In this document: positions 1 through 64,000 of the stretch, piece by piece
Layout of the letters: every line of letters starts with the position of its first letter
How positions within the stretch are numbered: the stretch's first letter is position 1
Source: Chryseolinea sp.
GTDB taxonomy: Bacteria > Bacteroidota > Bacteroidia > Cytophagales > Cyclobacteriaceae
Direction of reading: 5' to 3'
DNA length: 64,000 bases
NCBI GenBank assembly: GCA_041747735.1
Contig: JBGTEP010000106.1
Coordinates: forward strand, 2,980 to 66,979
Notes under the pieces: model-generated
Told to the model about the DNA's origin: nothing
Databases searched by the model: none
Seen by the model: the letters and a program-made list of their open reading frames with translations, nothing else
Translations under genes and position numbers: made by a program

Positions 1-1
1 G

Positions 2-460
2 GCAAGTGATCGCACCGTTACAATCGATTTTAATGGAAACAAAATGACTGCCCCTGTGGAAAACCAAATAGGTCTGCAATGGGTAGGTGACGATTTGTAT
101 CGGATGTCAAAGGATAAGTCCCCGCTCGAAAATTTTCATGGTTTCTATCGAAATGCCTCACAGGAAGAAATCGATAAAGCCATGGCCGTTGCTAACGCAC
201 AAGTAAAAAAGATGGAAGGCGTAACCGAGGAACAGGCAAATGCTGCAACCGACGTAGCCAAAGGCATAAGTGCTAAAACACGATTCAAGCCGGTGGAGGG
301 AATAGGTGACGCGGCTTCGTGGGTTGTGCAAGATAATTACTTAGTCGTGCTGGCAGGCAATGTAACCTTTCAAGTGATTGCCGATATTGGTGGCGAAGAA
401 GCGGATAGAATTGACTTGGCAAAAAAGTTAGCGGCAGAAGTTTTGACGCGATGTAAGTGA
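2..460 (+). CDS. Hypothetical protein, 5' end cut by the window edge
   Basis: The frame of ORF 44..460 is open back to position 2 (ASDRTVTIDFNGNKM...), so the real start lies upstream. No family recognised. Confidence 0.7.
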   Translation, partial: ASDRTVTIDFNGNKMTAPVENQIGLQWVGDDLYRMSKDKSPLENFHGFYRNASQEEIDKAMAVANAQVKKMEGVTEEQANAATDVAKGISAKTRFKPVEGIGDAASWVVQDNYLVVLAGNVTFQVIADIGGEEADRIDLAKKLAAEVLTRCK

Positions 461-739
461 GTTGTAGCTCCGCGTTATTAATGCCTGTACATGAATAACA
501 GCTGTGATTCGTTTACAGGATGGTTAAATGTTCAATTATTTATCATTGCCGGCTTCAATTTTGAATCGAATCATGATTCAATTTGCTGGTAAATTTGTTT
601 GTACAATCGCGCGAAGGGTGTAGCCAAGCATATAGAGTAACAGAGGAAAAAGTAAGGCTGGTGTCATGGTTTAATTATTTTTATCTTTGCCGGCATAGTG
701 AAAACACATTCAATCACATCACTCATGCAGATAGGATAA

Positions 740-2629
740 ATGAAAAAGTTGTTTATTCTTTTAGGCATTATATGTTTCACACTACCCACTGTTGCGCAGG
801 AGCGGTATCTCGACCTTGGCTCTTTGATAGAAGAAATTGAATTAACCGGATATTCTGACCGCTTTGCGTATTTTTATGGAACGCGTACTGATAGCAGTAG
901 CCAACGTGAATGGCCCTTCATCCAACAACAGCGTTTTACATTTCCACCGCCAGGCCAAAACGTTTCATTTATTCATTTTCTTGACAACCAAACACCTAAC
1001 TGGCATAAAATTAATATCTTACCCTACAACGGAACTGAGACTTTCTATTGGCGACTCATCAATCTTCGCTTTGGTGATGTGACGATTTACGAACCGCAAC
1101 CGGATTTTACTTTTGCAGAAATCAATCTTAGCGCCCGGGAATCGTTTGGTGAAAACACAAGTGTCGCTGGTGGAATAACCAAATCTATTCGTACATCAAC
1201 TGCTGATACGCTTACGTATTATTTTAAAACCTCATCGGAGACGAGAAATAAACAGATCATGGCGATTACAATTCCGCTACACAACGTTAGGCATACCTTG
1301 TTAAGAGACTTACCAAGATCTTTTTTACTGGGAATCGTTTTTGGTATGGTGATTTATAATCTGCTTTTGTTTTTTGCACTACGCGATAGGGCTTATGCAT
1401 GGTATGTTGGGTATGTTTTCTTTTACTTCGTTGCCTTGCTCAATTGGTATACTTTCGACTATCAATATTTAGCCCCAGCGTTTGGCTGGTGGAGTGTGCG
1501 GGGATTTTATATATGCCTTTCACTTTCTTTAGTGTGTATAATTGGATTTTCACAAATATTTTTGCAACTAAAATTACGTGTACCAACAACCTATTATCTT
1601 ACTGGCTTATTCCAACTTGGGTTGATATGCTATGCTCTTATGTTTGCTGTTTTTCCGTATTTCGAAAACAGGATTACTATTCTTCAACTTGGTCTTTTCA
1701 TCCCGTCTAGTTTACTCGTGGTTTGCACCGCTATTTTCATTTATAGGAGGTATCGCCAGAAACACGTAAAATATTATCTTATTGCTTTTCTGCCACTCAC
1801 CTTATTTGTTGCGATCCATTCTTTTCATCAACAATTTACAGGCAAACTATTTTATGTAGGAACATTAACGTTAATGGATATTGGGCTTGCCTCAGAAACG
1901 GTAATCATGTCGTTGGTATTGGCATTTCGATTTAATTTATTAAAAGAAGAAGCGGAGAAGGTACACAGTGAAAACGAGCGCATCATTGTGGAGAAAGGTG
2001 AAGAACTTACCAACACCATAATCGAAACACAAGAGAAGGAACGAAAACGCATTTCACAGGATTTACATGATGAGTTAGGTGCCACGCTTTCGACCATAAA
2101 ATTGCATATTAGTCAGTGGCATGAAAAACCCAACAGTAGTAATCAGATTTCAATCTTGCTGGATGCAGGTATTGGACAACTAAGAAGTATTTTGTTGAAC
2201 CTTAATCCGCAAACATTGGAAGAAGATGGATATGGTGAAGCGATGAAAGAATTGGCATTTCGTATTTCCCAAAGTGGGTTGTGTGAAACAAATTTCTTTG
2301 ACGTCAACGCAAGCCAATATCTCACCCGAAAAGAAAGTTCTGCGCTTTATCGTATTTCGCAGGAATTGATTAATAATACCTTGAAGTATGCAGGAGCTTC
2401 TTGTATCAACATACAATTAATTTGTGAACCCGACTTAAAGTTTACCTTTACATATGAGGATAATGGAAGAGGTATCGACAAAAATATTGTGCAAGGATAT
2501 GGGTTAAAAAACGTCCAGGCACGGGTTGAACTTTTACACGGATCATTTGAAATTGATACGTTGCCTGGTCAAGGTGTATTCGTTACAATTTCGTTTAAAG
2601 GAAAATTGCCTTCACCTGTTTATACTTAA
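740..2629 (+). CDS. 7TM-DISM membrane sensor histidine kinase (HisKA_3 + HATPase_c)
   Basis: Signal peptide, extracellular domain, about 7 hydrophobic helices, H-box ISQDLHDELG, N-box QELINNTLKYA, YEDNGRG and GYGLKN. Confidence 0.9.
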   Translation: MKKLFILLGIICFTLPTVAQERYLDLGSLIEEIELTGYSDRFAYFYGTRTDSSSQREWPFIQQQRFTFPPPGQNVSFIHFLDNQTPNWHKINILPYNGTETFYWRLINLRFGDVTIYEPQPDFTFAEINLSARESFGENTSVAGGITKSIRTSTADTLTYYFKTSSETRNKQIMAITIPLHNVRHTLLRDLPRSFLLGIVFGMVIYNLLLFFALRDRAYAWYVGYVFFYFVALLNWYTFDYQYLAPAFGWWSVRGFYICLSLSLVCIIGFSQIFLQLKLRVPTTYYLTGLFQLGLICYALMFAVFPYFENRITILQLGLFIPSSLLVVCTAIFIYRRYRQKHVKYYLIAFLPLTLFVAIHSFHQQFTGKLFYVGTLTLMDIGLASETVIMSLVLAFRFNLLKEEAEKVHSENERIIVEKGEELTNTIIETQEKERKRISQDLHDELGATLSTIKLHISQWHEKPNSSNQISILLDAGIGQLRSILLNLNPQTLEEDGYGEAMKELAFRISQSGLCETNFFDVNASQYLTRKESSALYRISQELINNTLKYAGASCINIQLICEPDLKFTFTYEDNGRGIDKNIVQGYGLKNVQARVELLHGSFEIDTLPGQGVFVTISFKGKLPSPVYT

Positions 2630-2655
2630 ACGCATCACAACCCCAACCCAGGAAT

Positions 2656-3294
2656 ATGCAGGAAAAATTGAAAATTCTACTGGCTGATGACCATCGCATG
2701 TTTATAGATGGAGTTAATTTACTCTTAATGGCTAACGCACAATATGACGTGGTATGCCTGTGCGCAAATGGAAGGGAAGCCGTATCTTTTGCCGAAGTCA
2801 ACCCGGTAGACGTGGCGCTCTTGGATGTGAACATGCCGGACATGGACGGTGCAGAGACAACAAAGGCTTTAAAGCAATTGCAACCGAATATAAAAGTGAT
2901 TATAATCACAATGCATCGAGAAATAGGTATAATCCGAAAAATGATGCGTGCGGGTGCAGATAGTTATTTATTAAAGGAGACTTCTGCTCATGAATTGTAT
3001 GCTGCCATTAACAAAGTAGTAGAAAATGAGCAATATTTAAGTCCGCTAATATCAGAAGCGGTGATCCAGGCACTTAAGGCTAATGGAAATGAAAACATAA
3101 CAAAGTTGACACTTAGAGAAACAGAAGTTCTCAAGCTGATATCAAACGGTTCCACTACATCAGAGATCGCTGTTCACATAGGCTTGAGCGTTAATACTAT
3201 TGAAACACACCGTAGAAACATGCTGTCGAAGCTTGGCTTGAAAAATACCGCGCAACTGGTTAGATACTCCGTAGAGCAAGGATTACTTGAATAA
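2656..3294 (+). CDS. NarL/LuxR-family response regulator
   Basis: ILLADDH, ALLDVNMPDMDG receiver; C-terminal LTLRETEVLKLI...TIETHRRNMLSKLG LuxR HTH. Confidence 0.95.
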   Translation: MQEKLKILLADDHRMFIDGVNLLLMANAQYDVVCLCANGREAVSFAEVNPVDVALLDVNMPDMDGAETTKALKQLQPNIKVIIITMHREIGIIRKMMRAGADSYLLKETSAHELYAAINKVVENEQYLSPLISEAVIQALKANGNENITKLTLRETEVLKLISNGSTTSEIAVHIGLSVNTIETHRRNMLSKLGLKNTAQLVRYSVEQGLLE

Positions 3295-3464
3295 AGTTAA
3301 ACTCGATCTAAACGAAAAGAATTTCAAGTAGGACCAAGCGGGAAATTTTGCGGCGTTTAGCTCTTTATCATGCGGAAAGCGTTGGAGATAGCGAATGCTT
3401 AGACCAGGGAAATTTAAAGAGGAATATCGACACATTAGCAGGCACCCTAATATGATACCAATGG

Positions 3465-3611
3465 CTCCAAGTTGCCATCGAATTTTCTATCGTACACCCT
3501 ACTGGTGGGTCGCCTTTCCAATACTGCTTCCAATCCCTCCTCCACAAACCGTTTCTTGACTCTATCTATTGTCCGCATACCAACTTTAAGCACTTTACTT
3601 ATTTGCTCGTT
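3465..3611 (-). mobile_element. IS630-family transposase N-terminal HTH remnant
   Basis: Minus strand reads NEQISKVLKVGMRTIDRVKKRFVEEGLEAVLERRPTSRVYDRKFDGNLE and then diverges and stops. No start codon and no DDE domain. Confidence 0.75.
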
Positions 3612-4463
3612 AGGGCTACAGGCAAACTACGCAAGACACGACGCTTGTCGGCATTGAAATCATACCTTGGCTAGTAAACTTCTTTGCCGCCGGAAGTGTC
3701 AGTCAGTGGGTCAGTCGATGAAGATGTTCGATCCACTGGCGCAATGACAAAATTAAAGAAATGAAGAATTGGCGTTTAGGAATCAACACGCGGATTAGCT
3801 CTGATAATTTGTACGATGAATATTGAGGTGTTAGGAATCGCGAGGAGATTTTCTTTATGTTTTAGTTGAACTCATTTTAATAGCTACGCACTCCAGGTAC
3901 TCACGCGAGATGGCACTATGATCAATGTTGCCCATGGTAAAATTATTATTCTATAAAATAAACAAACTAAAGTTCAAGTTCGGAAGTGGTGTCGTCTACG
4001 GAAGTGACGTTGAAAAAGGCGAAAATGATCTTGGAAACAAAAGAGATGACACATCACAATCCTTTCGTCTTGTTTCGACGACAGTGCATTTAAGTTTGAA
4101 TTATTTTTTCGGACAACGCGTGTATTTCAAGTTGAGCTATCAAAACTGATTTGAGTTTTTTTATTGAAGGCCCGCCATACTATTCAATTTCCAAAAGCCG
4201 GAGAACATGTCAGTTGTGTTTATAATTCTTGTCAATTTGGCTGATTAGGCCATAAAAAATGGGAACTCAGTTCAAAATTTGGTAAATTAGTAATTCAGGA
4301 ATTTTATATCTCCGTAGCAAGCCTTCAGTCTATTTCGGGGAATATCTGTTCAGATCTTTGAGTGCACTCAAGGTCCGCGTTATCGGGCTTTTCCAAGGCC
4401 GTCAAGCGAAGCAGTAATTTCATGGTTCATTTCGATCGGTGATGGCACGATCATTTTATCCAA

Positions 4464-4493
4464 TTAACTAATTATTACTTAACTAATTATTAC
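4464..4493 (+). repeat. Perfect 15-bp tandem duplication (TTAACTAATTATTAC)x2 just upstream of the gabT ATG
   Basis: Read directly: 4464-4478 and 4479-4493. Confidence 0.9.
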
Positions 4494-4495
4494 GA

Positions 4496-5833
4496 ATGGC
4501 TAAAACAACTACTCTGGATCGGCATCTATTATCATTTGAAAAAACTCAGCAACTCTTAGAAAGAAGGAGAGCAGTAGTAGCAAATGGCGTCAGCGTATTC
4601 GTTCCCTCGTCGGCGATGGAATCCAATGGGAGTACGATCATTGATGCGGATGGGAATCACCTGATTGATTTTGGCGGTGGGATTGGTGTGCTTAATGCCG
4701 GTCATTGTCCACCGACGGTTGTGGAAGCAATCCAAAGACAAGCCGGAAAACTTATTCATGCCTGTTTCAACATCTCAACATACATACCTTACCTGGAGCT
4801 ATGTGAAAAGTTGGTTGACCTATTTCCACATGGAGAGCAAACGAAAGCGATGTTAACCAATACAGGAGCGGAATCGGTCGAGAATGCAATAAAAATTGCA
4901 AGACAATCCACGAAGAGATCTGCGATACTTTGCTTCAGCGATGCATTTCATGGGCGCACCATGATGGCGATGACGCTAACCTCGAAAGTAGCTTACAAAA
5001 CAGACTGTGGGCCATTTGCTCCCGAAGTATACCGGCTTCCATTTCCGAATTATTATCACGATGGAAGTGGAATGTCCCAGGATGATTTTGCAGAGAAGGA
5101 ATTGAATAAACTATATGATTCAACGCATACACATGTTGATCCAAATTCAGTTGCCGCCATTATAATTGAGCTTGTTCAGGGTGAAGGAGGTTTCAACATC
5201 GCACCAAAAAGATACGTAGAGGGTCTTCGCAAATTCTGCGATGAATTCGGCATCATGTTGATTTTTGATGAAGTACAGACTGGTTTCTGCCGAACGGGAA
5301 GGTGGGCATCGTATCAGCACTATGGCGTCACCCCGGATATTTCCACGTGGGCGAAATCAATGGGTTCGGGAATGCCCATTGGTGCCGTGATCGGAAAGTC
5401 GGAAGTTATGGATGCCGCAGCCGTTGGGACCATAGGTGGAACCTATCCGGGAAATCCGGTTTGTTGTGCAGCGGCAATAGCCACGCTTAATTATATGGAG
5501 AACATAGACCTGAACGACAAGGCACAGCATATAAGTAAAATTATACACGGCCGTTTCTTAGCCCTGAAAGAAAAATGTCCGGCTATAGGAGACGTGCGAG
5601 GGCTGGGAGCCATGCAGGCGATTGAATTTGTAAAAGATAACGATCCATCACAGCCCGATGCTGAGACAGCAGCCCAGCTAGCCCGGGCGTGCCTGAGGCG
5701 CGGGTTGATTTTATTGAGCGCCGGAACAAACAAAAACGTTATTCGCGTGCTTAGCCCGCTGGTTATTTCAGAGGCATTGCTGAACGAAGGACTAAATATT
5801 ATTGAAGAGGAACTATTAAAACTAACTAACTAA
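4496..5833 (+). CDS. gabT: 4-aminobutyrate aminotransferase-like class III PLP aminotransferase
   Basis: DFGGGIGVLNAGH, TGAESVENA, FHGRT, QGEGG, FDEVQTGF, AKS (PLP Lys), GGTYPGNP. Confidence 0.85.
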   Translation: MAKTTTLDRHLLSFEKTQQLLERRRAVVANGVSVFVPSSAMESNGSTIIDADGNHLIDFGGGIGVLNAGHCPPTVVEAIQRQAGKLIHACFNISTYIPYLELCEKLVDLFPHGEQTKAMLTNTGAESVENAIKIARQSTKRSAILCFSDAFHGRTMMAMTLTSKVAYKTDCGPFAPEVYRLPFPNYYHDGSGMSQDDFAEKELNKLYDSTHTHVDPNSVAAIIIELVQGEGGFNIAPKRYVEGLRKFCDEFGIMLIFDEVQTGFCRTGRWASYQHYGVTPDISTWAKSMGSGMPIGAVIGKSEVMDAAAVGTIGGTYPGNPVCCAAAIATLNYMENIDLNDKAQHISKIIHGRFLALKEKCPAIGDVRGLGAMQAIEFVKDNDPSQPDAETAAQLARACLRRGLILLSAGTNKNVIRVLSPLVISEALLNEGLNIIEEELLKLTN

Positions 5834-5835
5834 GT

Positions 5836-6765
5836 ATGACGCCATTCTCCATAGCCGGAATTCAAATGCATGTTTCAGCAAGCCACACCAATGTACAGGT
5901 GATGAAACACAAAATCGACGTCATCATGTCCGTGTACCCTTGGGTTCAAATGGTCATGTTCAGTGAGCTTTGCCCCTTCGGCCCGCTAACATTTAACGCG
6001 CAGGAATTCCCGAATCAAACTGAAACCGACTTCTGTTTAATCGCGAAGCATTACGGGATCTGGCTTATCCCCGGAACAATGTTCCAGAAAAAGGAACAGG
6101 CTATCTATAACACTGCCACTGTCATTAATCCACAAGGGGAAATTGTTGGCAGGTATAACAAAATGTTTCCATTCTATCCCTATGAGGTAGGAGTTGCGGG
6201 CGGTGATGAATTTCTGATTTTCGACGTTCCGAAAGTCGGCAGGTTCGGGATTACGATCTGCTACGACATGTGGTTTCCTGAAACATCAAGGACACTTGCC
6301 GTGAACGGTGTGGAAGTTATTCTCCATCCCACACTTACCGCAACTATTGATCGGGACATTGAACTTGCATTGGTTCAGGCAACGGCCGCCACCAATCAAT
6401 GTTTCATTTTCGACATAAATGGATTGGGTGATGGTGGCACAGGCAGATCAATCGTGTGTGGACCAGATGGAAGAGTGCTGCACCAGGCCAGTACGGGTGA
6501 AGAACTGATTCCTATTGAAATTGATATGGAGCGCGTGCGACGCAGCCGCGAAATGGGTGTGCTGAGGTTGGGACAACCACTAAAAAGCTTTCGTGAAAGA
6601 AAAGTTCGGTTTGACATCTATCAGGATGATGCTCAAATACCATACCTCCATACGCTGGGAAAACTGAACAAGCCAACTCGCTTCGAGCAGATGAAAGAGG
6701 CACTGCAGTACAACGAACCTCCGTCACTTTCTTCAACACAGTCAAATAAATTTAAAAACAGTTGA
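5836..6765 (+). CDS. Carbon-nitrogen hydrolase (nitrilase superfamily amidase)
   Basis: E-K-C triad motifs FSE, YNKMFP, ICYDMWFPE. Confidence 0.9.
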   Translation: MTPFSIAGIQMHVSASHTNVQVMKHKIDVIMSVYPWVQMVMFSELCPFGPLTFNAQEFPNQTETDFCLIAKHYGIWLIPGTMFQKKEQAIYNTATVINPQGEIVGRYNKMFPFYPYEVGVAGGDEFLIFDVPKVGRFGITICYDMWFPETSRTLAVNGVEVILHPTLTATIDRDIELALVQATAATNQCFIFDINGLGDGGTGRSIVCGPDGRVLHQASTGEELIPIEIDMERVRRSREMGVLRLGQPLKSFRERKVRFDIYQDDAQIPYLHTLGKLNKPTRFEQMKEALQYNEPPSLSSTQSNKFKNS

Positions 6766-6782
6766 ATCTAACCGGTTGAAAA

Positions 6783-7193
6783 ATGAAAACATTAGTAAAA
6801 CACGTGAGCAAAGAAAAGTCATTAAACTTGAAACACTATGTTAATTGGTTTGAGCTACCTGCCTACAATTTTGAACGGGCTGTATCCTTTTACAATGCTA
6901 TCTACAGCATTAAGATGGAGACAACGGAAACAAACGGATATACTATGGGATTTTTTCCAGCGAAAGGCGGAATCGGTGGAGCGGTAGTTCAGGGAGAAGG
7001 ATGCGCGCCCAGCACAACCGGTCCATTAATTTATCTTAATGGAGGCAAGGATCTGAATGTTGTGCTCTCGAGGATCGAGGCCGCAGGTGGACGAGTCATT
7101 TTGCCAAAAACATTAATAAACGAGGCCGTTGGTCATTTTGCGCTTTTTATGGATACTGAGGGAAATCGGCTTGCCTTGCACTCAAAGAACTAG
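6783..7193 (+). CDS. VOC/glyoxalase family protein
   Basis: VNWFELPA...RAVSFY...GGRVILPKT...FMDTEGNRLALHS. Confidence 0.9.
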   Translation: MKTLVKHVSKEKSLNLKHYVNWFELPAYNFERAVSFYNAIYSIKMETTETNGYTMGFFPAKGGIGGAVVQGEGCAPSTTGPLIYLNGGKDLNVVLSRIEAAGGRVILPKTLINEAVGHFALFMDTEGNRLALHSKN

Positions 7194-7221
7194 AAGACCA
7201 TTCGGCCAATGACAATAAACA

Positions 7222-10026
7222 ATGCGGACAAAAAATAACGTTATGGACGGTACTCAACTAAAGGGACTCTATTATAATATCGCTCAGTTTCGTACGGAAA
7301 TTTGGGCTAACCTTAAATTAAAGGCTTACTCGCTTGCTAAGAATAAGAACAAACAAGAGCAAGAAGTGGAGAAAGCAGAGATACTGACGTTAATTAAGGA
7401 CATGCGGGAGGTTGAGCAATACTATGCATTTCCCGGAAATGAGATTTTGGAAACACTTAAAGGATTCATCAAACATGATGAATTTCAGATTCTTCGTAAT
7501 TCAATTACAGAGATTTTAAGATTGCTTGTGAGCGAGGGTTACCGGCAGGATCCTGAGACTCTTTCATTTTCATCCTTTCTAAAGAGGAAAGAAGGTAAAG
7601 GAACCCAAACACCAAAGTCAAGGAAAAGATATTTTGAGGTTTTATTTGTTGATAATCTTTCCGCCAATGATGAACAGCTAATCACCAGGAAGCCGCAGGA
7701 AGTGCGCGATCCCACGGAGCATTTTATTTATCAATTGGTGCATATTAAATCATATCAGGATTGCTTGATCGCATTGATCGCCAATCCTAACATACAAGCG
7801 TGTATCGTCCGAAGCGAAATTCCATTCAAGTCAAAAAACGCTAAAGATACTCTCGGCGCATTTACTTCGGATATCATAAATGACCAATACGAGGATCACC
7901 CCGAGTATGAGTTGGGTATTTTACTGGGCGACGCCATTCGAAAACTGCGTCCTGAAGTCGACATCTATTATGTCACAGACAAAGGAGTACAAAATGTGCA
8001 AGACAACTCATTGAAGAACTTCCAGCGGGTTTTTTACAGAAAAGAAGATTCACAAGAGCTGTATTTAAGTATCATAAGGGGAATTAAAGATCGCTACGAA
8101 ACTCCGTTTTATACGGCATTGAAAGAGTATAGCCAGAAACCAACGGGTGTCTTTCACGCAATGCCAATATCCCGTGGGAATTCAATTTTCAAATCCAATT
8201 GGATTGATGACTTCGGGGAATTTTACGGACGGAACTTGTTTCTCGCAGAAACTTCCTCAACAACTGGTGGCCTTGATTCATTGCTTCAACCTACCGGCCC
8301 TTTAAAGAAGGCCCAGGAACTGGCATCGAAAGCTTTTGGTTCCAGGCGCACTTACTTCGCAACGAATGGAACATCGACGTCTAACAAAATTGTATTGCAA
8401 GCATTGGTAGAACCGGAAGACGTGGTGCTGATAGATCGGGATTGCCATAAGTCACATCACTACGGCATGGTGCTTTCGGGTGCATACGTCACGTACCTGG
8501 ACTCGTATCCTTTACAAAAGTATTCCATGTATGGTGCTGTCCCGTTGGCCTCGATTAAGGAAAGACTGCTAGTGCTTAAGAAGGCCGGCCGGTTGGATCG
8601 GGTCAAAATGCTGCTGCTAACGAATTGTACATTTGACGGACTGGTTTATAACGTTGAACTCGTTATGGAAGAAGTGCTTGCCATAAAACCGGACATGATT
8701 TTTTTATGGGATGAAGCATGGTTTGCATTCGCTGCATTTGCACCAACCTATCGCAAGCGAACAGCAATGCACGTAGCCAATAAGCTGTTCAAAAAGTACA
8801 AGACTGAAGAATACAAGGAAGAGTACAAAAGACACCTCGCCGTCATTAAGAAAAAAGATACGGAGTCTTTACCATCGATGCCAGATCCGGACCTGGTGAA
8901 GATTAGGGTATACGCCACTCAGTCAACCCACAAGACGCTATCATCGCTTCGACAAGGTTCAATGATTCATATTTATGACGAAGAATTTGAGAGGAAGGCA
9001 GAAACTTCATTCCACGAAGCCTATATGACCCATACTTCGACTTCGGCAAACTATCAAATACTTGCATCTCTTGATATTGGAAGACGACAGGTTTCATTCG
9101 AGGGATATGAGCTTGTTGAAAAAAGTGTTGAGATGGCGATGATTTTGCGTGCAAAGATCAATGACCATCCAAAGCTGAAGAAGTATTTCAAGGTACTTAC
9201 CATCGCTGACTTAATCCCTGACCGACACCGTCAGTCAGGACTTTCAGAATATTATCGTCCGGGCTTTGGCTGGCAACGATTAGAAGAAGCATGGGACAAA
9301 GATGAGTTTGTTCTGGATCCGACTAAGATAAACCTTCATATCGGGAGAACAGGGATGGATGGAGATACCTTCAAGAACGAGTATCTGATGGACCAGTTCA
9401 ATATTCAGGTGAATAAGACCTCGCGCAATTCGGTGTTATTTATGACGAATATAGGGACCACAAGAAGTTCTGTGACCTATCTGATCAGCACTCTCCTAAA
9501 AATTTCCGAACAAATTGATGCTCGGTTTGATGCTCTCAACAATGAAGAGCACAGGATAATGCAGAACAAAATTTATTCACTAACGGAGGAAGCGCCGTCG
9601 CTGCCTGATTTCAGCTACTTCCATGATTCATTCCGTGCCGTAGCCGGCATTCCGGGTGGGCGAATGCGTGAGGCCTACTTCCTTGCCTACAAGGAAACAA
9701 AATGTGAATACGTCAAACTCTCCGAGTGTAATAAAATAATGCTGGAAGGAAGGATGCTTGTGAGTGCTGCATTTGTTATTCCATATCCGCCGGGCTTCCC
9801 GGTTCTTGTTCCAGGCCAGGTAATGACAAAAGAAATTCTTGATTTTCTTCAGGCACTTGATGTAAAAGAAATTCATGGTTACCGCCCGGATCTCGGCTTG
9901 CGCATTTTTACAGACGCCGCGCTCAACAGGCAGCAGTCGGGCTCAGGTTTAAGAGGTGCGACTGGAATGATGGGAGCACTCGGGAACGGTAACAGAAAGA
10001 GTAAAGTTGTTATCACCAAATCCTGA
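7222..10026 (+). CDS. Large fold-type-I PLP amino-acid decarboxylase (Orn/Lys/Arg decarboxylase class I, with N-terminal receiver-like wing)
   Basis: GGLDSLLQP, TNGTSTSNK, DRDCHKSHH, WDEAW, QSTHKT (PLP Lys), HTSTS, PYPPGFP; 934 aa. Confidence 0.9.
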   Translation: MRTKNNVMDGTQLKGLYYNIAQFRTEIWANLKLKAYSLAKNKNKQEQEVEKAEILTLIKDMREVEQYYAFPGNEILETLKGFIKHDEFQILRNSITEILRLLVSEGYRQDPETLSFSSFLKRKEGKGTQTPKSRKRYFEVLFVDNLSANDEQLITRKPQEVRDPTEHFIYQLVHIKSYQDCLIALIANPNIQACIVRSEIPFKSKNAKDTLGAFTSDIINDQYEDHPEYELGILLGDAIRKLRPEVDIYYVTDKGVQNVQDNSLKNFQRVFYRKEDSQELYLSIIRGIKDRYETPFYTALKEYSQKPTGVFHAMPISRGNSIFKSNWIDDFGEFYGRNLFLAETSSTTGGLDSLLQPTGPLKKAQELASKAFGSRRTYFATNGTSTSNKIVLQALVEPEDVVLIDRDCHKSHHYGMVLSGAYVTYLDSYPLQKYSMYGAVPLASIKERLLVLKKAGRLDRVKMLLLTNCTFDGLVYNVELVMEEVLAIKPDMIFLWDEAWFAFAAFAPTYRKRTAMHVANKLFKKYKTEEYKEEYKRHLAVIKKKDTESLPSMPDPDLVKIRVYATQSTHKTLSSLRQGSMIHIYDEEFERKAETSFHEAYMTHTSTSANYQILASLDIGRRQVSFEGYELVEKSVEMAMILRAKINDHPKLKKYFKVLTIADLIPDRHRQSGLSEYYRPGFGWQRLEEAWDKDEFVLDPTKINLHIGRTGMDGDTFKNEYLMDQFNIQVNKTSRNSVLFMTNIGTTRSSVTYLISTLLKISEQIDARFDALNNEEHRIMQNKIYSLTEEAPSLPDFSYFHDSFRAVAGIPGGRMREAYFLAYKETKCEYVKLSECNKIMLEGRMLVSAAFVIPYPPGFPVLVPGQVMTKEILDFLQALDVKEIHGYRPDLGLRIFTDAALNRQQSGSGLRGATGMMGALGNGNRKSKVVITKS

Positions 10027-10028
10027 AG

Positions 10029-11471
10029 ATGCAAGCGAACCAACCGAAACGACCCGAACTAAAAAGAGCGATCAGCAAAGCTGGATTTTTCTGCCTTGCA
10101 TTTGGTGCTATGATTGGGGTAGGCTGGGTTACCGCGATGGGGCCATGGCTTCGAACAGCAGGTCCTCTTGGTGCAGCAATTGCCTTCGCTATCGGAGGCC
10201 TGCTTATGTTGTTCATTGGCTTCTGCTACGCTGAAGTTACAGCCATGCTTCCTGTATCAGGAGGGGAAGTAGCCTATGCCTACAAAGCCTTTGGCAGCAG
10301 GCACTCTTTCTTAGTCGGATGGTTTCTTGCGTTCGGTTATATATCTGTTTCAGCGTTTGAGGCAATATCTGTCGGGAAAATTCTTAGCTATCTGTTCCCG
10401 TTTGTGGATCGGTGGCCGCTCTATTCAATTAATGGCGACACCATCTTTGGAACGCATTTGCTACTTGCTCTCTTTTTTGTTTCAGTGATCACCTACGTAA
10501 ACTATACTGGTGTTCGGAATTCGATGCGATTTCAAATATACCTGACTATAGTTTTTCTCCTTATAGTTTTGTGTGTTGCAATAGTAGGTCTTGTACAAGG
10601 AAAAATCGCTAACCTTCAACCGCTCTTTGTTGGGAACTCCTCCCCGGATATTGCGGCTGGCATAACGAGTGTGATCGTTACAGTTCCATTCTGGCTCGTA
10701 GGATTTGATACAATACCACAAGGGGCGGAAGAGGCCAAGGAAACAGTTTCTCACCGGACGATCGGCATCTTGATTTTAGTCTCAATAATTGCCGCAGTGC
10801 TGTTTTACATTTTGTTGATATTCAGCGCATCGATGGTGACGAGTTGGTCTTCATTATCGGGATCAGAATTATTTACAGCGAGTGCTTTTGAAATTGCTTT
10901 TGAATCCGATATCCTGGTAACTGGAATTTTAATTGCCATTATCATCGGACTTCTCACAAGTTGGAATGGTTTTTTCTTGGCAGGATCACGGGTGCTTTTT
11001 GCTATGGGTCGTGGTAAAATAGTTGCCCCTTCGCTTGGTGAATCTCACGCGAAATACGAAACACCATATAATGCGGTGATTTTTAGTGGCGTGATCACAC
11101 TGCTTTCCACATTGCTTGGCCGTGGGGCTATGATCGCATTTGTCAACGTTGGGTCTTTGTGTATCGCAGGCGCATTTCTTGGAGTCTCATTTTCGTACCT
11201 GCGTTTGAGAAAATCTTTCCCCGATCAACTGCGTCCCTATAAGGCGCCAGGAGGAAAACGGACAGGATACATTTCTATTGCTGGCTCAATATTGATCTTA
11301 CTTGCCATTACACTGCCCGGAAGTCCCGCCGCTTTGAAGTGGCCAATGGAGTGGGCCATTTTTTCGACTGTGTGTTTTTTGGGAGCAATTCTATGGATTG
11401 GTTCAAAATCAAGTCGCAGCGCGACTTCAAGCCAGGACAGGGACTATCTTATTTTAGAAAATTTCAATTAA
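10029..11471 (+). CDS. APC-family amino acid/polyamine permease
   Basis: GAMIGVGW, YAELxxxxPxxGG-like YAEVTAMLPVSGG, GFDTIPQGAEE; about 12 TM helices. Confidence 0.9.
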   Translation: MQANQPKRPELKRAISKAGFFCLAFGAMIGVGWVTAMGPWLRTAGPLGAAIAFAIGGLLMLFIGFCYAEVTAMLPVSGGEVAYAYKAFGSRHSFLVGWFLAFGYISVSAFEAISVGKILSYLFPFVDRWPLYSINGDTIFGTHLLLALFFVSVITYVNYTGVRNSMRFQIYLTIVFLLIVLCVAIVGLVQGKIANLQPLFVGNSSPDIAAGITSVIVTVPFWLVGFDTIPQGAEEAKETVSHRTIGILILVSIIAAVLFYILLIFSASMVTSWSSLSGSELFTASAFEIAFESDILVTGILIAIIIGLLTSWNGFFLAGSRVLFAMGRGKIVAPSLGESHAKYETPYNAVIFSGVITLLSTLLGRGAMIAFVNVGSLCIAGAFLGVSFSYLRLRKSFPDQLRPYKAPGGKRTGYISIAGSILILLAITLPGSPAALKWPMEWAIFSTVCFLGAILWIGSKSSRSATSSQDRDYLILENFN

Positions 11472-11487
11472 CAAACCCCATTTTACA

Positions 11488-13062
11488 ATGAATTCAACAC
11501 AAAGTAAAGAAAATAGCAGTCCGGCAATAAAGTCTGCTGCTGTTGCCGTTTCCGAGAGAAGAAATACCGGAACAGTCAGAAAAATGACATCTAAAAAGAA
11601 GAATACAAAGGTACTGAATGGGATTCCAGACATAAGAAGATTCTTTTACAGAAATGAAATACCGATATACTTTGTGAGTGCTACCAATTTCAATCTGCTT
11701 GGTGCCGACGAATGGATTAAAGGTTTCAAGTTTATCTGCTATATAGAATGCTTCGATGGGTTGCACCCGAACGTCTTTTCACCGAAGGAAGAAATAGCCC
11801 ACGATGAATTTAAAAGTATAGAAGACATTAACAATTACCTGCTCGAGCACAAAGAGGTGGTAGACTATCTAAAGGAACGAGGTGGAAAAGGAAAAGCATT
11901 GTTCCTGATGTTTGACGAGCGTACCGAGGAATTAGCGAAGCAACTTGGATTAGAAGTATGTTTTCCCTCCGCTGAGATGAGAACATTTATGGATAATAAA
12001 GTAAATACAAACCGAATCGCTGAGAAAGCCGGGGTTCCTTGTGTGCCGTATATTTTATCTAATGTTATGAGTTATGAACACCTGGTTTCGATCAGTAAAA
12101 AGAAACTCGGTACCGACCTTGTCATACAAACTCCTTTTGGTGACTCTGGGCACACGACTTTTTTTATTTCCAACCAGGAGGAATGGGAGAAGCATGCAGA
12201 TGAAATTATCGGGGAAAAAGAGGTGAAGATCATGAAACGTATTAACTGCCGCGGTTCTGCGATAGAGGCGTGCGTTACGAGACATGGTACTATCGTGGCT
12301 CCGTTAATGACAGAGCTAGTAGGATTCAAAGAACTTACACCGTACAAGGGAGGGTGGTGTGGAAATGAAATCTATGCTGACGCTTTCACACCCGAGATCA
12401 GAAAAAAGGCGCAGGAGTATACGCAGCTTTTCGGCAACCAGCTAAGGGACGAGGGTTATAAAGGTTATTTTGAACTTGACTTTCTTATCGACCTGGATGA
12501 TCAGCAGATTTACCTCGGTGAATTGAATCCCAGGATAACAGGCGCCAGTTCTATTACCAACCATGCGGTATTTGCTTTGTCAGATATGCCTATGCTGTTG
12601 TTTCATATGATGGAGTGGATGGATCAACCTTACAAGCTAAATGTCAAGGCACTTAACAGCCGTTGGTTCAAACCGGAAAACATTGATTCGTGGGGACAGC
12701 TTGTTATTAAACATACCGGAAAAAATATACAAGTGATAGCGGAAGCTCCGCGCTCCGGAATTTATAAAATGAACGAGGACGGCACGATTAAATTCTCAAG
12801 AATGGACACACACCGAAGGGCCGTGGAGACGGAGAAGGAAGCGTTCTTCCTTCGAATCAGCCGCACCGATGATTATTATTATGAGGGTGCTGACCTGGGC
12901 ATACTGGTTATGCGTGGACGCCTGATGACTGATGATTTTACGCTAAACCCAAGAGCGAAGAAGTGGATAAAGGCGATCAAGCAGTTATACGCTGCCGTGG
13001 CCTATGTGCCTCAGGCATCTGTTCCGGAAGTAGCTGAGATTGGAGGATTTAAAATGATGTAG
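11488..13062 (+). CDS. ATP-grasp carboxylate-amine ligase of unknown substrate
   Basis: DNKVNTNRIAEKAGVP, QTPFGDSGHTT, FELDFL, GELNPRITG. No biotin carrier gene nearby. Confidence 0.8.
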   Translation: MNSTQSKENSSPAIKSAAVAVSERRNTGTVRKMTSKKKNTKVLNGIPDIRRFFYRNEIPIYFVSATNFNLLGADEWIKGFKFICYIECFDGLHPNVFSPKEEIAHDEFKSIEDINNYLLEHKEVVDYLKERGGKGKALFLMFDERTEELAKQLGLEVCFPSAEMRTFMDNKVNTNRIAEKAGVPCVPYILSNVMSYEHLVSISKKKLGTDLVIQTPFGDSGHTTFFISNQEEWEKHADEIIGEKEVKIMKRINCRGSAIEACVTRHGTIVAPLMTELVGFKELTPYKGGWCGNEIYADAFTPEIRKKAQEYTQLFGNQLRDEGYKGYFELDFLIDLDDQQIYLGELNPRITGASSITNHAVFALSDMPMLLFHMMEWMDQPYKLNVKALNSRWFKPENIDSWGQLVIKHTGKNIQVIAEAPRSGIYKMNEDGTIKFSRMDTHRRAVETEKEAFFLRISRTDDYYYEGADLGILVMRGRLMTDDFTLNPRAKKWIKAIKQLYAAVAYVPQASVPEVAEIGGFKMM

Positions 13063-13066
13063 GCAG

Positions 13067-14056
13067 ATGCTCATCTCTTTCAATTGTATTCAGGAAGATA
13101 AGCCAGGCGAAAAATGGAAAGCCCTGTTTAAAAGAACATGGCGACACTATAAACACTGGTTTTTGTCGGAAGGATACCTGGCGAGGAAAGGATACCTCAC
13201 TTCTGTTAATCAATTGCAAACTTCAATGCCGGAGCTTATGCCAATTTATGAACGACTCGTTGAACTTGTTGGCGGCGGTGATCTCGAAGCCAGATTCCTT
13301 AGCATGTACTCGCCACCTGCGTACATGTCAGCGTGCTCGCAAGTAGCATGGACTCAGGATGGTGCTTCCTTGATAAGAAACTATGACTACAGTCTAAAGA
13401 TGTTCGAGGGAACGATGTTGTATTCCAATTGGTTGCAGCCGGTCGTTGGTGTTACCGATTGTAACTGGGGGCTTCTCGACGGAATGAATGGATCCGGGCT
13501 CGCAGCTTCTTTGACTTTCGGTGGTCGAAAAGTTGTTGGCGAAGGATTTGGGATTCCTCTTATTATGCGATACATCTTAGAAACTTCGCGAACAGTTAAG
13601 GACGCGATAAATGTTTTACATCGTGTCCCGGTTCACATGGCCTACAATGTTACGCTAATCGAACGTTCAGGACTATTCGCAACCGTATTTCTCTCTCCCG
13701 ACAGGCCACCTGTGGTTATCGACGAGCCGGTTGCAACAAACCATCAGACAGAAGTTGAATGGAGTGATTATGCTTCGTTAACCGGAACTATAGAGCGTAA
13801 GCGAGTTCTCGAGGAACTGATCGCATCAACCCGTGAGACTGAAACAAGTGTGCTTGGACATTTTCTGAACCCGCCGCTCTACAACACGAATTTTGAGAAA
13901 TTGTTCGGAACCCTGTACACGGTAATATATCGGTTACATAAACAAGAAGCGGAGGTCATATGGCCCGGAATGGAGATCAAACAGACATTTACATCTTTCG
14001 ATGAAATGTGTTTGGTCCCTTTTACAATCAACATGAACAAAGACCTGGCCCGGTAA
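13067..14056 (+). CDS. C45-family autoproteolytic Ntn-hydrolase/acyltransferase
   Basis: Candidate nucleophile Cys90 (SAC|SQ), IRNYDY, LDGMNGSGLA, ATNHQ. Confidence 0.85.
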   Translation: MLISFNCIQEDKPGEKWKALFKRTWRHYKHWFLSEGYLARKGYLTSVNQLQTSMPELMPIYERLVELVGGGDLEARFLSMYSPPAYMSACSQVAWTQDGASLIRNYDYSLKMFEGTMLYSNWLQPVVGVTDCNWGLLDGMNGSGLAASLTFGGRKVVGEGFGIPLIMRYILETSRTVKDAINVLHRVPVHMAYNVTLIERSGLFATVFLSPDRPPVVIDEPVATNHQTEVEWSDYASLTGTIERKRVLEELIASTRETETSVLGHFLNPPLYNTNFEKLFGTLYTVIYRLHKQEAEVIWPGMEIKQTFTSFDEMCLVPFTINMNKDLAR

Positions 14057-14137
14057 CAAACTGGTTCGGGTAGAAGAGATTCTCTTCTCTTCTTCTCTAC
14101 GTCTAAATAGAAAAATGGAAAGCTAAAATTTTAATTT

Positions 14138-14953
14138 ATGGATGTGTTGATTGAAGTATTTGATAACATAAAGAAAGCGCTCGTTGAAAACGTCGTGGAA
14201 CTCCTTCCAAACCTGGGTCTTTCCCTCATCGTGGTTCTTGTCGGTATTGCGATAGCCTGGATGGCCAGGAGGGTAACGATAAGGCTGATTCTTTATATTG
14301 ATCGGAAAGTCAACGAAAGGTTAAGTGTGCGTTTGTTAAAAATTGATCTACAAAGCGTCGCGAAGGCTTTAGCCAGGGCAATGTTTTGGACGATCATATT
14401 GTTCACAATTGCTGTGATTATCCAAATACTCGGAATGTCAATTCTTACTACGTGGGTCAATGACCTGATTAAATATGTCCCGAATATTCTGGCAGTACTA
14501 CTGATTATTGTTTTTGGAATTGTTTCCGGAAAGCTGGCTGGTGATTTGATTTCATCCGCATCCGCAAGAGCGGGACTGACTACCGGTAACCAACTCGGCA
14601 GGTTAGTTCACATACTTATACTGGTAGTGACTTTTATCATCGCTATTGACCAAATAGGGATTGATATGGAATTTCTAACTAACATACTGACCATTATTGT
14701 GGCTTCATTATTATTTGCGGCTGCACTGGCATTCGGGCTTGGCGCAAACGTTTCAGTTAGTAACATACTCGGATCATATTACCTCCAACAGGTTTACAAG
14801 GAGGGCGATAAGGTCAGAATAAATGACATCGAAGGAATCATCATAAGAGTTACAGCAACAGTTGTTCTGATCGAAACCGAATCCGGCAGGGTTGTCATTC
14901 CATCAAAAGTTTTCAATGAATCGAAGTCTGAACTAATTAAGTCTAACACATGA
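14138..14953 (+). CDS. Small-conductance mechanosensitive channel-like membrane protein (TM-helix repeat/MscS)
   Basis: Multiple TM helices; ALAFGLG...NILGS...GDKVRIND IEG MscS beta-domain. Confidence 0.8.
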   Translation: MDVLIEVFDNIKKALVENVVELLPNLGLSLIVVLVGIAIAWMARRVTIRLILYIDRKVNERLSVRLLKIDLQSVAKALARAMFWTIILFTIAVIIQILGMSILTTWVNDLIKYVPNILAVLLIIVFGIVSGKLAGDLISSASARAGLTTGNQLGRLVHILILVVTFIIAIDQIGIDMEFLTNILTIIVASLLFAAALAFGLGANVSVSNILGSYYLQQVYKEGDKVRINDIEGIIIRVTATVVLIETESGRVVIPSKVFNESKSELIKSNT

Positions 14954-15777
14954 ATTACGACACACTTTTACTTGAGAATTTCGTCAAATATCACACAACC
15001 GAAGCAGCGGTCCTGACTGAGAGTTTGCAAGATTCGGAGGTTGAAAAAGGGTTTAATACTTTACCAACGAAAGTATTACTTGCCCTGTTGAGTCAAATGG
15101 ATCGTTATAAAGTGTTGAAAGGTATCGAAACCTTAGACGAATCAAAGCTTACGGCCCTGTTTGAATCATTTCCAATTTCCGTCGCGAGAATACTGCTTTC
15201 TCAGATGGATGAGCAAAAAAGAAACTTGATTCTCGAAAACATATCTAAGGAGAAAGCAAGATCAATTCGGGTTGTTCTGAGCTATTCAGAAAATGCAGTC
15301 GGCGCCTACATGGATTCCCGTCCCTTCTTTCTCACGGACGACAGCAACGTAGGTGAAGCGATAGAGAAGATAAAAGAAAGCTCACAGGATGCCTTTCAAC
15401 ATCTCCCAATTATAGGACGTGATCAAAAATTGGTGGGCGTTGTCGATGTAAAATCATTGTTAGTTTCGGACAAGGAAAAATCTCTTCACTCCATCATGAT
15501 GGATGCCCCATTCAAAATATTGGCAGAAATGGATATGGAGGTTTTACTGGAACCTGGCGCCTGGGACGATGCATTTGTATCCTTGCCAGTAGTTGATGCC
15601 AGTGGAATATTCTTAGGTGTTTTACAGAGAAAAACGGTCACAAGTTTTGTCCCGTTCAAGAAGGTGCTTAGCAAAGAAGTGGCAGCGGCAAGCTCTGCTT
15701 TAGGTGATTTATACCGGATCGGGTTTCTAAGTATTGTCAGAGGCGCAAATGAAATTGGTTCAAGAAACGCAAAATAA
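14950..15777 (+). CDS. Soluble MgtE N-terminal + CBS-pair protein lacking the membrane domain
   Basis: YSENAVGAYM, CBS motifs (KLVGVVDVKSLL; LPVVDASGIFLG); no hydrophobic C-terminus. Confidence 0.75.
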   Translation: MNYDTLLLENFVKYHTTEAAVLTESLQDSEVEKGFNTLPTKVLLALLSQMDRYKVLKGIETLDESKLTALFESFPISVARILLSQMDEQKRNLILENISKEKARSIRVVLSYSENAVGAYMDSRPFFLTDDSNVGEAIEKIKESSQDAFQHLPIIGRDQKLVGVVDVKSLLVSDKEKSLHSIMMDAPFKILAEMDMEVLLEPGAWDDAFVSLPVVDASGIFLGVLQRKTVTSFVPFKKVLSKEVAAASSALGDLYRIGFLSIVRGANEIGSRNAK

Positions 15778-17096
15778 TGGAAGCTTTAACTCAACATAAA
15801 GAATTCACAACAACGCTATTGGACTATTATTTCAGGAAATATCCTGACGAAGTAGCCGAGTCACTAAATGAATTTCCCACGGATTATCTCGTCGAATGCT
15901 TAAAAGGATACTCGCCCGAGATCTCCCGTGAAATTCTATCAAAACTGTCCAGTCAGTCAGCAACAGAGGTTCTTACCCTCATGGACGAACCATCGTTTGT
16001 AAGTTTGATTTCCGGAATGGATACATACACTGCTGCAATTTTGATATCGCGATTGGAAAAACCGCTCGTGGAAGAAAGGCTCAGGTCGCTTGGTTCTAAA
16101 TTTTCATCCGCAATACGTGCGTTGTTGTCCTATCCACCGGAATCCGCAGCCTTTCTTATGGACACACGGATGAAGTTATTTAGAGAAACTGATTCCGTTA
16201 GCGATGTTCTCAATACGCTGCGTAACCATGGAGACAGAAGCCTGGTGGTTTTATATGTAGTAGACCCGGACGGTAAATTACTCGGAACCGTTCCCATCCA
16301 TGTTATTGCGGTTTCGCCTCCAGGGGAACAGATGGCTAACTTAGTCGGGAAGTCAGTCTTTGTTGAAGCGCTGGCGCCTCGCGAAGAAGTTGTCGAATTA
16401 CTTCAGGACGGTAAGTTAATAAGCCTTCCCGTGGTTGATGTCAACCATAGGATGCTTGGGGTTATTCGATATGATGCGCTTGTCAAAGCTGCTCAACACG
16501 ACGCAACCGAAGACTCCCTCGCCATGTTTGGTGCCGGACGTGAAGAGAAGGCATTGTCAGGTGTTTGGTTTGCGATAAGAAAACGATTGCCCTGGCTTGA
16601 AATAAATCTGGCAACAGCGTTCCTGGCCGCATCGGTCGTAGCACTTTTCGAAGATACTATTGCACGAATAACCGTCCTTGCCGTATTTCTTCCCGTAGTT
16701 GCCGGCCAGTCTGGAAATACAGGTTCTCAAGCACTGGCGGTAACAATCCGCGGTTTGGCATTACGTGAAATACACATTGGTCAATGGTTTAAAGTTGCCC
16801 GAAAGGAAGTATTAGTCGGACTCGTAAATGGTATTGTTATTTCTCTCAGCACAGCTATTATTGTCTTCTTTTGGGCCTCATCGCTTGGATTAGGAGTAGT
16901 GATCGGCGTGTCAATGATCTTTTCTATGGTCATTGCCGGATTTTCGGGAGCTGTGATTCCCATCCTCTTAAAATCGTTTGGACAGGATCCGGCGCAATCA
17001 TCGTCCATCGTATTAACCACAGTAACTGATATCGTTGGCTTTCTAAGTTTTCTCGGACTGGCAAATGTTTTGGGCGACATGTTGGGTGTTGTGTAA
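15777..17096 (+). CDS. mgtE: Magnesium transporter MgtE
   Basis: YPPESAAFLM, CBS pair, KRLPWL, GNTGSQ, DPAQSS...TDIVG. Confidence 0.9.
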   Translation: MEALTQHKEFTTTLLDYYFRKYPDEVAESLNEFPTDYLVECLKGYSPEISREILSKLSSQSATEVLTLMDEPSFVSLISGMDTYTAAILISRLEKPLVEERLRSLGSKFSSAIRALLSYPPESAAFLMDTRMKLFRETDSVSDVLNTLRNHGDRSLVVLYVVDPDGKLLGTVPIHVIAVSPPGEQMANLVGKSVFVEALAPREEVVELLQDGKLISLPVVDVNHRMLGVIRYDALVKAAQHDATEDSLAMFGAGREEKALSGVWFAIRKRLPWLEINLATAFLAASVVALFEDTIARITVLAVFLPVVAGQSGNTGSQALAVTIRGLALREIHIGQWFKVARKEVLVGLVNGIVISLSTAIIVFFWASSLGLGVVIGVSMIFSMVIAGFSGAVIPILLKSFGQDPAQSSSIVLTTVTDIVGFLSFLGLANVLGDMLGVV

Positions 17097-17153
17097 TGAC
17101 CGATTGTCTTTTCGCAAGACTAAACTGAAATTAGGTAAATAATACAAGGTTAT

Positions 17154-18509
17154 ATGAACTTCACAAGCATCAACCCATTCAACGGATCCAGGATAGGCAA
17201 TTATAAAAAACATAATGAAGCGGATGTTCTTAGGATAATAAACAAAGCACAGCAAACTTTTGATAGTTGGCGTAAGGTCTCGGTGAAAGAGCGTGCTGCG
17301 CTTATCTCAGCCGTAGGAGATGCCTTGCGGAAAAATACTGAAAAGTATGCGCGGATGATAACGCAGGAGATGGGAAAACCGATTGCGGAATCACGCGCGG
17401 AAATTAAAAAATGCGCCTGGGTATGTGATTATTATTCAGACCATGCCGAAAAATTGCTCGCTGAAGAAACGATAAAGACGGAGGCATCCTGGAGTTTTGT
17501 GAGACATGATGCTATCGGTTGTGTGTTGGCTATAATGCCATGGAATTTTCCTTTCTGGCAAGTATTTAGATTTGCGGCACCCGCACTTGCGGCAGGTAAT
17601 ACTGCCTTGCTAAAGCATGCACCCAATGTGTTTGGCTGCGCTACTTATATTTCCGATGCTTTCCGGGACGCGGGAATTCCCGATGGAGTATTTCAAAATC
17701 TTTTTATTGACACGGATGCTATTGGCGGCGTCATCGCTGACAAATCAGTGAAAGCGGTTACGCTGACAGGTAGCGAACGGGCAGGGTCTGCTGTGGCTGC
17801 CCTTGCTGGCAAACATCTAAAAAAAACTGTATTGGAATTGGGAGGAAGCAACGCATTCATAGTTCTTGAGGACGCGAATATTGCAGACGCCGTACGAATT
17901 GCTGTGACGTCAAGGATGCAGAACGCAGGACAAAGTTGTATTGCTGCAAAACGATTTTTAGTGGTCGAACAAGTATACGATGATTTTGTCGCGGGATTCA
18001 TATCAGAAGTTAAGAAACTGAAGTCAGGGGATCCCATGAATGAAACTACTCAGCTAGGCCCGCTTGCACGCATTGATCTCGCCAATCAACTACAACGGCA
18101 GGTTCAGGAGTCTGTCAAGGCTGGAGCGGAACTCCTCCTCGGAGGCAACCAGCAAGGTTGTTTTTATGAACCCACCGTTCTGGGAAACGTCACTCCGGGA
18201 ATGCCAGCATTTGACGAAGAGACATTTGGTCCGCTTGCACCAATGATCAAAGTGAGAGACGCAGCGGAAGCAATTAAGTTTTCAGAGATGTCTAGATATG
18301 GATTGGGTGTAACCCTCTTCACTCAAAATAAAAACAACGCCATGGCAATGGCTGAAGAGTTCACGGACGGCGCTTGCTTTGTTAATGAACTGGTTAAATC
18401 CGACCCAAGACTACCCTTTGGAGGGACGAAGTCCTCTGGTTATGGGCGAGAATTATCACGCGACGGCATGATGGAATTCGTGAACAGGAAGACGGTGTAC
18501 ATTAAGTAA
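17154..18509 (+). CDS. gabD: NAD(P)-dependent succinate-semialdehyde dehydrogenase
   Basis: MPWNFPFWQ, LKHA, TGSERAG, LELGGS, QSCIA, EETFGP, PFGGTKSSGYGREL. Confidence 0.85.
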   Translation: MNFTSINPFNGSRIGNYKKHNEADVLRIINKAQQTFDSWRKVSVKERAALISAVGDALRKNTEKYARMITQEMGKPIAESRAEIKKCAWVCDYYSDHAEKLLAEETIKTEASWSFVRHDAIGCVLAIMPWNFPFWQVFRFAAPALAAGNTALLKHAPNVFGCATYISDAFRDAGIPDGVFQNLFIDTDAIGGVIADKSVKAVTLTGSERAGSAVAALAGKHLKKTVLELGGSNAFIVLEDANIADAVRIAVTSRMQNAGQSCIAAKRFLVVEQVYDDFVAGFISEVKKLKSGDPMNETTQLGPLARIDLANQLQRQVQESVKAGAELLLGGNQQGCFYEPTVLGNVTPGMPAFDEETFGPLAPMIKVRDAAEAIKFSEMSRYGLGVTLFTQNKNNAMAMAEEFTDGACFVNELVKSDPRLPFGGTKSSGYGRELSRDGMMEFVNRKTVYIK

Positions 18510-18797
18510 TTTAGGTGACGTTTGGAACGCCGGATCGTCAAATTTGTCGGTGTACTTCAAGAACCCCAATCGACTTTACCTCTTGAAACGACTTCGGCGA
18601 AAGTACCTCCGTTGTACGTCTTAGAAGATGCGATGCCAAGGGAGTTCGAAAGAAATTTTACCGAATTATGAACGTCCGGGACTAATAATCGTTGCAGGAA
18701 AATTCAAAATGCCTAAATTCCCGGATTGTACGTAGCATAGGTTTTTGATGAGAATACATCTTTTCCAGCTAATAATACGCACAGTAATTAATACGAC

Positions 18798-20681
18798 ATG
18801 TTTCAAAAAAATAAGAGAATATTAGCTACCCTTTGTTGTCTCTGCCTAACGTGGGAGCTACCTGCGTTTAGCCAGTTCCAAAATCTCCCGATGAATCAAA
18901 TACCCCTCACCGATTTAAGCGCCTTTAAACCCGTTGATGGCAACTGGAAGCTGGTCGAGGATGTGTTTTTTGATCCTCTTAAAAACAAAAAACCGCAGAT
19001 CGACAAAGGCAGTGGCGTATTATTGAACATTCCTTCGGATAGTGAAAAAGATAATTTGTTTACGAACCTTGAACACGGCGATATAGAGCTGGAATTGGAT
19101 TACATGATCGCGAAAGGCTCCAATTCCGGGGTTTATCTACAGGGTCGCTACGAGGTGCAGATTTTTGATTCTTGGGTCAAAGCTAACCCAAATTTTTCGG
19201 ACGCAGGGGGTATCTACCAGCGTTGGAATACTAGCTTGGAAGCCGGAAAGAAAGGTTTTGAAGGACATTCACCTTTGGTAAGCGTAAGCAAAGCACCGGG
19301 CTTATGGCAGCACTATCGGATTATATTTCAGGCACCAAAGTTCAATGCGCAAGGCCAGAAAATTGCCAATGCCCGCTTTTTAAAAGTTTACCACAACGGA
19401 GTACTGGTGCATGATAACGTAGAATTATCCGGTCCCACGCAGTCAGCGGCGTTTGAAGATGAAAAACCGCTAGGGCCACTCATGATTCAGGGCGACCACG
19501 GACCGGTGGCTATCCGGAATATCAAATACAAAATTTTCTCGGACGATGAAGTGAAAGTGAGCAATATACGCTATGCCACCTACGATGGCGCCTTTCAGCA
19601 AATACCTGATTTTACGAAGCTAACTCTACAAAAGGAAGGGGAGAGCGAATACATTCAGCCGGGGATGGGTGCCAATACCAATAATTTCGCAGGACAAATT
19701 ACCGGTACGATAGAGATTCCAAAACGCGGGCAATACCTTCTTGAAATGCAGTATTCGGCTATTGTATCCGATCCGCATTTCGCGAATAACCCCAGTGGTG
19801 GCGGGGATCTAGAAATTGCCGGAAAAAAAATACTGGAGTTAGATCAGCGCGGGAAAGAAACTACAGCTCAGGTCGACTTGCCGGCTGGCTCTCATCCATT
19901 TACAATTCAGTACTACAGCCGTATCCCCAGTGAAAATAAGAGTATCCGATTGTATATAGAAGGAACAGGCACAAGGCGGCAGGCCGTAGGCAGTCCACCG
20001 GTTATTCCGGATCCGGACCCGGCAGGTGTAATAACCTTGGTTGCCAAAAATGAACCGATTGTGCAACGCAGCTTTGTGCAACACAACGAGGAAAAGAAAA
20101 CACATGCAGTTTCGGTAGGAGAGCCAGGCGGAGCAAACTATTCCCTTGATTTAAAAAATGGGGCCTTGTTACAAATTTGGCGCGGGCCTTTTCTTGAAAC
20201 GACACCGATGTGGCACCAGCGTGGCGATGATCAAATAGGCAAACCCCTGGGCAGCATCATCACGCTTTCGGGAGCCCCCTCGCTGGCAGCGCTACCAGAT
20301 AAAAATACTGAATGGCCCGACTCGATGACTACGGCTGCCAATTATAAATTCTTGGGGTATACCCTTGATAAAACCGGCAGACCTACTTTTAGATATACGT
20401 TGGGCAACGCACAGGTGCGAGAACAATTTGTACCGGAAAACGACATGCGGCAACTTAAGCGGCATTTTTCTTTCCAGGGCAGTACCCACAACATGTATTG
20501 TCGGGTAGCTACCGGCAAAATTAAAGAACTAGCAAACGGTCTTTACAGCATTAACGACAAGGAATATTTTATCAGCCTGTATGACACCAAAGTGCAACCA
20601 CTGGTGCGAAACATGGGCAGTGAACAGGAATTGTTACTGCCGGCGGAGAATAATCAAATCAGTTATACTATCATTTGGTAA
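18798..20681 (+). CDS. Secreted DUF1080 (3-keto-disaccharide hydrolase-like) + PA14-like protein
   Basis: Signal peptide; NSGVYLQGRYEVQI, GQW-like GLWQHYRI, NGVLVHDN, QGDHGPVAIRNI. Confidence 0.8.
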   Translation: MFQKNKRILATLCCLCLTWELPAFSQFQNLPMNQIPLTDLSAFKPVDGNWKLVEDVFFDPLKNKKPQIDKGSGVLLNIPSDSEKDNLFTNLEHGDIELELDYMIAKGSNSGVYLQGRYEVQIFDSWVKANPNFSDAGGIYQRWNTSLEAGKKGFEGHSPLVSVSKAPGLWQHYRIIFQAPKFNAQGQKIANARFLKVYHNGVLVHDNVELSGPTQSAAFEDEKPLGPLMIQGDHGPVAIRNIKYKIFSDDEVKVSNIRYATYDGAFQQIPDFTKLTLQKEGESEYIQPGMGANTNNFAGQITGTIEIPKRGQYLLEMQYSAIVSDPHFANNPSGGGDLEIAGKKILELDQRGKETTAQVDLPAGSHPFTIQYYSRIPSENKSIRLYIEGTGTRRQAVGSPPVIPDPDPAGVITLVAKNEPIVQRSFVQHNEEKKTHAVSVGEPGGANYSLDLKNGALLQIWRGPFLETTPMWHQRGDDQIGKPLGSIITLSGAPSLAALPDKNTEWPDSMTTAANYKFLGYTLDKTGRPTFRYTLGNAQVREQFVPENDMRQLKRHFSFQGSTHNMYCRVATGKIKELANGLYSINDKEYFISLYDTKVQPLVRNMGSEQELLLPAENNQISYTIIW

Positions 20682-20691
20682 GGCTCACAAA

Positions 20692-22809
20692 ATGAAAGCG
20701 AAATTTTTATCGATTGAGGCACATATTTCCGATTTGAGATTCCTGTTGCTGGGCTTAGCTTTTCTAAGCTACGTCGCCCACGCGCAAACCTCGCCCACCA
20801 GTAGCAAGCACCATGCCCCAACTCTTCGGGGCCCGGTTGCTCTTTCAGCTGTGCCCGCAAGCGAAGATGATTATTACAAAATTATAACCCTGCCGATTCC
20901 AGAAGGCGTGGTATTGGAAGTGGGTGGTTTGGCGTCCATGCCCGATGGCCGTTTGGCAGTCTCTACCAGACGCGGCGACGTATGGATGATTGGCAACCCT
21001 TATTTAGCTGGCAATGCCGGACCCTCTTACAGACGCTTTGCCTCAGGGTTACACGAACCGTTGGGTCTAGCCTATAATGATGGCGATCTCTATTTATCAC
21101 AGCGCAGCGAAGTAACTCGTTTGCGCGACCGGGATGGTGATAGCCGGGCTGATGATTATGATAATGTATATTCTTGGCCCCTCTCGGGCAACTACCACGA
21201 ATATTCATACGGACCGTTGTTTACCTCCGATGGCGGAATGTTAATAACTCTAAATTTAGCTTGGGTAGGCAAAGGAGCCAGTTTTGCTCCGTGGCGGGGC
21301 TGGATGATTAAAATTATGCCGGATGGCAAAATGCATCCGATTGCTTCTGGCATGCGCTCCCCGGCGGGTTTCGGCATGAACGCTCAGGGCGATGTGTTTT
21401 ACGCCGAAAACCAAGGCGATTGGGTGGGCTCGGGACGGATCACCCACGTAGTGCCGGGAGATTTTGTCGGTAACCCGGAAGGTTTGCGCTGGAGCGGCGA
21501 ACCCAATTCGCCTGTTAAGCTGAAGAAAACCGATATACCCAGTACTGATAATCCGATGTTTGAAGTCGCTAAAAAGATACCCGGTTTAAAACCTCCGGCT
21601 GTCTGGTTTCCGCACGGTCTACTTGGTACTTCTACTTCTGATATTATTACTGACACGACGAAAGGTTCTTTCGGACCATTTGAAGAGCAATTATTTGTTG
21701 GCGATCAGGGTCAAAGCAAGATTACACGGGTGGCATTAGAGAAAATAAACGGTGTGTATCAAGGTGCTGTGTTCCCTTTCCGGGAAGGTTTTATGTCGGG
21801 TATTTTGCGCATGGTGTGGGGCAACGATGGTTCCATGTTTGTTGGTATGACGAGTCGCGGATGGACGTCTACTGGTAAAGAACCGTTTGGTCTGCAGCGC
21901 CTGGTTTGGACCGGTAAAATGCCCTTTGAGATGAAGACGATTCGAGCCCAGCCCGATGGTTTTGAAATTGAATTCACCCGGTCTGTTGATAAAGCTGCGG
22001 CGAGTGACATGGAATCGTATAAAATTACCGGCTTCAATTACAAATACCATCTAGCCTATGGCAGCCCGGTCATCAACCAGGAGCCTTGCCCAATTACGGG
22101 GATAGTTGTCTCGGATGATGGGTTAAAAGTGCGGTTGGTAGTGGATAATCTACGCGAAGGATATATTCACGAGTTGAAGGCCGAAGGTGTTTATTCAACG
22201 GCAAATAATTCACTGTTGCACCCGGTCGGCTACTATACGCTAAACAGTATCCCGATCGGTGAAAAGTTGAATTTGCCTAAAACGGTCATTCCAAAACAAT
22301 CCGACAGTTCGCATACTGCTATAGGGCATAACATTCCGGGACCCAAAAAGCCAGCCCGTAAAAATTTAGTTGTTAAGGGTACCCCAACTGGAAGTATTGC
22401 CAAGCATGTAACTACTCGTCCGGCAAATTGGAGCGACGAGGTCGTAACGATTAATATGGGCACTAAACCCGGCTTAAAGTTCAATCCGGAGCAGTTTCAG
22501 GTAAAAGCCGGCAGCAGGATAAAGGTAGTATTCCATAACAACGATGATATGCTACATAATTTTGTTGTGGTACTACCTGGTACCGCTATTGATGTGGGCG
22601 AGCAAGCCATTAAATTAGGCCTCGATGGTTTAGAATTAAATTATATACCCAACACTGAAAAGGTGCTGCACTACACAACATTGTTGCAGCCGGAGTTGAC
22701 TCAAACAATCTACTTTACGGCTCCGGACAAACCCGGCGATTACACATACGTGTGTACAGTGCCCGGCCATTTTTATGTGATGCAAGGTATTATGAAAGTG
22801 GTGAAGTAA
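20692..22809 (+). CDS. Secreted beta-propeller (sugar/sorbosone dehydrogenase-like) protein with C-terminal auracyanin/azurin-like blue-copper domain
   Basis: Start moved to ATG 20692 (signal peptide; removes the overlap). GLHEPLGL, GMRSPAG, NQGDW; type-1 Cu ligands MLHN...CTVPGHFYVM. Confidence 0.8.
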   Translation: MKAKFLSIEAHISDLRFLLLGLAFLSYVAHAQTSPTSSKHHAPTLRGPVALSAVPASEDDYYKIITLPIPEGVVLEVGGLASMPDGRLAVSTRRGDVWMIGNPYLAGNAGPSYRRFASGLHEPLGLAYNDGDLYLSQRSEVTRLRDRDGDSRADDYDNVYSWPLSGNYHEYSYGPLFTSDGGMLITLNLAWVGKGASFAPWRGWMIKIMPDGKMHPIASGMRSPAGFGMNAQGDVFYAENQGDWVGSGRITHVVPGDFVGNPEGLRWSGEPNSPVKLKKTDIPSTDNPMFEVAKKIPGLKPPAVWFPHGLLGTSTSDIITDTTKGSFGPFEEQLFVGDQGQSKITRVALEKINGVYQGAVFPFREGFMSGILRMVWGNDGSMFVGMTSRGWTSTGKEPFGLQRLVWTGKMPFEMKTIRAQPDGFEIEFTRSVDKAAASDMESYKITGFNYKYHLAYGSPVINQEPCPITGIVVSDDGLKVRLVVDNLREGYIHELKAEGVYSTANNSLLHPVGYYTLNSIPIGEKLNLPKTVIPKQSDSSHTAIGHNIPGPKKPARKNLVVKGTPTGSIAKHVTTRPANWSDEVVTINMGTKPGLKFNPEQFQVKAGSRIKVVFHNNDDMLHNFVVVLPGTAIDVGEQAIKLGLDGLELNYIPNTEKVLHYTTLLQPELTQTIYFTAPDKPGDYTYVCTVPGHFYVMQGIMKVVK

Positions 22810-22974
22810 TTGAAAGGATCCGTTAGCGGCCCCGGTTTAACGATAAGAATGTGGGGGTGAAGTGATTTCGTTTTCTATAATTAATAAGATTCGATGATTC
22901 GTAGATTTATTGTATTGGTGACTTTCTGTATCCCATGCGCCGAACGGTAAAGTGTCTATCGTGTTTGTTGTCCA

Positions 22975-23070
22975 ATGGGAGATTCTTTCTACTTGTGCAA
23001 TGAATTCGGTGAAGTATGGATATCTGATGATAAGCAAGCTTGCGCTCTCATTCTATTTCCCGATACAAAA
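22975..23070 (+). pseudogene. Fragment resembling a Bacteroidetes GNAT acetyltransferase, ending at the att-like repeat
   Basis: Reads MGDSFYLCNEFGEVWISDDKQACALILFPDTK. Recalled family pattern is MDYSFxxCxxFGxVxLSxDxxACALxLxPDKK. Similarity stops after 23070. Confidence 0.45.
23053..23070 (+). repeat. Left 18-bp direct repeat (att core) CTATTTCCCGATACAAAA
   Basis: 18/18 identical to 30941-30958, the last 18 nt of mnmE; flanking bases differ on both sides. Confidence 0.9.
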
Positions 23071-23109
23071 TGTGTTCAATACAGAATGTCAATACGTTAG
23101 GTGGGTCGC

Positions 23110-23129
23110 GCAACGAACTAGCAACAAAA
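23110..23129 (+). repeat. Left arm-type-like site GCAACGAACTAGCAACAAAA
   Basis: 19/20 match to 30806-30825, same orientation, 40 bp inside the left core. Confidence 0.75.
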
Positions 23130-23361
23130 AATACCTAAGCATCGGTAACAAACCCTAACTATGCCGAAAGATGTTTTTAGGTGTTCATTGCTTTGACAAA
23201 GGTAGATAATGTCGAGTAGATCATCAAGAAATAGAAACAAGATCAACATTGAAACAACGTGATCGTGCTATTGCTAATTGCAGTTTCGTATCGGTCCAGT
23301 ACTCGCAAGAGGATGTCTTTTGCGAGCTGCAATGCGTTGAACTTCTGTATTAAGCAGCTTC

Positions 23362-24258
23362 TCAATTCATTTGCTTCTTTAGAAACGCCATGACTTTAGT
23401 CCTCACCTCATCCGCATCGAACATCTCACCGAAGTGAGGCGCATCTTTAACAAGAACAAGTTCACTTTTCACTCCGACAACATTCAACCATGAATTCAGT
23501 AGCTGCGAATGTTTGTTTGAAACGATATCGTCTTTTTCGCCATGAATAATCAGGAATGGCGGATCATTTTTGTCGACATACGTAACGGGACTCGCTGCCT
23601 TTGCAAGATCAGGACGAGAAAGGGGAGTGGCACCGATCAAAAGACTTTCGGGAGATTTTGGATCATTGGCTCCAGGGAATAATACTAGTTCTGCGGGACC
23701 ATAGAAATCAATTACAGCTTTGAACGCGAACGATTTATTTGTCCCCGTCATGAAAAAGTTCTCTACGTTATTATTTTTTGACAAACCCGTCAATGATGCT
23801 AGGTGCCCGCCAGCCGAAAAGCCCATGACGGCAATTCGTTTTTTGTCGAGCCCGTATTTATCTGCATTGTCAACCAGAAAAGAAATTGCGCGATTGCAGT
23901 CTTGTATCTGTGCAGGAAAAGTTGCTTGCGTTGCAAACCGGTAATCGATAGAGGCGAGTGCAAAACCACTGCTTACTATTTCCGCCACTGTTTTTCTCAT
24001 GTAACCAATATCAGCATACTTATCATTGCCTAACCAGCCACCTCCATGTATGAAGATGACCAGTGGTACTTTACCCTTTGCGTTTGGTGGAAGGTAAATG
24101 TCAAGCAAGTGTTTAGTTAGTGTATCATTGTTGTACCCTATGTTTCCATGTAAAGTGGTGCCCTTGGGAAATATATCCATGACAGGGTTGGTTTGAGAAA
24201 ACCCAAACGTGGAGATCAATATCAGGGAGAGAAGAATGAGGATAATTTGATGTTGCAT
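23362..24258 (-). CDS. Secreted alpha/beta hydrolase (esterase/lipase, BD-FAE-like)
   Basis: HGGGW, GFSAGG nucleophile, HGEKDDIV, APH. Confidence 0.9.
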   Translation of the reverse strand: MQHQIILILLSLILISTFGFSQTNPVMDIFPKGTTLHGNIGYNNDTLTKHLLDIYLPPNAKGKVPLVIFIHGGGWLGNDKYADIGYMRKTVAEIVSSGFALASIDYRFATQATFPAQIQDCNRAISFLVDNADKYGLDKKRIAVMGFSAGGHLASLTGLSKNNNVENFFMTGTNKSFAFKAVIDFYGPAELVLFPGANDPKSPESLLIGATPLSRPDLAKAASPVTYVDKNDPPFLIIHGEKDDIVSNKHSQLLNSWLNVVGVKSELVLVKDAPHFGEMFDADEVRTKVMAFLKKQMN

Positions 24259-24305
24259 ATTTGTTAAGATGTTGAAGTAGGTTAAATAATATATGGTTAA
24301 GGAGT

Positions 24306-24713
24306 TTACCTGGCTATATTGACTTGATATTGCTCATCACTTACTTTCTCCATCCAATCCACAACTTTCCCATTCAGCTCTTCTTGCGTAGCGATATGCG
24401 TCATTGCCATTGTTGGCGATGCTCCATGCCAATGCTTTTCACCTGGAGCAATCCAGACAATATCACCTGGCCTGATTTCTTCTATGGCGCCACCTTCAGT
24501 TTGCGCTAATCCTACCCCTGACAATACAATCAGGGTTTGGCCCAAAGGATGCGTGTGCCACGCGGTTCTTGCTCCAGCTTCAAAAGTTACTTCGGCTGCA
24601 CCAGCGCGCCTGTGTCCGTTTGGTTGAAATAAGTAGTTAATGCGAACGGAACCAGTAAACCAATCGTCCGGACCCTTGACTGATGGTTGAGAACCTAATT
24701 TGATAATTTCCAT
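24306..24713 (-). CDS. Cupin domain protein
   Basis: [14 protein letters not shown]...EKHWHGA. Confidence 0.9.
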
Positions 24714-24719
24714 TTCGTT

Positions 24720-25217
24720 CTAGTTGTTGGATTTATACTGCTCGTCTGTAACAGGCTCCAACCAGGTTACAATTCCATTTTCTGTCTTTGGCAATATATA
24801 CAATTGAGTTAGACTACTGTTTTCAGTTGCTCCGTGCCAGTGCCTTGTATTTGCCGGACATTTGATGACGTCACCCTTTTTCATCGTTTGCCTTGGCTGT
24901 CCCTCCAGTTGATGATATCCTTCACCATCTAATACAATCAGAATTTGCCCACTCGGGTGGACGTGCCAGTTTGATCGCGCGCTTTTTTCAAAATACACGT
25001 TGCCAACTAGTGTATTATAAATGGAGTCGTTTGGTACAAGACCAAAGTTGTAGGCGTTACCTGTGAAGTTTGTTGTAGGCCCAGGTTCGCCCTTCGGAAA
25101 AATTGTTTCATCAGAAGTACCCGATTCTGATTGTTGACTTTTGCCTTTATCATTGCAGCTAATCAGCGTGACCAGCAATAACAAGACAGTGATGGAATTA
25201 AAATGCGTGTGTTTCAT
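24720..25217 (-). CDS. Cupin domain lipoprotein
   Basis: Lipobox LISC; ARSNWHVHPSGQIL...HWHGA. Confidence 0.85.
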   Translation of the reverse strand: MKHTHFNSITVLLLLVTLISCNDKGKSQQSESGTSDETIFPKGEPGPTTNFTGNAYNFGLVPNDSIYNTLVGNVYFEKSARSNWHVHPSGQILIVLDGEGYHQLEGQPRQTMKKGDVIKCPANTRHWHGATENSSLTQLYILPKTENGIVTWLEPVTDEQYKSNN

Positions 25218-25232
25218 TGTTGAGTTTTAAGT

Positions 25233-25733
25233 TTATTTTTTTCTGAGCAACTCAAACGTCATCGTCACGTTACCAGAACCTACTGCCTGTGAAAGGCCGC
25301 TCGGGTTTTCTATTTTGCCGAGCCTTGCGTAACTATACGATGTGTTAAAAGTCTTATAAAACAATACCAGCGTGTTCGAACCCCAGAGCATCAAATCTCC
25401 TGAGTTGATGATTCGAGGGCTAGAGGCATTAGCCGGTAGGCTATTGGAAAAATCGAAAAATTTCTCATCGCTGTTGAGATCCTTCATGTTGACTGTTAGC
25501 GGTAGCATTTTTTTAAATTCTGTTGCTGCAGCGTTTGATTCAAGTATTGCAGTAAAATGAGCGTTGCCAATGATTATCTCAATTGTATCCTTCATAAGTT
25601 CTGAAGTTTTGGGTGCAGAATCTGGAACATTTTTTTCAAGCAACGCGGCTTCTTCGGTCGTGCACGTGGCCGAAACTATCAAAGGCAAGATGAATATAAT
25701 GATACTTGCGGATAACTTCATGATCTTGATCAT
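25233..25733 (-). CDS. Cyclophilin-like fold protein with export signal
   Basis: NAAATEFKKMLPLTVNMKDLN..EK, GDLMLWGSNTLVLFY. Confidence 0.85.
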   Translation of the reverse strand: MIKIMKLSASIIIFILPLIVSATCTTEEAALLEKNVPDSAPKTSELMKDTIEIIIGNAHFTAILESNAAATEFKKMLPLTVNMKDLNSDEKFFDFSNSLPANASSPRIINSGDLMLWGSNTLVLFYKTFNTSYSYARLGKIENPSGLSQAVGSGNVTMTFELLRKK

Positions 25734-25794
25734 TTCAATCTTTCGTTAATGTTGAATCCTGTTACGACATCGTCTGAGTTGTGCTTTGCTTATT

Positions 25795-26547
25795 TTATAG
25801 TTCCTGGGATGTAGGACGGAAGATAATTTCATTGACATCGACATCTTCCGGTTGACTGATGGCGAACGCGACCACACGTGCGAAACTATCTGGACTGATT
25901 CCGACAGCTCCCACGTAGTCTTTGTTAGCTTGCTGGATGTCTGCCTCAGTAATATGTTCCAGCAATTCGGTCTTAACTGCTCCGGGACAAACTATAGTGG
26001 TACGAATATTATAAGGCTTCACTTCCATCCGTAAGCCTTCAGTCAATGCCCGCACTGCAAATTTGGTAGCTGAATAAACTGCAGAGCCATTAAATATTTT
26101 GTGACCTGCTACTGAGGATGTGTTGATAATCTGACCTGATTTCTGCTCTTTCATGTAAGGCAGAGCTGCGGCAATTCCATTGAGCACTCCTTTGATATTA
26201 ACATCGATCATTGTATCCCACTCATCAACATTCAGCCTGTCCATTGGTGACAATGGCATGATGCCCGCGTTATTAATAATCACGTCAACGCGCCCAAATT
26301 GTTTAACAGCTGAGTCGACAAGATTCTTTACCTGATCCCGCTGCGTTACATCCGCAGCGATGGCAAGCGCTTTTCCACCTTTGTCACGAATCTCCTTGGC
26401 GAGCTTTTCAATTCTGTCAGCTCTTCTTGCGCCCAGTACTACTGTTGCACCAAGCTGTGACAGATGTTTTGCAGCAGCTTCGCCCATACCACTACTTGCG
26501 CCTGTAATTACAATTACTTTACCTTTTATATTATTTCCCATTTCCAT
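25795..26547 (-). CDS. SDR-family oxidoreductase
   Basis: [17 protein letters not shown]. Confidence 0.95.
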
Positions 26548-26598
26548 ATCTATTTTTACTAGTATTATTTATTTGCTACTCAAAAACACTCGAACGGA

Positions 26599-27708
26599 CT
26601 ATCGACGTTCTTCCACTACCACAGTCTTTTTTGCCGACACATCATTTAAGTTAGCCTTGAAGAATTCCTCGAGCTTTTGGAAAGGGATGATCTCTACTTT
26701 GTCATACAGATCAACATGAACTGCTTTAGGAATGATAACCAACTCTTTTGGTTCCGCTGCTGCCTTGTATGCGTCTTCGCTGAAGTAACGTGAATGAGCA
26801 TTTTCGCCAGCGATGATCAAGACGGGACGCGGAGAGATTTCTTTGATGTACGTGAGGAGCGGCATATTCATGAATGACCACGGATTGGTTGCAGTCCAGG
26901 AACTATTTGAATTGATAGAACGGGGATGAAACCCACGCGGTGTTTTGTAATAGTTAAAGTAGTCGACTACAAATTGCGGCTCATTACCAGTTAGCTTCTC
27001 GGGTAGATTGCTGGAGCTGGCGGCATACGATTCATTCTCGGCATCTTTCCAACGTTGCTCTCCAAGCTGCTCAAGGGTTTGGGTACGTTGCTCTGGTGTA
27101 AGCGCATCGTAGTATCCATTCGCCATTACGCGACTCATATTGTACATGCTGGTGACCGCCACTGCTTTTACCCGTTTGTCTACTGCAGCAGCATTCAATC
27201 CCATCCCGGCAAATCCACAAATACCGATAATACCGATCCGGCTTCTATCAATGTTCTTTTGCAGTCCAAGAAAGTCAACTGCTGCACTGAAATCTTCCGT
27301 ATTGATATCAGGTGATGCGACATTTCGTGGTTCGCCACCGCTTTCGCCTGTGTACGAAGGATCAAACGCAAGTGCGGCAAAACCTCGCTCGGCCATATTT
27401 TGCGCATAGAGTCCTGAAGATTGCTCCTTAACTGCGCCAAACGGCCCACTAATGGCAAGAGCTGCCAAAGATTTTCCTCCGGCATTTTTAGGAAGATATA
27501 AATCTCCGGCCAAAGAAATTCCATAACGGTTTTTAAAAGTTACTTTTTGGCGAGTGACCTTGTCGCTTAGTTTGAAAGTATACCGTTCTCCTTGATTTTC
27601 CTTATTCATAGTTTCCTTCTTTTGGTTTGAAACTGCGCTCTGATTTTGTGAATGGGCTTGTCCTATAATAAGTAGTGACAAAGCCGCTAAAATGGCTGTT
27701 GCTTTCAT
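26599..27708 (-). CDS. Secreted alpha/beta hydrolase (YcjY/dienelactone-hydrolase-like, Cys nucleophile)
   Basis: GPFGAVKEQ, FDPSYTGESGG, GICGFAG, HVDLYD. Confidence 0.9.
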   Translation of the reverse strand: MKATAILAALSLLIIGQAHSQNQSAVSNQKKETMNKENQGERYTFKLSDKVTRQKVTFKNRYGISLAGDLYLPKNAGGKSLAALAISGPFGAVKEQSSGLYAQNMAERGFAALAFDPSYTGESGGEPRNVASPDINTEDFSAAVDFLGLQKNIDRSRIGIIGICGFAGMGLNAAAVDKRVKAVAVTSMYNMSRVMANGYYDALTPEQRTQTLEQLGEQRWKDAENESYAASSSNLPEKLTGNEPQFVVDYFNYYKTPRGFHPRSINSNSSWTATNPWSFMNMPLLTYIKEISPRPVLIIAGENAHSRYFSEDAYKAAAEPKELVIIPKAVHVDLYDKVEIIPFQKLEEFFKANLNDVSAKKTVVVEERR

Positions 27709-27734
27709 GTTCTTTTTGATTTGATTTACTTATA

Positions 27735-27801
27735 CAAAGTTGGCGTGGTTGGGGCGCTTTTGGTTAAAGAAAATCAAACCAATCATTAAGATTTTCAAAC
27801 C
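27735..27801 (-). promoter_or_regulatory. Putative -7 element (CAACTTTG on minus strand) with a TCAAACC direct repeat at 21-bp spacing
   Basis: TCAAACC at 27774-27780 and 27795-27801; lies between the operon and the divergent AraC gene. Confidence 0.4.
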
Positions 27802-28150
27802 TATTTAGCCATCAGCTTATTAATATTGTGTGATAATGAGCAAAAAAAGCCGGTTTTATGGATTACAGAGTATTGTCGCAATACTCTCGCTTGCATTTTT
27901 CCGCATGATGACGGACCATCACAAGACTGAAAACATAGGTCACGCGAATTTCATTAGTTTGATAATCTTAATATAAAGATTGAATTTCTTACCTTCCGAT
28001 TGTGTTAAAATCAAGAGATTTGTGCTCTACAATTAAAGTAACGTGCAAATGATTTTTAGAGCGATAAAAAAGGCATTTGAATGGATCTGCAAGCAGGAGT
28101 CGTTTCCAGATTTTCAGAAATGAAATTGATACTCAATTAAAGGCATTGTT

Positions 28151-29028
28151 ATGGAGAAAGGTAATGAACGATCAGTCTCGACTTTTAACAGCGAGCTTAA
28201 GCTTAAAGGCTTTAACGCCTTCCAGATTGAAGACGACTCGAATGGTGTCAGAGAGTATAGTCGAAAAGATTTTATAAGATCTGCCTAACGACTGGAGAAA
28301 GTATTATTAACTACGCTGATCGGAGCTACGCAATGAAGGGCACGATCCTGTTCTTTGCTAATCCCAATGTTCCCTATTCATGGGAGACAATTTCTAGGAG
28401 TTACGTGGGTTATACGTGTTTGTTTTCTGAAGATTTTTATAAACCTTCAGACCGTACTGAAAGTTTGCAGCATTCATCACTCTTCAAAATTGGAGGAACA
28501 CCAATCTTCCAGATTTCTGAGGCGAAGCTTGAATTTTTGAATGGAATCTTTCGAAACATGATCACAGAACAAAGTACCAGCTATGCGTTCAAAGATGATC
28601 TGATTCGAAACTATGTGAATCTGATAATACATGAAGCTTTGAAACTTCAGCCAGCTCAGGATTTTGACCAGGTCAGGAATGCCTCACATAGGATCACAAA
28701 TGTTTTCCTTGAGCTACTGGAAAGACAATTCCCGATCGAGGGTAAAGATCGTCCACTTCTACTACGCACTGCGCAGGACTATGCCAGTAATTTGAATTTG
28801 CATGTCAACTACCTGAACAGAGCCGTTAAGGAAACAACAGGGAAATCGACAACAACGCATATCAGTGAGCGTATTGCAAGTGAAGCCAAAGCATTGCTTC
28901 TGCATACGGATTGGAATGTAGCGGACATTGCTTATGCGCTTGGGTTCGAGTATCCGACATATTTCAATAACTTTTTCAAACGAATTACAGGAACAAATCC
29001 AATGTCACTAAGGCCTGCTGAGGTATAG
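28151..29028 (+). pseudogene. AraC-family regulator with a 1-nt deletion frameshift at T4 28270-28273
   Basis: Frame from ATG 28151 reads ...YSRKDF then stops; the shifted frame reads YKICLTTGESIINYADRSYA into ORF 28333..29028. One extra T restores SRKDFYKICL and a 292-aa protein. Confidence 0.85.
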
Positions 29029-29047
29029 GAGATCAACTCGAGTAACC

Positions 29048-29617
29048 ATGTCAACCAAGACTGATATTTTTCAAAAGATGCTTGCTGGCGGTATCATCAG
29101 GAGTGATGAAATGGGCGAAGCGTGGGAAATTGTTTTCCGTGCGCAACGATTATCGCGTGCTCTTAATGCCTCAACTACAATCGATGAGATTAGAGAACGT
29201 TTGAGCGAGATCATCGATAGCCCAATTGACAAGAGTACAACCGTCTTTGTTCCGTTCTATACAAACTTTGGCAAGCATATTAAGCTCGGTAAAAATGTCT
29301 TCATCAATCATGCATGCAGCTTCCTGGACCTTGGCGGAATTACAATTGAAGATGATGTGCAGATTGGCCCTCGGGTAAATCTGGTAACAGAAAATCACCC
29401 GTTAGATCCGGCAACGAGAAAGCATCTTGACTTAAAGCCAATTGTTATTAAGCGAAACGCATGGATAGGAGCGGGCGCTACGATTCTTCCGGGTGTTACC
29501 GTAGGAGAGAACTCAATTGTTGCAGCAGGAGCGGTGGTGAACAAAAATGTTCCTGACAATAGTATTGTCGCGGGAATTCCAGCCAAACTTATCAAGGTTA
29601 TCGAGTCGCATCATTAA
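29048..29617 (+). CDS. Hexapeptide-repeat sugar O-acetyltransferase (maltose/galactoside type)
   Basis: FYTNFGKHIKLGKNVFIN, AWIGAGATILPGVTVGENSIVAAGAVV. Confidence 0.9.
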   Translation: MSTKTDIFQKMLAGGIIRSDEMGEAWEIVFRAQRLSRALNASTTIDEIRERLSEIIDSPIDKSTTVFVPFYTNFGKHIKLGKNVFINHACSFLDLGGITIEDDVQIGPRVNLVTENHPLDPATRKHLDLKPIVIKRNAWIGAGATILPGVTVGENSIVAAGAVVNKNVPDNSIVAGIPAKLIKVIESHH

Positions 29618-29789
29618 TCCTAAGTGAAGCTAGCGTATTGATGGCTTCGATTTTGAGCTTGTCATTCATATGAGTATATCGGTCTGTCGAGACAACGTAC
29701 CTATTCTCTAACGAAATTTCCTTGATATCAAACCCTAAATCCCTTAGAAAGGGCAAAAGTATTTTGCTACTTATTTCTTCTTCGCTCAT
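29598..29789 (-). pseudogene. Chimeric scar: HsdR N-terminal-like start fused to a tyrosine-integrase-like C-terminus
   Basis: MSEEEISSKILLPFLRDLGFDIKEISLE (HSDR_N-like) joined to STDRYTHMNDKLKIEAINTL (integrase catalytic-Tyr-like RYTH). Confidence 0.5.
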
Positions 29790-29824
29790 TCAGTTAGGGG
29801 TTAGTTAAGGGCACATCTATTGAT

Positions 29825-30280
29825 CTATATTAACCTGTCATCCAAAGTAATTGGCCTGCTATCACCGATTTTTACGTGACTAAAGTCCGGATGTTCTGGG
29901 TTAAGGAGAATATTATAATCCGGAGACGTCACTGAAGGGACGAGAACCGCAAGGGAAGATAAACCTTGCAGCCACATTGTTCCCCATCGTTGAACAGTCT
30001 CAAAGTATCCCTTCTTGTTCCAATTCTCAGGGAGGTCTTTTGTTTCGACTTTTACGATACTTTTATCTGGAACATCAATCGTAAGGAGGACCATATCCGG
30101 TGGTTTTACAGCACTTGGCAGATGCACGAGACACTCAAGAATAGCTAATGAGATATTGCTGGAGGCGTAGAGAATGGGATTCTTACCAGCTTGGTGCAAG
30201 CGACCAGAAACCAAGGTTGAGCCGATTCCACTTATATCGTTAGTATATTTTGCTTTTTGAATGCGATAGACAAGCATCAA
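29825..30280 (-). CDS. RES-domain toxin
   Basis: VYRI, LYAS..SLAILE, VPSV; 4-nt overlap with the antitoxin. Confidence 0.9.
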   Translation of the reverse strand: MMLVYRIQKAKYTNDISGIGSTLVSGRLHQAGKNPILYASSNISLAILECLVHLPSAVKPPDMVLLTIDVPDKSIVKVETKDLPENWNKKGYFETVQRWGTMWLQGLSSLAVLVPSVTSPDYNILLNPEHPDFSHVKIGDSRPITLDDRLI

Positions 30281-30696
30281 TAAATACCATATTCAATTCT
30301 TAACAACTCCTCCTTAACCAGCTCAATACCTAAACTTGACGATAGCATATGAACAGGTGTTTCATTGTTGAGCGATGGGATAAGCGAATTGAGCCAGGAA
30401 ACGAATGCCTTTTCATCATTATCAAAAGCGTTAAGACCAAGTTGAAATAACTCTGCAAGCTTCAAAACATTTTCTGACGCGGCATTGGTAATAGGAGTTG
30501 TATTTTTCTGTCGTTGGTAAGTCCTAACGGATACACCAATTAACTCAGCGGTTTCTTTCTGCTGCAATCCGAGCTTAAATGAAATGTGCGCAACATGCTT
30601 TTTCTTTAACGGGCGCTCTTTAATCACATGATAAAGACGCTGTCTTGAATCGACATTTCTTAAGCTCGCTTCTCCTAAATGTTCCAGAAATTTCAT
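30277..30696 (-). CDS. Xre/MbcA/ParS-type antitoxin
   Basis: HTH AELIGVSVRTYQR; C-terminal WLNSLIPSLNNETP...GIELVKEELLRIEYG. Confidence 0.9.
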   Translation of the reverse strand: MKFLEHLGEASLRNVDSRQRLYHVIKERPLKKKHVAHISFKLGLQQKETAELIGVSVRTYQRQKNTTPITNAASENVLKLAELFQLGLNAFDNDEKAFVSWLNSLIPSLNNETPVHMLSSSLGIELVKEELLRIEYGIY

Positions 30697-30707
30697 CCTA
30701 ATTTATG

Positions 30708-30725
30708 ATACGTCATTTGACGTAT
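30708..30725. promoter_or_regulatory. Palindrome ATACGTCA-TT-TGACGTAT, candidate TA operator
   Basis: Perfect 8-bp arms, about 12 bp upstream of the antitoxin ATG. Confidence 0.6.
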
Positions 30726-30768
30726 TAAGTTACGACATTTTGTGAATTGAATACCTAAATGAACCTAA

Positions 30769-30829
30769 ATACTTTTGTTGCTCATTTAGGGATGATTAGG
30801 TTTGAGCAACAAACTAGCAACAAAAGTAT
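30769..30829. repeat. Right-end arm-like repeats: GCAACAAACTAGCAACAAAA (30806-30825) plus a 14-bp inverted pair (30769-30782/30816-30829)
   Basis: Read directly; matches the left-end site 23110-23129. Confidence 0.75.
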
Positions 30830-30940
30830 GTTGATAATTAAGGTTTTTATTTTGTAAATATCTGTAAATGAGTGTGTTACCTTATAAAGCACATTTTGTC
30901 ACAAATTTCTATGCTTCTGATTATCAATGAGTTAAATCGG

Positions 30941-30958
30941 CTATTTCCCGATACAAAA
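30941..30958 (+). repeat. Right 18-bp direct repeat (att core), equal to the mnmE 3' end
   Basis: Reverse complement TTTTGTATCGGGAAATAG encodes FCIGK*. Confidence 0.9.
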
Positions 30959-32308
30959 CTTCGAGAAAATATTATCCAACAAATCATCCGTAGTGATTGT
31001 GCCCGTGATCTCGCCAAGGTAGTGCAACGATTGCCGAATATCCATCGCTAAAAAATCGCCGGTTATACCAGTGTCCATTCCATGTAATACTCGCTCCAAG
31101 GCATCGTTGGTTTGAATAAGATTCTGATAATGCCTTAGGTTCGTCACCATTACATCGCCTGAGGTAACAGTCTTAACCTGAAAGGTGGAAAGGATTTTGT
31201 CTTTGAGTTCTGTGATGTTGGTTTTGTTGGAAGCGCTTATGAAAATGAAATCATGTCCTTTTAAAACGGTGACGAGCTTTGGATCTGCTTTGTCAACTTT
31301 GTTTCCAGCTTTGATGTAGGGGATACCCAGCTGAATTAAGTTCTGTTCTTCTGTCGCGATTTCATCAAGAGTGGTTTGTGTGAGGTCAAACAGGTAGATA
31401 ATGAGGGAGGCCTTTTTCATTTTGTCACGTGTTCGCTCGACACCCATGGCTTCAACAACATCCTGTGTTTCTCGCAAGCCTGCAGTATCGGTAAAACGGA
31501 AGTTGATACCCCCGAGTACCATCTCATCTTCAATTACATCACGGGTAGTTCCGGGAATGTCGGAGACAATGGCCCTTTCTTCGTTGAGCAGTGTATTCAG
31601 CAACGTTGATTTTCCAGCATTCGGTTTCCCGGCTATAACGGTTGGTATACCGTTTTTGATAACATTACCCTGATCGAATGATGCAATCAATGATAGCAGG
31701 TATGTTTGGATCTTATGAATCAGTTTTTTCAGGTCATCGCGCTGCGCGAATTCTACATCTTCTTCTCCAAAATCCAACTCCAGTTCGATGAGGGATGCAA
31801 AGTGGATCAGTTCTTCGCGAAGCTGGTTAATTTCTTTTGAAAAACCACCGCGCATCTGATTTAGTGCAGCTTGTCGGGCATTGTCAGTTTCTGCGTGAAT
31901 CAGGTCGGCAACAGCTTCGGCTTGTGCGAGGTCAAAACGACCGCTAAGAAATGCTCGTTTTGTGAACTCACCCGGTTCTGCCAGTCTGGCGCCGTTCTTT
32001 AATAAAACTTTGATAATCTCTTTTACAATTATCGGTGAACCGTGGCAAGAGATTTCTGTGCTGTTTTCCGTGGTGAAAGAGTGCGGCTCGAGAAAGACAG
32101 CAACCAGCACTTCATCAATTATCTTTTCGCCATCGCGTAACGTACCAAAGTGAATGGTATGCGACGGCTGTTCTGTTAAATTCTTACCTCTGAAACATGC
32201 CTGAGTAATAGTAATCGCATCCTTACCCGACAAACGGATGACGGCAATAGCCGAAATTCCCTGGGCAGTAGCTGGTGCAACAATAGTTTCTTCCTGTGGT
32301 ATAGACAT
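30941..32308 (-). CDS. mnmE: tRNA uridine-5-carboxymethylaminomethyl(34) synthesis GTPase MnmE/TrmE
   Basis: Likely start MSIPQEETI at 32308; GKPNAGKS, GTTRD, DTAG, NKVD, FCIGK. Confidence 0.97.
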   Translation of the reverse strand: MSIPQEETIVAPATAQGISAIAVIRLSGKDAITITQACFRGKNLTEQPSHTIHFGTLRDGEKIIDEVLVAVFLEPHSFTTENSTEISCHGSPIIVKEIIKVLLKNGARLAEPGEFTKRAFLSGRFDLAQAEAVADLIHAETDNARQAALNQMRGGFSKEINQLREELIHFASLIELELDFGEEDVEFAQRDDLKKLIHKIQTYLLSLIASFDQGNVIKNGIPTVIAGKPNAGKSTLLNTLLNEERAIVSDIPGTTRDVIEDEMVLGGINFRFTDTAGLRETQDVVEAMGVERTRDKMKKASLIIYLFDLTQTTLDEIATEEQNLIQLGIPYIKAGNKVDKADPKLVTVLKGHDFIFISASNKTNITELKDKILSTFQVKTVTSGDVMVTNLRHYQNLIQTNDALERVLHGMDTGITGDFLAMDIRQSLHYLGEITGTITTDDLLDNIFSKFCIGK

Positions 32309-32345
32309 AGGGTGCAAGATACTGGCTTGTGGTAAAAGTCCAACG

Positions 32346-34241
32346 CTACTTCTCGCGAACAATCAACACCGGAATTTTTACTCTGTGCCGCACGGTATCG
32401 ACTGTAGTACCGAAGATCAAATCCTTAAAGAATTTATGTCCGTGAGCCCCCATAACCAAAAGATCGGCATTAAAATTTTTTACCATTTTCGGAATCTCAC
32501 GTTGTGGATTTCCATATTCGATTTTGATTTCCACTTCATATCCCATTGCTGTAAGTTGATTCTTATAATTTTCCAGCGAGACCGTGTCTTTACTGGATTC
32601 GTGATCGGCGATTTCGCTTCCATAAACCATGGCTCCGGCGGTTTCAACAACATGAAGCAGAATATAGCGTGCCTGGGTACCGCCCTGCGCCAGCGCACTT
32701 TGAATCGTAAGTGTATCGATGGCGCTAAAGTCGATCGTTATGGCAATTTGTTTATAAACCGGGCTATGGGAAATATCTAACGTTACCGCAGTACCATGTG
32801 GAATCTTAGCGTCGCGTTCAGCGCTGCGCTTATCAAGCAAGGGTTTGAACGTGATATACAACAGGAAAAGACCGGCTGCTGCGCACACGGGGATTACCGT
32901 TACCCAGAGCACCCAGGCGTTTTCGCCTGCCACTATAAGCCAGCCGCTGACTTCTTCCTGAACAAGTTTTACGTTGAGGGAAACGATAATGGCGGCGATC
33001 AGCCAGGCTAAAAACTTTACCCATGGCTTGATGGCAAAGACACCCATTTTTACTTTGTCGCTGGTAAAGTGTATCAAAGGGATAACTGCAAATCCCAATT
33101 GTAAACTTAAAACCACCTGACTGAAGATCAGCATAGTTCCGGTTTCCGATTCACCATAGATAAGGATGACCAGCACTGCAGGTATGATGGCGATGAGTCG
33201 GGTGATTATACGACGTAACCATGGTGCTATGCGCAAATTCAGATAACCCTCCATTACGATCTGTCCAGCCAGCGTTCCTGTGATCGTTGAACTTTGTCCC
33301 GCTGCTACTAACGCTACACCAAAAAGGATAGGGGCCAGTTCAGTACCTAAAAGCGTTGCCAGAAATTTATGAGCGTCCTGAATATCGGCAACTTCGTGCA
33401 TCCCTGCTTTAAAAAATGTCGACGCGGCTAAAACCAGTATGGCTGCATTTACAAAAAAGGCGGCATTGAGGGCAATGGCTGAATCGATAAAGTTATATTT
33501 GATGGCGGACCAGATACCTTTTTCTGACTGGTTTATCCTCCGTGTCTGGACGAGGGAAGAGTGAAGGTATAAGTTGTGAGGCATTACCGTTGCTCCAATG
33601 ATTCCGATGGCGATATAAAGAGCCCCATCACCTGGCAGCGACGGTACAAATCCTTTTACTAGTTCACTCATATCAGGCTTAGCCAAAACCATTTCGACGA
33701 CAAATGCTCCTCCTATGATGGCAACCAGCGCGATGATAAATGCTTCCATCTTGCGCATGCCATAGCTCTGAAGCAAAAGCAGAAGCAGGGTATCTAATAC
33801 AGTCAGACTAACACCCCAGATTAACGGCAACCCGAAGAGTAGTTGCAACCCTATGGCCATACCCAATACTTCAGCCAGGTCACAGGCAGCAATGGCAATC
33901 TCGGCTAGAACCCAAAGAAAGAAGTTCACCGGACGGCTATAGGTGCTTCGCGAGGCTTGAGCAAGATCCAATTGGCGAACGACGCCGAGGCGGGCACTCA
34001 GACTCTGAAGTAACAACGCCATCAGGTTGGACATTAAGAGTACCCAGATGAGCGCATAGCCAAACTTACTTCCACCCGCAATATCTGTTGCCCAGTTACC
34101 GGGATCCATGTACCCCACACTTACGAGGTACGCCGGGCCCATGAAAGCAACAACTTTACGCCATCCTTTCCGGTTGGAAGCATCAATCGATGCATTGACT
34201 TCACTCAGCGATTTGCGCTGACCTCTGTTTTCATTTCCCAT
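32346..34241 (-). CDS. mntH: Nramp Mn2+ transporter with C-terminal universal stress protein domain
   Basis: YMDPGNW, MPHNLYLHS; C-terminal ADLLVMGAHGH...FGTTV USP motif. Confidence 0.93.
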   Translation of the reverse strand: MGNENRGQRKSLSEVNASIDASNRKGWRKVVAFMGPAYLVSVGYMDPGNWATDIAGGSKFGYALIWVLLMSNLMALLLQSLSARLGVVRQLDLAQASRSTYSRPVNFFLWVLAEIAIAACDLAEVLGMAIGLQLLFGLPLIWGVSLTVLDTLLLLLLQSYGMRKMEAFIIALVAIIGGAFVVEMVLAKPDMSELVKGFVPSLPGDGALYIAIGIIGATVMPHNLYLHSSLVQTRRINQSEKGIWSAIKYNFIDSAIALNAAFFVNAAILVLAASTFFKAGMHEVADIQDAHKFLATLLGTELAPILFGVALVAAGQSSTITGTLAGQIVMEGYLNLRIAPWLRRIITRLIAIIPAVLVILIYGESETGTMLIFSQVVLSLQLGFAVIPLIHFTSDKVKMGVFAIKPWVKFLAWLIAAIIVSLNVKLVQEEVSGWLIVAGENAWVLWVTVIPVCAAAGLFLLYITFKPLLDKRSAERDAKIPHGTAVTLDISHSPVYKQIAITIDFSAIDTLTIQSALAQGGTQARYILLHVVETAGAMVYGSEIADHESSKDTVSLENYKNQLTAMGYEVEIKIEYGNPQREIPKMVKNFNADLLVMGAHGHKFFKDLIFGTTVDTVRHRVKIPVLIVREK

Positions 34242-34247
34242 GTTGTG

Positions 34248-34901
34248 TTACACCGCCATTAGTATATTCTCTGATACCACTTTCGAAATGGAAATACGTT
34301 GATCATCAATTTCGATTTCCAGACTTCCATCATACTCTTCTTTATTGATGAGCTTCACTTTTTTACCGGGTATTGCACCGATCTTATTAAGATATTTTAG
34401 AAGGGTTGAATCGGAATCTTTCACTGCGATGATGATTCCCTTATAGCCAGGCATCAAATCGAATAGCGGCATTTGTGCTTTAATGTTGATTTTACCGTGT
34501 TTATCCGGAATTGGTTCACCGTGAGGATCGGCGGTGGGAAAACCGAGGAACTCATCCAGCTTCTGGATAAGTAGTGGAGATTGAATGTGCTCGAGTTGTT
34601 CTGCGATTTCATGTACTTCATCCCAGTCGAAATTCAGTTTTTCTACAAGAAAAGTTTCCCAAAGCCGGTGCTTGCGGATTACCATCAGAGCTTCGGCTTT
34701 ACCTTGTTTAGTAATCTTCACCCCATAGTACTTTTCATAAGAGATGAATTTCTTTGCCGAAAGCTTCTTTATCATATCCGTTACCGAGGCTGCCTTTGTA
34801 CTCATCGCATCGGCGATGGCATTGGTCAGAACTTCTTTCGTTCCGTCATCTGAAAGGTGGTAAATGGCTTTAAGATAGTTCTCTTCTGTATAGCTTAACA
34901 T
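34248..34901 (-). CDS. mntR: DtxR/MntR metal-dependent repressor
   Basis: Start MLSYTEENYLKAIY at 34901; RKHRLWETFL, AEQLEH, DPHGEPIP, FeoA-like tail. Confidence 0.92.
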   Translation of the reverse strand: MLSYTEENYLKAIYHLSDDGTKEVLTNAIADAMSTKAASVTDMIKKLSAKKFISYEKYYGVKITKQGKAEALMVIRKHRLWETFLVEKLNFDWDEVHEIAEQLEHIQSPLLIQKLDEFLGFPTADPHGEPIPDKHGKINIKAQMPLFDLMPGYKGIIIAVKDSDSTLLKYLNKIGAIPGKKVKLINKEEYDGSLEIEIDDQRISISKVVSENILMAV

Positions 34902-34922
34902 ACCGTATGATTTAAAGCTAGA

Positions 34923-34950
34923 CAAAAGTAAAAGTTTAGACGAGTCTAAA
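34923..34950 (-). promoter_or_regulatory. Bacteroidetes -7 element TACTTTTG (34923-34930) and palindromic DtxR/MntR-type box TTTAGAC-GA-GTCTAAA (34935-34950)
   Basis: Perfect 7-bp arms immediately upstream of a TAnnTTTG match in front of mntR-mntH. Confidence 0.75.
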
Positions 34951-34981
34951 AAAATATTTAGAAAGAATTATTTTTTTAACG

Positions 34982-36103
34982 TTAGATCGGGAGTATATGG
35001 GAAATGCTGCCAATCAATTTCTTTTCTTCGGCATCCCAGAACACATCCTGTGGTATTGATGAAAAAAAGGAATTTTCAAGCATTTTAGCAAGGATCGGGT
35101 CAGCCTGAATATTCATCGGATCGAAAGGTATTGCGGCATTGTATTGTTCGCAGATCGAAACCCAGGGCTGGTGATTAATTAGAATAACTGGAAGTTGATA
35201 GCCCAGGTACTCGTACAGTTTTGTTGGTATTGAATTAGCAGTTGATGGATTGTAAGGGTAGGAGATAATGCCAAAATCAGCTTGCTGGATACTCTCCAGA
35301 ATTTTTTGGTGCGGTACTAATACATTACCACCCTCCATCGTGATAAAAAAATAACTCCCTGTCTCACGTTTGAGTCGTTCGTAGATACCAGGTAGTGCCG
35401 CCCATCCGACGATGTGCAACCTGATTCTTTGATCTTGTGCATGTAACTGTTTTGCAATTTCGATTGCCGTAAAAACTCCAGTTGTTTCAGCAAGCGTTCC
35501 GCTAAACAATAGATGTATGTTTCCATCGTGTTGACTTTTCGGAGTTAATAAAGGCAGTGCAGGTTTTTTCAGTTTATTTTCGATTACAGTTTTTTTCTTT
35601 CCCGGAAAGCCGATCTCTTTTTCATAACCTTTTTCTGCCAGATAATAATAGTCAACAACGGGGCTTGTAATCCATTCTTTGAACCTGACAAATAAAGCAA
35701 TGAAAGGGGCGATTAAAAATGGAAATGTTTTGCCGTAAAGAATATTTCTCCAGTAGTTCTCTTGCACGTCATAAATTATTTTGCAGCGGGTCAACGCTTT
35801 GGCAATTACTGCTGTAAACAATAACTCGTGGGTACAGAAAATTAAAACTTCTGGTTTAATAGAAAGTATTTTTTTGAGAACAGTAAAGGGCGTCGCAATT
35901 CTTGAGATACTAAGACGGCTGAAGGGTTTGAAAGTATGAAGCGTAATTGAGGTGTAATCCGCCTTCGCTTCACTGGGGTAACCGATAACGTGCACTTCGT
36001 AATTTTCCGACAGACTTTGTCCTATCTTTTCAAACATGCGCGGATCATTTACGGGTTTAAGTACCGAAGCAATGACTATTCTTCTTTTTTTTATTTCTTG
36101 CAT
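34982..36103 (-). CDS. GT-B (GT4-like) glycosyltransferase
   Basis: DPRMFEK, IIYDVQE, PTKLYEYLG. Confidence 0.8.
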   Translation of the reverse strand: MQEIKKRRIVIASVLKPVNDPRMFEKIGQSLSENYEVHVIGYPSEAKADYTSITLHTFKPFSRLSISRIATPFTVLKKILSIKPEVLIFCTHELLFTAVIAKALTRCKIIYDVQENYWRNILYGKTFPFLIAPFIALFVRFKEWITSPVVDYYYLAEKGYEKEIGFPGKKKTVIENKLKKPALPLLTPKSQHDGNIHLLFSGTLAETTGVFTAIEIAKQLHAQDQRIRLHIVGWAALPGIYERLKRETGSYFFITMEGGNVLVPHQKILESIQQADFGIISYPYNPSTANSIPTKLYEYLGYQLPVILINHQPWVSICEQYNAAIPFDPMNIQADPILAKMLENSFFSSIPQDVFWDAEEKKLIGSISHILPI

Positions 36104-36123
36104 GCTGATTTAAATCTAAGATA

Positions 36124-36936
36124 ATGGAATTGAAACAACGTGTTGAAAAAATCTGGGACGACCGCTCACTTCTTCAACAACCTGATAGTCAGGAGATCAT
36201 TCGTTCAGTAGTAGAAAAACTTGATAAAGGTGAATTGCGGGTAGCTGAGCCTTCTGAGGGTGGATGGCAGGTAAATGAATGGATAAAGAAAGCTGTGATC
36301 CTGTATTTCCCAATCCAGCAGATGGAAACCATTGAAGTTGGTCCTTTTGAGTTTCACGATAAAATCCAGTTAAAGCGGAATTATAAGGCGTTGGGCGTTC
36401 GTGTGGTACCTCATGCAATTGCAAGATATGGATCATACCTCAGCAAAGGTGTTATTATGATGCCCTCGTATGTAAACATTGGTGCTTATGTCGATGAAGG
36501 TACGATGGTCGATACCTGGGCCACTGTCGGAAGCTGCGCTCAGATCGGAAAAAACGTACATTTAAGTGGGGGAGTAGGCATTGGAGGGGTTCTTGAGCCA
36601 GTTCAGGCTGCACCGGTTATCATTGAAGATGGTGCTTTTGTGGGTTCCCGTTGTATTGTCGTAGAAGGTGTTCGGGTAGGAAAAGAGGCAGTTTTGGGCG
36701 CAAATGTGGTTTTGACAGGCAGTTCTAAAATAATTGATGTAACCGGATCGTCTCCTAAAGAGTATAAGGGCTATGTTCCTGAGCGCTCGGTAGTTATCCC
36801 GGGTTCTTATGCTAAAAAGTTTGCGGCAGGAGACTTTCATGTACCTTGCGCCTTGATCATTGGTCAGCGAAAGGAAAGTACGGATAAAAAAACCTCGCTA
36901 AATGATGCTCTACGCGATAATAATGTTTCGGTTTAA
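36124..36936 (+). CDS. dapD: Tetrahydrodipicolinate N-succinyltransferase
   Basis: WQVNEWIKKAV, MVDTWATVGSCAQIG, GVLEPVQA, SLNDALR. Confidence 0.97.
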   Translation: MELKQRVEKIWDDRSLLQQPDSQEIIRSVVEKLDKGELRVAEPSEGGWQVNEWIKKAVILYFPIQQMETIEVGPFEFHDKIQLKRNYKALGVRVVPHAIARYGSYLSKGVIMMPSYVNIGAYVDEGTMVDTWATVGSCAQIGKNVHLSGGVGIGGVLEPVQAAPVIIEDGAFVGSRCIVVEGVRVGKEAVLGANVVLTGSSKIIDVTGSSPKEYKGYVPERSVVIPGSYAKKFAAGDFHVPCALIIGQRKESTDKKTSLNDALRDNNVSV

Positions 36937-37024
36937 ACTTCGTTAAACAGTTGGCACATACTTTGAATTTCATAAATCCATTACAGAACAGTAATATGCT
37001 TTATGTAAATTTGAAAAATAAACT

Positions 37025-37840
37025 ATGAAGCGAGTTTTATTTAGTTTATTTCTCATAGCCCTTTTATCTGGTTTTGTTTCGGAGGAGAACGACATATTCC
37101 CGGTTGTGAGGAATGTGAGTTTTGCTCGGGGGGAAGTTATCAACTTCAAGATGACCTACGGCATTTTTACTGTCGGCAAGGGGAGCGTAACAATAAATCC
37201 AAAATACTACAGGATCAACGACCGGGATTGTTTCAAAATTGATGTTTATGGTAAAACCGTCGGCATGGTCGACTGGGTTGCTGATGTAGATGATCGATGG
37301 GGAGCGTATATCGATACAGTGGCGATTGTACCGCATCAATTCTACCGGTTTATTCGCGAAGGTAGATATAAAAAAGACGAGTGGACAAACTTCGATCATG
37401 TTAATCGGAAGATTGAAGTAAAGACCCTTGACAATAAAACCGGAAAATTGCGTGAACCCAAATACTATGACGCACCGGCACAAGTACGGGATATGGTTGC
37501 CGGCTTTTTATATCTCCGGAATATGGACCTTACCAGGATCAAAGTCGGCGACACTGTTGCCGTGAAAGGTTTTTTTGAAGATGAATTCTACAATTTCAAA
37601 ATCATTTATTCAGGTAAAGAAACAATCCGTGTAAAGGCGGGTAAAATCAGAACAATTGTGTTCAAGCCTGTCATGCCAAAGAATAAAGTCTTCGACGGAG
37701 AGAACTCAGTAACAGCATGGTTCTCGGATGATAAAAATAGAATCCCTGTAAAAATAAATGCCGCGATGTTTATTGGAAGCGCGGGCGTCGAACTCACCGA
37801 TTATCGCGGACTAAAAAACCCACTCAACCTGGCAAAGTAA
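37025..37840 (+). CDS. DUF3108-family exported protein
   Basis: Signal peptide; WFSDDKNRIPVKI at the C-terminus. Confidence 0.8.
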   Translation: MKRVLFSLFLIALLSGFVSEENDIFPVVRNVSFARGEVINFKMTYGIFTVGKGSVTINPKYYRINDRDCFKIDVYGKTVGMVDWVADVDDRWGAYIDTVAIVPHQFYRFIREGRYKKDEWTNFDHVNRKIEVKTLDNKTGKLREPKYYDAPAQVRDMVAGFLYLRNMDLTRIKVGDTVAVKGFFEDEFYNFKIIYSGKETIRVKAGKIRTIVFKPVMPKNKVFDGENSVTAWFSDDKNRIPVKINAAMFIGSAGVELTDYRGLKNPLNLAK

Positions 37841-37851
37841 ATTGCCTACGA

Positions 37852-38259
37852 TCAGGCCGCTGCTTTCTTTATAACCTCTATTAATTTCTCGCGGCTTACC
37901 GGTTTAATAATGTATTCGCGGACATTAGCATCGAGCTTGGCACGGCTAACATCCCGCGGATCGATCGAAGAACTTACCATGAATATAGAAATCTCCTTTT
38001 TGAGATCGAACTTCAACGATGCATAATCTTCCAGAAACATCCACCCATCTACATAGGGCATATTTATATCCAGAAAAATATAATCAGGAAGATTTTCTGA
38101 TTCGGCTGCATGCTCCTTGAGAAACAAAAGCGCTTCTTCGCCATTTTCAAATTGCAACACCTTGTCAGTAAGCTTTGCTGCCTGTATGGTTCTTAACGTT
38201 GTGAGTTGAAAGATCTTGTCATCATCCACCAGCGCTATAATCGGTGCCTTCGTTTCCAT
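37852..38259 (-). CDS. Single-domain response regulator
   Basis: LVDDD, FLDINMPYVDGW, YIIKP. Confidence 0.93.
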   Translation of the reverse strand: METKAPIIALVDDDKIFQLTTLRTIQAAKLTDKVLQFENGEEALLFLKEHAAESENLPDYIFLDINMPYVDGWMFLEDYASLKFDLKKEISIFMVSSSIDPRDVSRAKLDANVREYIIKPVSREKLIEVIKKAAA

Positions 38260-40960
38260 GTAGAATATGCTTGTTAAAATTCACAATAATAGTACTGCCT
38301 CGGTTTACCTGACTGGAGATTTTGATTTCTCCTCCCATGGCCTCAATTTGATTTTTTATCATGAATAATCCTATACCCCTACTTTCAGGGTGTCTGTGAA
38401 AGGTCTTGTGAAGCTTAAATACCTGATGGCCATAACGTTCCAGATCAATACCCAATCCATTGTCACTGGCCTCCAGCATCATGCTCCTGCCGTCGTAATA
38501 GGTTTTGAACCTAATAACCGGCTTTTGATTAGGTTGTACATACTTCAATGAGTTACTAAGAAGGTTTAATAAAATACTCTCCATATAAATATTAGGATAC
38601 TTAATTGTCGGTGCCTCGCCAAAATCTGATTCTAAAATGGCCCCAACTTCTGTAATTCGTGCGCTCAACATACTTTGAACTCGCCCGAAGACTTCAACAA
38701 AACTGATATCATCGTGGGCTATACCTTTGTTTTGTTTGATGTTGAGTACCTCATGAAGTTCCTGAAGTGTTTTTTGCGTTGTTGCTCCTGATTCTTTTAA
38801 CAGGTTTAAGTATTCTGTTTTCTCTTCTTCTTTTTCTGACGTTTCAATAAAATTGATAAGGGTCAGGATGTTGCCGACTGGCGAACGGAGGTTATGAGAA
38901 ACGATCTGTGTAAACTCCTCCAGCTGTTCGTTTTTTCTTTTCAGATCTTCGGTGAAGGAAAGTAAGCGGGCATTTTGCTCCTTTATTTTTTGTTCCGCGA
39001 GTTTACGCTCATTGATATTCCGGAATTCGGTTACGCGAATCGTTCTTCCCTTGTATGGAATATTCTTAGCTTGAACCTCAAGAAAATATCGGGTGCCATC
39101 TTTATGGAGGCCTTCAACATCATACTGTTTTTCATATCCGGCTTTTATGTTCTCTATCACCAAAGGGCGCCACTCAGGAGCAATAAGGTTTACTCCGTTG
39201 GAATTAATCAGTTCTTCTCGGCTGTACCCTGTCAAATCACTTAGTCCTTGATTACAGTCTATGATGATTCCATTGTCGTGCATACCAATACCGCCGAACG
39301 AAGCTTGCTGCAGAGTTCTGAAACGTTGTTCACTTTCTTTCAGTTCTTCTTCAATTTTTTTCCGGTCGGTAATATCCCGCGCAGTAGCGATAATAATTTC
39401 CTTACCGAAATAATGACCCTTTGTAACCTGCACTTCCATTAAAAATATTTCGCCATTTTTTTTCTTCCCCCAGAATTCAAAAAGTTGTGGAGCTCCTTCA
39501 AGAGCCAATGCGATTTTACGAACAACTATTTCAAAATTATTCTTGTCTTCAGCCGAAAGGAAAACGGGGGTTTTGCCGATAAATTCCTCGCGCGTATATC
39601 CATACAGTTTGCAAGCGCCTTCATTTACATCCACAAATGTACCATCAGGATTTTGCATGTAAATCGCTTCATTTACCGAGTTGAAAAGTGCACGGTAACT
39701 TTGTTCACTTTCATAGAGTTGTGCCTCGGACTCCTTTCGCTCAGTTATATCCTGCGCTATACCAATAATCTGGGTAACGGTTCCATCAATACCTTTCTGA
39801 AATACGGTATCACGCCCCATAAACCATCGCCATTCTCCTTCTTTGGTTTGCATTCTGTACTCAGATTCTTTGATGGTGCCATAGGCCTCATTTGTCCATT
39901 CAGGCATTCGACTCGTATCCTCAGGATGAGATACTTTTTTAATGAACTCAGAACCCATACCCTGAATTTCGTCCAGAGTGTAGCCAAGTGCGCGGATCAT
40001 ATTGTTATTGGAGTATAAATTTTTGCCCGACCGCATGTCATAGACATATAAAACACCGGGCATTGTATTTTCTAAGCTTTCTTTGAATCGGTTGCTTTGT
40101 AGCAGATCTTCTTGCGCCTGTGTGATATCCGATATGTCGTGCATGGTGCCCAGCATCCGGTAGGCTTTGCCGCTATTGTCACGCAGATAAAAGCCCCGGT
40201 CGCGCAATGAAACATAGTTAGCAATTTTTGTTTTGAACCTGTATTGAATGCTATAAGGGGTATTTTTCTTTTCTGACTCATCAAGCTGCCGGAGTGCTGA
40301 GTCGCGGTCGTTGGGATGAATAAGCGCAGCCCATGTGTCGATGTCTCCCATCTCACTGGGATTGTATCCTAATACTTCTTGAATATTTCCACTCCAAATA
40401 ATGTTTCCGGAGAAAATATCATAATCGTAAACTACCTGACCTGAGGCCGCTGCGACCATCTCGTACCTTACCTTCCATTCTTCACGATCTTGCTCCAATT
40501 CTTTTTTGTCAGTGATGTCTTGAACAGTGCCTATCAACTTAACCTGTTGGCCGCTTTTGTTAAGGACTACATTTCCGATTGCTTCAATCCACTGCAGTTT
40601 TCCGTCACTAAGAATTACGCGGTGTTGGACAAAGTATCCTTTCAAACATGCAAGTGAATGCTCAATAGCTTTTACAACGTTAGGTTTATCCTCCGGATAG
40701 ATAAGTTGAAGGTATGCATCGTAAGTACCACCAAATTCCTTTTGTGACTTTCCAAAAATTTCGTGAACATGGGCAGACCATCGGACCTTATTCGTTTTTA
40801 AAGTCCACTCCCACGTTCCCATTTTGGCAGCTTGTAGCGCAAGATCAAGCGATGATTTCTTATGGCGTTTGGGTGTATTGCTATCCAATTTGCGGCGAGA
40901 AATCTTTTTGGAGTGATTTTTCCCGGAATCTTTATTTTTTAGCTTCTTGTTTCCGGCCAT
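38222..40960 (-). CDS. Cytoplasmic multi-PAS (about 5) sensor histidine kinase
   Basis: Likely start MAGNKK at 40960; repeated PAS/PAC (DITD/E) units; SHNLRSP H-box, NSLKY, DNGLG, GIGLF. Confidence 0.9.
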   Translation of the reverse strand: MAGNKKLKNKDSGKNHSKKISRRKLDSNTPKRHKKSSLDLALQAAKMGTWEWTLKTNKVRWSAHVHEIFGKSQKEFGGTYDAYLQLIYPEDKPNVVKAIEHSLACLKGYFVQHRVILSDGKLQWIEAIGNVVLNKSGQQVKLIGTVQDITDKKELEQDREEWKVRYEMVAAASGQVVYDYDIFSGNIIWSGNIQEVLGYNPSEMGDIDTWAALIHPNDRDSALRQLDESEKKNTPYSIQYRFKTKIANYVSLRDRGFYLRDNSGKAYRMLGTMHDISDITQAQEDLLQSNRFKESLENTMPGVLYVYDMRSGKNLYSNNNMIRALGYTLDEIQGMGSEFIKKVSHPEDTSRMPEWTNEAYGTIKESEYRMQTKEGEWRWFMGRDTVFQKGIDGTVTQIIGIAQDITERKESEAQLYESEQSYRALFNSVNEAIYMQNPDGTFVDVNEGACKLYGYTREEFIGKTPVFLSAEDKNNFEIVVRKIALALEGAPQLFEFWGKKKNGEIFLMEVQVTKGHYFGKEIIIATARDITDRKKIEEELKESEQRFRTLQQASFGGIGMHDNGIIIDCNQGLSDLTGYSREELINSNGVNLIAPEWRPLVIENIKAGYEKQYDVEGLHKDGTRYFLEVQAKNIPYKGRTIRVTEFRNINERKLAEQKIKEQNARLLSFTEDLKRKNEQLEEFTQIVSHNLRSPVGNILTLINFIETSEKEEEKTEYLNLLKESGATTQKTLQELHEVLNIKQNKGIAHDDISFVEVFGRVQSMLSARITEVGAILESDFGEAPTIKYPNIYMESILLNLLSNSLKYVQPNQKPVIRFKTYYDGRSMMLEASDNGLGIDLERYGHQVFKLHKTFHRHPESRGIGLFMIKNQIEAMGGEIKISSQVNRGSTIIVNFNKHILHGNEGTDYSAGG

Positions 40961-41090
40961 ACTTTTTTTTTCTATCTCGGGAAAAGTTACAATAATTGTG
41001 TTCACTAAAAAAGACAGAATTTCCAAATTACAGGATGTTGTTTCCTGATTATGAAGTAACTAAATTTCAAAAAACCTAATCTACTAGACT

Positions 41091-41477
41091 ATGCTTAAGG
41101 AATTCAAAGCTTTTGCGATGCGGGGTAATGTTATCGATCTCGCAATCGGTGTTATCATAGCTGCCGCATTTGGAAAAATTGTAGGGTCACTTATCGACGA
41201 TGTGATTACACCCCTGATTTTGAAGCCTGCATTAGATGCCGCTAACCTTAGCGAGTTAGCTGAACTGACCTGGCTCGGTACTGTTAAGTATGGCAGCTTT
41301 CTCTCTGCTGTTATCAACTTTCTGATCGTAGCGTTTATCCTGTTCTTGATAATTAAAGGTGTTAACATCAGGAAGAAAAAGGACGCAACTGCTCCTGTAC
41401 CTGTCGAGCCACCCGCGGATATCAAGTTGCTAACCGAAATTAGAGATCTGTTAAAGAAACAAGATCCAACTTCATAA
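41091..41477 (+). CDS. mscL: Large-conductance mechanosensitive channel
   Basis: MLKEFKAFAMRGNVIDLAIGVIIAAAF; LLTEIRDLLK. Confidence 0.97.
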   Translation: MLKEFKAFAMRGNVIDLAIGVIIAAAFGKIVGSLIDDVITPLILKPALDAANLSELAELTWLGTVKYGSFLSAVINFLIVAFILFLIIKGVNIRKKKDATAPVPVEPPADIKLLTEIRDLLKKQDPTS

Positions 41478-42377
41478 ATCATTTTTTATGTTCTTAAACC
41501 TGGTACTAACAACAAGTTCTTTGCTACCCAACGTGTATGTATAAAATCCCTGACCGGATTTCACTCCGAGATGGCCGGCTTGAACCATGTTTACCAGTAG
41601 GGGACAGGGTGCATACTTTGGGTTGCCAAAACCATCATGAAGTACAGATAGAATGGATAAGCATACATCTAGTCCAATGAAATCGGCTAGCTGTAGCGGA
41701 CCCATTGGATGCGACATTCCTAGTTTCATTACGGTGTCAATTTCAGCAACGCCGGCTACTCCTTCATAAAGGGAATAGATCGCTTCATTGATCATGGGCA
41801 TTAGTATTCGGTTTGCAATAAAGCCGGGGTAGTCGTTTACTTCAACAGGTATTTTTTCAAGCTTGGTTGACACGTCCATAACAGATTTAGTTGTCTCATC
41901 GCTGGTACTGTAGCCCCGGATTACTTCTACCAGTTTCATAAGAGGAACTGGATTCATAAAATGCATCCCGACAATTTTGTCTGGTCGCTTTGTAATGGAA
42001 GCAATTTTTGTAATCGATATTGACGAGGTGTTGGTTGCCAAAATGGCTTTGTCCGAAGCATAACTGTCTAAATCCTGGAAAATCTTCAGCTTGAGGTCGA
42101 CGTTCTCTGTCGCCGCTTCAATGATCAAATCGGCATCGCTTACACCAGACTTCATATCAGTTTGCGTTACGATGTTTTTAAGTGCACGGATTTTAGCATT
42201 GGCAGTTACTGTTCCTTTCTCTACCTGACGGGTCAGGTTTTTGTCAATGGTCGCTACCGCTTTCTTCAGTGCATCCTCCGAAATATCAATGAGGGATACT
42301 GCATAATCATATTGAGCAAAAACGTGAGCGATACCATTCCCCATTGTACCCGAACCAACTATTGCAATTTTTTTCAT
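41472..42377 (-). CDS. hbd: 3-hydroxybutyryl-CoA dehydrogenase
   Basis: GSGTMGNG, IEAATE, TNTSS, GMHFMNP, HPMGP. Confidence 0.92.
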   Translation of the reverse strand: MKKIAIVGSGTMGNGIAHVFAQYDYAVSLIDISEDALKKAVATIDKNLTRQVEKGTVTANAKIRALKNIVTQTDMKSGVSDADLIIEAATENVDLKLKIFQDLDSYASDKAILATNTSSISITKIASITKRPDKIVGMHFMNPVPLMKLVEVIRGYSTSDETTKSVMDVSTKLEKIPVEVNDYPGFIANRILMPMINEAIYSLYEGVAGVAEIDTVMKLGMSHPMGPLQLADFIGLDVCLSILSVLHDGFGNPKYAPCPLLVNMVQAGHLGVKSGQGFYTYTLGSKELVVSTRFKNIKNDL

Positions 42378-42494
42378 AGAACATTCATTTTCGATTTACA
42401 ACTGTGCACTATACGATTGGTTCAATTTGATCAATTAGCTCATTTTTAGGTGGTGCAAGTCCGAACTCACAATTTCAGATTTAAGGAACGTAAT

Positions 42495-42875
42495 TCAGTT
42501 TTCGACACTAACTTCTTTCGACAGTCCGACAGCATTAAAGCGTATCACCAGGCGATATGGATTTTCAACTTCAGAAACATTACAAGCCTCTGCAGGTTGA
42601 ACAAAATAAGAATAGAACTTTTGATTGCGTTTGTACAATTCATTCTTATCCGGGCGACCCAGGAGTTGGACAATTTGAACTTCGCTTAAAGCTAACAATT
42701 TATCTTTTTGTGCCTGAAGACTTTCAACCATGCCGGATCTTTTTCCCAAACATGCATTTTTATCACTTTTCCAGGAAACGATATCAAGATCATCCAGTGC
42801 CGGAAGATCCTTGCCGCAGGAAGAGAAAATAAGCCATAATAATACTGCACTATACCAACTGAACTTCCCTGACAT
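42495..42875 (-). CDS. Lipoprotein, SmpA/OmlA(BamE)-like
   Basis: Lipobox FSSC; LSEVQIVQLLGRPD motif. Confidence 0.65.
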   Translation of the reverse strand: MSGKFSWYSAVLLWLIFSSCGKDLPALDDLDIVSWKSDKNACLGKRSGMVESLQAQKDKLLALSEVQIVQLLGRPDKNELYKRNQKFYSYFVQPAEACNVSEVENPYRLVIRFNAVGLSKEVSVEN

Positions 42876-44082
42876 ATTTACTTTGAATTTGATAAAACCA
42901 GTATACGGAGACTAAGAAGTAACTCAGCCCCAAAAAATAAAACCACGGCGACCATTCATTTAGGTAACATAAAATAATAAGAACCAAAGGATACACGACT
43001 ATACGCATCCACTCTGAATATCTGGCCCACGGCCTTTGCTCGAACAGAACACCACTGTTAACAACAACAATAGAAATTAACGTAGCAATGATCGCTTTTT
43101 CAATCAGTGAGAAGGAAGATGCGTTAAACAGGAACAATGCTGTTCCGACAAGGCATAATACATACTGGAATAGTACGTAAAGGTTCAACAGCATAGGAGC
43201 GGGGGTCTCATACTTTGCGTAGGATGACTTGTCAACTTCAGGAGGCGACTGGTATCCGCCGAGATAGTCGGGCAACCATCCTGGTTTTTTAAACAAATAT
43301 TTTATTCTATCAGTCCAGGTTGGAATTCGTTTCAGATCTTTCCCCATTTCGACATAGTGGCTTACATTCGCATAAGCCGCATTCCAGCTTTGCAGAGGCT
43401 TTGTGATGCCATAGGTTGGTTTTTCCTCTTCTTTCTGAAATGTTCCAAACATTTTATCCCAAATGATAAGGGATCCCGCGTGATTTTTATCGATGTATTT
43501 TGGATCCCGACCGTGGTGAACGCGGTGATGCGAAGGCGTATTGAATATATATTCAAACCATCCCATCTTCCCAATGGCTTCAGTGTGGATCCAAAACTGA
43601 TACAGTGTATTGAAGGCCGCTACTAAAGCGAAATCCAGGGTTTCAAACCCCAGGAATGCAATGGGCAGGCTAAACCCAAAGGTCCATACTACCTGCAAGG
43701 AACTTTGACGCAGAGCAACAGAAAGATTATAGTCTTCGCTCTGATGGTGCACCACATGCCCTCCCCAGAAAAGGTTAACTTCATGGCTCATTCTATGGGC
43801 CCAGTAGTACGCAAAATCCACCAACAGGAAGAGGCCCAGCCAGTAATACCAGGTTTTTTCAAGTGTGAAAAAGGCAAAATGCTCGAAAAGAATCTGGTAT
43901 ATCCCTATTCCGAAGATTCTAAGAAACATTCCGGACAGTTGCGAGGTTACACCACAGCTAATGTTGGCAATGGCGTCTGGTAGTCGATAAAGCTTCTGAT
44001 GCGTTAGACGCTCTACCAGTAGTTCGATCCCGATCAGGACGAAAAAAACAGGGATTGAGAGAACGATAGGATTGAAGTTCAA
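42850..44082 (-). CDS. Sterol desaturase/fatty-acid hydroxylase family (alkylglycerol monooxygenase-like)
   Basis: YWAHRMSHE, HVVHHQSE, FWIHTE, PSHHRVHHG His boxes. Confidence 0.9.
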   Translation of the reverse strand: MNFNPIVLSIPVFFVLIGIELLVERLTHQKLYRLPDAIANISCGVTSQLSGMFLRIFGIGIYQILFEHFAFFTLEKTWYYWLGLFLLVDFAYYWAHRMSHEVNLFWGGHVVHHQSEDYNLSVALRQSSLQVVWTFGFSLPIAFLGFETLDFALVAAFNTLYQFWIHTEAIGKMGWFEYIFNTPSHHRVHHGRDPKYIDKNHAGSLIIWDKMFGTFQKEEEKPTYGITKPLQSWNAAYANVSHYVEMGKDLKRIPTWTDRIKYLFKKPGWLPDYLGGYQSPPEVDKSSYAKYETPAPMLLNLYVLFQYVLCLVGTALFLFNASSFSLIEKAIIATLISIVVVNSGVLFEQRPWARYSEWMRIVVYPLVLIILCYLNEWSPWFYFLGLSYFLVSVYWFYQIQSKYVREVQLV

Positions 44083-44120
44083 GATTTATTATCGCTTTAT
44101 TTGCAGCCAAATTTACAAAG

Positions 44121-44543
44121 ATGGGATTAAAAATTTTCAAGGCGTTCTGGTTTCTTTCGATGATTGTTGTGTTGGCGAATCTGCTGTATGTCTATGCGAG
44201 CTTACCACCAACGGTAGTCATACAAGATCAAGGAACTGATTCGTTTTCTGTGGGGAGGGATGCTTTTTTCTACGTTGTGACCGCCGTCATTGCCAGTGTA
44301 AATGGATTGGTATATATCATTTCAAATGTTTTTAAAAGGGATGTCGATTTCAGAGCCTGGTTCCATGGATTGATTATCACGCTAAACATATTTTTTATGG
44401 TATCCCTGAACTTTATTGCATTGTTCAACAGTGGTGAGAAATTCGATTACAGCAAGATCGATTTTGTGGTGTACGGAAGTATTTCGCTTTTTGTGCTTTG
44501 GGCTTTAGGCTGGCCGGTCTATAGACTGGTTCGTAAAATTTAA
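44121..44543 (+). CDS. Hypothetical 4-TM membrane protein
   Basis: Four hydrophobic segments; divergent from the desaturase. Confidence 0.75.
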   Translation: MGLKIFKAFWFLSMIVVLANLLYVYASLPPTVVIQDQGTDSFSVGRDAFFYVVTAVIASVNGLVYIISNVFKRDVDFRAWFHGLIITLNIFFMVSLNFIALFNSGEKFDYSKIDFVVYGSISLFVLWALGWPVYRLVRKI

Positions 44544-44805
44544 TTAGATAATAAGTTTATTAGTTTTGTATTAATACATTCATCATCAGTGTTTTATCCT
44601 TGTTTATCTCAACTAACTTTGTAATTGTTGGTCTCGGCTCACCACTTGTAGTGATTTCAAAAATTGTTTTATTCGAACCCAAATCATGTTTAGATATCCG
44701 GGTATACATGTAAAATGATGATCCGGGGTAATGCGAGTAAAATTTTTTGAGCTATTGTTGTTGATTTTTTTGACTTGTCTTTCTTAAAATTATTCCTGTA
44801 CGCAT

Positions 44806-46710
44806 ATGGGTAAAGCAGAAAAACCTTCGGCTATGTTTGAGTATAACGAATCCAGTATAAAGTCGCTCGATTGGCGAGAACATATCCGTCTTCGTCCGGG
44901 TATGTATATCGGTAAACTCGGTGATGGGTCATCAAAAGACGATGGGATTTATGTCCTGGTAAAAGAGGTGGTCGACAACTGTATCGATGAGCATATGATG
45001 GGATATGGGAAAACCATCGATATCAAGATTACAGATCAGCGCGTCGTTGTACGGGATTATGGAAGGGGTATACCGCTGGGGAAAGTGGTTGATGTCGTTT
45101 CCAAAATTAATACAGGAGCAAAATACGATTCCGGAGCTTTCCAGAAATCTGTCGGGTTGAACGGTGTGGGAACGAAAGCAGTAAACGCACTCTCTAACTA
45201 TTTTAAGGTTCAGGCCTTTCGTGAAGGGCAGGCGAAGCTGGCTGAATTCAAGCGTGGGGTTCTGGTAACGGATTCAAAAATAACGAAGAGCGACGAGCGT
45301 AACGGTACGCTGGTTGAGTTTGAACCCGATAATACTATGTTCAAGCACTATCATTTCATTCCGGAATATCTGGAAGATCTAATGTGGAATTATGCTTTTT
45401 TAAATGCAGGCCTGATTATTAACTACAACGGAAAGAAGTACTACTCGAAAGACGGGCTTCTCGACTTACTGGTACAGAAGGCTGATGCTGAAGAATTACG
45501 CTATCCAATTGTTCATTTTAAGGGCGAGGATATCGAAGTCGCCCTTACACATGGCAACCAATATGGTGAAGAATATTACTCTTTTGTGAACGGTCAGAAT
45601 ACCACGCAGGGTGGAACCCACCTTGCAGCATTCCGTGAAGGAATTGTAAAAGGCGTGCGGGATTTTTATAAAAAAGACTATGATGCGGCCGACATCCGGG
45701 CCAGTATTGTGGCAGCGGTTGCCGTTCGCGTTCAGGAGCCGGTGTTTGAGTCACAGACAAAAACTAAGCTTGGATCCACAAACATGGCACCCGATGGTGC
45801 TACGGTAAGAAGTTTTGTTGTAGATTTTGTTTCAAGGGAGCTGGAAATTTATCTCCATAAAAACCCTACCGCTGCGGATGCCATGCAGAAGCGTATCCTT
45901 CAGTCCGAAAGAGAACGAAAGGAAATAGCGGGTATTAAGAAGCTGGCGAATGACCGTGCGAAAAAGGCTAACCTTCACAATAAGAAGCTGCGGGATTGCC
46001 GCTATCATTTTGATGAAAAGAATGAGAAGGGTGTAGACTCTGTCATTTTTATCACTGAAGGAGATTCTGCCAGTGGGTCAATTACCAAATCACGTGATGT
46101 AGAGACGCAGGCTGTATTCAGTTTGCGTGGAAAGCCCTTGAACTGTTATGCCCTCACAAAAAAGGTAGTGTATGAAAATGAAGAGTTTAACCTTCTTCAG
46201 CATGCCCTCAACATTGAAGATGGAATTGAAAACCTTCGGTACAATAAGGTGATCATTGCAACTGATGCTGATGTGGACGGAATGCACATCCGGCTGTTAT
46301 TGATGACCTTCTTCCTTCAGTTTTTCCCCGAACTGGTAAAGGCCGGTCATGTGTTTATCTTGGAGACACCCCTTTTCAGAGTGCGTAATAAAAAGGAAAC
46401 GATTTACTGTTATTCCGATGAAGAGCGACAAAATGCAATAGCAAAACTGGGTAGCAAGCCTGAGATCACCCGATTCAAGGGACTTGGAGAAATCTCCCCG
46501 GATGAATTTGGTGGATTCATAGGAGAGAATATCCGCCTGGCACCCGTGCTGCTGGGGGATGGGCATCTTGCAAAATTGTTGGAGTTCTACATGGGAAAAA
46601 ACACGCCTGACAGGCAAGAGTTTATTATTGATAATCTCCGAATTGAGTTGGATAAAGTCGATGCGAAAGAAACGGGGGTCAGTGAAGTGGTAAATGAAGC
46701 CGCGGCATGA
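44806..46710 (+). CDS. parE: DNA topoisomerase IV subunit B
   Basis: [45 protein letters not shown]. Confidence 0.95.
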
Positions 46711-46713
46711 TCG

Positions 46714-46787
46714 TTGCATTATTTCTGCAATATTGTACTTATTGCATTATTTATGCAATAAATGTTAAATTGCATTATTTATGCAAT
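46714..46787. promoter_or_regulatory. Three phased palindromes TTGCAT-TATTT-ATGCAA (cores at 46714, 46742, 46770; 28-bp period); the third overlaps the satD ATG
   Basis: Read directly; copy 1 has one mismatch. Confidence 0.8.
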
Positions 46788-47425
46788 TTATGGTAATTCT
46801 AATGGCTGATATTGTCGGTAGCTCAAAACGCAAGGGCAAAGCCCTGATGGCTGATTTTAAAGCCGCAGTGGTGTGGGTGAATGATAAACATAAAAAGCAG
46901 ATAGCTTCTCCACTTACCATAACGCTTGGCGATGAGTTTCAGGGTGTAATCAAAACTTCGCTTGCAGCATTCTGCATCGTCTTTGACTTAGAAGAATACC
47001 TGATGAAATTGAAAAAGCCTTTTAAGCTGCGTTATGTTATCCATGAAGGGGAAATTGAAACTGAGATTAATAAAAAGATTGCCTACGAAATGCTCGGTCC
47101 CGGATTGACAATGGCACGGGAAGAACTGATTACTTTGAAGTCCAACAAAAATCGTTTCAGAATTAGTTTAAAAGATGAATCCCTTACCGAAAAGCTTTCG
47201 CTGAGTATGGTTATCTATCAGGGAATAGTCGATCAATGGACAGAGGCTCAACAAAAAGTTGTTTCTGTTTTTGCAACAGAACAAGGCGACTATCGAAAAG
47301 TAGCGGAGCGGTTAAAAAAAGATCCAACCGTAATGTGGCGACGAAAGCGATCGCTCATGATAGATGAAATCAATAGCTTGAAAAAGCTCATACTGCTAAC
47401 GATAGATCCCGCATGGCAGAAGTAA
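46781..47425 (+). CDS. SatD-family protein (nucleotide-cyclase-like N-domain + C-terminal HTH)
   Basis: MADIVGSS, ITLGDEFQG, MLGPGL..ARE; C-terminal YRKVAERLKKDPTVMWRR. Confidence 0.8.
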   Translation: MQFMVILMADIVGSSKRKGKALMADFKAAVVWVNDKHKKQIASPLTITLGDEFQGVIKTSLAAFCIVFDLEEYLMKLKKPFKLRYVIHEGEIETEINKKIAYEMLGPGLTMAREELITLKSNKNRFRISLKDESLTEKLSLSMVIYQGIVDQWTEAQQKVVSVFATEQGDYRKVAERLKKDPTVMWRRKRSLMIDEINSLKKLILLTIDPAWQK

Positions 47426-47751
47426 TCATTCGTTTTATTTTACTGGTGATTGTTGGTGAACTTATACTCCACATCCTTTTTTTATTGCTTAGCAAGTTAG
47501 TGGGGAAAACAGTTAAGGATAAGGTAAGCAGAACCAGTATCATAAAAGGTGTTCTTGAAAGAGGATTTATTGTTGTGTCCCTTTATTTCAATGTTTCCCA
47601 GGCTTTAACACTTTTAGGGGCACTGAAAATAGCCACACGCATAAAAGACACAGAGGATAAAGTTTCGAATGATTTTTTTCTTATAGGCAACCTCACTTCC
47701 GTGTTGGTTAGTATTTTATATTTCGTTTTACTTCAGCATTTATTGACATAG
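47413..47751 (+). CDS. Small 3-TM membrane protein, similar to the C-terminal half of DUF3307
   Basis: GVLER, LKIATR, FLIGNLTS; overlaps satD by 13 nt. Confidence 0.65.
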   Translation: MAEVIIRFILLVIVGELILHILFLLLSKLVGKTVKDKVSRTSIIKGVLERGFIVVSLYFNVSQALTLLGALKIATRIKDTEDKVSNDFFLIGNLTSVLVSILYFVLLQHLLT

Positions 47752-47755
47752 AGTA

Positions 47756-50683
47756 ATGAGCAAAAAGCAAAAACCAATTGTTCCAAAAGTAAACATACCG
47801 GTTAAAAGTAGTTCCGATGGGGGAGATGATATCATACATTCTATCGCCATTGATGGTATGTATCAAAACTGGTTTCTGGATTATGCGTCATACGTAATTC
47901 TCGAACGCGCCGTTCCTCGCATTGAAGACGGGTTCAAGCCCGTTCAGCGAAGGATTATGCACTCGCTAAAAGAGATGGACGATGGGCGTTTTAATAAAGT
48001 TGCTAACGTCATCGGAAACACTATGCAATATCACCCGCATGGAGACGCCTCTATTGGAGATGCTATTGTTAACATTGGACAGAAAGATATCCTTATTGAA
48101 ACACAAGGTAATTGGGGTGATGTCCGGACAGGTGACGGTGCGGCTGCACCACGTTATATCGAAGCACGGCTTTCAAAATTTGCTCTGGATGTAGCGTTTA
48201 ACGGGCAGACTACCGAATGGCAATTATCATACGATGGCAGGAAAAAGGAACCTGTTACTCTTCCGGTTAAATTCCCACTGCTGCTAGCTCAGGGCGTTGA
48301 AGGTATAGCGGTAGGGTTATCAACGAAAATTCTTCCGCATAACTTTTGTGAACTGATCAAAGCTTCAATTGATATTTTGAAAGGAAAGAACCCCAAGATC
48401 TATCCTGACTTTTTCACGGGAGGTATAGCTGATTTTTCTGAATACAACCAGGGGCTACGAGGCGGTAAGATCAAGGTTAGGGCACGAATGGATATTCTCG
48501 ATAAGAAAACACTGGTCGTCAGAGATATTCCATTTTCTACTACGACCACTTCGCTGATGGAATCCATTGTGAAGGCCAGTGAAAAAGGACAGATTAAAGT
48601 AAAGCAGGTAATCGACAATACAGCCAAAGATGTCGAAATACAAATCCTTCTTCAGCCAGGCCAGTCACCTGAGATTGCGCTGGATGCTCTCTACGCATTT
48701 ACCGACTGTGAAATCAGTATTTCACCAAACGCCTGCGTAATTGTTGAAGACAAGCCTAAGTTTTTACCGGTAGGAGAAATTCTGAAGTACAACACCAATC
48801 ATACGCTTCAGCTTCTTAAACAGGAATTGCAAATCCGGAAAGGGGAGTTGATGGAGAAAATACTGTTCTCATCGCTTGAAAAAATCTTTATCGAGAAACG
48901 TATCTATCGTGATATTGAAGAAGCAGAAAGCTGGGAGGAAGTAATCGATACAATTGATAAGGGCTTAAAGCCACATAAAAAGAAATTCTATCGTGAGATC
49001 ACCCGCGATGATATCGTTAGACTAACGGAAATCAGAATAAAACGGATTTCTAAATTCGATTCATTCAAGGCTGATGAACTGATGAAGGACCTTGAAAAGG
49101 AACTCAAAGAAACGGAACATCACCTCAGACATCTTACTGACTATGCGATCGCATACTTTCAAAACCTTCTTGAGAAGTATGGCAAAGGGCGTGAACGTAA
49201 AACTGAAATCAAGAGCTTCCAGTCAGTAACGGCAGTAGAAGTAATTGCCAATAACCAAAAACTGTATGTTAACCGTTCTGACGGATTCATCGGTTACGGA
49301 TTAAAAAAGGATGAATACATCTGTGACTGCTCTGAACTGGATGACGTTATTGTAATCCGTAAAGACGGTAAAGCACGAGTTTCACGCATTGCAGATAAAG
49401 TATTTATGGGCAAAGACATTTTGTATGTCGGTATCTGGAAAAAGGGCGACGACAGAATGGTGTATAACGTGGTGTACGCCGACGGCAAGAGTGGTAAAGG
49501 CTTCGCCAAACGCTTTACCATGCCTGGCATTACTCGTGATAAAGAGTATCCAATTGCAACAGATGATAAGAATTCCAGGATTTACTACGTTAGTGGTAAT
49601 CCAAATGGAGAAGCTGAAATGGTTGAAGTAAAACTATCGCAGGCGAGTACCGCACGGAAGAAGGTATTTGAATATGACTTCTCTGAGCTTGAAGTAAAAG
49701 GTCGCGGTTCCCGTGGGAATACGATCACGAAATATCCTATGCGTAAAGTTGACTTCCTCAAAGCGGGAACGTCTACTTTGAGTAAATTGAATTTGTGGTA
49801 TGATGAAGATGCCGGCAGACTTAATAAGGACAGTCGTGGGAAATACCTCGGCAAATTTGACGGCGATGACAAGATTATAACCTTTACAAGGAATGGTTCA
49901 TACAAAATCACCAACTATGAATTGACCAATCGTTTTGAGCCAGAGAAAACATTATTGGTTGAAAAATTCCATCCGAATAAACCTGTATCGGCTATCTATG
50001 TTGACGGTGAAAGTAAACAGCATATGGTGAAGCGTTTCATGATTGAAACTACAACGCAGGATAAGGAGTTTGGATTTATTACTGAATCAATTGGATCAAG
50101 GCTCGTGGTAGTGACCACTTCAGAATCTCCTGAAGTTGAGTTGGAATTAATAAAAGGAAAAGAAAAGGAGAAATCTGCTGAGGTTGTAAACCTGGAGGAT
50201 CTGATCGATGTAAAAGGCTGGAAGGCGCTCGGTAATCGACTTACACAGTTCAAGGTTTCAAAAGTTAACCTGGTGAAGGAAGAAGAAGCGGCGAGCGAAC
50301 AAGCTGATGATGAAAGCGATGATGAGACGCAACCCGACGACAATCGGGAAAAAAAAAAGAGTACCAGACTCAAGACCCCAACCAGTGGATTGAAGAAGGG
50401 GAACAAGCCAGTCTCTTCGGTGAAGCCGAAAAGCCAAAGCAAGCTCCCAGCCACCAGCAAAAAAGCGAGCCCACTAAAAAAGTCAAAGTCGAGCAGGCAA
50501 ACCTCTTCGGCGAAGAACCAAAAACCGAAGCCAGCCAAAAAGCAGGCAGTGGAGAAGAAGGTAGCAAAGAAAGTATCGAAGAAGATCGCAAAGAAAGTAG
50601 CGAAGAAAGTGGTAAAGAAGGCAGGGAAGAAGATCGCAAAAACATCGCCGAAGAAAACAGCAAAGAAGGGACGGAAGAAATAG
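47756..50683 (+). CDS. parC: DNA topoisomerase IV/gyrase subunit A, frame-0 product with a Lys-rich (xxKK)n tail
   Basis: DGFKPVQRR, YHPHGD, AAPRYIEAR (catalytic Tyr); downstream of parE. Confidence 0.95.
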   Translation: MSKKQKPIVPKVNIPVKSSSDGGDDIIHSIAIDGMYQNWFLDYASYVILERAVPRIEDGFKPVQRRIMHSLKEMDDGRFNKVANVIGNTMQYHPHGDASIGDAIVNIGQKDILIETQGNWGDVRTGDGAAAPRYIEARLSKFALDVAFNGQTTEWQLSYDGRKKEPVTLPVKFPLLLAQGVEGIAVGLSTKILPHNFCELIKASIDILKGKNPKIYPDFFTGGIADFSEYNQGLRGGKIKVRARMDILDKKTLVVRDIPFSTTTTSLMESIVKASEKGQIKVKQVIDNTAKDVEIQILLQPGQSPEIALDALYAFTDCEISISPNACVIVEDKPKFLPVGEILKYNTNHTLQLLKQELQIRKGELMEKILFSSLEKIFIEKRIYRDIEEAESWEEVIDTIDKGLKPHKKKFYREITRDDIVRLTEIRIKRISKFDSFKADELMKDLEKELKETEHHLRHLTDYAIAYFQNLLEKYGKGRERKTEIKSFQSVTAVEVIANNQKLYVNRSDGFIGYGLKKDEYICDCSELDDVIVIRKDGKARVSRIADKVFMGKDILYVGIWKKGDDRMVYNVVYADGKSGKGFAKRFTMPGITRDKEYPIATDDKNSRIYYVSGNPNGEAEMVEVKLSQASTARKKVFEYDFSELEVKGRGSRGNTITKYPMRKVDFLKAGTSTLSKLNLWYDEDAGRLNKDSRGKYLGKFDGDDKIITFTRNGSYKITNYELTNRFEPEKTLLVEKFHPNKPVSAIYVDGESKQHMVKRFMIETTTQDKEFGFITESIGSRLVVVTTSESPEVELELIKGKEKEKSAEVVNLEDLIDVKGWKALGNRLTQFKVSKVNLVKEEEAASEQADDESDDETQPDDNREKKKSTRLKTPTSGLKKGNKPVSSVKPKSQSKLPATSKKASPLKKSKSSRQTSSAKNQKPKPAKKQAVEKKVAKKVSKKIAKKVAKKVVKKAGKKIAKTSPKKTAKKGRKK

Positions 50684-50778
50684 TTCGTTCCGCTGAAGAG
50701 TCAAAGGACGACAAACGTGATGACGATGATGATGATGATACACTTGGCGTAGGCCAAACAGTAGAGTGGAAGGTGTAA
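50359..50778 (+). other. Startless -1 reading frame (139 aa, acidic) overlapping the parC tail, entered at A_AAA_AAG 50353-50359
   Basis: The -1 frame is blocked by TGA codons up to 50325 and open to TAA 50776-50778; contains EQASLFGE, EQANLFGE, D7 and TLGVGQTVEWKV. Confidence 0.7.
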
Positions 50779-50873
50779 GTGTTGTTGTTTCTAATTGGAA
50801 GGGTGGGAATTCACAATTAACATCTTTTACTTTTGTTAAACTTCAACTTGGATAAGCGTTGGATGCTTTTCTA

Positions 50874-50904
50874 AGCGTCGTCTTTTGAGATGCTATTTTT
50901 GTTT
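50874..50904 (+). terminator. Possible intrinsic terminator after parC
   Basis: AGCGTC-G-TC-TTTT-GA-GATGCT stem-loop followed by ATTTTTGTTT. Confidence 0.45.
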
Positions 50905-50987
50905 AACACGCTTGTCACCTTTTCATAATTATTTGATAATCCGCTGTGCTTTGATCTCTAACGTCGATAGTCAACCTTTGGCTGAAG

Positions 50988-51587
50988 ATGCTTCAGCTAA
51001 CCGACGATAACGATCAAAACCTTTTTAAACGGATACAAAAAGACGACAGGTTTGCATTGAACCTGTTGTTCACACAGTATTATCAGAGACTTTGTTTTTT
51101 TGCCAATACATTTCTTCGCAGCACAGAAGAAGCAGAAGAAGTAGTAGCAGATGTATTTCTTACTATCTGGAAAAACCGTAAACACCTTTCTGTCGAGAAA
51201 AACTTTAAGGCATATCTTTATGTATCGGTCAGGCATGCTTCGCTTGCTATGTTAAAAAAGCGTCAACCGTTATTTGAAGACGTTGAGGATATTTTGTTTA
51301 GCACCAATCTTTTAGATGACAATGATCCCGGTCGGATTTTAGAACATAAAGAACTTCAGCACCAGTTATCCGTTGCGATAGAAAGTCTTCCGTCGCGTTG
51401 TAAGCAAATTTTTTTGATGAGCAGAATGGAAGCATTAACCTACCGCGAAATCAGCGAAGTGTTGGGAATTGCTGAAAAGACTGTTGAAAACCAACTTGTA
51501 AAAGCATTAAGCATTCTCCGCGATTGTTTGGGATATTATCAACGATCAAAACCTGGGCACCATCCTGCTCCCTTAACAGAAGCTTAA
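50988..51587 (+). CDS. ECF sigma-70 factor
   Basis: EAEEVVADVFL, LPSRCKQIFLMSR...YREISEVLGIAEKTVENQL. Confidence 0.95.
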   Translation: MLQLTDDNDQNLFKRIQKDDRFALNLLFTQYYQRLCFFANTFLRSTEEAEEVVADVFLTIWKNRKHLSVEKNFKAYLYVSVRHASLAMLKKRQPLFEDVEDILFSTNLLDDNDPGRILEHKELQHQLSVAIESLPSRCKQIFLMSRMEALTYREISEVLGIAEKTVENQLVKALSILRDCLGYYQRSKPGHHPAPLTEA

Positions 51588-51656
51588 TGTTTAAATAATA
51601 TTGCGACGTAGTGGGGTGATCGAATAATACTACTCCTCCCGGGTAGATCACACACT

Positions 51657-52661
51657 ATGGAAAATATAAATCCTGAGAACCTTATTGTTCGATACTTATC
51701 GAAAGAAGCCTCCGATGCTGAACAAGAGGAACTGCTCAGCTGGATTGCGAAAGATCCTTCAAATCAAAAAATGTTCGATGAGTGGCTAGCTCTATGGGAG
51801 AAGAGACTACCCGATCAGCCGGTATTTGATTTGTCTCAAAGCCTCCGAAAATTAAATGAACAGATTGACGAATACGATAAAGTTGAAAAGGACAAAGCGA
51901 TTGAAGATAGTTCATTTGCCTGGCGGAAAATAGCAGCATCCGTTATAGTTTTTCTGATGGCTTGCGTCGGTATCTTTTTCCTTGGGAAGCATTCCGAGTT
52001 CCGTTCAAAGGAGAGTGTGTTATTGGAAAAGACAACCAAATCCCGGGAAAAGACAACGGTATCGCTTGCAGATGGATCCGTTGTTTATCTGAATGGAGAA
52101 TCAAGTATCAGATTTCCGGAAGCATTTACCGGGTTCAAGCGTGAGGTGTACCTTACGGGTGAAGCTTTTTTTGAAGTGAAAAAGGATACCCTTCGGCCTT
52201 TCATTATCCACACAGAGAATTTGCAGACCCAGGTGCTGGGAACTTCTTTCAATATTAATTCTTCATCCAGTCACATCGTTGTAACGGTTGCTACTGGTCG
52301 GGTCAGGGTATCATCAGATAAAGAAGATCACATGCTTTTGCCGGAAGAGAAAATTACCTACTCAATAGGTTCTTCGCAAATCAAAAAGTCCCGGGCCGAT
52401 CTTGATCATGAATTAGCCTGGCGGACAAATACTATCATCTTCGAAGATGCACTTCTCGTAGATGCCGTTCGAAAATTGGAGGAGTCCTTCGGCGTTAGTA
52501 TCACCTTCCAAAACAAATTACTTGAGAAGTGCCTGATCACTGGAAAGTATAAAAACCAGTCTCTTGAAAAAATTCTCCAGGCTATGTGCTTTAGTACTGG
52601 TATGAAATATCAAATCATAGATAAAAAAATTATCCTCTCCGGACAAGGATGTGAAGACTAA
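51657..52661 (+). CDS. FecR-family anti-sigma factor
   Basis: One TM helix; LADGSVVYLN, GEAFFEV, VLGTSFN. Confidence 0.95.
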   Translation: MENINPENLIVRYLSKEASDAEQEELLSWIAKDPSNQKMFDEWLALWEKRLPDQPVFDLSQSLRKLNEQIDEYDKVEKDKAIEDSSFAWRKIAASVIVFLMACVGIFFLGKHSEFRSKESVLLEKTTKSREKTTVSLADGSVVYLNGESSIRFPEAFTGFKREVYLTGEAFFEVKKDTLRPFIIHTENLQTQVLGTSFNINSSSSHIVVTVATGRVRVSSDKEDHMLLPEEKITYSIGSSQIKKSRADLDHELAWRTNTIIFEDALLVDAVRKLEESFGVSITFQNKLLEKCLITGKYKNQSLEKILQAMCFSTGMKYQIIDKKIILSGQGCED

Positions 52662-52732
52662 GCAAGCTCAATTCTGGCTGGGGAAACAGAATACTAATTT
52701 AAAAAGAAACTAACTATCTAAACATTAATCCT

Positions 52733-55700
52733 ATGCAAAAAAAGTTACGAACGCTTACAACTACTGCGCTCAGGCTTTCCAGGTACGCAACCCTGGGTTT
52801 AATTCTTCAGTGCTTCTTGCTGAATCTGCTGCTGGCGAACGTAACAGCGCAGAACATCTACGATGTAAAGCTTGAACTGCAACTAAAAGATAAAACGTTA
52901 AAAGAAGTGTTCTCGCTCATCGAATCGAAAACTGAATTCACTTTTACCTATAGCAGCCGAAAAATTGATCTCTCGAAAAGACTTACACTCGATGGAAGCC
53001 TGAAAAATTTGGGACAGATTTTAGAGTCCGTCTCAAAACAGTCAAACATTGAAGTCGAACAGATCGACAATCTCCTCATGGTTAAACCCTCGGCTACGGT
53101 GCAACGAACACAACGGGTTGTTATAGGCGCTATTCGAGGCAGAGTGATCGATGACCAGATGAATTCAGTCCTTCCTGGAGCTACCATCATGCAAATGGGA
53201 ACAAACAATGGAACAACATCGGATATTAATGGGGAATTTCTACTACGCGTTCCACCAGGAGATGTTGAAATCGAAGTTAGTTACATCGGTTTCAAAAAGT
53301 ACTCCGAAGTCGTAACAGTAAGCGATGGAGAGGTAAAGGATGTTGAATTCAAAATGATCAGCGATGCGACCCAGCTTCAGGATGTTATTATAACCGGTGT
53401 ATTACAGGGACAGCAACGTGCGTTGAACCAACAAAAGACGGCAGACAATATCAAGAACGTTGTCAGTGCCGATCAAATCGGAAGATTTCCGGATCCCAAC
53501 GTCGCTGAAGCTTTGCAGCGTGTGCCTGCCGTTAATATTGAAAGAGATCAGGGTGAAGGACGTTACGTACTCGTTCGTGGTCTTGCACCACAGTTCACGA
53601 ACATCAATGTCAATGGTGAACAAATCCCATCTCCGGAAGCAGGTGTCCGGTATGTAGCTCTTGATGCGATACCTGCAGATCAGCTGGCTTCCATTGAAGT
53701 AAGTAAGTCGCTTACACCTGATATGGATGGCGATGCAATAGGAGGATCCGTTAACCTGATTACACGTACAGCGCAGTCTGAGGAACTTAGTGTGAGTGCA
53801 TCAGGATTGGTAGGGTATAATGATATTAGCGGTAGAGCAAACTTGCAGGGTTCTCTTCAGTTAAGCAAAAGATTCCTCAATAATAAATTGGGTATAATGC
53901 TTAACTCAAGTTATTATGAGACTGAACGCGGATCTGATAACTGGGAACGTGATGATGATGCACTCGATTTCAGAGACTATGAGCTCACACGAACGCGCCT
54001 TGGGCTTAGTAGTACCATCGATTATAAATTCGATGATAAGAATGAAATTTATTTCAGAACACTTTACAATCGATTCTCAGACCGCGAGTTTAGAAGAAGT
54101 ACGGTCTTCATTCCAGATTTAGATGAATCGCCATTTGAAGACAACGAAATCGAACGATTCACAAAAGATCGATTGGAAAAACAAATTGTTACCAGTTTCA
54201 ACCTGGGCGCTAAGCATGCATTTTCAAAGTTCAATTTAGACTATGAAGTGTCATATTCTGAAGCCATTCAGGATACTCCATTTGATATTGAAGTCGGAAG
54301 CGTTACATCAGTTGACCAACTTTCGATTGACTTTGATTCTAACCCGGATTTCCCATCGTTTGTTGTGGATGACTTACCCCATACCAGTGCTGGCAATATT
54401 TATCTGGACAATTCGACTTATGAATTTGATGAGGTGACCATGGGAAGTTCCTATGCAAAAGATTTTAACAAAACGGCCAAGTTTAACATCGGTGTTCCTT
54501 ATAAAGCCGGAGAAACCGAAGGGTTGTTTAAGTTTGGTGGAAAGGTGAGACTAAAAGAAAAGAATTTTAGTATCAATGAAAACGTGTTTGGTTATACGGG
54601 AACAGATGACCTTACCCTCGATCAGTATGCCGGAGGCACGGTAGATGATAATTTCCTTGGTAACCGATACAAGTTAAGTGCAAATGCAGACCCGGAAACT
54701 TTTGTAAAATACTTCAACGCGAACACAGAGAGTTTTGAGTTGTCGGTTGATGACAAGCTAGTAACGGAAGCTGCTGAAGCATATACCTCCAGTGAAGACG
54801 TTTATGCAGGTTATATGATGACCAAACTCCAGTTTAGCCGGTTAATGCTCCTGGGTGGTTTCCGATACGAACATACTAAAGTTGCGTATCAGTCATTTAA
54901 CGTTGTAAATGAAAGCGACATCCTCCCTGAAAGTGGAGGAACGGAGTACGGCTACTTTTTACCGCAGCTGCATGCACGTTACAAAGTAAACGACAATACC
55001 AATCTTCGTGCTGCTGTTACGAGAACTTATGCAAGACCTAACTTCGAAGATATTATTCCCGCACAGGAAATCAGTATAAATGAAAGGGAAGGTACGATCG
55101 GTAATCCTCAGATCAAGCCGGTTTCTGCTACCAATGTTGATCTACTTGGCGAAAAGTATTTTGGTACAATAGGGATATTGTCAGGTGGATTATTTTATAA
55201 GAGACTTAATGACTTCATTTTTACACGAAGATTTCAGTCGAGTGTTTATCCTGGTTCAGAAGGCATACCGATCAATCTCACGCAGGCTCAAAATGGCGAG
55301 GATGCAAGTTTGTTTGGTTTTGAAGTTGCGTATCAGCAGAATCTTGCATTTCTTCCTGGTTTCCTGAAGGGGTTTAGTATTTATAGTAATTACACCTTTA
55401 CTAATTCGAATGCAAACATTCAATCTCGCGAAAATGACAATCAGGAGGAAGAGATTCGCTTACCCGGCCAGGCAAAGCACGTAGGAAATTTCTCTATCGG
55501 ATATGATTTAAAGCGTTTTAACTTTCGTGTATCGGCGAATTTTAATGGTGAATACATTAGTGAGATTGGTGAAGATGTTGATGAAGATGTTTACGTCAAA
55601 GATCGGGTTCAGTTTGATGCTACCGCTACTGTTACAATTACACCCAAGCTTAGGTTCTTCGCTGAATTTCTGAATATCACTAACCAGCCTTTTGAAGTCT

Positions 55701-55780
55701 ATCAAGGCACGGAAGATCGCTACATCCAGCGCGAATTTTATTCATGGTGGACCCGTGTAGGTTTGAAGTTTGATTTTTAA
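52733..55780 (+). CDS. TonB-dependent receptor with N-terminal STN-like signalling domain
   Basis: N-terminal LKEVFSLIESKTEFTF; plug GRFPDPNVAEALQR...GEGRY; ends in GLKFDF. Confidence 0.95.
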   Translation: MQKKLRTLTTTALRLSRYATLGLILQCFLLNLLLANVTAQNIYDVKLELQLKDKTLKEVFSLIESKTEFTFTYSSRKIDLSKRLTLDGSLKNLGQILESVSKQSNIEVEQIDNLLMVKPSATVQRTQRVVIGAIRGRVIDDQMNSVLPGATIMQMGTNNGTTSDINGEFLLRVPPGDVEIEVSYIGFKKYSEVVTVSDGEVKDVEFKMISDATQLQDVIITGVLQGQQRALNQQKTADNIKNVVSADQIGRFPDPNVAEALQRVPAVNIERDQGEGRYVLVRGLAPQFTNINVNGEQIPSPEAGVRYVALDAIPADQLASIEVSKSLTPDMDGDAIGGSVNLITRTAQSEELSVSASGLVGYNDISGRANLQGSLQLSKRFLNNKLGIMLNSSYYETERGSDNWERDDDALDFRDYELTRTRLGLSSTIDYKFDDKNEIYFRTLYNRFSDREFRRSTVFIPDLDESPFEDNEIERFTKDRLEKQIVTSFNLGAKHAFSKFNLDYEVSYSEAIQDTPFDIEVGSVTSVDQLSIDFDSNPDFPSFVVDDLPHTSAGNIYLDNSTYEFDEVTMGSSYAKDFNKTAKFNIGVPYKAGETEGLFKFGGKVRLKEKNFSINENVFGYTGTDDLTLDQYAGGTVDDNFLGNRYKLSANADPETFVKYFNANTESFELSVDDKLVTEAAEAYTSSEDVYAGYMMTKLQFSRLMLLGGFRYEHTKVAYQSFNVVNESDILPESGGTEYGYFLPQLHARYKVNDNTNLRAAVTRTYARPNFEDIIPAQEISINEREGTIGNPQIKPVSATNVDLLGEKYFGTIGILSGGLFYKRLNDFIFTRRFQSSVYPGSEGIPINLTQAQNGEDASLFGFEVAYQQNLAFLPGFLKGFSIYSNYTFTNSNANIQSRENDNQEEEIRLPGQAKHVGNFSIGYDLKRFNFRVSANFNGEYISEIGEDVDEDVYVKDRVQFDATATVTITPKLRFFAEFLNITNQPFEVYQGTEDRYIQREFYSWWTRVGLKFDF

Positions 55781-55798
55781 TTCTAATCACCTGTTAAA

Positions 55799-56836
55799 AT
55801 GAAAAAATATCAGAATATAAATTCCCTTCTATTAGTAAGTGCACTGTTCTTTGGTTGCGCCGACAATACATTTGATGAATTACCGCTTGATAACAATTTC
55901 GCCTTTCAGCTCGTGCTTGATGTTGAAGAAGGAGCTGACTTACCCGATGCCGAGGATTTCGGCCTTGAAGTAAAGTTCGCCGACTACCTTCCAGATCTGG
56001 ATTTGCCTGGAAGTACGATTATATTGAGCTATGAAATTTTTGACCTCGAAGATGATATGGTGGGCAATGTTGTAATTGATAAGGTGATCTATGAAATTGA
56101 ATTGGACGATTGTGTTTATGAACGCGAGCTTACGTTTACCTCAGCAGGTGACGGTTTGAACGGAACAATAACGATTTCGCCTGACGCCGATTTGGGCACT
56201 GTCCCCGAAGCTTTTGAAATAGTATTTACGCTGCCCGGTCTGGATAACACAGAGGGAAGTTTTAAAATGCAACTTTCAAATCTGCAATCCTCTGCTAATC
56301 TCCTCTTGGGTTACCCCAGGGTATTTGAATACAATGTACTGGACAACGATGTGGCTGGTGAATGGCAACTCGAAATTAAATCCGAAGAGGAGTTTGAAGA
56401 ATTTAAGGCAGTGTTTGGTGAATTAAATCCGGACTTGCAGGAACTTTCTTTCGAGGATATCACCGGAAGCATAAAAGCTGAGTTTGGCTTTGAGGAAATG
56501 AAGTTTGAAATCGAACTCGTAGAGACAGAAACGATAGTAACCTGCGAAGACGGAGAAGAAGAAACTGAAATAGAAAATAAAGTTATAGAGTTCGAAGCTG
56601 AGTATGAAGCTGAAGACGGTGAACTTGTATTGGAAGGAAGCCGTGAAATCATAAATGATGCCGGTCTTGTGGAAGATGAACTTGATTTCATTGTGGAAGG
56701 CGAGTATGAAATCGATGAAGTCGAGGACACGGTCATCTTTCGCTTTTTCTCCGTCATCGATGAAGATAACTACCGTGAAGGTGAGGAGTTATTTCAGAGA
56801 AGCGAAGGAGTAATATTTACCTTTAAAAAGGACTAG
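55799..56836 (+). CDS. Very acidic hypothetical lipoprotein
   Basis: Lipobox FFGC (Cys20); strongly Asp/Glu-rich. Confidence 0.8.
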   Translation: MKKYQNINSLLLVSALFFGCADNTFDELPLDNNFAFQLVLDVEEGADLPDAEDFGLEVKFADYLPDLDLPGSTIILSYEIFDLEDDMVGNVVIDKVIYEIELDDCVYERELTFTSAGDGLNGTITISPDADLGTVPEAFEIVFTLPGLDNTEGSFKMQLSNLQSSANLLLGYPRVFEYNVLDNDVAGEWQLEIKSEEEFEEFKAVFGELNPDLQELSFEDITGSIKAEFGFEEMKFEIELVETETIVTCEDGEEETEIENKVIEFEAEYEAEDGELVLEGSREIINDAGLVEDELDFIVEGEYEIDEVEDTVIFRFFSVIDEDNYREGEELFQRSEGVIFTFKKD

Positions 56837-56855
56837 TCAAATAGCACTTATTAAA

Positions 56856-57938
56856 ATGAATAAAAATATAGTGTATCTGTTCACGTTTTTTTATTGCCTT
56901 GGATTTATGGGTTTGGTTTCCTGTGATCGAAACCCACCGGTTTCTAAAAATGCAATTAAGCCGAAGATAATTACGGAGCCCGCAGTTCATGATACAGATG
57001 ATCCTGCTATCTGGATAAACGAAGAAAATCCGGCAGAAAGTCTTATCATCGGTACAGATAAGGATGAAGATGGTGCATTGATGGTTTATAATCTTGATGG
57101 GAAAATTATTGAAGAGAAGACTGTAAGAGGAATTAAGCGACCCAATAACGTTGATGTTATAGACGTGAAAGTAAATGACAGTACGAATATTTCCATTGCT
57201 GTAACGACCGAGCGCCTTGCGAATAAAATCAGAATATTCTGCCTTCCCGATATGAAGCCTGTTGACAATGGAGGTATTGAAGTTTTTGAAGGTGAGGTAG
57301 AACGAGATCCAATGGGTATAGCACTTTACAGGCGTGTATCCGACAGTGTCGTGTTTGCAATCGTAGGCCGAAAGACAGGACCCACCGATAATTATTTATG
57401 GCAGTACAGGCTTGATTGGGATAATGCCGGGAATATCAAAGCAACGAAGGTAAGAGAATTTGGAAAGTACAGTGGCAAAAAGGAGATCGAAGCCATAGCA
57501 GTCGATCATGAGTTGGGATATGTATATTGCTCCGATGAACAGGTGGGGGTGCGGAAATATTATGCAGATCCAGACAAAGGAAATGCTGAACTCGCGCTCT
57601 TTGCTACAGAAGGTTTTGCGGGTGATCATGAAGGTATCAGTATTTATCGAACGGATTCTGTATCCGGATATATTCTGGTGTCAGATCAACAAGCGAATAA
57701 GTTTCATATTTATACGCGCGAAGGGACTTCAGCAAATCCACATGAACACGTAGAAGTGAAGGTGATTGATGTTTCCGCTGTCGAAAGCGATGGATCTGAG
57801 GTAACGCATCGATCGTTGGGAGCCAGGTTTCCGAATGGCCTTTTTGTTGTCATGTCAACGGATAAGACGTTTCACCTTTACGATTGGGTTGACATTGCTG
57901 GCGACGATCTTAAACGGGCGAGGCAAACAGATAGATAA
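56856..57938 (+). CDS. Beta-propeller phytase (lipoprotein)
   Basis: Lipobox LVSC; DDPAIW, PNNVD, EIEAIAVD, EGISIY, SDGSEV. Confidence 0.92.
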   Translation: MNKNIVYLFTFFYCLGFMGLVSCDRNPPVSKNAIKPKIITEPAVHDTDDPAIWINEENPAESLIIGTDKDEDGALMVYNLDGKIIEEKTVRGIKRPNNVDVIDVKVNDSTNISIAVTTERLANKIRIFCLPDMKPVDNGGIEVFEGEVERDPMGIALYRRVSDSVVFAIVGRKTGPTDNYLWQYRLDWDNAGNIKATKVREFGKYSGKKEIEAIAVDHELGYVYCSDEQVGVRKYYADPDKGNAELALFATEGFAGDHEGISIYRTDSVSGYILVSDQQANKFHIYTREGTSANPHEHVEVKVIDVSAVESDGSEVTHRSLGARFPNGLFVVMSTDKTFHLYDWVDIAGDDLKRARQTDR

Positions 57939-58058
57939 CAAATCCGGCAGTCTTTCGATGTATGGTTTACGTGGCACATTAATTGCCTAAATCGATTGTA
58001 CAAAAGACTTCAACCAAAAACATGTACATCAATCGGTTCCTACGATCACAGAGAGGCT

Positions 58059-58066
58059 TAAATTTG
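58059..58066 (+). promoter_or_regulatory. Bacteroidetes -7 element TAAATTTG
   Basis: TAnnTTTG match about 34 bp upstream of ATG 58100. Confidence 0.5.
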
Positions 58067-58099
58067 GGTACTTTCATATCCTTTTCTAATTTCGGGGAT

Positions 58100-58768
58100 A
58101 TGAAAAAAATAGTCAGCGTATTCATCCTTTCTTTTAGCGTATTCTATGTTGCCGCTCAGTCGAATGAGATTTTAGCAGAAGGTAAGGTCAGTGATGCAAG
58201 AACAGGAAAGGGTATAAAAGCGAACATCCGGTACAGTAGTATTCCAACCGGCGGTATTTTTGGAAGGTTTAATGATAGTACATTTTCATTTCCAATCTTC
58301 GGTACGGCAAAGTATCAGATCACAGCGGAGGCTGCGGGTTATAATCCACGAACAGTAATTGTTGATCCCAAAGATATCAATACCGATAAAAAGGTATTGC
58401 GAGATATTTCATTGACTCAGTCTGGGCAGACCATGCGTTTAACGAATCTAATTTTTCCTCAAGGGAAGTCGACGATAGATTCGAAATCATTTCCTGAACT
58501 CGATGAAGTAGGGCAGATGATGCAAGAGAATACCAAAATTGTCATTCAACTGGAAGGCCATACTGATAACCAGGGAAGTTCAAAAGCAAACCTTAAGCTT
58601 TCTGAGGATAGGGTGGAGGCTGTAAAACGATATCTGGTGTCAAAAGGGATATCAAAAGATCGTATTAAGACCAAAGCCTATGGGGGAAGTCAACCGCTTT
58701 CCAATGAATTAACACAAGAGGCCCGGGCAATGAACAGAAGGGTAGAGATGCGTATTTTGAAAGACTAG
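58100..58768 (+). CDS. OmpA-family (peptidoglycan-binding) protein
   Basis: Start moved to MKKIVSVF (signal peptide); EGHTDNQG, LSEDRVEAV, NRRVE. Confidence 0.9.
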   Translation: MKKIVSVFILSFSVFYVAAQSNEILAEGKVSDARTGKGIKANIRYSSIPTGGIFGRFNDSTFSFPIFGTAKYQITAEAAGYNPRTVIVDPKDINTDKKVLRDISLTQSGQTMRLTNLIFPQGKSTIDSKSFPELDEVGQMMQENTKIVIQLEGHTDNQGSSKANLKLSEDRVEAVKRYLVSKGISKDRIKTKAYGGSQPLSNELTQEARAMNRRVEMRILKD

Positions 58769-58780
58769 CACTCCCGATTT

Positions 58781-59920
58781 TTACTTTAATGTCAACATTT
58801 TTATACACACAGGCGACGGGACTTTCACCGGCTTTCCCACCTGCACCATCTTTCCAGTCTTAGGATTTATTCTGAAGAGTACAATTGAATCGGTATCCTG
58901 ATTAGCAACAAAAACAAATTCACCCTTCGGATCAACCAGAAAATTTCTTGGTGTTTTTCCCAGCGTTGGCTGTTGACCTATGAGTGAGAGCTTCCCAGCC
59001 GGCGATATGGAGAAGATACTTAATGAATTCATACCACGGTTAGACATATACAAGAACTTACCTGACACGGCTGTGTGAATATCAGCACTGGTATTTGTTC
59101 CTTTAAAACTTTCAGGTAATGCTTTTACGTTGTCTTCTAAAATCGTGAGTTCGCCCGTTGTTTTATTTACAGAGAACGCGCAAATGGAAGACGTCAATTC
59201 TTCTGCGAGAAATGCAAACTTTCCGTTAGGATGAAAAGTAAAATGGCGTGGCCCACTTCCAGGTGTAACAGATACTTCAGGTGTTTTCGCTGGCGTTAGG
59301 GTTCCGTTTGCAGCATTAAATTCATAAATGTAAATCTTGTCCGTTCCAAGATCGGAGACATACAGAAATCGATTGTCAGCAGAGATAACTGCAGAATGTA
59401 TATGCGAACTTTCCTGACGTGATTCATTGATACTTCGACCGGTATATTTTTTTGCGTCAGAGGGACTTCCGATTAATCCATCATCGAAAAGAGGAAGCAC
59501 TACCAGGTTTCCCTCACTGTAATTTGCAACGAAAATATACTTACCTGTCTTGTCAATGGAAACATAGCAAGGCCCACTACCATAAGAGGGGCGGTTGTTT
59601 AGTCCGCTGAGTTTGCCAGTCTTTGCATCAATACCATATGCGGAAACAGACCCACCGTTATCCGATACTTCTGCTTTCCCACGGTTGACAGAATACAGAA
59701 ACTTTCCGGTGGGATGGATTTCAAGATAAGATGGGCTTTCTAAACTGGGTACTGACTGAATTAACTTCAGCGTTCGTTTAACGCGATCGAATGAGTAAGC
59801 ATAAACTCCCTGACTACCACGGACTGAAAACGTTCCCACATAGAGTATTTCCTTTTTTGCCTGAGCACTACCCGATAGGTAAACAAGAATAGCAACAAGT
59901 GAGAACAGGATTTTTTTCAT
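58781..59920 (-). CDS. pgl: 6-phosphogluconolactonase-like beta-propeller lactonase
   Basis: SHIHSA, DLGTD, GSGPRH, EELTS, SNRG, PRNF. Confidence 0.88.
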   Translation of the reverse strand: MKKILFSLVAILVYLSGSAQAKKEILYVGTFSVRGSQGVYAYSFDRVKRTLKLIQSVPSLESPSYLEIHPTGKFLYSVNRGKAEVSDNGGSVSAYGIDAKTGKLSGLNNRPSYGSGPCYVSIDKTGKYIFVANYSEGNLVVLPLFDDGLIGSPSDAKKYTGRSINESRQESSHIHSAVISADNRFLYVSDLGTDKIYIYEFNAANGTLTPAKTPEVSVTPGSGPRHFTFHPNGKFAFLAEELTSSICAFSVNKTTGELTILEDNVKALPESFKGTNTSADIHTAVSGKFLYMSNRGMNSLSIFSISPAGKLSLIGQQPTLGKTPRNFLVDPKGEFVFVANQDTDSIVLFRINPKTGKMVQVGKPVKVPSPVCIKMLTLK

Positions 59921-60015
59921 GGGAGGCTGAATAGAGCCTAAAGCTAATTAACTTTTAGAAATCTATTGCTCTAAATGTGTAGTATATTGGGATGCTGCTA
60001 TGACCAGGAAATAAA

Positions 60016-61221
60016 TCAGACAGTAACTTTATTTTTTTTGCTGGCAACATTAATTTTTTTTGAATAAGCAAGAGATGCGTATAGATCACCACTAGGTCTT
60101 CTCATTCTATTCATGGTGTTAAGGTCACATTCGTAAAGCCCAAATCGCATGGTTGGTCCAAGGTGCCACTCAAAGTTATCCCATGCACTCCAAAAATAAT
60201 ATCCTCTTATGTCGATGCCATCATGAATCGCTTCGTGTACTACCTGGGCATAATCCTGTATCGCCTGAAGGCGAAGGAAGTCACTTTCGTCACAGACCCC
60301 GTTCTCGGTAATCATAATTGGTTTATTATACCTTTTCCAATAACGATCTATACATGTTCGTAGCCCTTCAGGATGATATTCCCAAATGTCATCATGAGCA
60401 AGTCCAAGTCCTTTTATTTTCTCAGGTGTTTCGAGAAACGTAATAGGGAGAGGATCGTGAGGCACGCGGCCATAATAGCTCATCCCAAAAAAATCTACTT
60501 TTTCAAAATGCGTTGGAACATAGTCCATAAACCACCAGTCCGAAAGACGCGCAGGAAACCATCCTAATAAATTCTCAGCTGAAAATACGGTGGCATTGTG
60601 AGAGATACCAACGGGCTGGTCAGGGTTTTTCGCTTTGATGTAGTCATACACTGCATTGTGAGCAATGCCCATGTTCTTAACTACTTTGCCCGCTAAAAAG
60701 GGATTGATTTTGAACGGAGGAAAAAACCCCGTTATCCATCCATAGCTTGCATACACGTTAGGTTCATTAAAAGTATTCCAAAATGATACATAGGATCCAA
60801 ATTCGTCGACCACCTTCATCGCAAAATCAATCCAAAGTGGAATATTTTCTATCTTTTCCCATCCGCCCAATTTTGAGAACCATATTGGATTCGTAAAATG
60901 ATGCAGTACCATCATAATATCAACTCCCTTTAGTTTAAGGTCCTGGATGAAAAGATGATATTCCTTTGAGGTTGCTTCATGAAATGTACCGTATGGCTCC
61001 CGTTGTAGTTTACTCCACATAAGCCCCATGCGGTAATTTGGCGCGAGCGACGCAATTATTTCTGCATCCTCCTTGAATCGTTTTTCGTGATCGGTGGTTC
61101 GATCGAATATAAATCCCTTTCGGGCTTTTACACCCTGCCAGTCGTGCTCAAAGGCAGTTTCAATCTGCGCAGCCGCGGTACTCGTTCCAAAAATGAAATT
61201 ATCAGGGAAGGTAAGTTTCAT
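60016..61221 (-). CDS. Glycoside hydrolase family 1
   Basis: Start MKLTFPDNFIFGTS at 61221 (TAATG overlap); TFNEP acid/base, ITENG nucleophile, WDNFEW. Confidence 0.92.
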   Translation of the reverse strand: MKLTFPDNFIFGTSTAAAQIETAFEHDWQGVKARKGFIFDRTTDHEKRFKEDAEIIASLAPNYRMGLMWSKLQREPYGTFHEATSKEYHLFIQDLKLKGVDIMMVLHHFTNPIWFSKLGGWEKIENIPLWIDFAMKVVDEFGSYVSFWNTFNEPNVYASYGWITGFFPPFKINPFLAGKVVKNMGIAHNAVYDYIKAKNPDQPVGISHNATVFSAENLLGWFPARLSDWWFMDYVPTHFEKVDFFGMSYYGRVPHDPLPITFLETPEKIKGLGLAHDDIWEYHPEGLRTCIDRYWKRYNKPIMITENGVCDESDFLRLQAIQDYAQVVHEAIHDGIDIRGYYFWSAWDNFEWHLGPTMRFGLYECDLNTMNRMRRPSGDLYASLAYSKKINVASKKNKVTV

Positions 61222-62000
61222 TACTTGCGCGTAAACGAACTTTGGGATGTTTCCCATTCCTTCCAATACCTGGTTAGACGCCTTAAGTCTTCCTCCAGGC
61301 AGGGATACTGCTGATCTTTGTTGGGTACTTCCGGGAATGATCCGCTGAAAAGGTCGGAAGTAGTCATTCCTCCTGTCCATTCAAAGTGCCCGGGGTCGTA
61401 GGGCTTCCTCCAACGGCCACCCCATCGAAGGCCTAATCTTTCACCTATCGTGCCCACCTTTTTCCAGAGGACTACATTGTTCCAGACTGCCACCGAGTCA
61501 ATGACAGGGACTAAATCTACAGCCAGGCCGTATTGATGTTTAGACTTACCTGCACGTGAGCTAGTATAGCCCCGACCCATTACTTTATACTCATCCTGCT
61601 TGGCGTGAGTCCTGTACGTTTCTACGATTGCAAGCTCGATCCCCTTCTCTCCGCAGATACTGATAAGTTCACTCACCTTATCACGAAAATAAGGATGGAG
61701 CGCATCAAGCGCTGTGATCATTGGAATTGTACCCCTATTCTTGCCAAAGGAAAAATTTTCTACATATTGCCAGTTCTTCCATCCGTCAATAGTATCAATC
61801 AGGACCAAGGGCTCAATTACTTCGGAAAGTAATAGTGAAGAATCGATAGTTATCACTTCTACTGGTAATTCATAAAAAGGCTCAGCACGCTCCCGGCAAT
61901 CAAATGAAGCAAAAAAATAATTTTGAGCTTGAACGATATCCCCTGCACTCAAAATTAATGAGGCACTTAGTAAGAGGTTTTTTAGCATGTTGCCTACCAA
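61221..62000 (-). CDS. Exported M15-family Zn metallopeptidase (L-Ala-D-Glu peptidase-like)
   Basis: ETYRT...Q, SKHQYGLAVD, DPGHFE; start may be MLKNLL at 61988. Confidence 0.85.
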   Translation of the reverse strand: MVGNMLKNLLLSASLILSAGDIVQAQNYFFASFDCRERAEPFYELPVEVITIDSSLLLSEVIEPLVLIDTIDGWKNWQYVENFSFGKNRGTIPMITALDALHPYFRDKVSELISICGEKGIELAIVETYRTHAKQDEYKVMGRGYTSSRAGKSKHQYGLAVDLVPVIDSVAVWNNVVLWKKVGTIGERLGLRWGGRWRKPYDPGHFEWTGGMTTSDLFSGSFPEVPNKDQQYPCLEEDLRRLTRYWKEWETSQSSFTRK

Positions 62001-62010
62001 ATTGAAGCTG

Positions 62011-62018
62011 CAAAGATA
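62011..62018 (-). promoter_or_regulatory. Bacteroidetes -7 element TATCTTTG
   Basis: TAnnTTTG match on the minus strand just upstream of the M15 gene. Confidence 0.55.
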
Positions 62019-62093
62019 TGTTTTTTTGCGAACTACAAGTTTACCACAAAGTTAACATTGCTCTATTAAAGTTATCTCCCTGAAACAATTGCA

Positions 62094-62552
62094 TTAATTC
62101 ACATCATCAGTTTCTAACTCCTTCATGAATACCTCGTACCGGGACTTTACTTCGCTGTCAGAGGCAAGTGCCTTCTTTACCTTATTGTAAGATGCCGCTC
62201 CAATGTATTCCTTGGCGAGCATTTGAAACGTTTCGGAGATTTTGGCAGTACCTTCATCTTTTTTAGTCACTACTTCACGAATGAATGCAATCTCTTCTGG
62301 GGTTGCCTTAGCGGCAGTAAGCTTCGCATCGTCACTTGCGATTTTCGAAAGCTGATTATAACGTTCATTCGACATAGATTCATTCTCCTTCACCATCTCA
62401 ACAATATCTTCCAACAGCGTTTCCTTCATGCCGTTAATGGAGTCCATTGTAACGGCATACTTCTTTAAGTCTTCATCGGTAATCTCATCCTGTGCGAAAA
62501 TGGTATGGGTTGTAATGGATAACAAAGCGAATAAGAAAAGTCTGTATTTCAT
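62094..62552 (-). CDS. Exported helical hypothetical protein (DUF4168-like)
   Basis: Signal peptide; ITDEDLKKYA start, YNQL and YNKV motifs. Confidence 0.7.
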   Translation of the reverse strand: MKYRLFLFALLSITTHTIFAQDEITDEDLKKYAVTMDSINGMKETLLEDIVEMVKENESMSNERYNQLSKIASDDAKLTAAKATPEEIAFIREVVTKKDEGTAKISETFQMLAKEYIGAASYNKVKKALASDSEVKSRYEVFMKELETDDVN

Positions 62553-62730
62553 ACAAAATATGATTTAGGTTAAAACTCAATTTAACAACGATTTTAACAA
62601 CGTAAGAATTGCAATGCGCCAAAAAATGACATCAACGGTAAATGGCTACTATAAAAGGTATCACTAAAACACGGAAACAATATCCCCGATTTAGTACCGC
62701 CTGAATATCTTCCGTTATCAAGCTGATCTT

Positions 62731-64000
62731 CTAAGCATGTACCTTCACCTTCGGCGCCCCTAGTATAATTTCGTCGCTCGCATCGGCTTCAAACTTTTTG
62801 AAGTTGTTCAGGAAAGATTCAGCCAGAAAGTTCGTTTTCTGATCATATGCTTCTTTATCAGACCAGGTACACTTTGGATTAAGCATTTCAGCCGGGACTC
62901 CGGGACATTCTTTTGGAATGGAAACGCCAAACACTTCGTGATTTTGATATTGAATATCATCAAGTTCGCCATTCAAGGCGGCCTTAATTAGCGCACGAGT
63001 ATACTTTAGTTTAATCCGGTTTCCGGAACCATAAGAACCACCAGTCCAGCCAGTATTTACTAACCACACGTTTACATTAGCTTTCATGATCTTTGCACTT
63101 AGCATCGATGCATAGTGTGTGGGGTGCAAGGGCATAAACGGTGCGCCAAAACACGCAGAGAATGTCATCGTGGGTTCGGTGATTCCTGCTTCTGTCCCGG
63201 CGACTTTCGCGGTGTATCCGGATATAAAATGAAATGCTGCCTGTCCAGGGGAAAGTTTCGAGATAGGGGGGAGTACACCGAAAGCATCGCAGGTAAGAAA
63301 GAAAATATTTTGCGGGTTGTTGCCAAGTGATGGGATTGCGATGTTTTCGATATGATGGATCGGATAGCTTACCCTTGTGTTCTCTGTAATTGAAGTATTT
63401 GAAAAGTCAACATCATCGGTACCATCTTTAAAGCTCACATTTTCGAGTAACGCGCCTTCTTTGATTGCACGAAAGATATCGGGTTCTGTTTCTTCAGAGA
63501 GGTCGATTGTCTTCGCATAACATCCTCCTTCGAAGTTAAAAATGACATCATCATCCGTCCATCCGTGCTCATCGTCACCAATTAGTTTTCGATCCGGATC
63601 AGCCGATAAAGTTGTTTTGCCAGTTCCTGACAAACCAAAAAATATGGCAGTGTCTCCTTTTTTTCCCACGTTGGCGGAACAATGCATAGCCAATACGTTA
63701 TGTTGATAAGGTAGAATAAAATTCAAGGCGGAAAAAACTGCTTTTTTAATTTCGCCGGTATATCCACTTCCGCCGATCAGAATCAACTTCCGTTTGAAAT
63801 CAATGATAGAAAAATTATGTCGCCTGGTCCCATCCGTAACAGGATTTGCATAAAACCCCGGTGCATTTAGGATCATCCATTCCGGACTAAAGTTTTTTAG
63901 TTCTTGTTCTGATGGCCGTAAAAACATGTTGTGTGCAAACAGGTTTGACCACGCATATTCATTTACCACGCGGATATTCAGACGATACCGTGTATCCGCA
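62731..64000 (-). CDS. pckA: ATP-dependent PEP carboxykinase, 5' end cut by the window edge
   Basis: MHCSAN, GLSGTGKTTLS, GDDEHGW, NFEGGCYAK, ENTR; frame open to the window end. Confidence 0.97.
   Translation of the reverse strand, partial: ADTRYRLNIRVVNEYAWSNLFAHNMFLRPSEQELKNFSPEWMILNAPGFYANPVTDGTRRHNFSIIDFKRKLILIGGSGYTGEIKKAVFSALNFILPYQHNVLAMHCSANVGKKGDTAIFFGLSGTGKTTLSADPDRKLIGDDEHGWTDDDVIFNFEGGCYAKTIDLSEETEPDIFRAIKEGALLENVSFKDGTDDVDFSNTSITENTRVSYPIHHIENIAIPSLGNNPQNIFFLTCDAFGVLPPISKLSPGQAAFHFISGYTAKVAGTEAGITEPTMTFSACFGAPFMPLHPTHYASMLSAKIMKANVNVWLVNTGWTGGSYGSGNRIKLKYTRALIKAALNGELDDIQYQNHEVFGVSIPKECPGVPAEMLNPKCTWSDKEAYDQKTNFLAESFLNNFKKFEADASDEIILGAPKVKVHA

Follow-up and report, generated by a model that had tools for sequence, protein, structure and literature searches.

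Likely programmed recoding of parC at a conserved hairpin and A10 run in Chryseolinea and related Cytophagales

Background

Recoding in bacteria is best known from release factor 2 and dnaX, and to our knowledge few bacterial cellular genes have recoding that is conserved. Rescue of frameshift mutations by poly(A) tracts happens in insect endosymbionts, where an A-run inside the gene lets slippage restore the frame, as it may in the gene discussed here. With regard to topoisomerases, actinobacterial topoisomerase I has C-terminal tails of Lys repeats and E. coli GyrA has an acidic one; these tails are disordered and charged, and tune DNA binding, processivity or wrapping. Each of these proteins has one fixed tail, whereas the parC gene that we describe would supply both kinds.

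The recoded genes most like this parC are dnaX of Thermus thermophilus (tau/gamma) and the A10-type dnaX genes (Antonov et al. 2013), which are also essential genes of DNA metabolism with 9-10 A's inside the ORF. In Thermus dnaX the slippage adds one or more A's and about 50% of each product is made (PMC5009743). However the shifted frames of dnaX stop almost at once, gamma being a truncation, whereas those of parC are 60-140 codons long and the tails that they encode are opposite in charge. The parC case also differs from that of Thermus in being in a topoisomerase gene, in having a conserved 5' hairpin, and in being known from sequence alone.

Slippage in the Roseiflexus IS630 transposase is stimulated by a stem-loop next to the 5' side of a 10-nt motif (PMC5009743), and parC has the same terminator-like geometry, with a GC-rich hairpin directly 5' of a 10-nt slip-prone motif. 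However the Roseiflexus motif is U5C5, it gives a specific one-base deletion and it is in a mobile element, whereas parC has A10, most likely gives insertions and is a core chromosomal gene across many genera.

The -1 site of E. coli dnaX has the in-frame heptamer A_AAA_AAG, which is shifty in that species because there is a single tRNA-Lys (UUU) (PMC5009743). The parC heptamer is identical and the genome likewise has a single tRNA-Lys (UUU), but there is no counterpart in parC of the 3' stem-loop of dnaX, and the run, longer than the heptamer, is conserved even where it is out of phase. The dnaX site also has an upstream stimulator of the Shine-Dalgarno kind. Finally, Citrobacter rodentium tssM is reported to yield length variants by transcriptional frameshifting on poly-A (PMC4256274), another case of an intragenic A-run varying the frame. 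Like that of the endosymbiont genes, it is a strain- or lineage-specific rescue of an interrupted gene, unlike the parC cassette, which is in about 128 sequences from many genera, the majority of them needing no rescue.

No case of topoisomerase recoding was found in two large surveys or in full-text literature searches. The comparisons below give what we consider a well-supported instance of programmed recoding, as judged from the sequences, and as far as we have found in the literature it would be the first for a topoisomerase.

The parC gene and its reading frames

The gene is in a 64,000-nucleotide stretch of DNA from Chryseolinea sp. (the window), part of a 6.2-Mb genome in a 213-contig draft. 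Its features are given in Table 1. The product belongs to the ParC family, as it has a full-length match to the curated NCBIfam model NF009397 ("DNA gyrase/topoisomerase IV subunit A") with 1352 bits, the cut-off being 780, over residues 29-869, and also matches Pfam PF00521.

Table 1. Features of parC and its alternative 3' coding regions, numbered as in the window
Feature	Position	Strand	Description
parC	47756..50683	+	Frame-0 ORF, 975 aa, topoisomerase IV subunit A; Lys-rich tail at its end; stop TAG 50681-50683
Acidic linker, variable	50273..50344	+	EEEAASEQADDESDDETQPDDN; between the ParC C-terminal domain and the A10 run; from translations and DNA alignment
RNA hairpin (predicted)	50333..50348	+	CCCGA (50333-37), loop CGACAA (50338-43), UCGGG (50344-48); directly 5' of the run
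A10 slippery run	50349..50358	+	Inside parC; frame 0 reads CGG GAA AAA AAA AAG
Heptamer A_AAA_AAG	50353..50359	+	In frame; possible -1 ribosomal frameshifting site
Acidic tail	50359..50778	+	-1 frame, 139 aa, net charge -21, pI 4.4; stop TAA 50776-78
Lys-rich basic tail	50360..50680	+	Frame 0, 107 aa, net charge +40, pI 12.0
Third (+1) frame	50361..50393	+	10 codons only, then TGA 50391-93
EQASLFGE, first QxxLF motif	50401..50424	+	-1 frame; resembles beta-clamp-binding motif
EQANLFGE, second QxxLF motif	50491..50514	+	-1 frame
Tandem array, 12/24/48-nt period	50554..50679	+	TRF; (KKxx)n in frame 0, E/S/K-rich low complexity in the -1 frame
Conserved C-terminal motif of acidic tail	50740..50775	+	TLGVGQTVEWKV; -1 frame; 57-92 nt beyond the frame-0 stop

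An earlier note on this DNA had proposed that the one gene encodes two oppositely charged tails at a slippery run, the second reached only by a shift, and the basis for that proposal holds. The run, the heptamer and the frame-0 ORF with its tail were re-read and are where the note had placed them. The -1 frame is closed by a TGA at 50323-25 and is then open from 50326 to its stop, with no ATG, GTG or TTG before the last codon, so that a product shifted at the run would have 868 + 139 = 1007 aa, as the note had it. Its point that the two EQA(S/N)LFGE repeats differ at four synonymous third positions is also correct, and the Ser/Asn codon differs as well.

Elsewhere the genome strongly avoids runs of this length or longer, the number of A or T runs falling from 184 at length 9 to 7 at length 10, and the A10 of parC is the only run of at least 10 deep inside a long ORF. 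There are 31 sense-strand runs of nine or more A's in long ORFs, and only that in parC has two frames open for more than 100 codons afterwards, which is more than chance. However an open second frame is by itself weak evidence, as the stretch is T-poor and the Lys-rich frame often stays open on resampling: if the acidic protein is fixed and its codons are resampled synonymously the Lys frame is still open in 20-70% of cases (P 0.2-0.7 for any single species). Most of the question can be decided by comparison with the relatives.

Conservation of the run and changes of the default frame

The run is kept in about 128 distinct relatives, in Chryseolinea, Ohtaekwangia and allied Cytophagales, represented by independent genome and metagenome assemblies. 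It is A10 in 118 of them, A11 in 9 and A9 in one, and none of the Chryseolinea sequences compared has A11. The A11 and A9 cases arise from a neighbouring codon or a point change and leave the frame as it was. The earlier note had called for comparison of the 3' ends of parC in relatives, and these give no A11 or A8 "fix" of the frame, with both frames and the run being kept.

The run is present in every relative whose C-terminal domain shows at least 61% identity and whose sequence extends beyond that domain, the sole exception (L018) having a clean deletion of the whole cassette. Relatives with 57% identity or less in the domain do not have the cassette, although in two of them (L142 and L200) there is a short tail and an A9 run that is unrelated. 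In the tree the 21 run-less outgroup sequences form a single clade with 100% support. The cassette probably has a single origin, at the base of the Chryseolinea/Ohtaekwangia clade, and has been kept since.

The run is found in three codon phases among the relatives, and just 47% of the Lys codons in these same parC genes are AAA, so it is conserved as nucleotides and not as KKK. Its conservation across these sequences exceeds what the encoded protein requires.

In most species (67 genome-derived sequences) it is the acidic tail that is in frame 0. The arrangement found in the window, with the acidic tail in the -1 frame, is present in 19 genome-derived sequences and needs 7 changes on the tree, of which at least 5 are forced by well-supported branches. 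The swaps have always been to the Lys frame as the default and never to the third frame. They map to indels in the linker, A10 being present in both arrangements. The DNA alignment shows this linker to be rich in indels across species while the adjoining run stays A10, and it is through these indels that the reading phase of the run differs between species.

The acidic tail

The acidic -1 tail of the window has its homologue in the C-terminal tail that most relatives encode in frame, and is probably the ancestral tail. Where it is out of frame it is intact in 19 of 19 sequences, with its motifs and the position of its stop conserved, and none of the 19 has a start codon ahead of those motifs. 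The part beyond the frame-0 stop has a pN/pS of 0.38 at a pS of 0.57, indicating purifying selection, and is close in this to the tails that are in frame (0.41). A tail that is under purifying selection, is out of frame and has no start codon of its own requires recoding, by a -1 shift.

QxxLF motifs are present in all 86 classified acidic tails, one in 17 and two in 69, the commonest form being QASLF with 53 occurrences, and there are none in the other two frames of these 86 relatives. Among 42 run-less relatives there are 16 in which a QxxLF lies no more than 8 residues from the C-terminus, as in QLGLF* or QMSLF*. QASLF and QANLF are conserved pentapeptides close to the QL[SD]LF-type consensus for beta-clamp binding, and are candidates for that function, although a literature search found no report of DnaN binding by ParC. 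The tail is closed in all relatives by FGVGETIE[LFW]x[LIV], the equivalent of the C-terminal motif of the window, and the run-less outgroups end in its counterpart GxGDTIELDF.

The hairpin beside the run

The 36 nt upstream of the run have a predicted minimum free energy of -8.6 kcal/mol in the window. In 91 relatives the same segment has a median of -12.8 kcal/mol and the control windows one of -4.2 (p 2e-35 with GC content matched), and 81% of the upstream segments fold at -8 kcal/mol or lower compared with 11% of controls. In 91% of sequences the 3' arm of the hairpin extends into the 3 nt next to the run. In the long form of the hairpin there are compensatory changes on both sides in 10 of 13 pairs, and 38 both-side-changed cells as against 11.3 +/- 2.7 in shuffles, none of 500 shuffles reaching this value. 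Some of these covarying changes alter the protein. The hairpin is weaker in species with the arrangement of the window (median -8.0 kcal/mol, compared with -13.6 in others).

Hairpin and run together have the geometry of the Roseiflexus IS630 site, and by analogy the hairpin may stimulate slippage in parC. Downstream of the run there is nothing comparable: RNAalifold, anchored on the run, predicts no structure for 78 sequences (energy 0), and the 70 nt that follow the run have a mean z of -0.4 and no conserved stem-loop.

The Lys-rich frame and the third frame

In each of the 86 classified relatives the Lys frame continues for 25 codons or more after the run. The earlier note had taken both frames to be selected, which is well borne out for the acidic frame only: the pN/pS of the Lys frame is 0.78 where it is frame 0 and 1.14 elsewhere, which suggests amino-acid-level constraint that is weak, limited to species in which it is frame 0, and variable by lineage. 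The note had also seen selection for frame 0 in the regular KK pairs, and the tandem array on which this was based is real, but the periodicity is partly a shadow of GAA/GAG repeats, which are automatically read AAG/AGA in the other two frames.

The third frame, also basic, matters in many relatives and had been missed. In the window it is short, and an mRNA lacking one A or with two extra would encode a ParC almost without a tail. It closes early in 15 of the 19 species with the arrangement of the window, and is kept open in 58 of the 67 in which frame 0 is the acidic one. However with phylogenetic control this association of frame arrangement with third-frame closure comes down to 5 independent pairs only (p about 0.125).

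Stops were counted for the 67 species whose frame-0 tail is acidic, over a core that begins at the run and ends at the last QxxLF, with a median length of 48 codons. The Lys frame has a stop there in 5 species against 32.6 expected, and the third frame in 9 against 61.3. T at the third codon position of the acidic frame is at 6-7% in the core compared with 22-24% in the gene body, and in these species it is at 2.7% where a third-frame stop would arise and 8.3% elsewhere. The species with the arrangement of the window show no such avoidance, the figures being 9.3% at would-be third-frame stops and 6.1% elsewhere. In the species that have the acidic tail as frame 0 the alternative frames are thus protected from stops, in a context-specific way. 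The frame that is kept open differs by lineage, some of these species closing the -1 frame at once and a few closing the Lys frame early, and the basic product may accordingly be dispensable or merely tolerated.

Another reading is that the acidic tail alone matters. Run and hairpin would then have had some other use in the ancestor, or slippage would be tolerated, with the out-of-frame arrangements being neutral or slightly harmful mutations rescued, as in insect endosymbionts, by slippage at a run that already existed, and the basic tails functionless by-products. The lack of constraint on the Lys frame where it is not frame 0, and the weak constraint where it is, fit this, as do its unremarkable openness in any single species, the automatic AAG/AGA reading of the acidic repeats, the differences in length and identity of the basic frames between lineages, and the loss of the whole cassette in one species. 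We nonetheless think it rather unlikely. Run and hairpin are kept in the 67 genome-derived and a further 29 metagenome sequences that have the acidic tail in frame 0 and need no rescue; stops are avoided in both alternative frames; and the default was swapped repeatedly to the Lys frame and not to the third. In the L019-L024 clade, moreover, the Lys frame has regular (AKKAP)n repeats and is more constrained in the overlap than the acidic frame (0.58 vs 0.97; 0.34 vs 0.70).

Polymerase or ribosome

The gene has the sequence features by which transcriptional-slippage sites are recognised, in that there is an A/T run of at least 9 in coding sequence, the run is conserved as nucleotides and a product available only by shifting is under selection. 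The hybrid of RNA and DNA in bacterial RNA polymerase is of 9-10 bp, and slippage is efficient at 9 A/T (PMC5009743); the A10 run is of the length of that hybrid. Reporters in E. coli gave frameshifting of 40% with A9 and of 63% with A11 (PMC3711429).

The earlier note had put forward slippage of the dnaX type, by the ribosome, with transcriptional slippage already named as an alternative. A -1 ribosomal shift on A_AAA_AAG (or on A_AAA_AAA where the acidic tail is frame 0), alone or alongside slippage by the polymerase, would account for much of what is seen. In its favour there is the in-frame heptamer, which is in the correct phase in the window and most relatives. The one tRNA-Lys (UUU) that was found would allow shifting, although in a draft with just 36 tRNAs detected a tRNA-Lys (CUU) could be missed, and within Chryseolinea and the nearest genera -1 is the protected frame in both arrangements. 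However the conserved structure is 5' and touches the run, there is none 3', and 10 bases are maintained where 7 would suffice for the ribosome, all of which make transcriptional slippage the better reading. The run is also kept in the phase AAA AAA AAA AUC, in which the +1 Lys frame is the long one and the -1 frame has just 3-18 codons before a stop, and some relatives with the arrangement of the window have A_AAA_AAU. We consider it rather unlikely that the ribosome makes the shift; it is probably the polymerase that slips.

We also considered phase variation at the DNA level, in which the A10 would change length during replication and give heritable switching of tails, with the assemblies showing the majority state. 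A10 tracts are mutation-prone and there are two frame arrangements among species, but the arrangement is never tied to run length, A10 being in both and the A11 and A9 cases being without frame change, while the swaps map to the linker, and the 5' hairpin and its covariation are left unexplained, so that we regard this as very improbable. Homopolymers are error-prone and the genome is a draft, but that the true genome has A11 and an ordinary single-frame parC is hardly credible, with 18 other species in at least 5 lineages, including single-contig chromosomes, having the same out-of-frame A10, with A11 absent from Chryseolinea, and with a frame-0 Lys tail that is 107 codons long and has an organised repeat array.

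Proposed mechanism

We think it probable that parC carries a programmed recoding cassette, comprising the 5' hairpin and A10, at which slippage of RNA polymerase gives a two-tailed set of ParC proteins. When the A10 has been transcribed the whole 9-10 bp RNA:DNA hybrid would be rA:dT, and the nascent GC-rich hairpin would form at its upstream edge, whereupon the transcript could slip back and gain one extra A. In the window species A10 mRNA would be read in frame 0 to give ParC with the Lys-rich tail, and A11 mRNA would give ParC with the acidic tail, its two QxxLF motifs and its conserved C-terminus. From a single gene there would thus be two A subunits of topoisomerase IV, their tails opposite in charge, in a ratio presumably set by the slippage. 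Most species would make the acidic tail by default and basic tails by slipping, at least 5 lineages including that of the window having swapped the default by upstream linker indels and not by run length. The basic tail may serve in DNA binding, and the acidic tail in clamp tethering or auto-regulation.

A further step, which we offer only tentatively, is that topoisomerase IV is built on purpose from two, and in certain species three, ParC isoforms in a ratio set by the hairpin-A10 cassette, with the acidic form tethered to the replisome by QxxLF clamp binding and the basic, H1-like form on bulk DNA, the default being exchangeable without touching the run.

Implications

For annotation it should be borne in mind that in species with the acidic tail out of frame, the standard single-frame reading gives the basic-tailed protein only and misses the conserved C-terminus. 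As there are cultured strains of Chryseolinea and Ohtaekwangia, the parC case is directly testable. If confirmed, it would be a natural, genus-spanning instance of hairpin-stimulated polymerase slippage in a core gene. If the isoform reading is true, about 50-100 codons of an essential cellular gene are read in two or three frames, and there is a new way to split a topoisomerase between replication-coupled and global decatenation. Confirmation would also suggest how bacteria that lack MukB might direct their topoisomerase IV, the clamp-binding tail taking it to the replisome and the basic tail to bulk DNA.

parC and its two tails in the window

The description of parC, its A-run and both reading frames in the earlier note agrees with the window sequence. 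Frame 0 crosses the run as CGG GAA AAA AAA AAG AGT and then continues into a 107-codon Lys-rich tail (the Lys tail, in the Lys frame) with net charge +40 and pI 12.0. The -1 frame encodes an acidic tail of charge -21 and pI 4.4 which contains EQASLFGE and EQANLFGE, includes EYQTQDPNQWIEEGEQASLFGEAEK and ends in TLGVGQTVEWKV, and this frame has no ATG, GTG or TTG until its last codon. A -1 shift would give a hypothetical ParC of 1007 aa, for which the end of the NF009397 match moves merely from profile position 857 to 862. Pfam and NCBIfam searches with either tail alone gave no matches, and Rfam has no family in the region, the sole match being a chance one to an lncRNA (E 0.27).

Features of the parC region, in window positions
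Feature	Position	Strand	Remarks
ORF, first of two overlapping ORFs directly upstream of parC	46781-47425		214 aa
ORF, second of the two	47413-47751		112-aa hydrophobic protein
parC	47756-50683	+	975 aa; NCBIfam NF009397 'DNA gyrase/topoisomerase IV subunit A', 1352 bits
TGA	50323-50325	+	closes the -1 frame upstream
Hairpin, short form	50333-50348	+	CCCGA(CGACAA)UCGGG
A10 run	50349-50358	+	inside parC, after the C-terminal domain and the acidic linker
Acidic tail, -1 frame	50359 (GAG) to 50776-50778 (TAA)	+	139 codons
Tandem array	50554-50679	+	12/24/48-nt, within the Lys tail
Weak terminator-like hairpin	50862-50879	+	beyond the end of the acidic frame; none between the two stop codons
Gene after parC	50988-51587	+	resembles ECF-type sigma factor

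Distribution of the run in relatives

The search for relatives took in 40 species of the genus and 121 genomes from the family as a whole, together with 80 named genome contigs and a further 80 from metagenomes, and many of the sequences compared are from metagenome-assembled genomes. The earlier note had proposed an alignment of related parC 3' ends, and this places the run at the same junction in about 128 distinct sequences, with A10 in 118, A11 in 9 and A9 in one. The extra A of the A11 cases is supplied by an adjoining CAA or AUC codon, and in the single A9 case the last A of the run has become T. The run is found in three codon phases (xxA AAA AAA AAA, xAA AAA AAA AAG and AAA AAA AAA AUC), and AAA makes up just 47% of the Lys codons of the same genes, so it is at the nucleotide level that the run is conserved.

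The clade carrying the cassette (the run, the hairpin 5' of it and the tails that they join) extends beyond Chryseolinea to Ohtaekwangia and further Cytophagales. With one exception the run is present wherever the C-terminal domain is at least 61% identical and the sequence continues past it. The exception is L018 (G005:C562), the parC locus of one Chryseolinea species, which has lost the linker and run together with the QxxLF region in a clean deletion; its ParC ends in DGEEQAAFGVGETIELDI right after the C-terminal domain and keeps FGVGETIELDI at the C-terminus. The cassette is thus dispensable in at least one species, though the last motif is retained. Relatives at 57% identity or below lack the cassette and have short tails ending in GxGDTIELDF or QLGLF. 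Two loci just outside the cassette clade (L142 and L200, 57% identity) have an unrelated A9 run and a very short tail (KGRDNGNETFGIGTTIELDF), which may represent either a forerunner of the cassette or what is left of it after decay. In the ParC tree all 21 outgroup sequences without the run group together at 100% support, so the cassette arose only once.

Frame arrangements and selection on the acidic tail

Of the 86 genome-derived sequences, 67 have the acidic tail as frame 0; the other 19, including the window, have the Lys tail there and the acidic one in the -1 frame (Lys-first). Among metagenome sequences the numbers are 29 and 1 respectively, and in neither set does any classified sequence have the remaining +1 frame (the third frame) as frame 0. 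The tree calls for 7 changes to explain the Lys-first arrangement, and at least 5 of these fall on branches with good support. The switches were traced to indels in the variable acidic linker upstream of the run. A10 is present in both arrangements, and since the frame does not depend on tract length, the defining feature of phase variation is lacking.

All 19 Lys-first species keep the acidic frame intact. Past the frame-0 stop it has a pN/pS of 0.38 at pS 0.57, compared with the 0.41 at pS 0.72 found where the tail is in frame, with 0.10-0.12 for the gene body. An internal start that would let the acidic tail be translated separately can be set aside: no start codon precedes the motifs, ATG, GTG and TTG are all missing from the frame in 10 of the 19, and the others have one only near the end. 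Since the frame is under purifying selection past the annotated stop and has no start codon, a shift is required for the acidic tail. On this comparative evidence our core result is that a selected tail is accessible only by a shift, which leaves no room for an assembly error, a dead remnant or independent translation.

The hairpin and the probable mechanism of the shift

The 36 nt 5' of the run fold with a median energy of -12.8 kcal/mol in 91 unselected sequences, compared with -4.2 for random windows of the same genes and -5.8 for GC-matched controls (p 2e-35), and in 91% of sequences the 3' arm of the hairpin extends into the last three bases before the run. The common long form has 9 + 4 bp, for example GACGACUGA AACC GAAAAG GAUU C UCAGUCGUC followed directly by A10. 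Covariation was assessed in a gap-free alignment of the long form (44 sequences, 500 shuffles). Paired cells make up 79.7%, against 73.5 +/- 0.7 in shuffles and 23-47% with the partner columns slid; 10 of 13 pairs are altered on both sides (5.5 +/- 1.3 in shuffles), as are 38 cells (11.3 +/- 2.7), a number equalled by none of the 500 shuffles; these pair counts are not phylogenetically independent. Some of the compensatory changes alter the protein, as in ACU...CAG to AAA...CUU.

The hybrid of RNA and DNA in bacterial polymerase is 9-10 bp, and slippage is efficient from 9 A/T upward (PMC5009743). Thermus dnaX gains one or more A's, with about half of each product, and slippage in Roseiflexus IS630 is driven by a stem-loop that sits directly 5' of a 10-nt motif (PMC5009743). 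In E. coli reporters frameshifting was 40% at A9 and 63% at A11 (PMC3711429). A hairpin flush with a 10-base homopolymer matches the description in PMC5009743, and for this reason we favour transcriptional slippage over ribosomal -1 shifting as the probable mechanism.

Ribosomal -1 shifting may nevertheless act alone or alongside slippage, with both contributing. With regard to the dnaX-type slippery site of the earlier note, the heptamer is indeed in phase, and in the window's genome (G000) ARAGORN found 36 tRNAs with a single tRNA-Lys (UUU; 18319-18392 complement, on its contig) and no CUU isoacceptor, although this is a draft genome and a gene may be missing. A sole tRNA-Lys(UUU) makes A_AAA_AAG shift-prone in E. 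coli (PMC5009743). What does not carry over is the 3' stimulator, one defining feature of the E. coli dnaX ribosomal type: the conserved structure is 5' of the run, and none was detected 3' of it (anchored RNAalifold energy 0; mean z -0.4).

The closest known systems are the Thermus-type dnaX, with its A-run, polymerase slippage and two products, and the hairpin-stimulated site of Roseiflexus IS630, and the parC cassette resembles both in its working. In the literature searched we found neither parC nor gyrA described as a recoded gene, and broad surveys of recoding and full-text searches turned up no topoisomerase. The parC cassette is unusual in its long alternative tails of opposite charge, in the reading of one segment in as many as three frames, and in the repeated exchange of the default frame.

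G000 (6.2 Mb, 41.5% GC) has 3240 A/T homopolymers of length 7, 1010 of length 8, 184 of length 9, 7 of length 10 and 3 that are longer. No run of at least 10 other than that of parC lies deep within a long ORF, and of the 31 sense-strand runs of A9 or more in long ORFs only that of parC is followed by two frames that each stay open beyond 100 codons. Up to length 9, A/T homopolymers exceed expectation (184 against 97), and those of length 10 are depleted (7 against 28 expected). Runs of 10 or more look as though selected against, in keeping with a threshold for slippage where the run becomes as long as the polymerase hybrid.

Possible use of the basic frames

Openness of the Lys frame is not proof of dual coding in any single species, as synonymous resampling with the acidic protein fixed leaves it open in 20-70% of trials (P 0.2-0.7) and the stretch is T-poor. 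It is informative only when summed over many species for a core region defined by anchors, here the stretch that begins at the run and ends with the last QxxLF (median length 48 codons), a definition independent of stops in the other frames. With expectations from synonymous resampling, and bearing in mind that sums over species are phylogenetically non-independent, stops in the core of the 67 species with acidic frame 0 are found in 5 species for the Lys frame (32.6 expected) and 9 for the third frame (61.3 expected), and in the 19 Lys-first species in 15 for the third frame (18.4 expected). T at the third position of acidic-frame codons is 6-7% in the core and 22-24% in the gene body. Where acidic is frame 0, such T is 2.7% at sites where it would make a third-frame stop and 8.3% elsewhere; in Lys-first species there is no such avoidance (9.3% and 6.1%). 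With phylogenetic control the association of frame arrangement with third-frame closure comes to 5 independent pairs, p about 0.125.

The acidic-frame synonymous rate in the overlap is about 40% below that of the gene body or the part past the overlap, and both alternative frames are basic, with median charges of +22 and +20. The proposal that both frames are selected holds for the acidic frame (pN/pS as above), while the Lys frame is only weakly constrained at the amino-acid level, with pN/pS of 0.78 in species that have it as frame 0 and 1.14 in the others. The clade of loci L019-L024 is the exception, in that within the overlap its (AKKAP)n Lys tail is under stronger constraint than the acidic frame: in L019 and L021-L024 (Chryseolinea, genomes of about 8 Mb) pN/pS is 0.34-0.58 for the basic tail and 0.70-0.97 for the acidic, and the frame-0 basic tail contains regular AKKAP/AKKAx repeats resembling histone H1.

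A rule that the -1 frame is always protected holds in Chryseolinea and the nearest genera and fails in other lineages with acidic frame 0. Some of these species have a long Lys frame and a -1 frame that terminates immediately, so that its product would be tail-less, and in a few it is the Lys frame that ends early. Our reading is that the alternative frames would be translated often enough to stay open and basic, and the basic tail may have a specific role or may serve mainly to replace or remove the acidic tail.

The QxxLF motifs

All 86 classified acidic tails have one or two QxxLF motifs and the other frames have none, the forms being QASLF (53), QANLF (18), QQSLF (14) and QQDLF (11). The consensus for binding to the beta clamp is QL[SD]LF, and the motif of the acidic tail matches it and is a putative clamp-binding motif. 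We found no report in the literature of a clamp-binding ParC.

In run-less relatives QxxLF lies within 8 residues of the C-terminus in 16 of 42, for example as a QLGLF or QMSLF end. The ends seen in run-less Cytophagales (L025-L034, L056-L074 and L143-L154) are QLGLF, QMSLF, QMKLFK and QLNLF, with GxGDTIELDF in the rest. E. coli Pol II likewise has QLGLF as its clamp-binding C-terminus. Judging from these C-termini, a clamp-binding topoisomerase IV may be general in Cytophagales.
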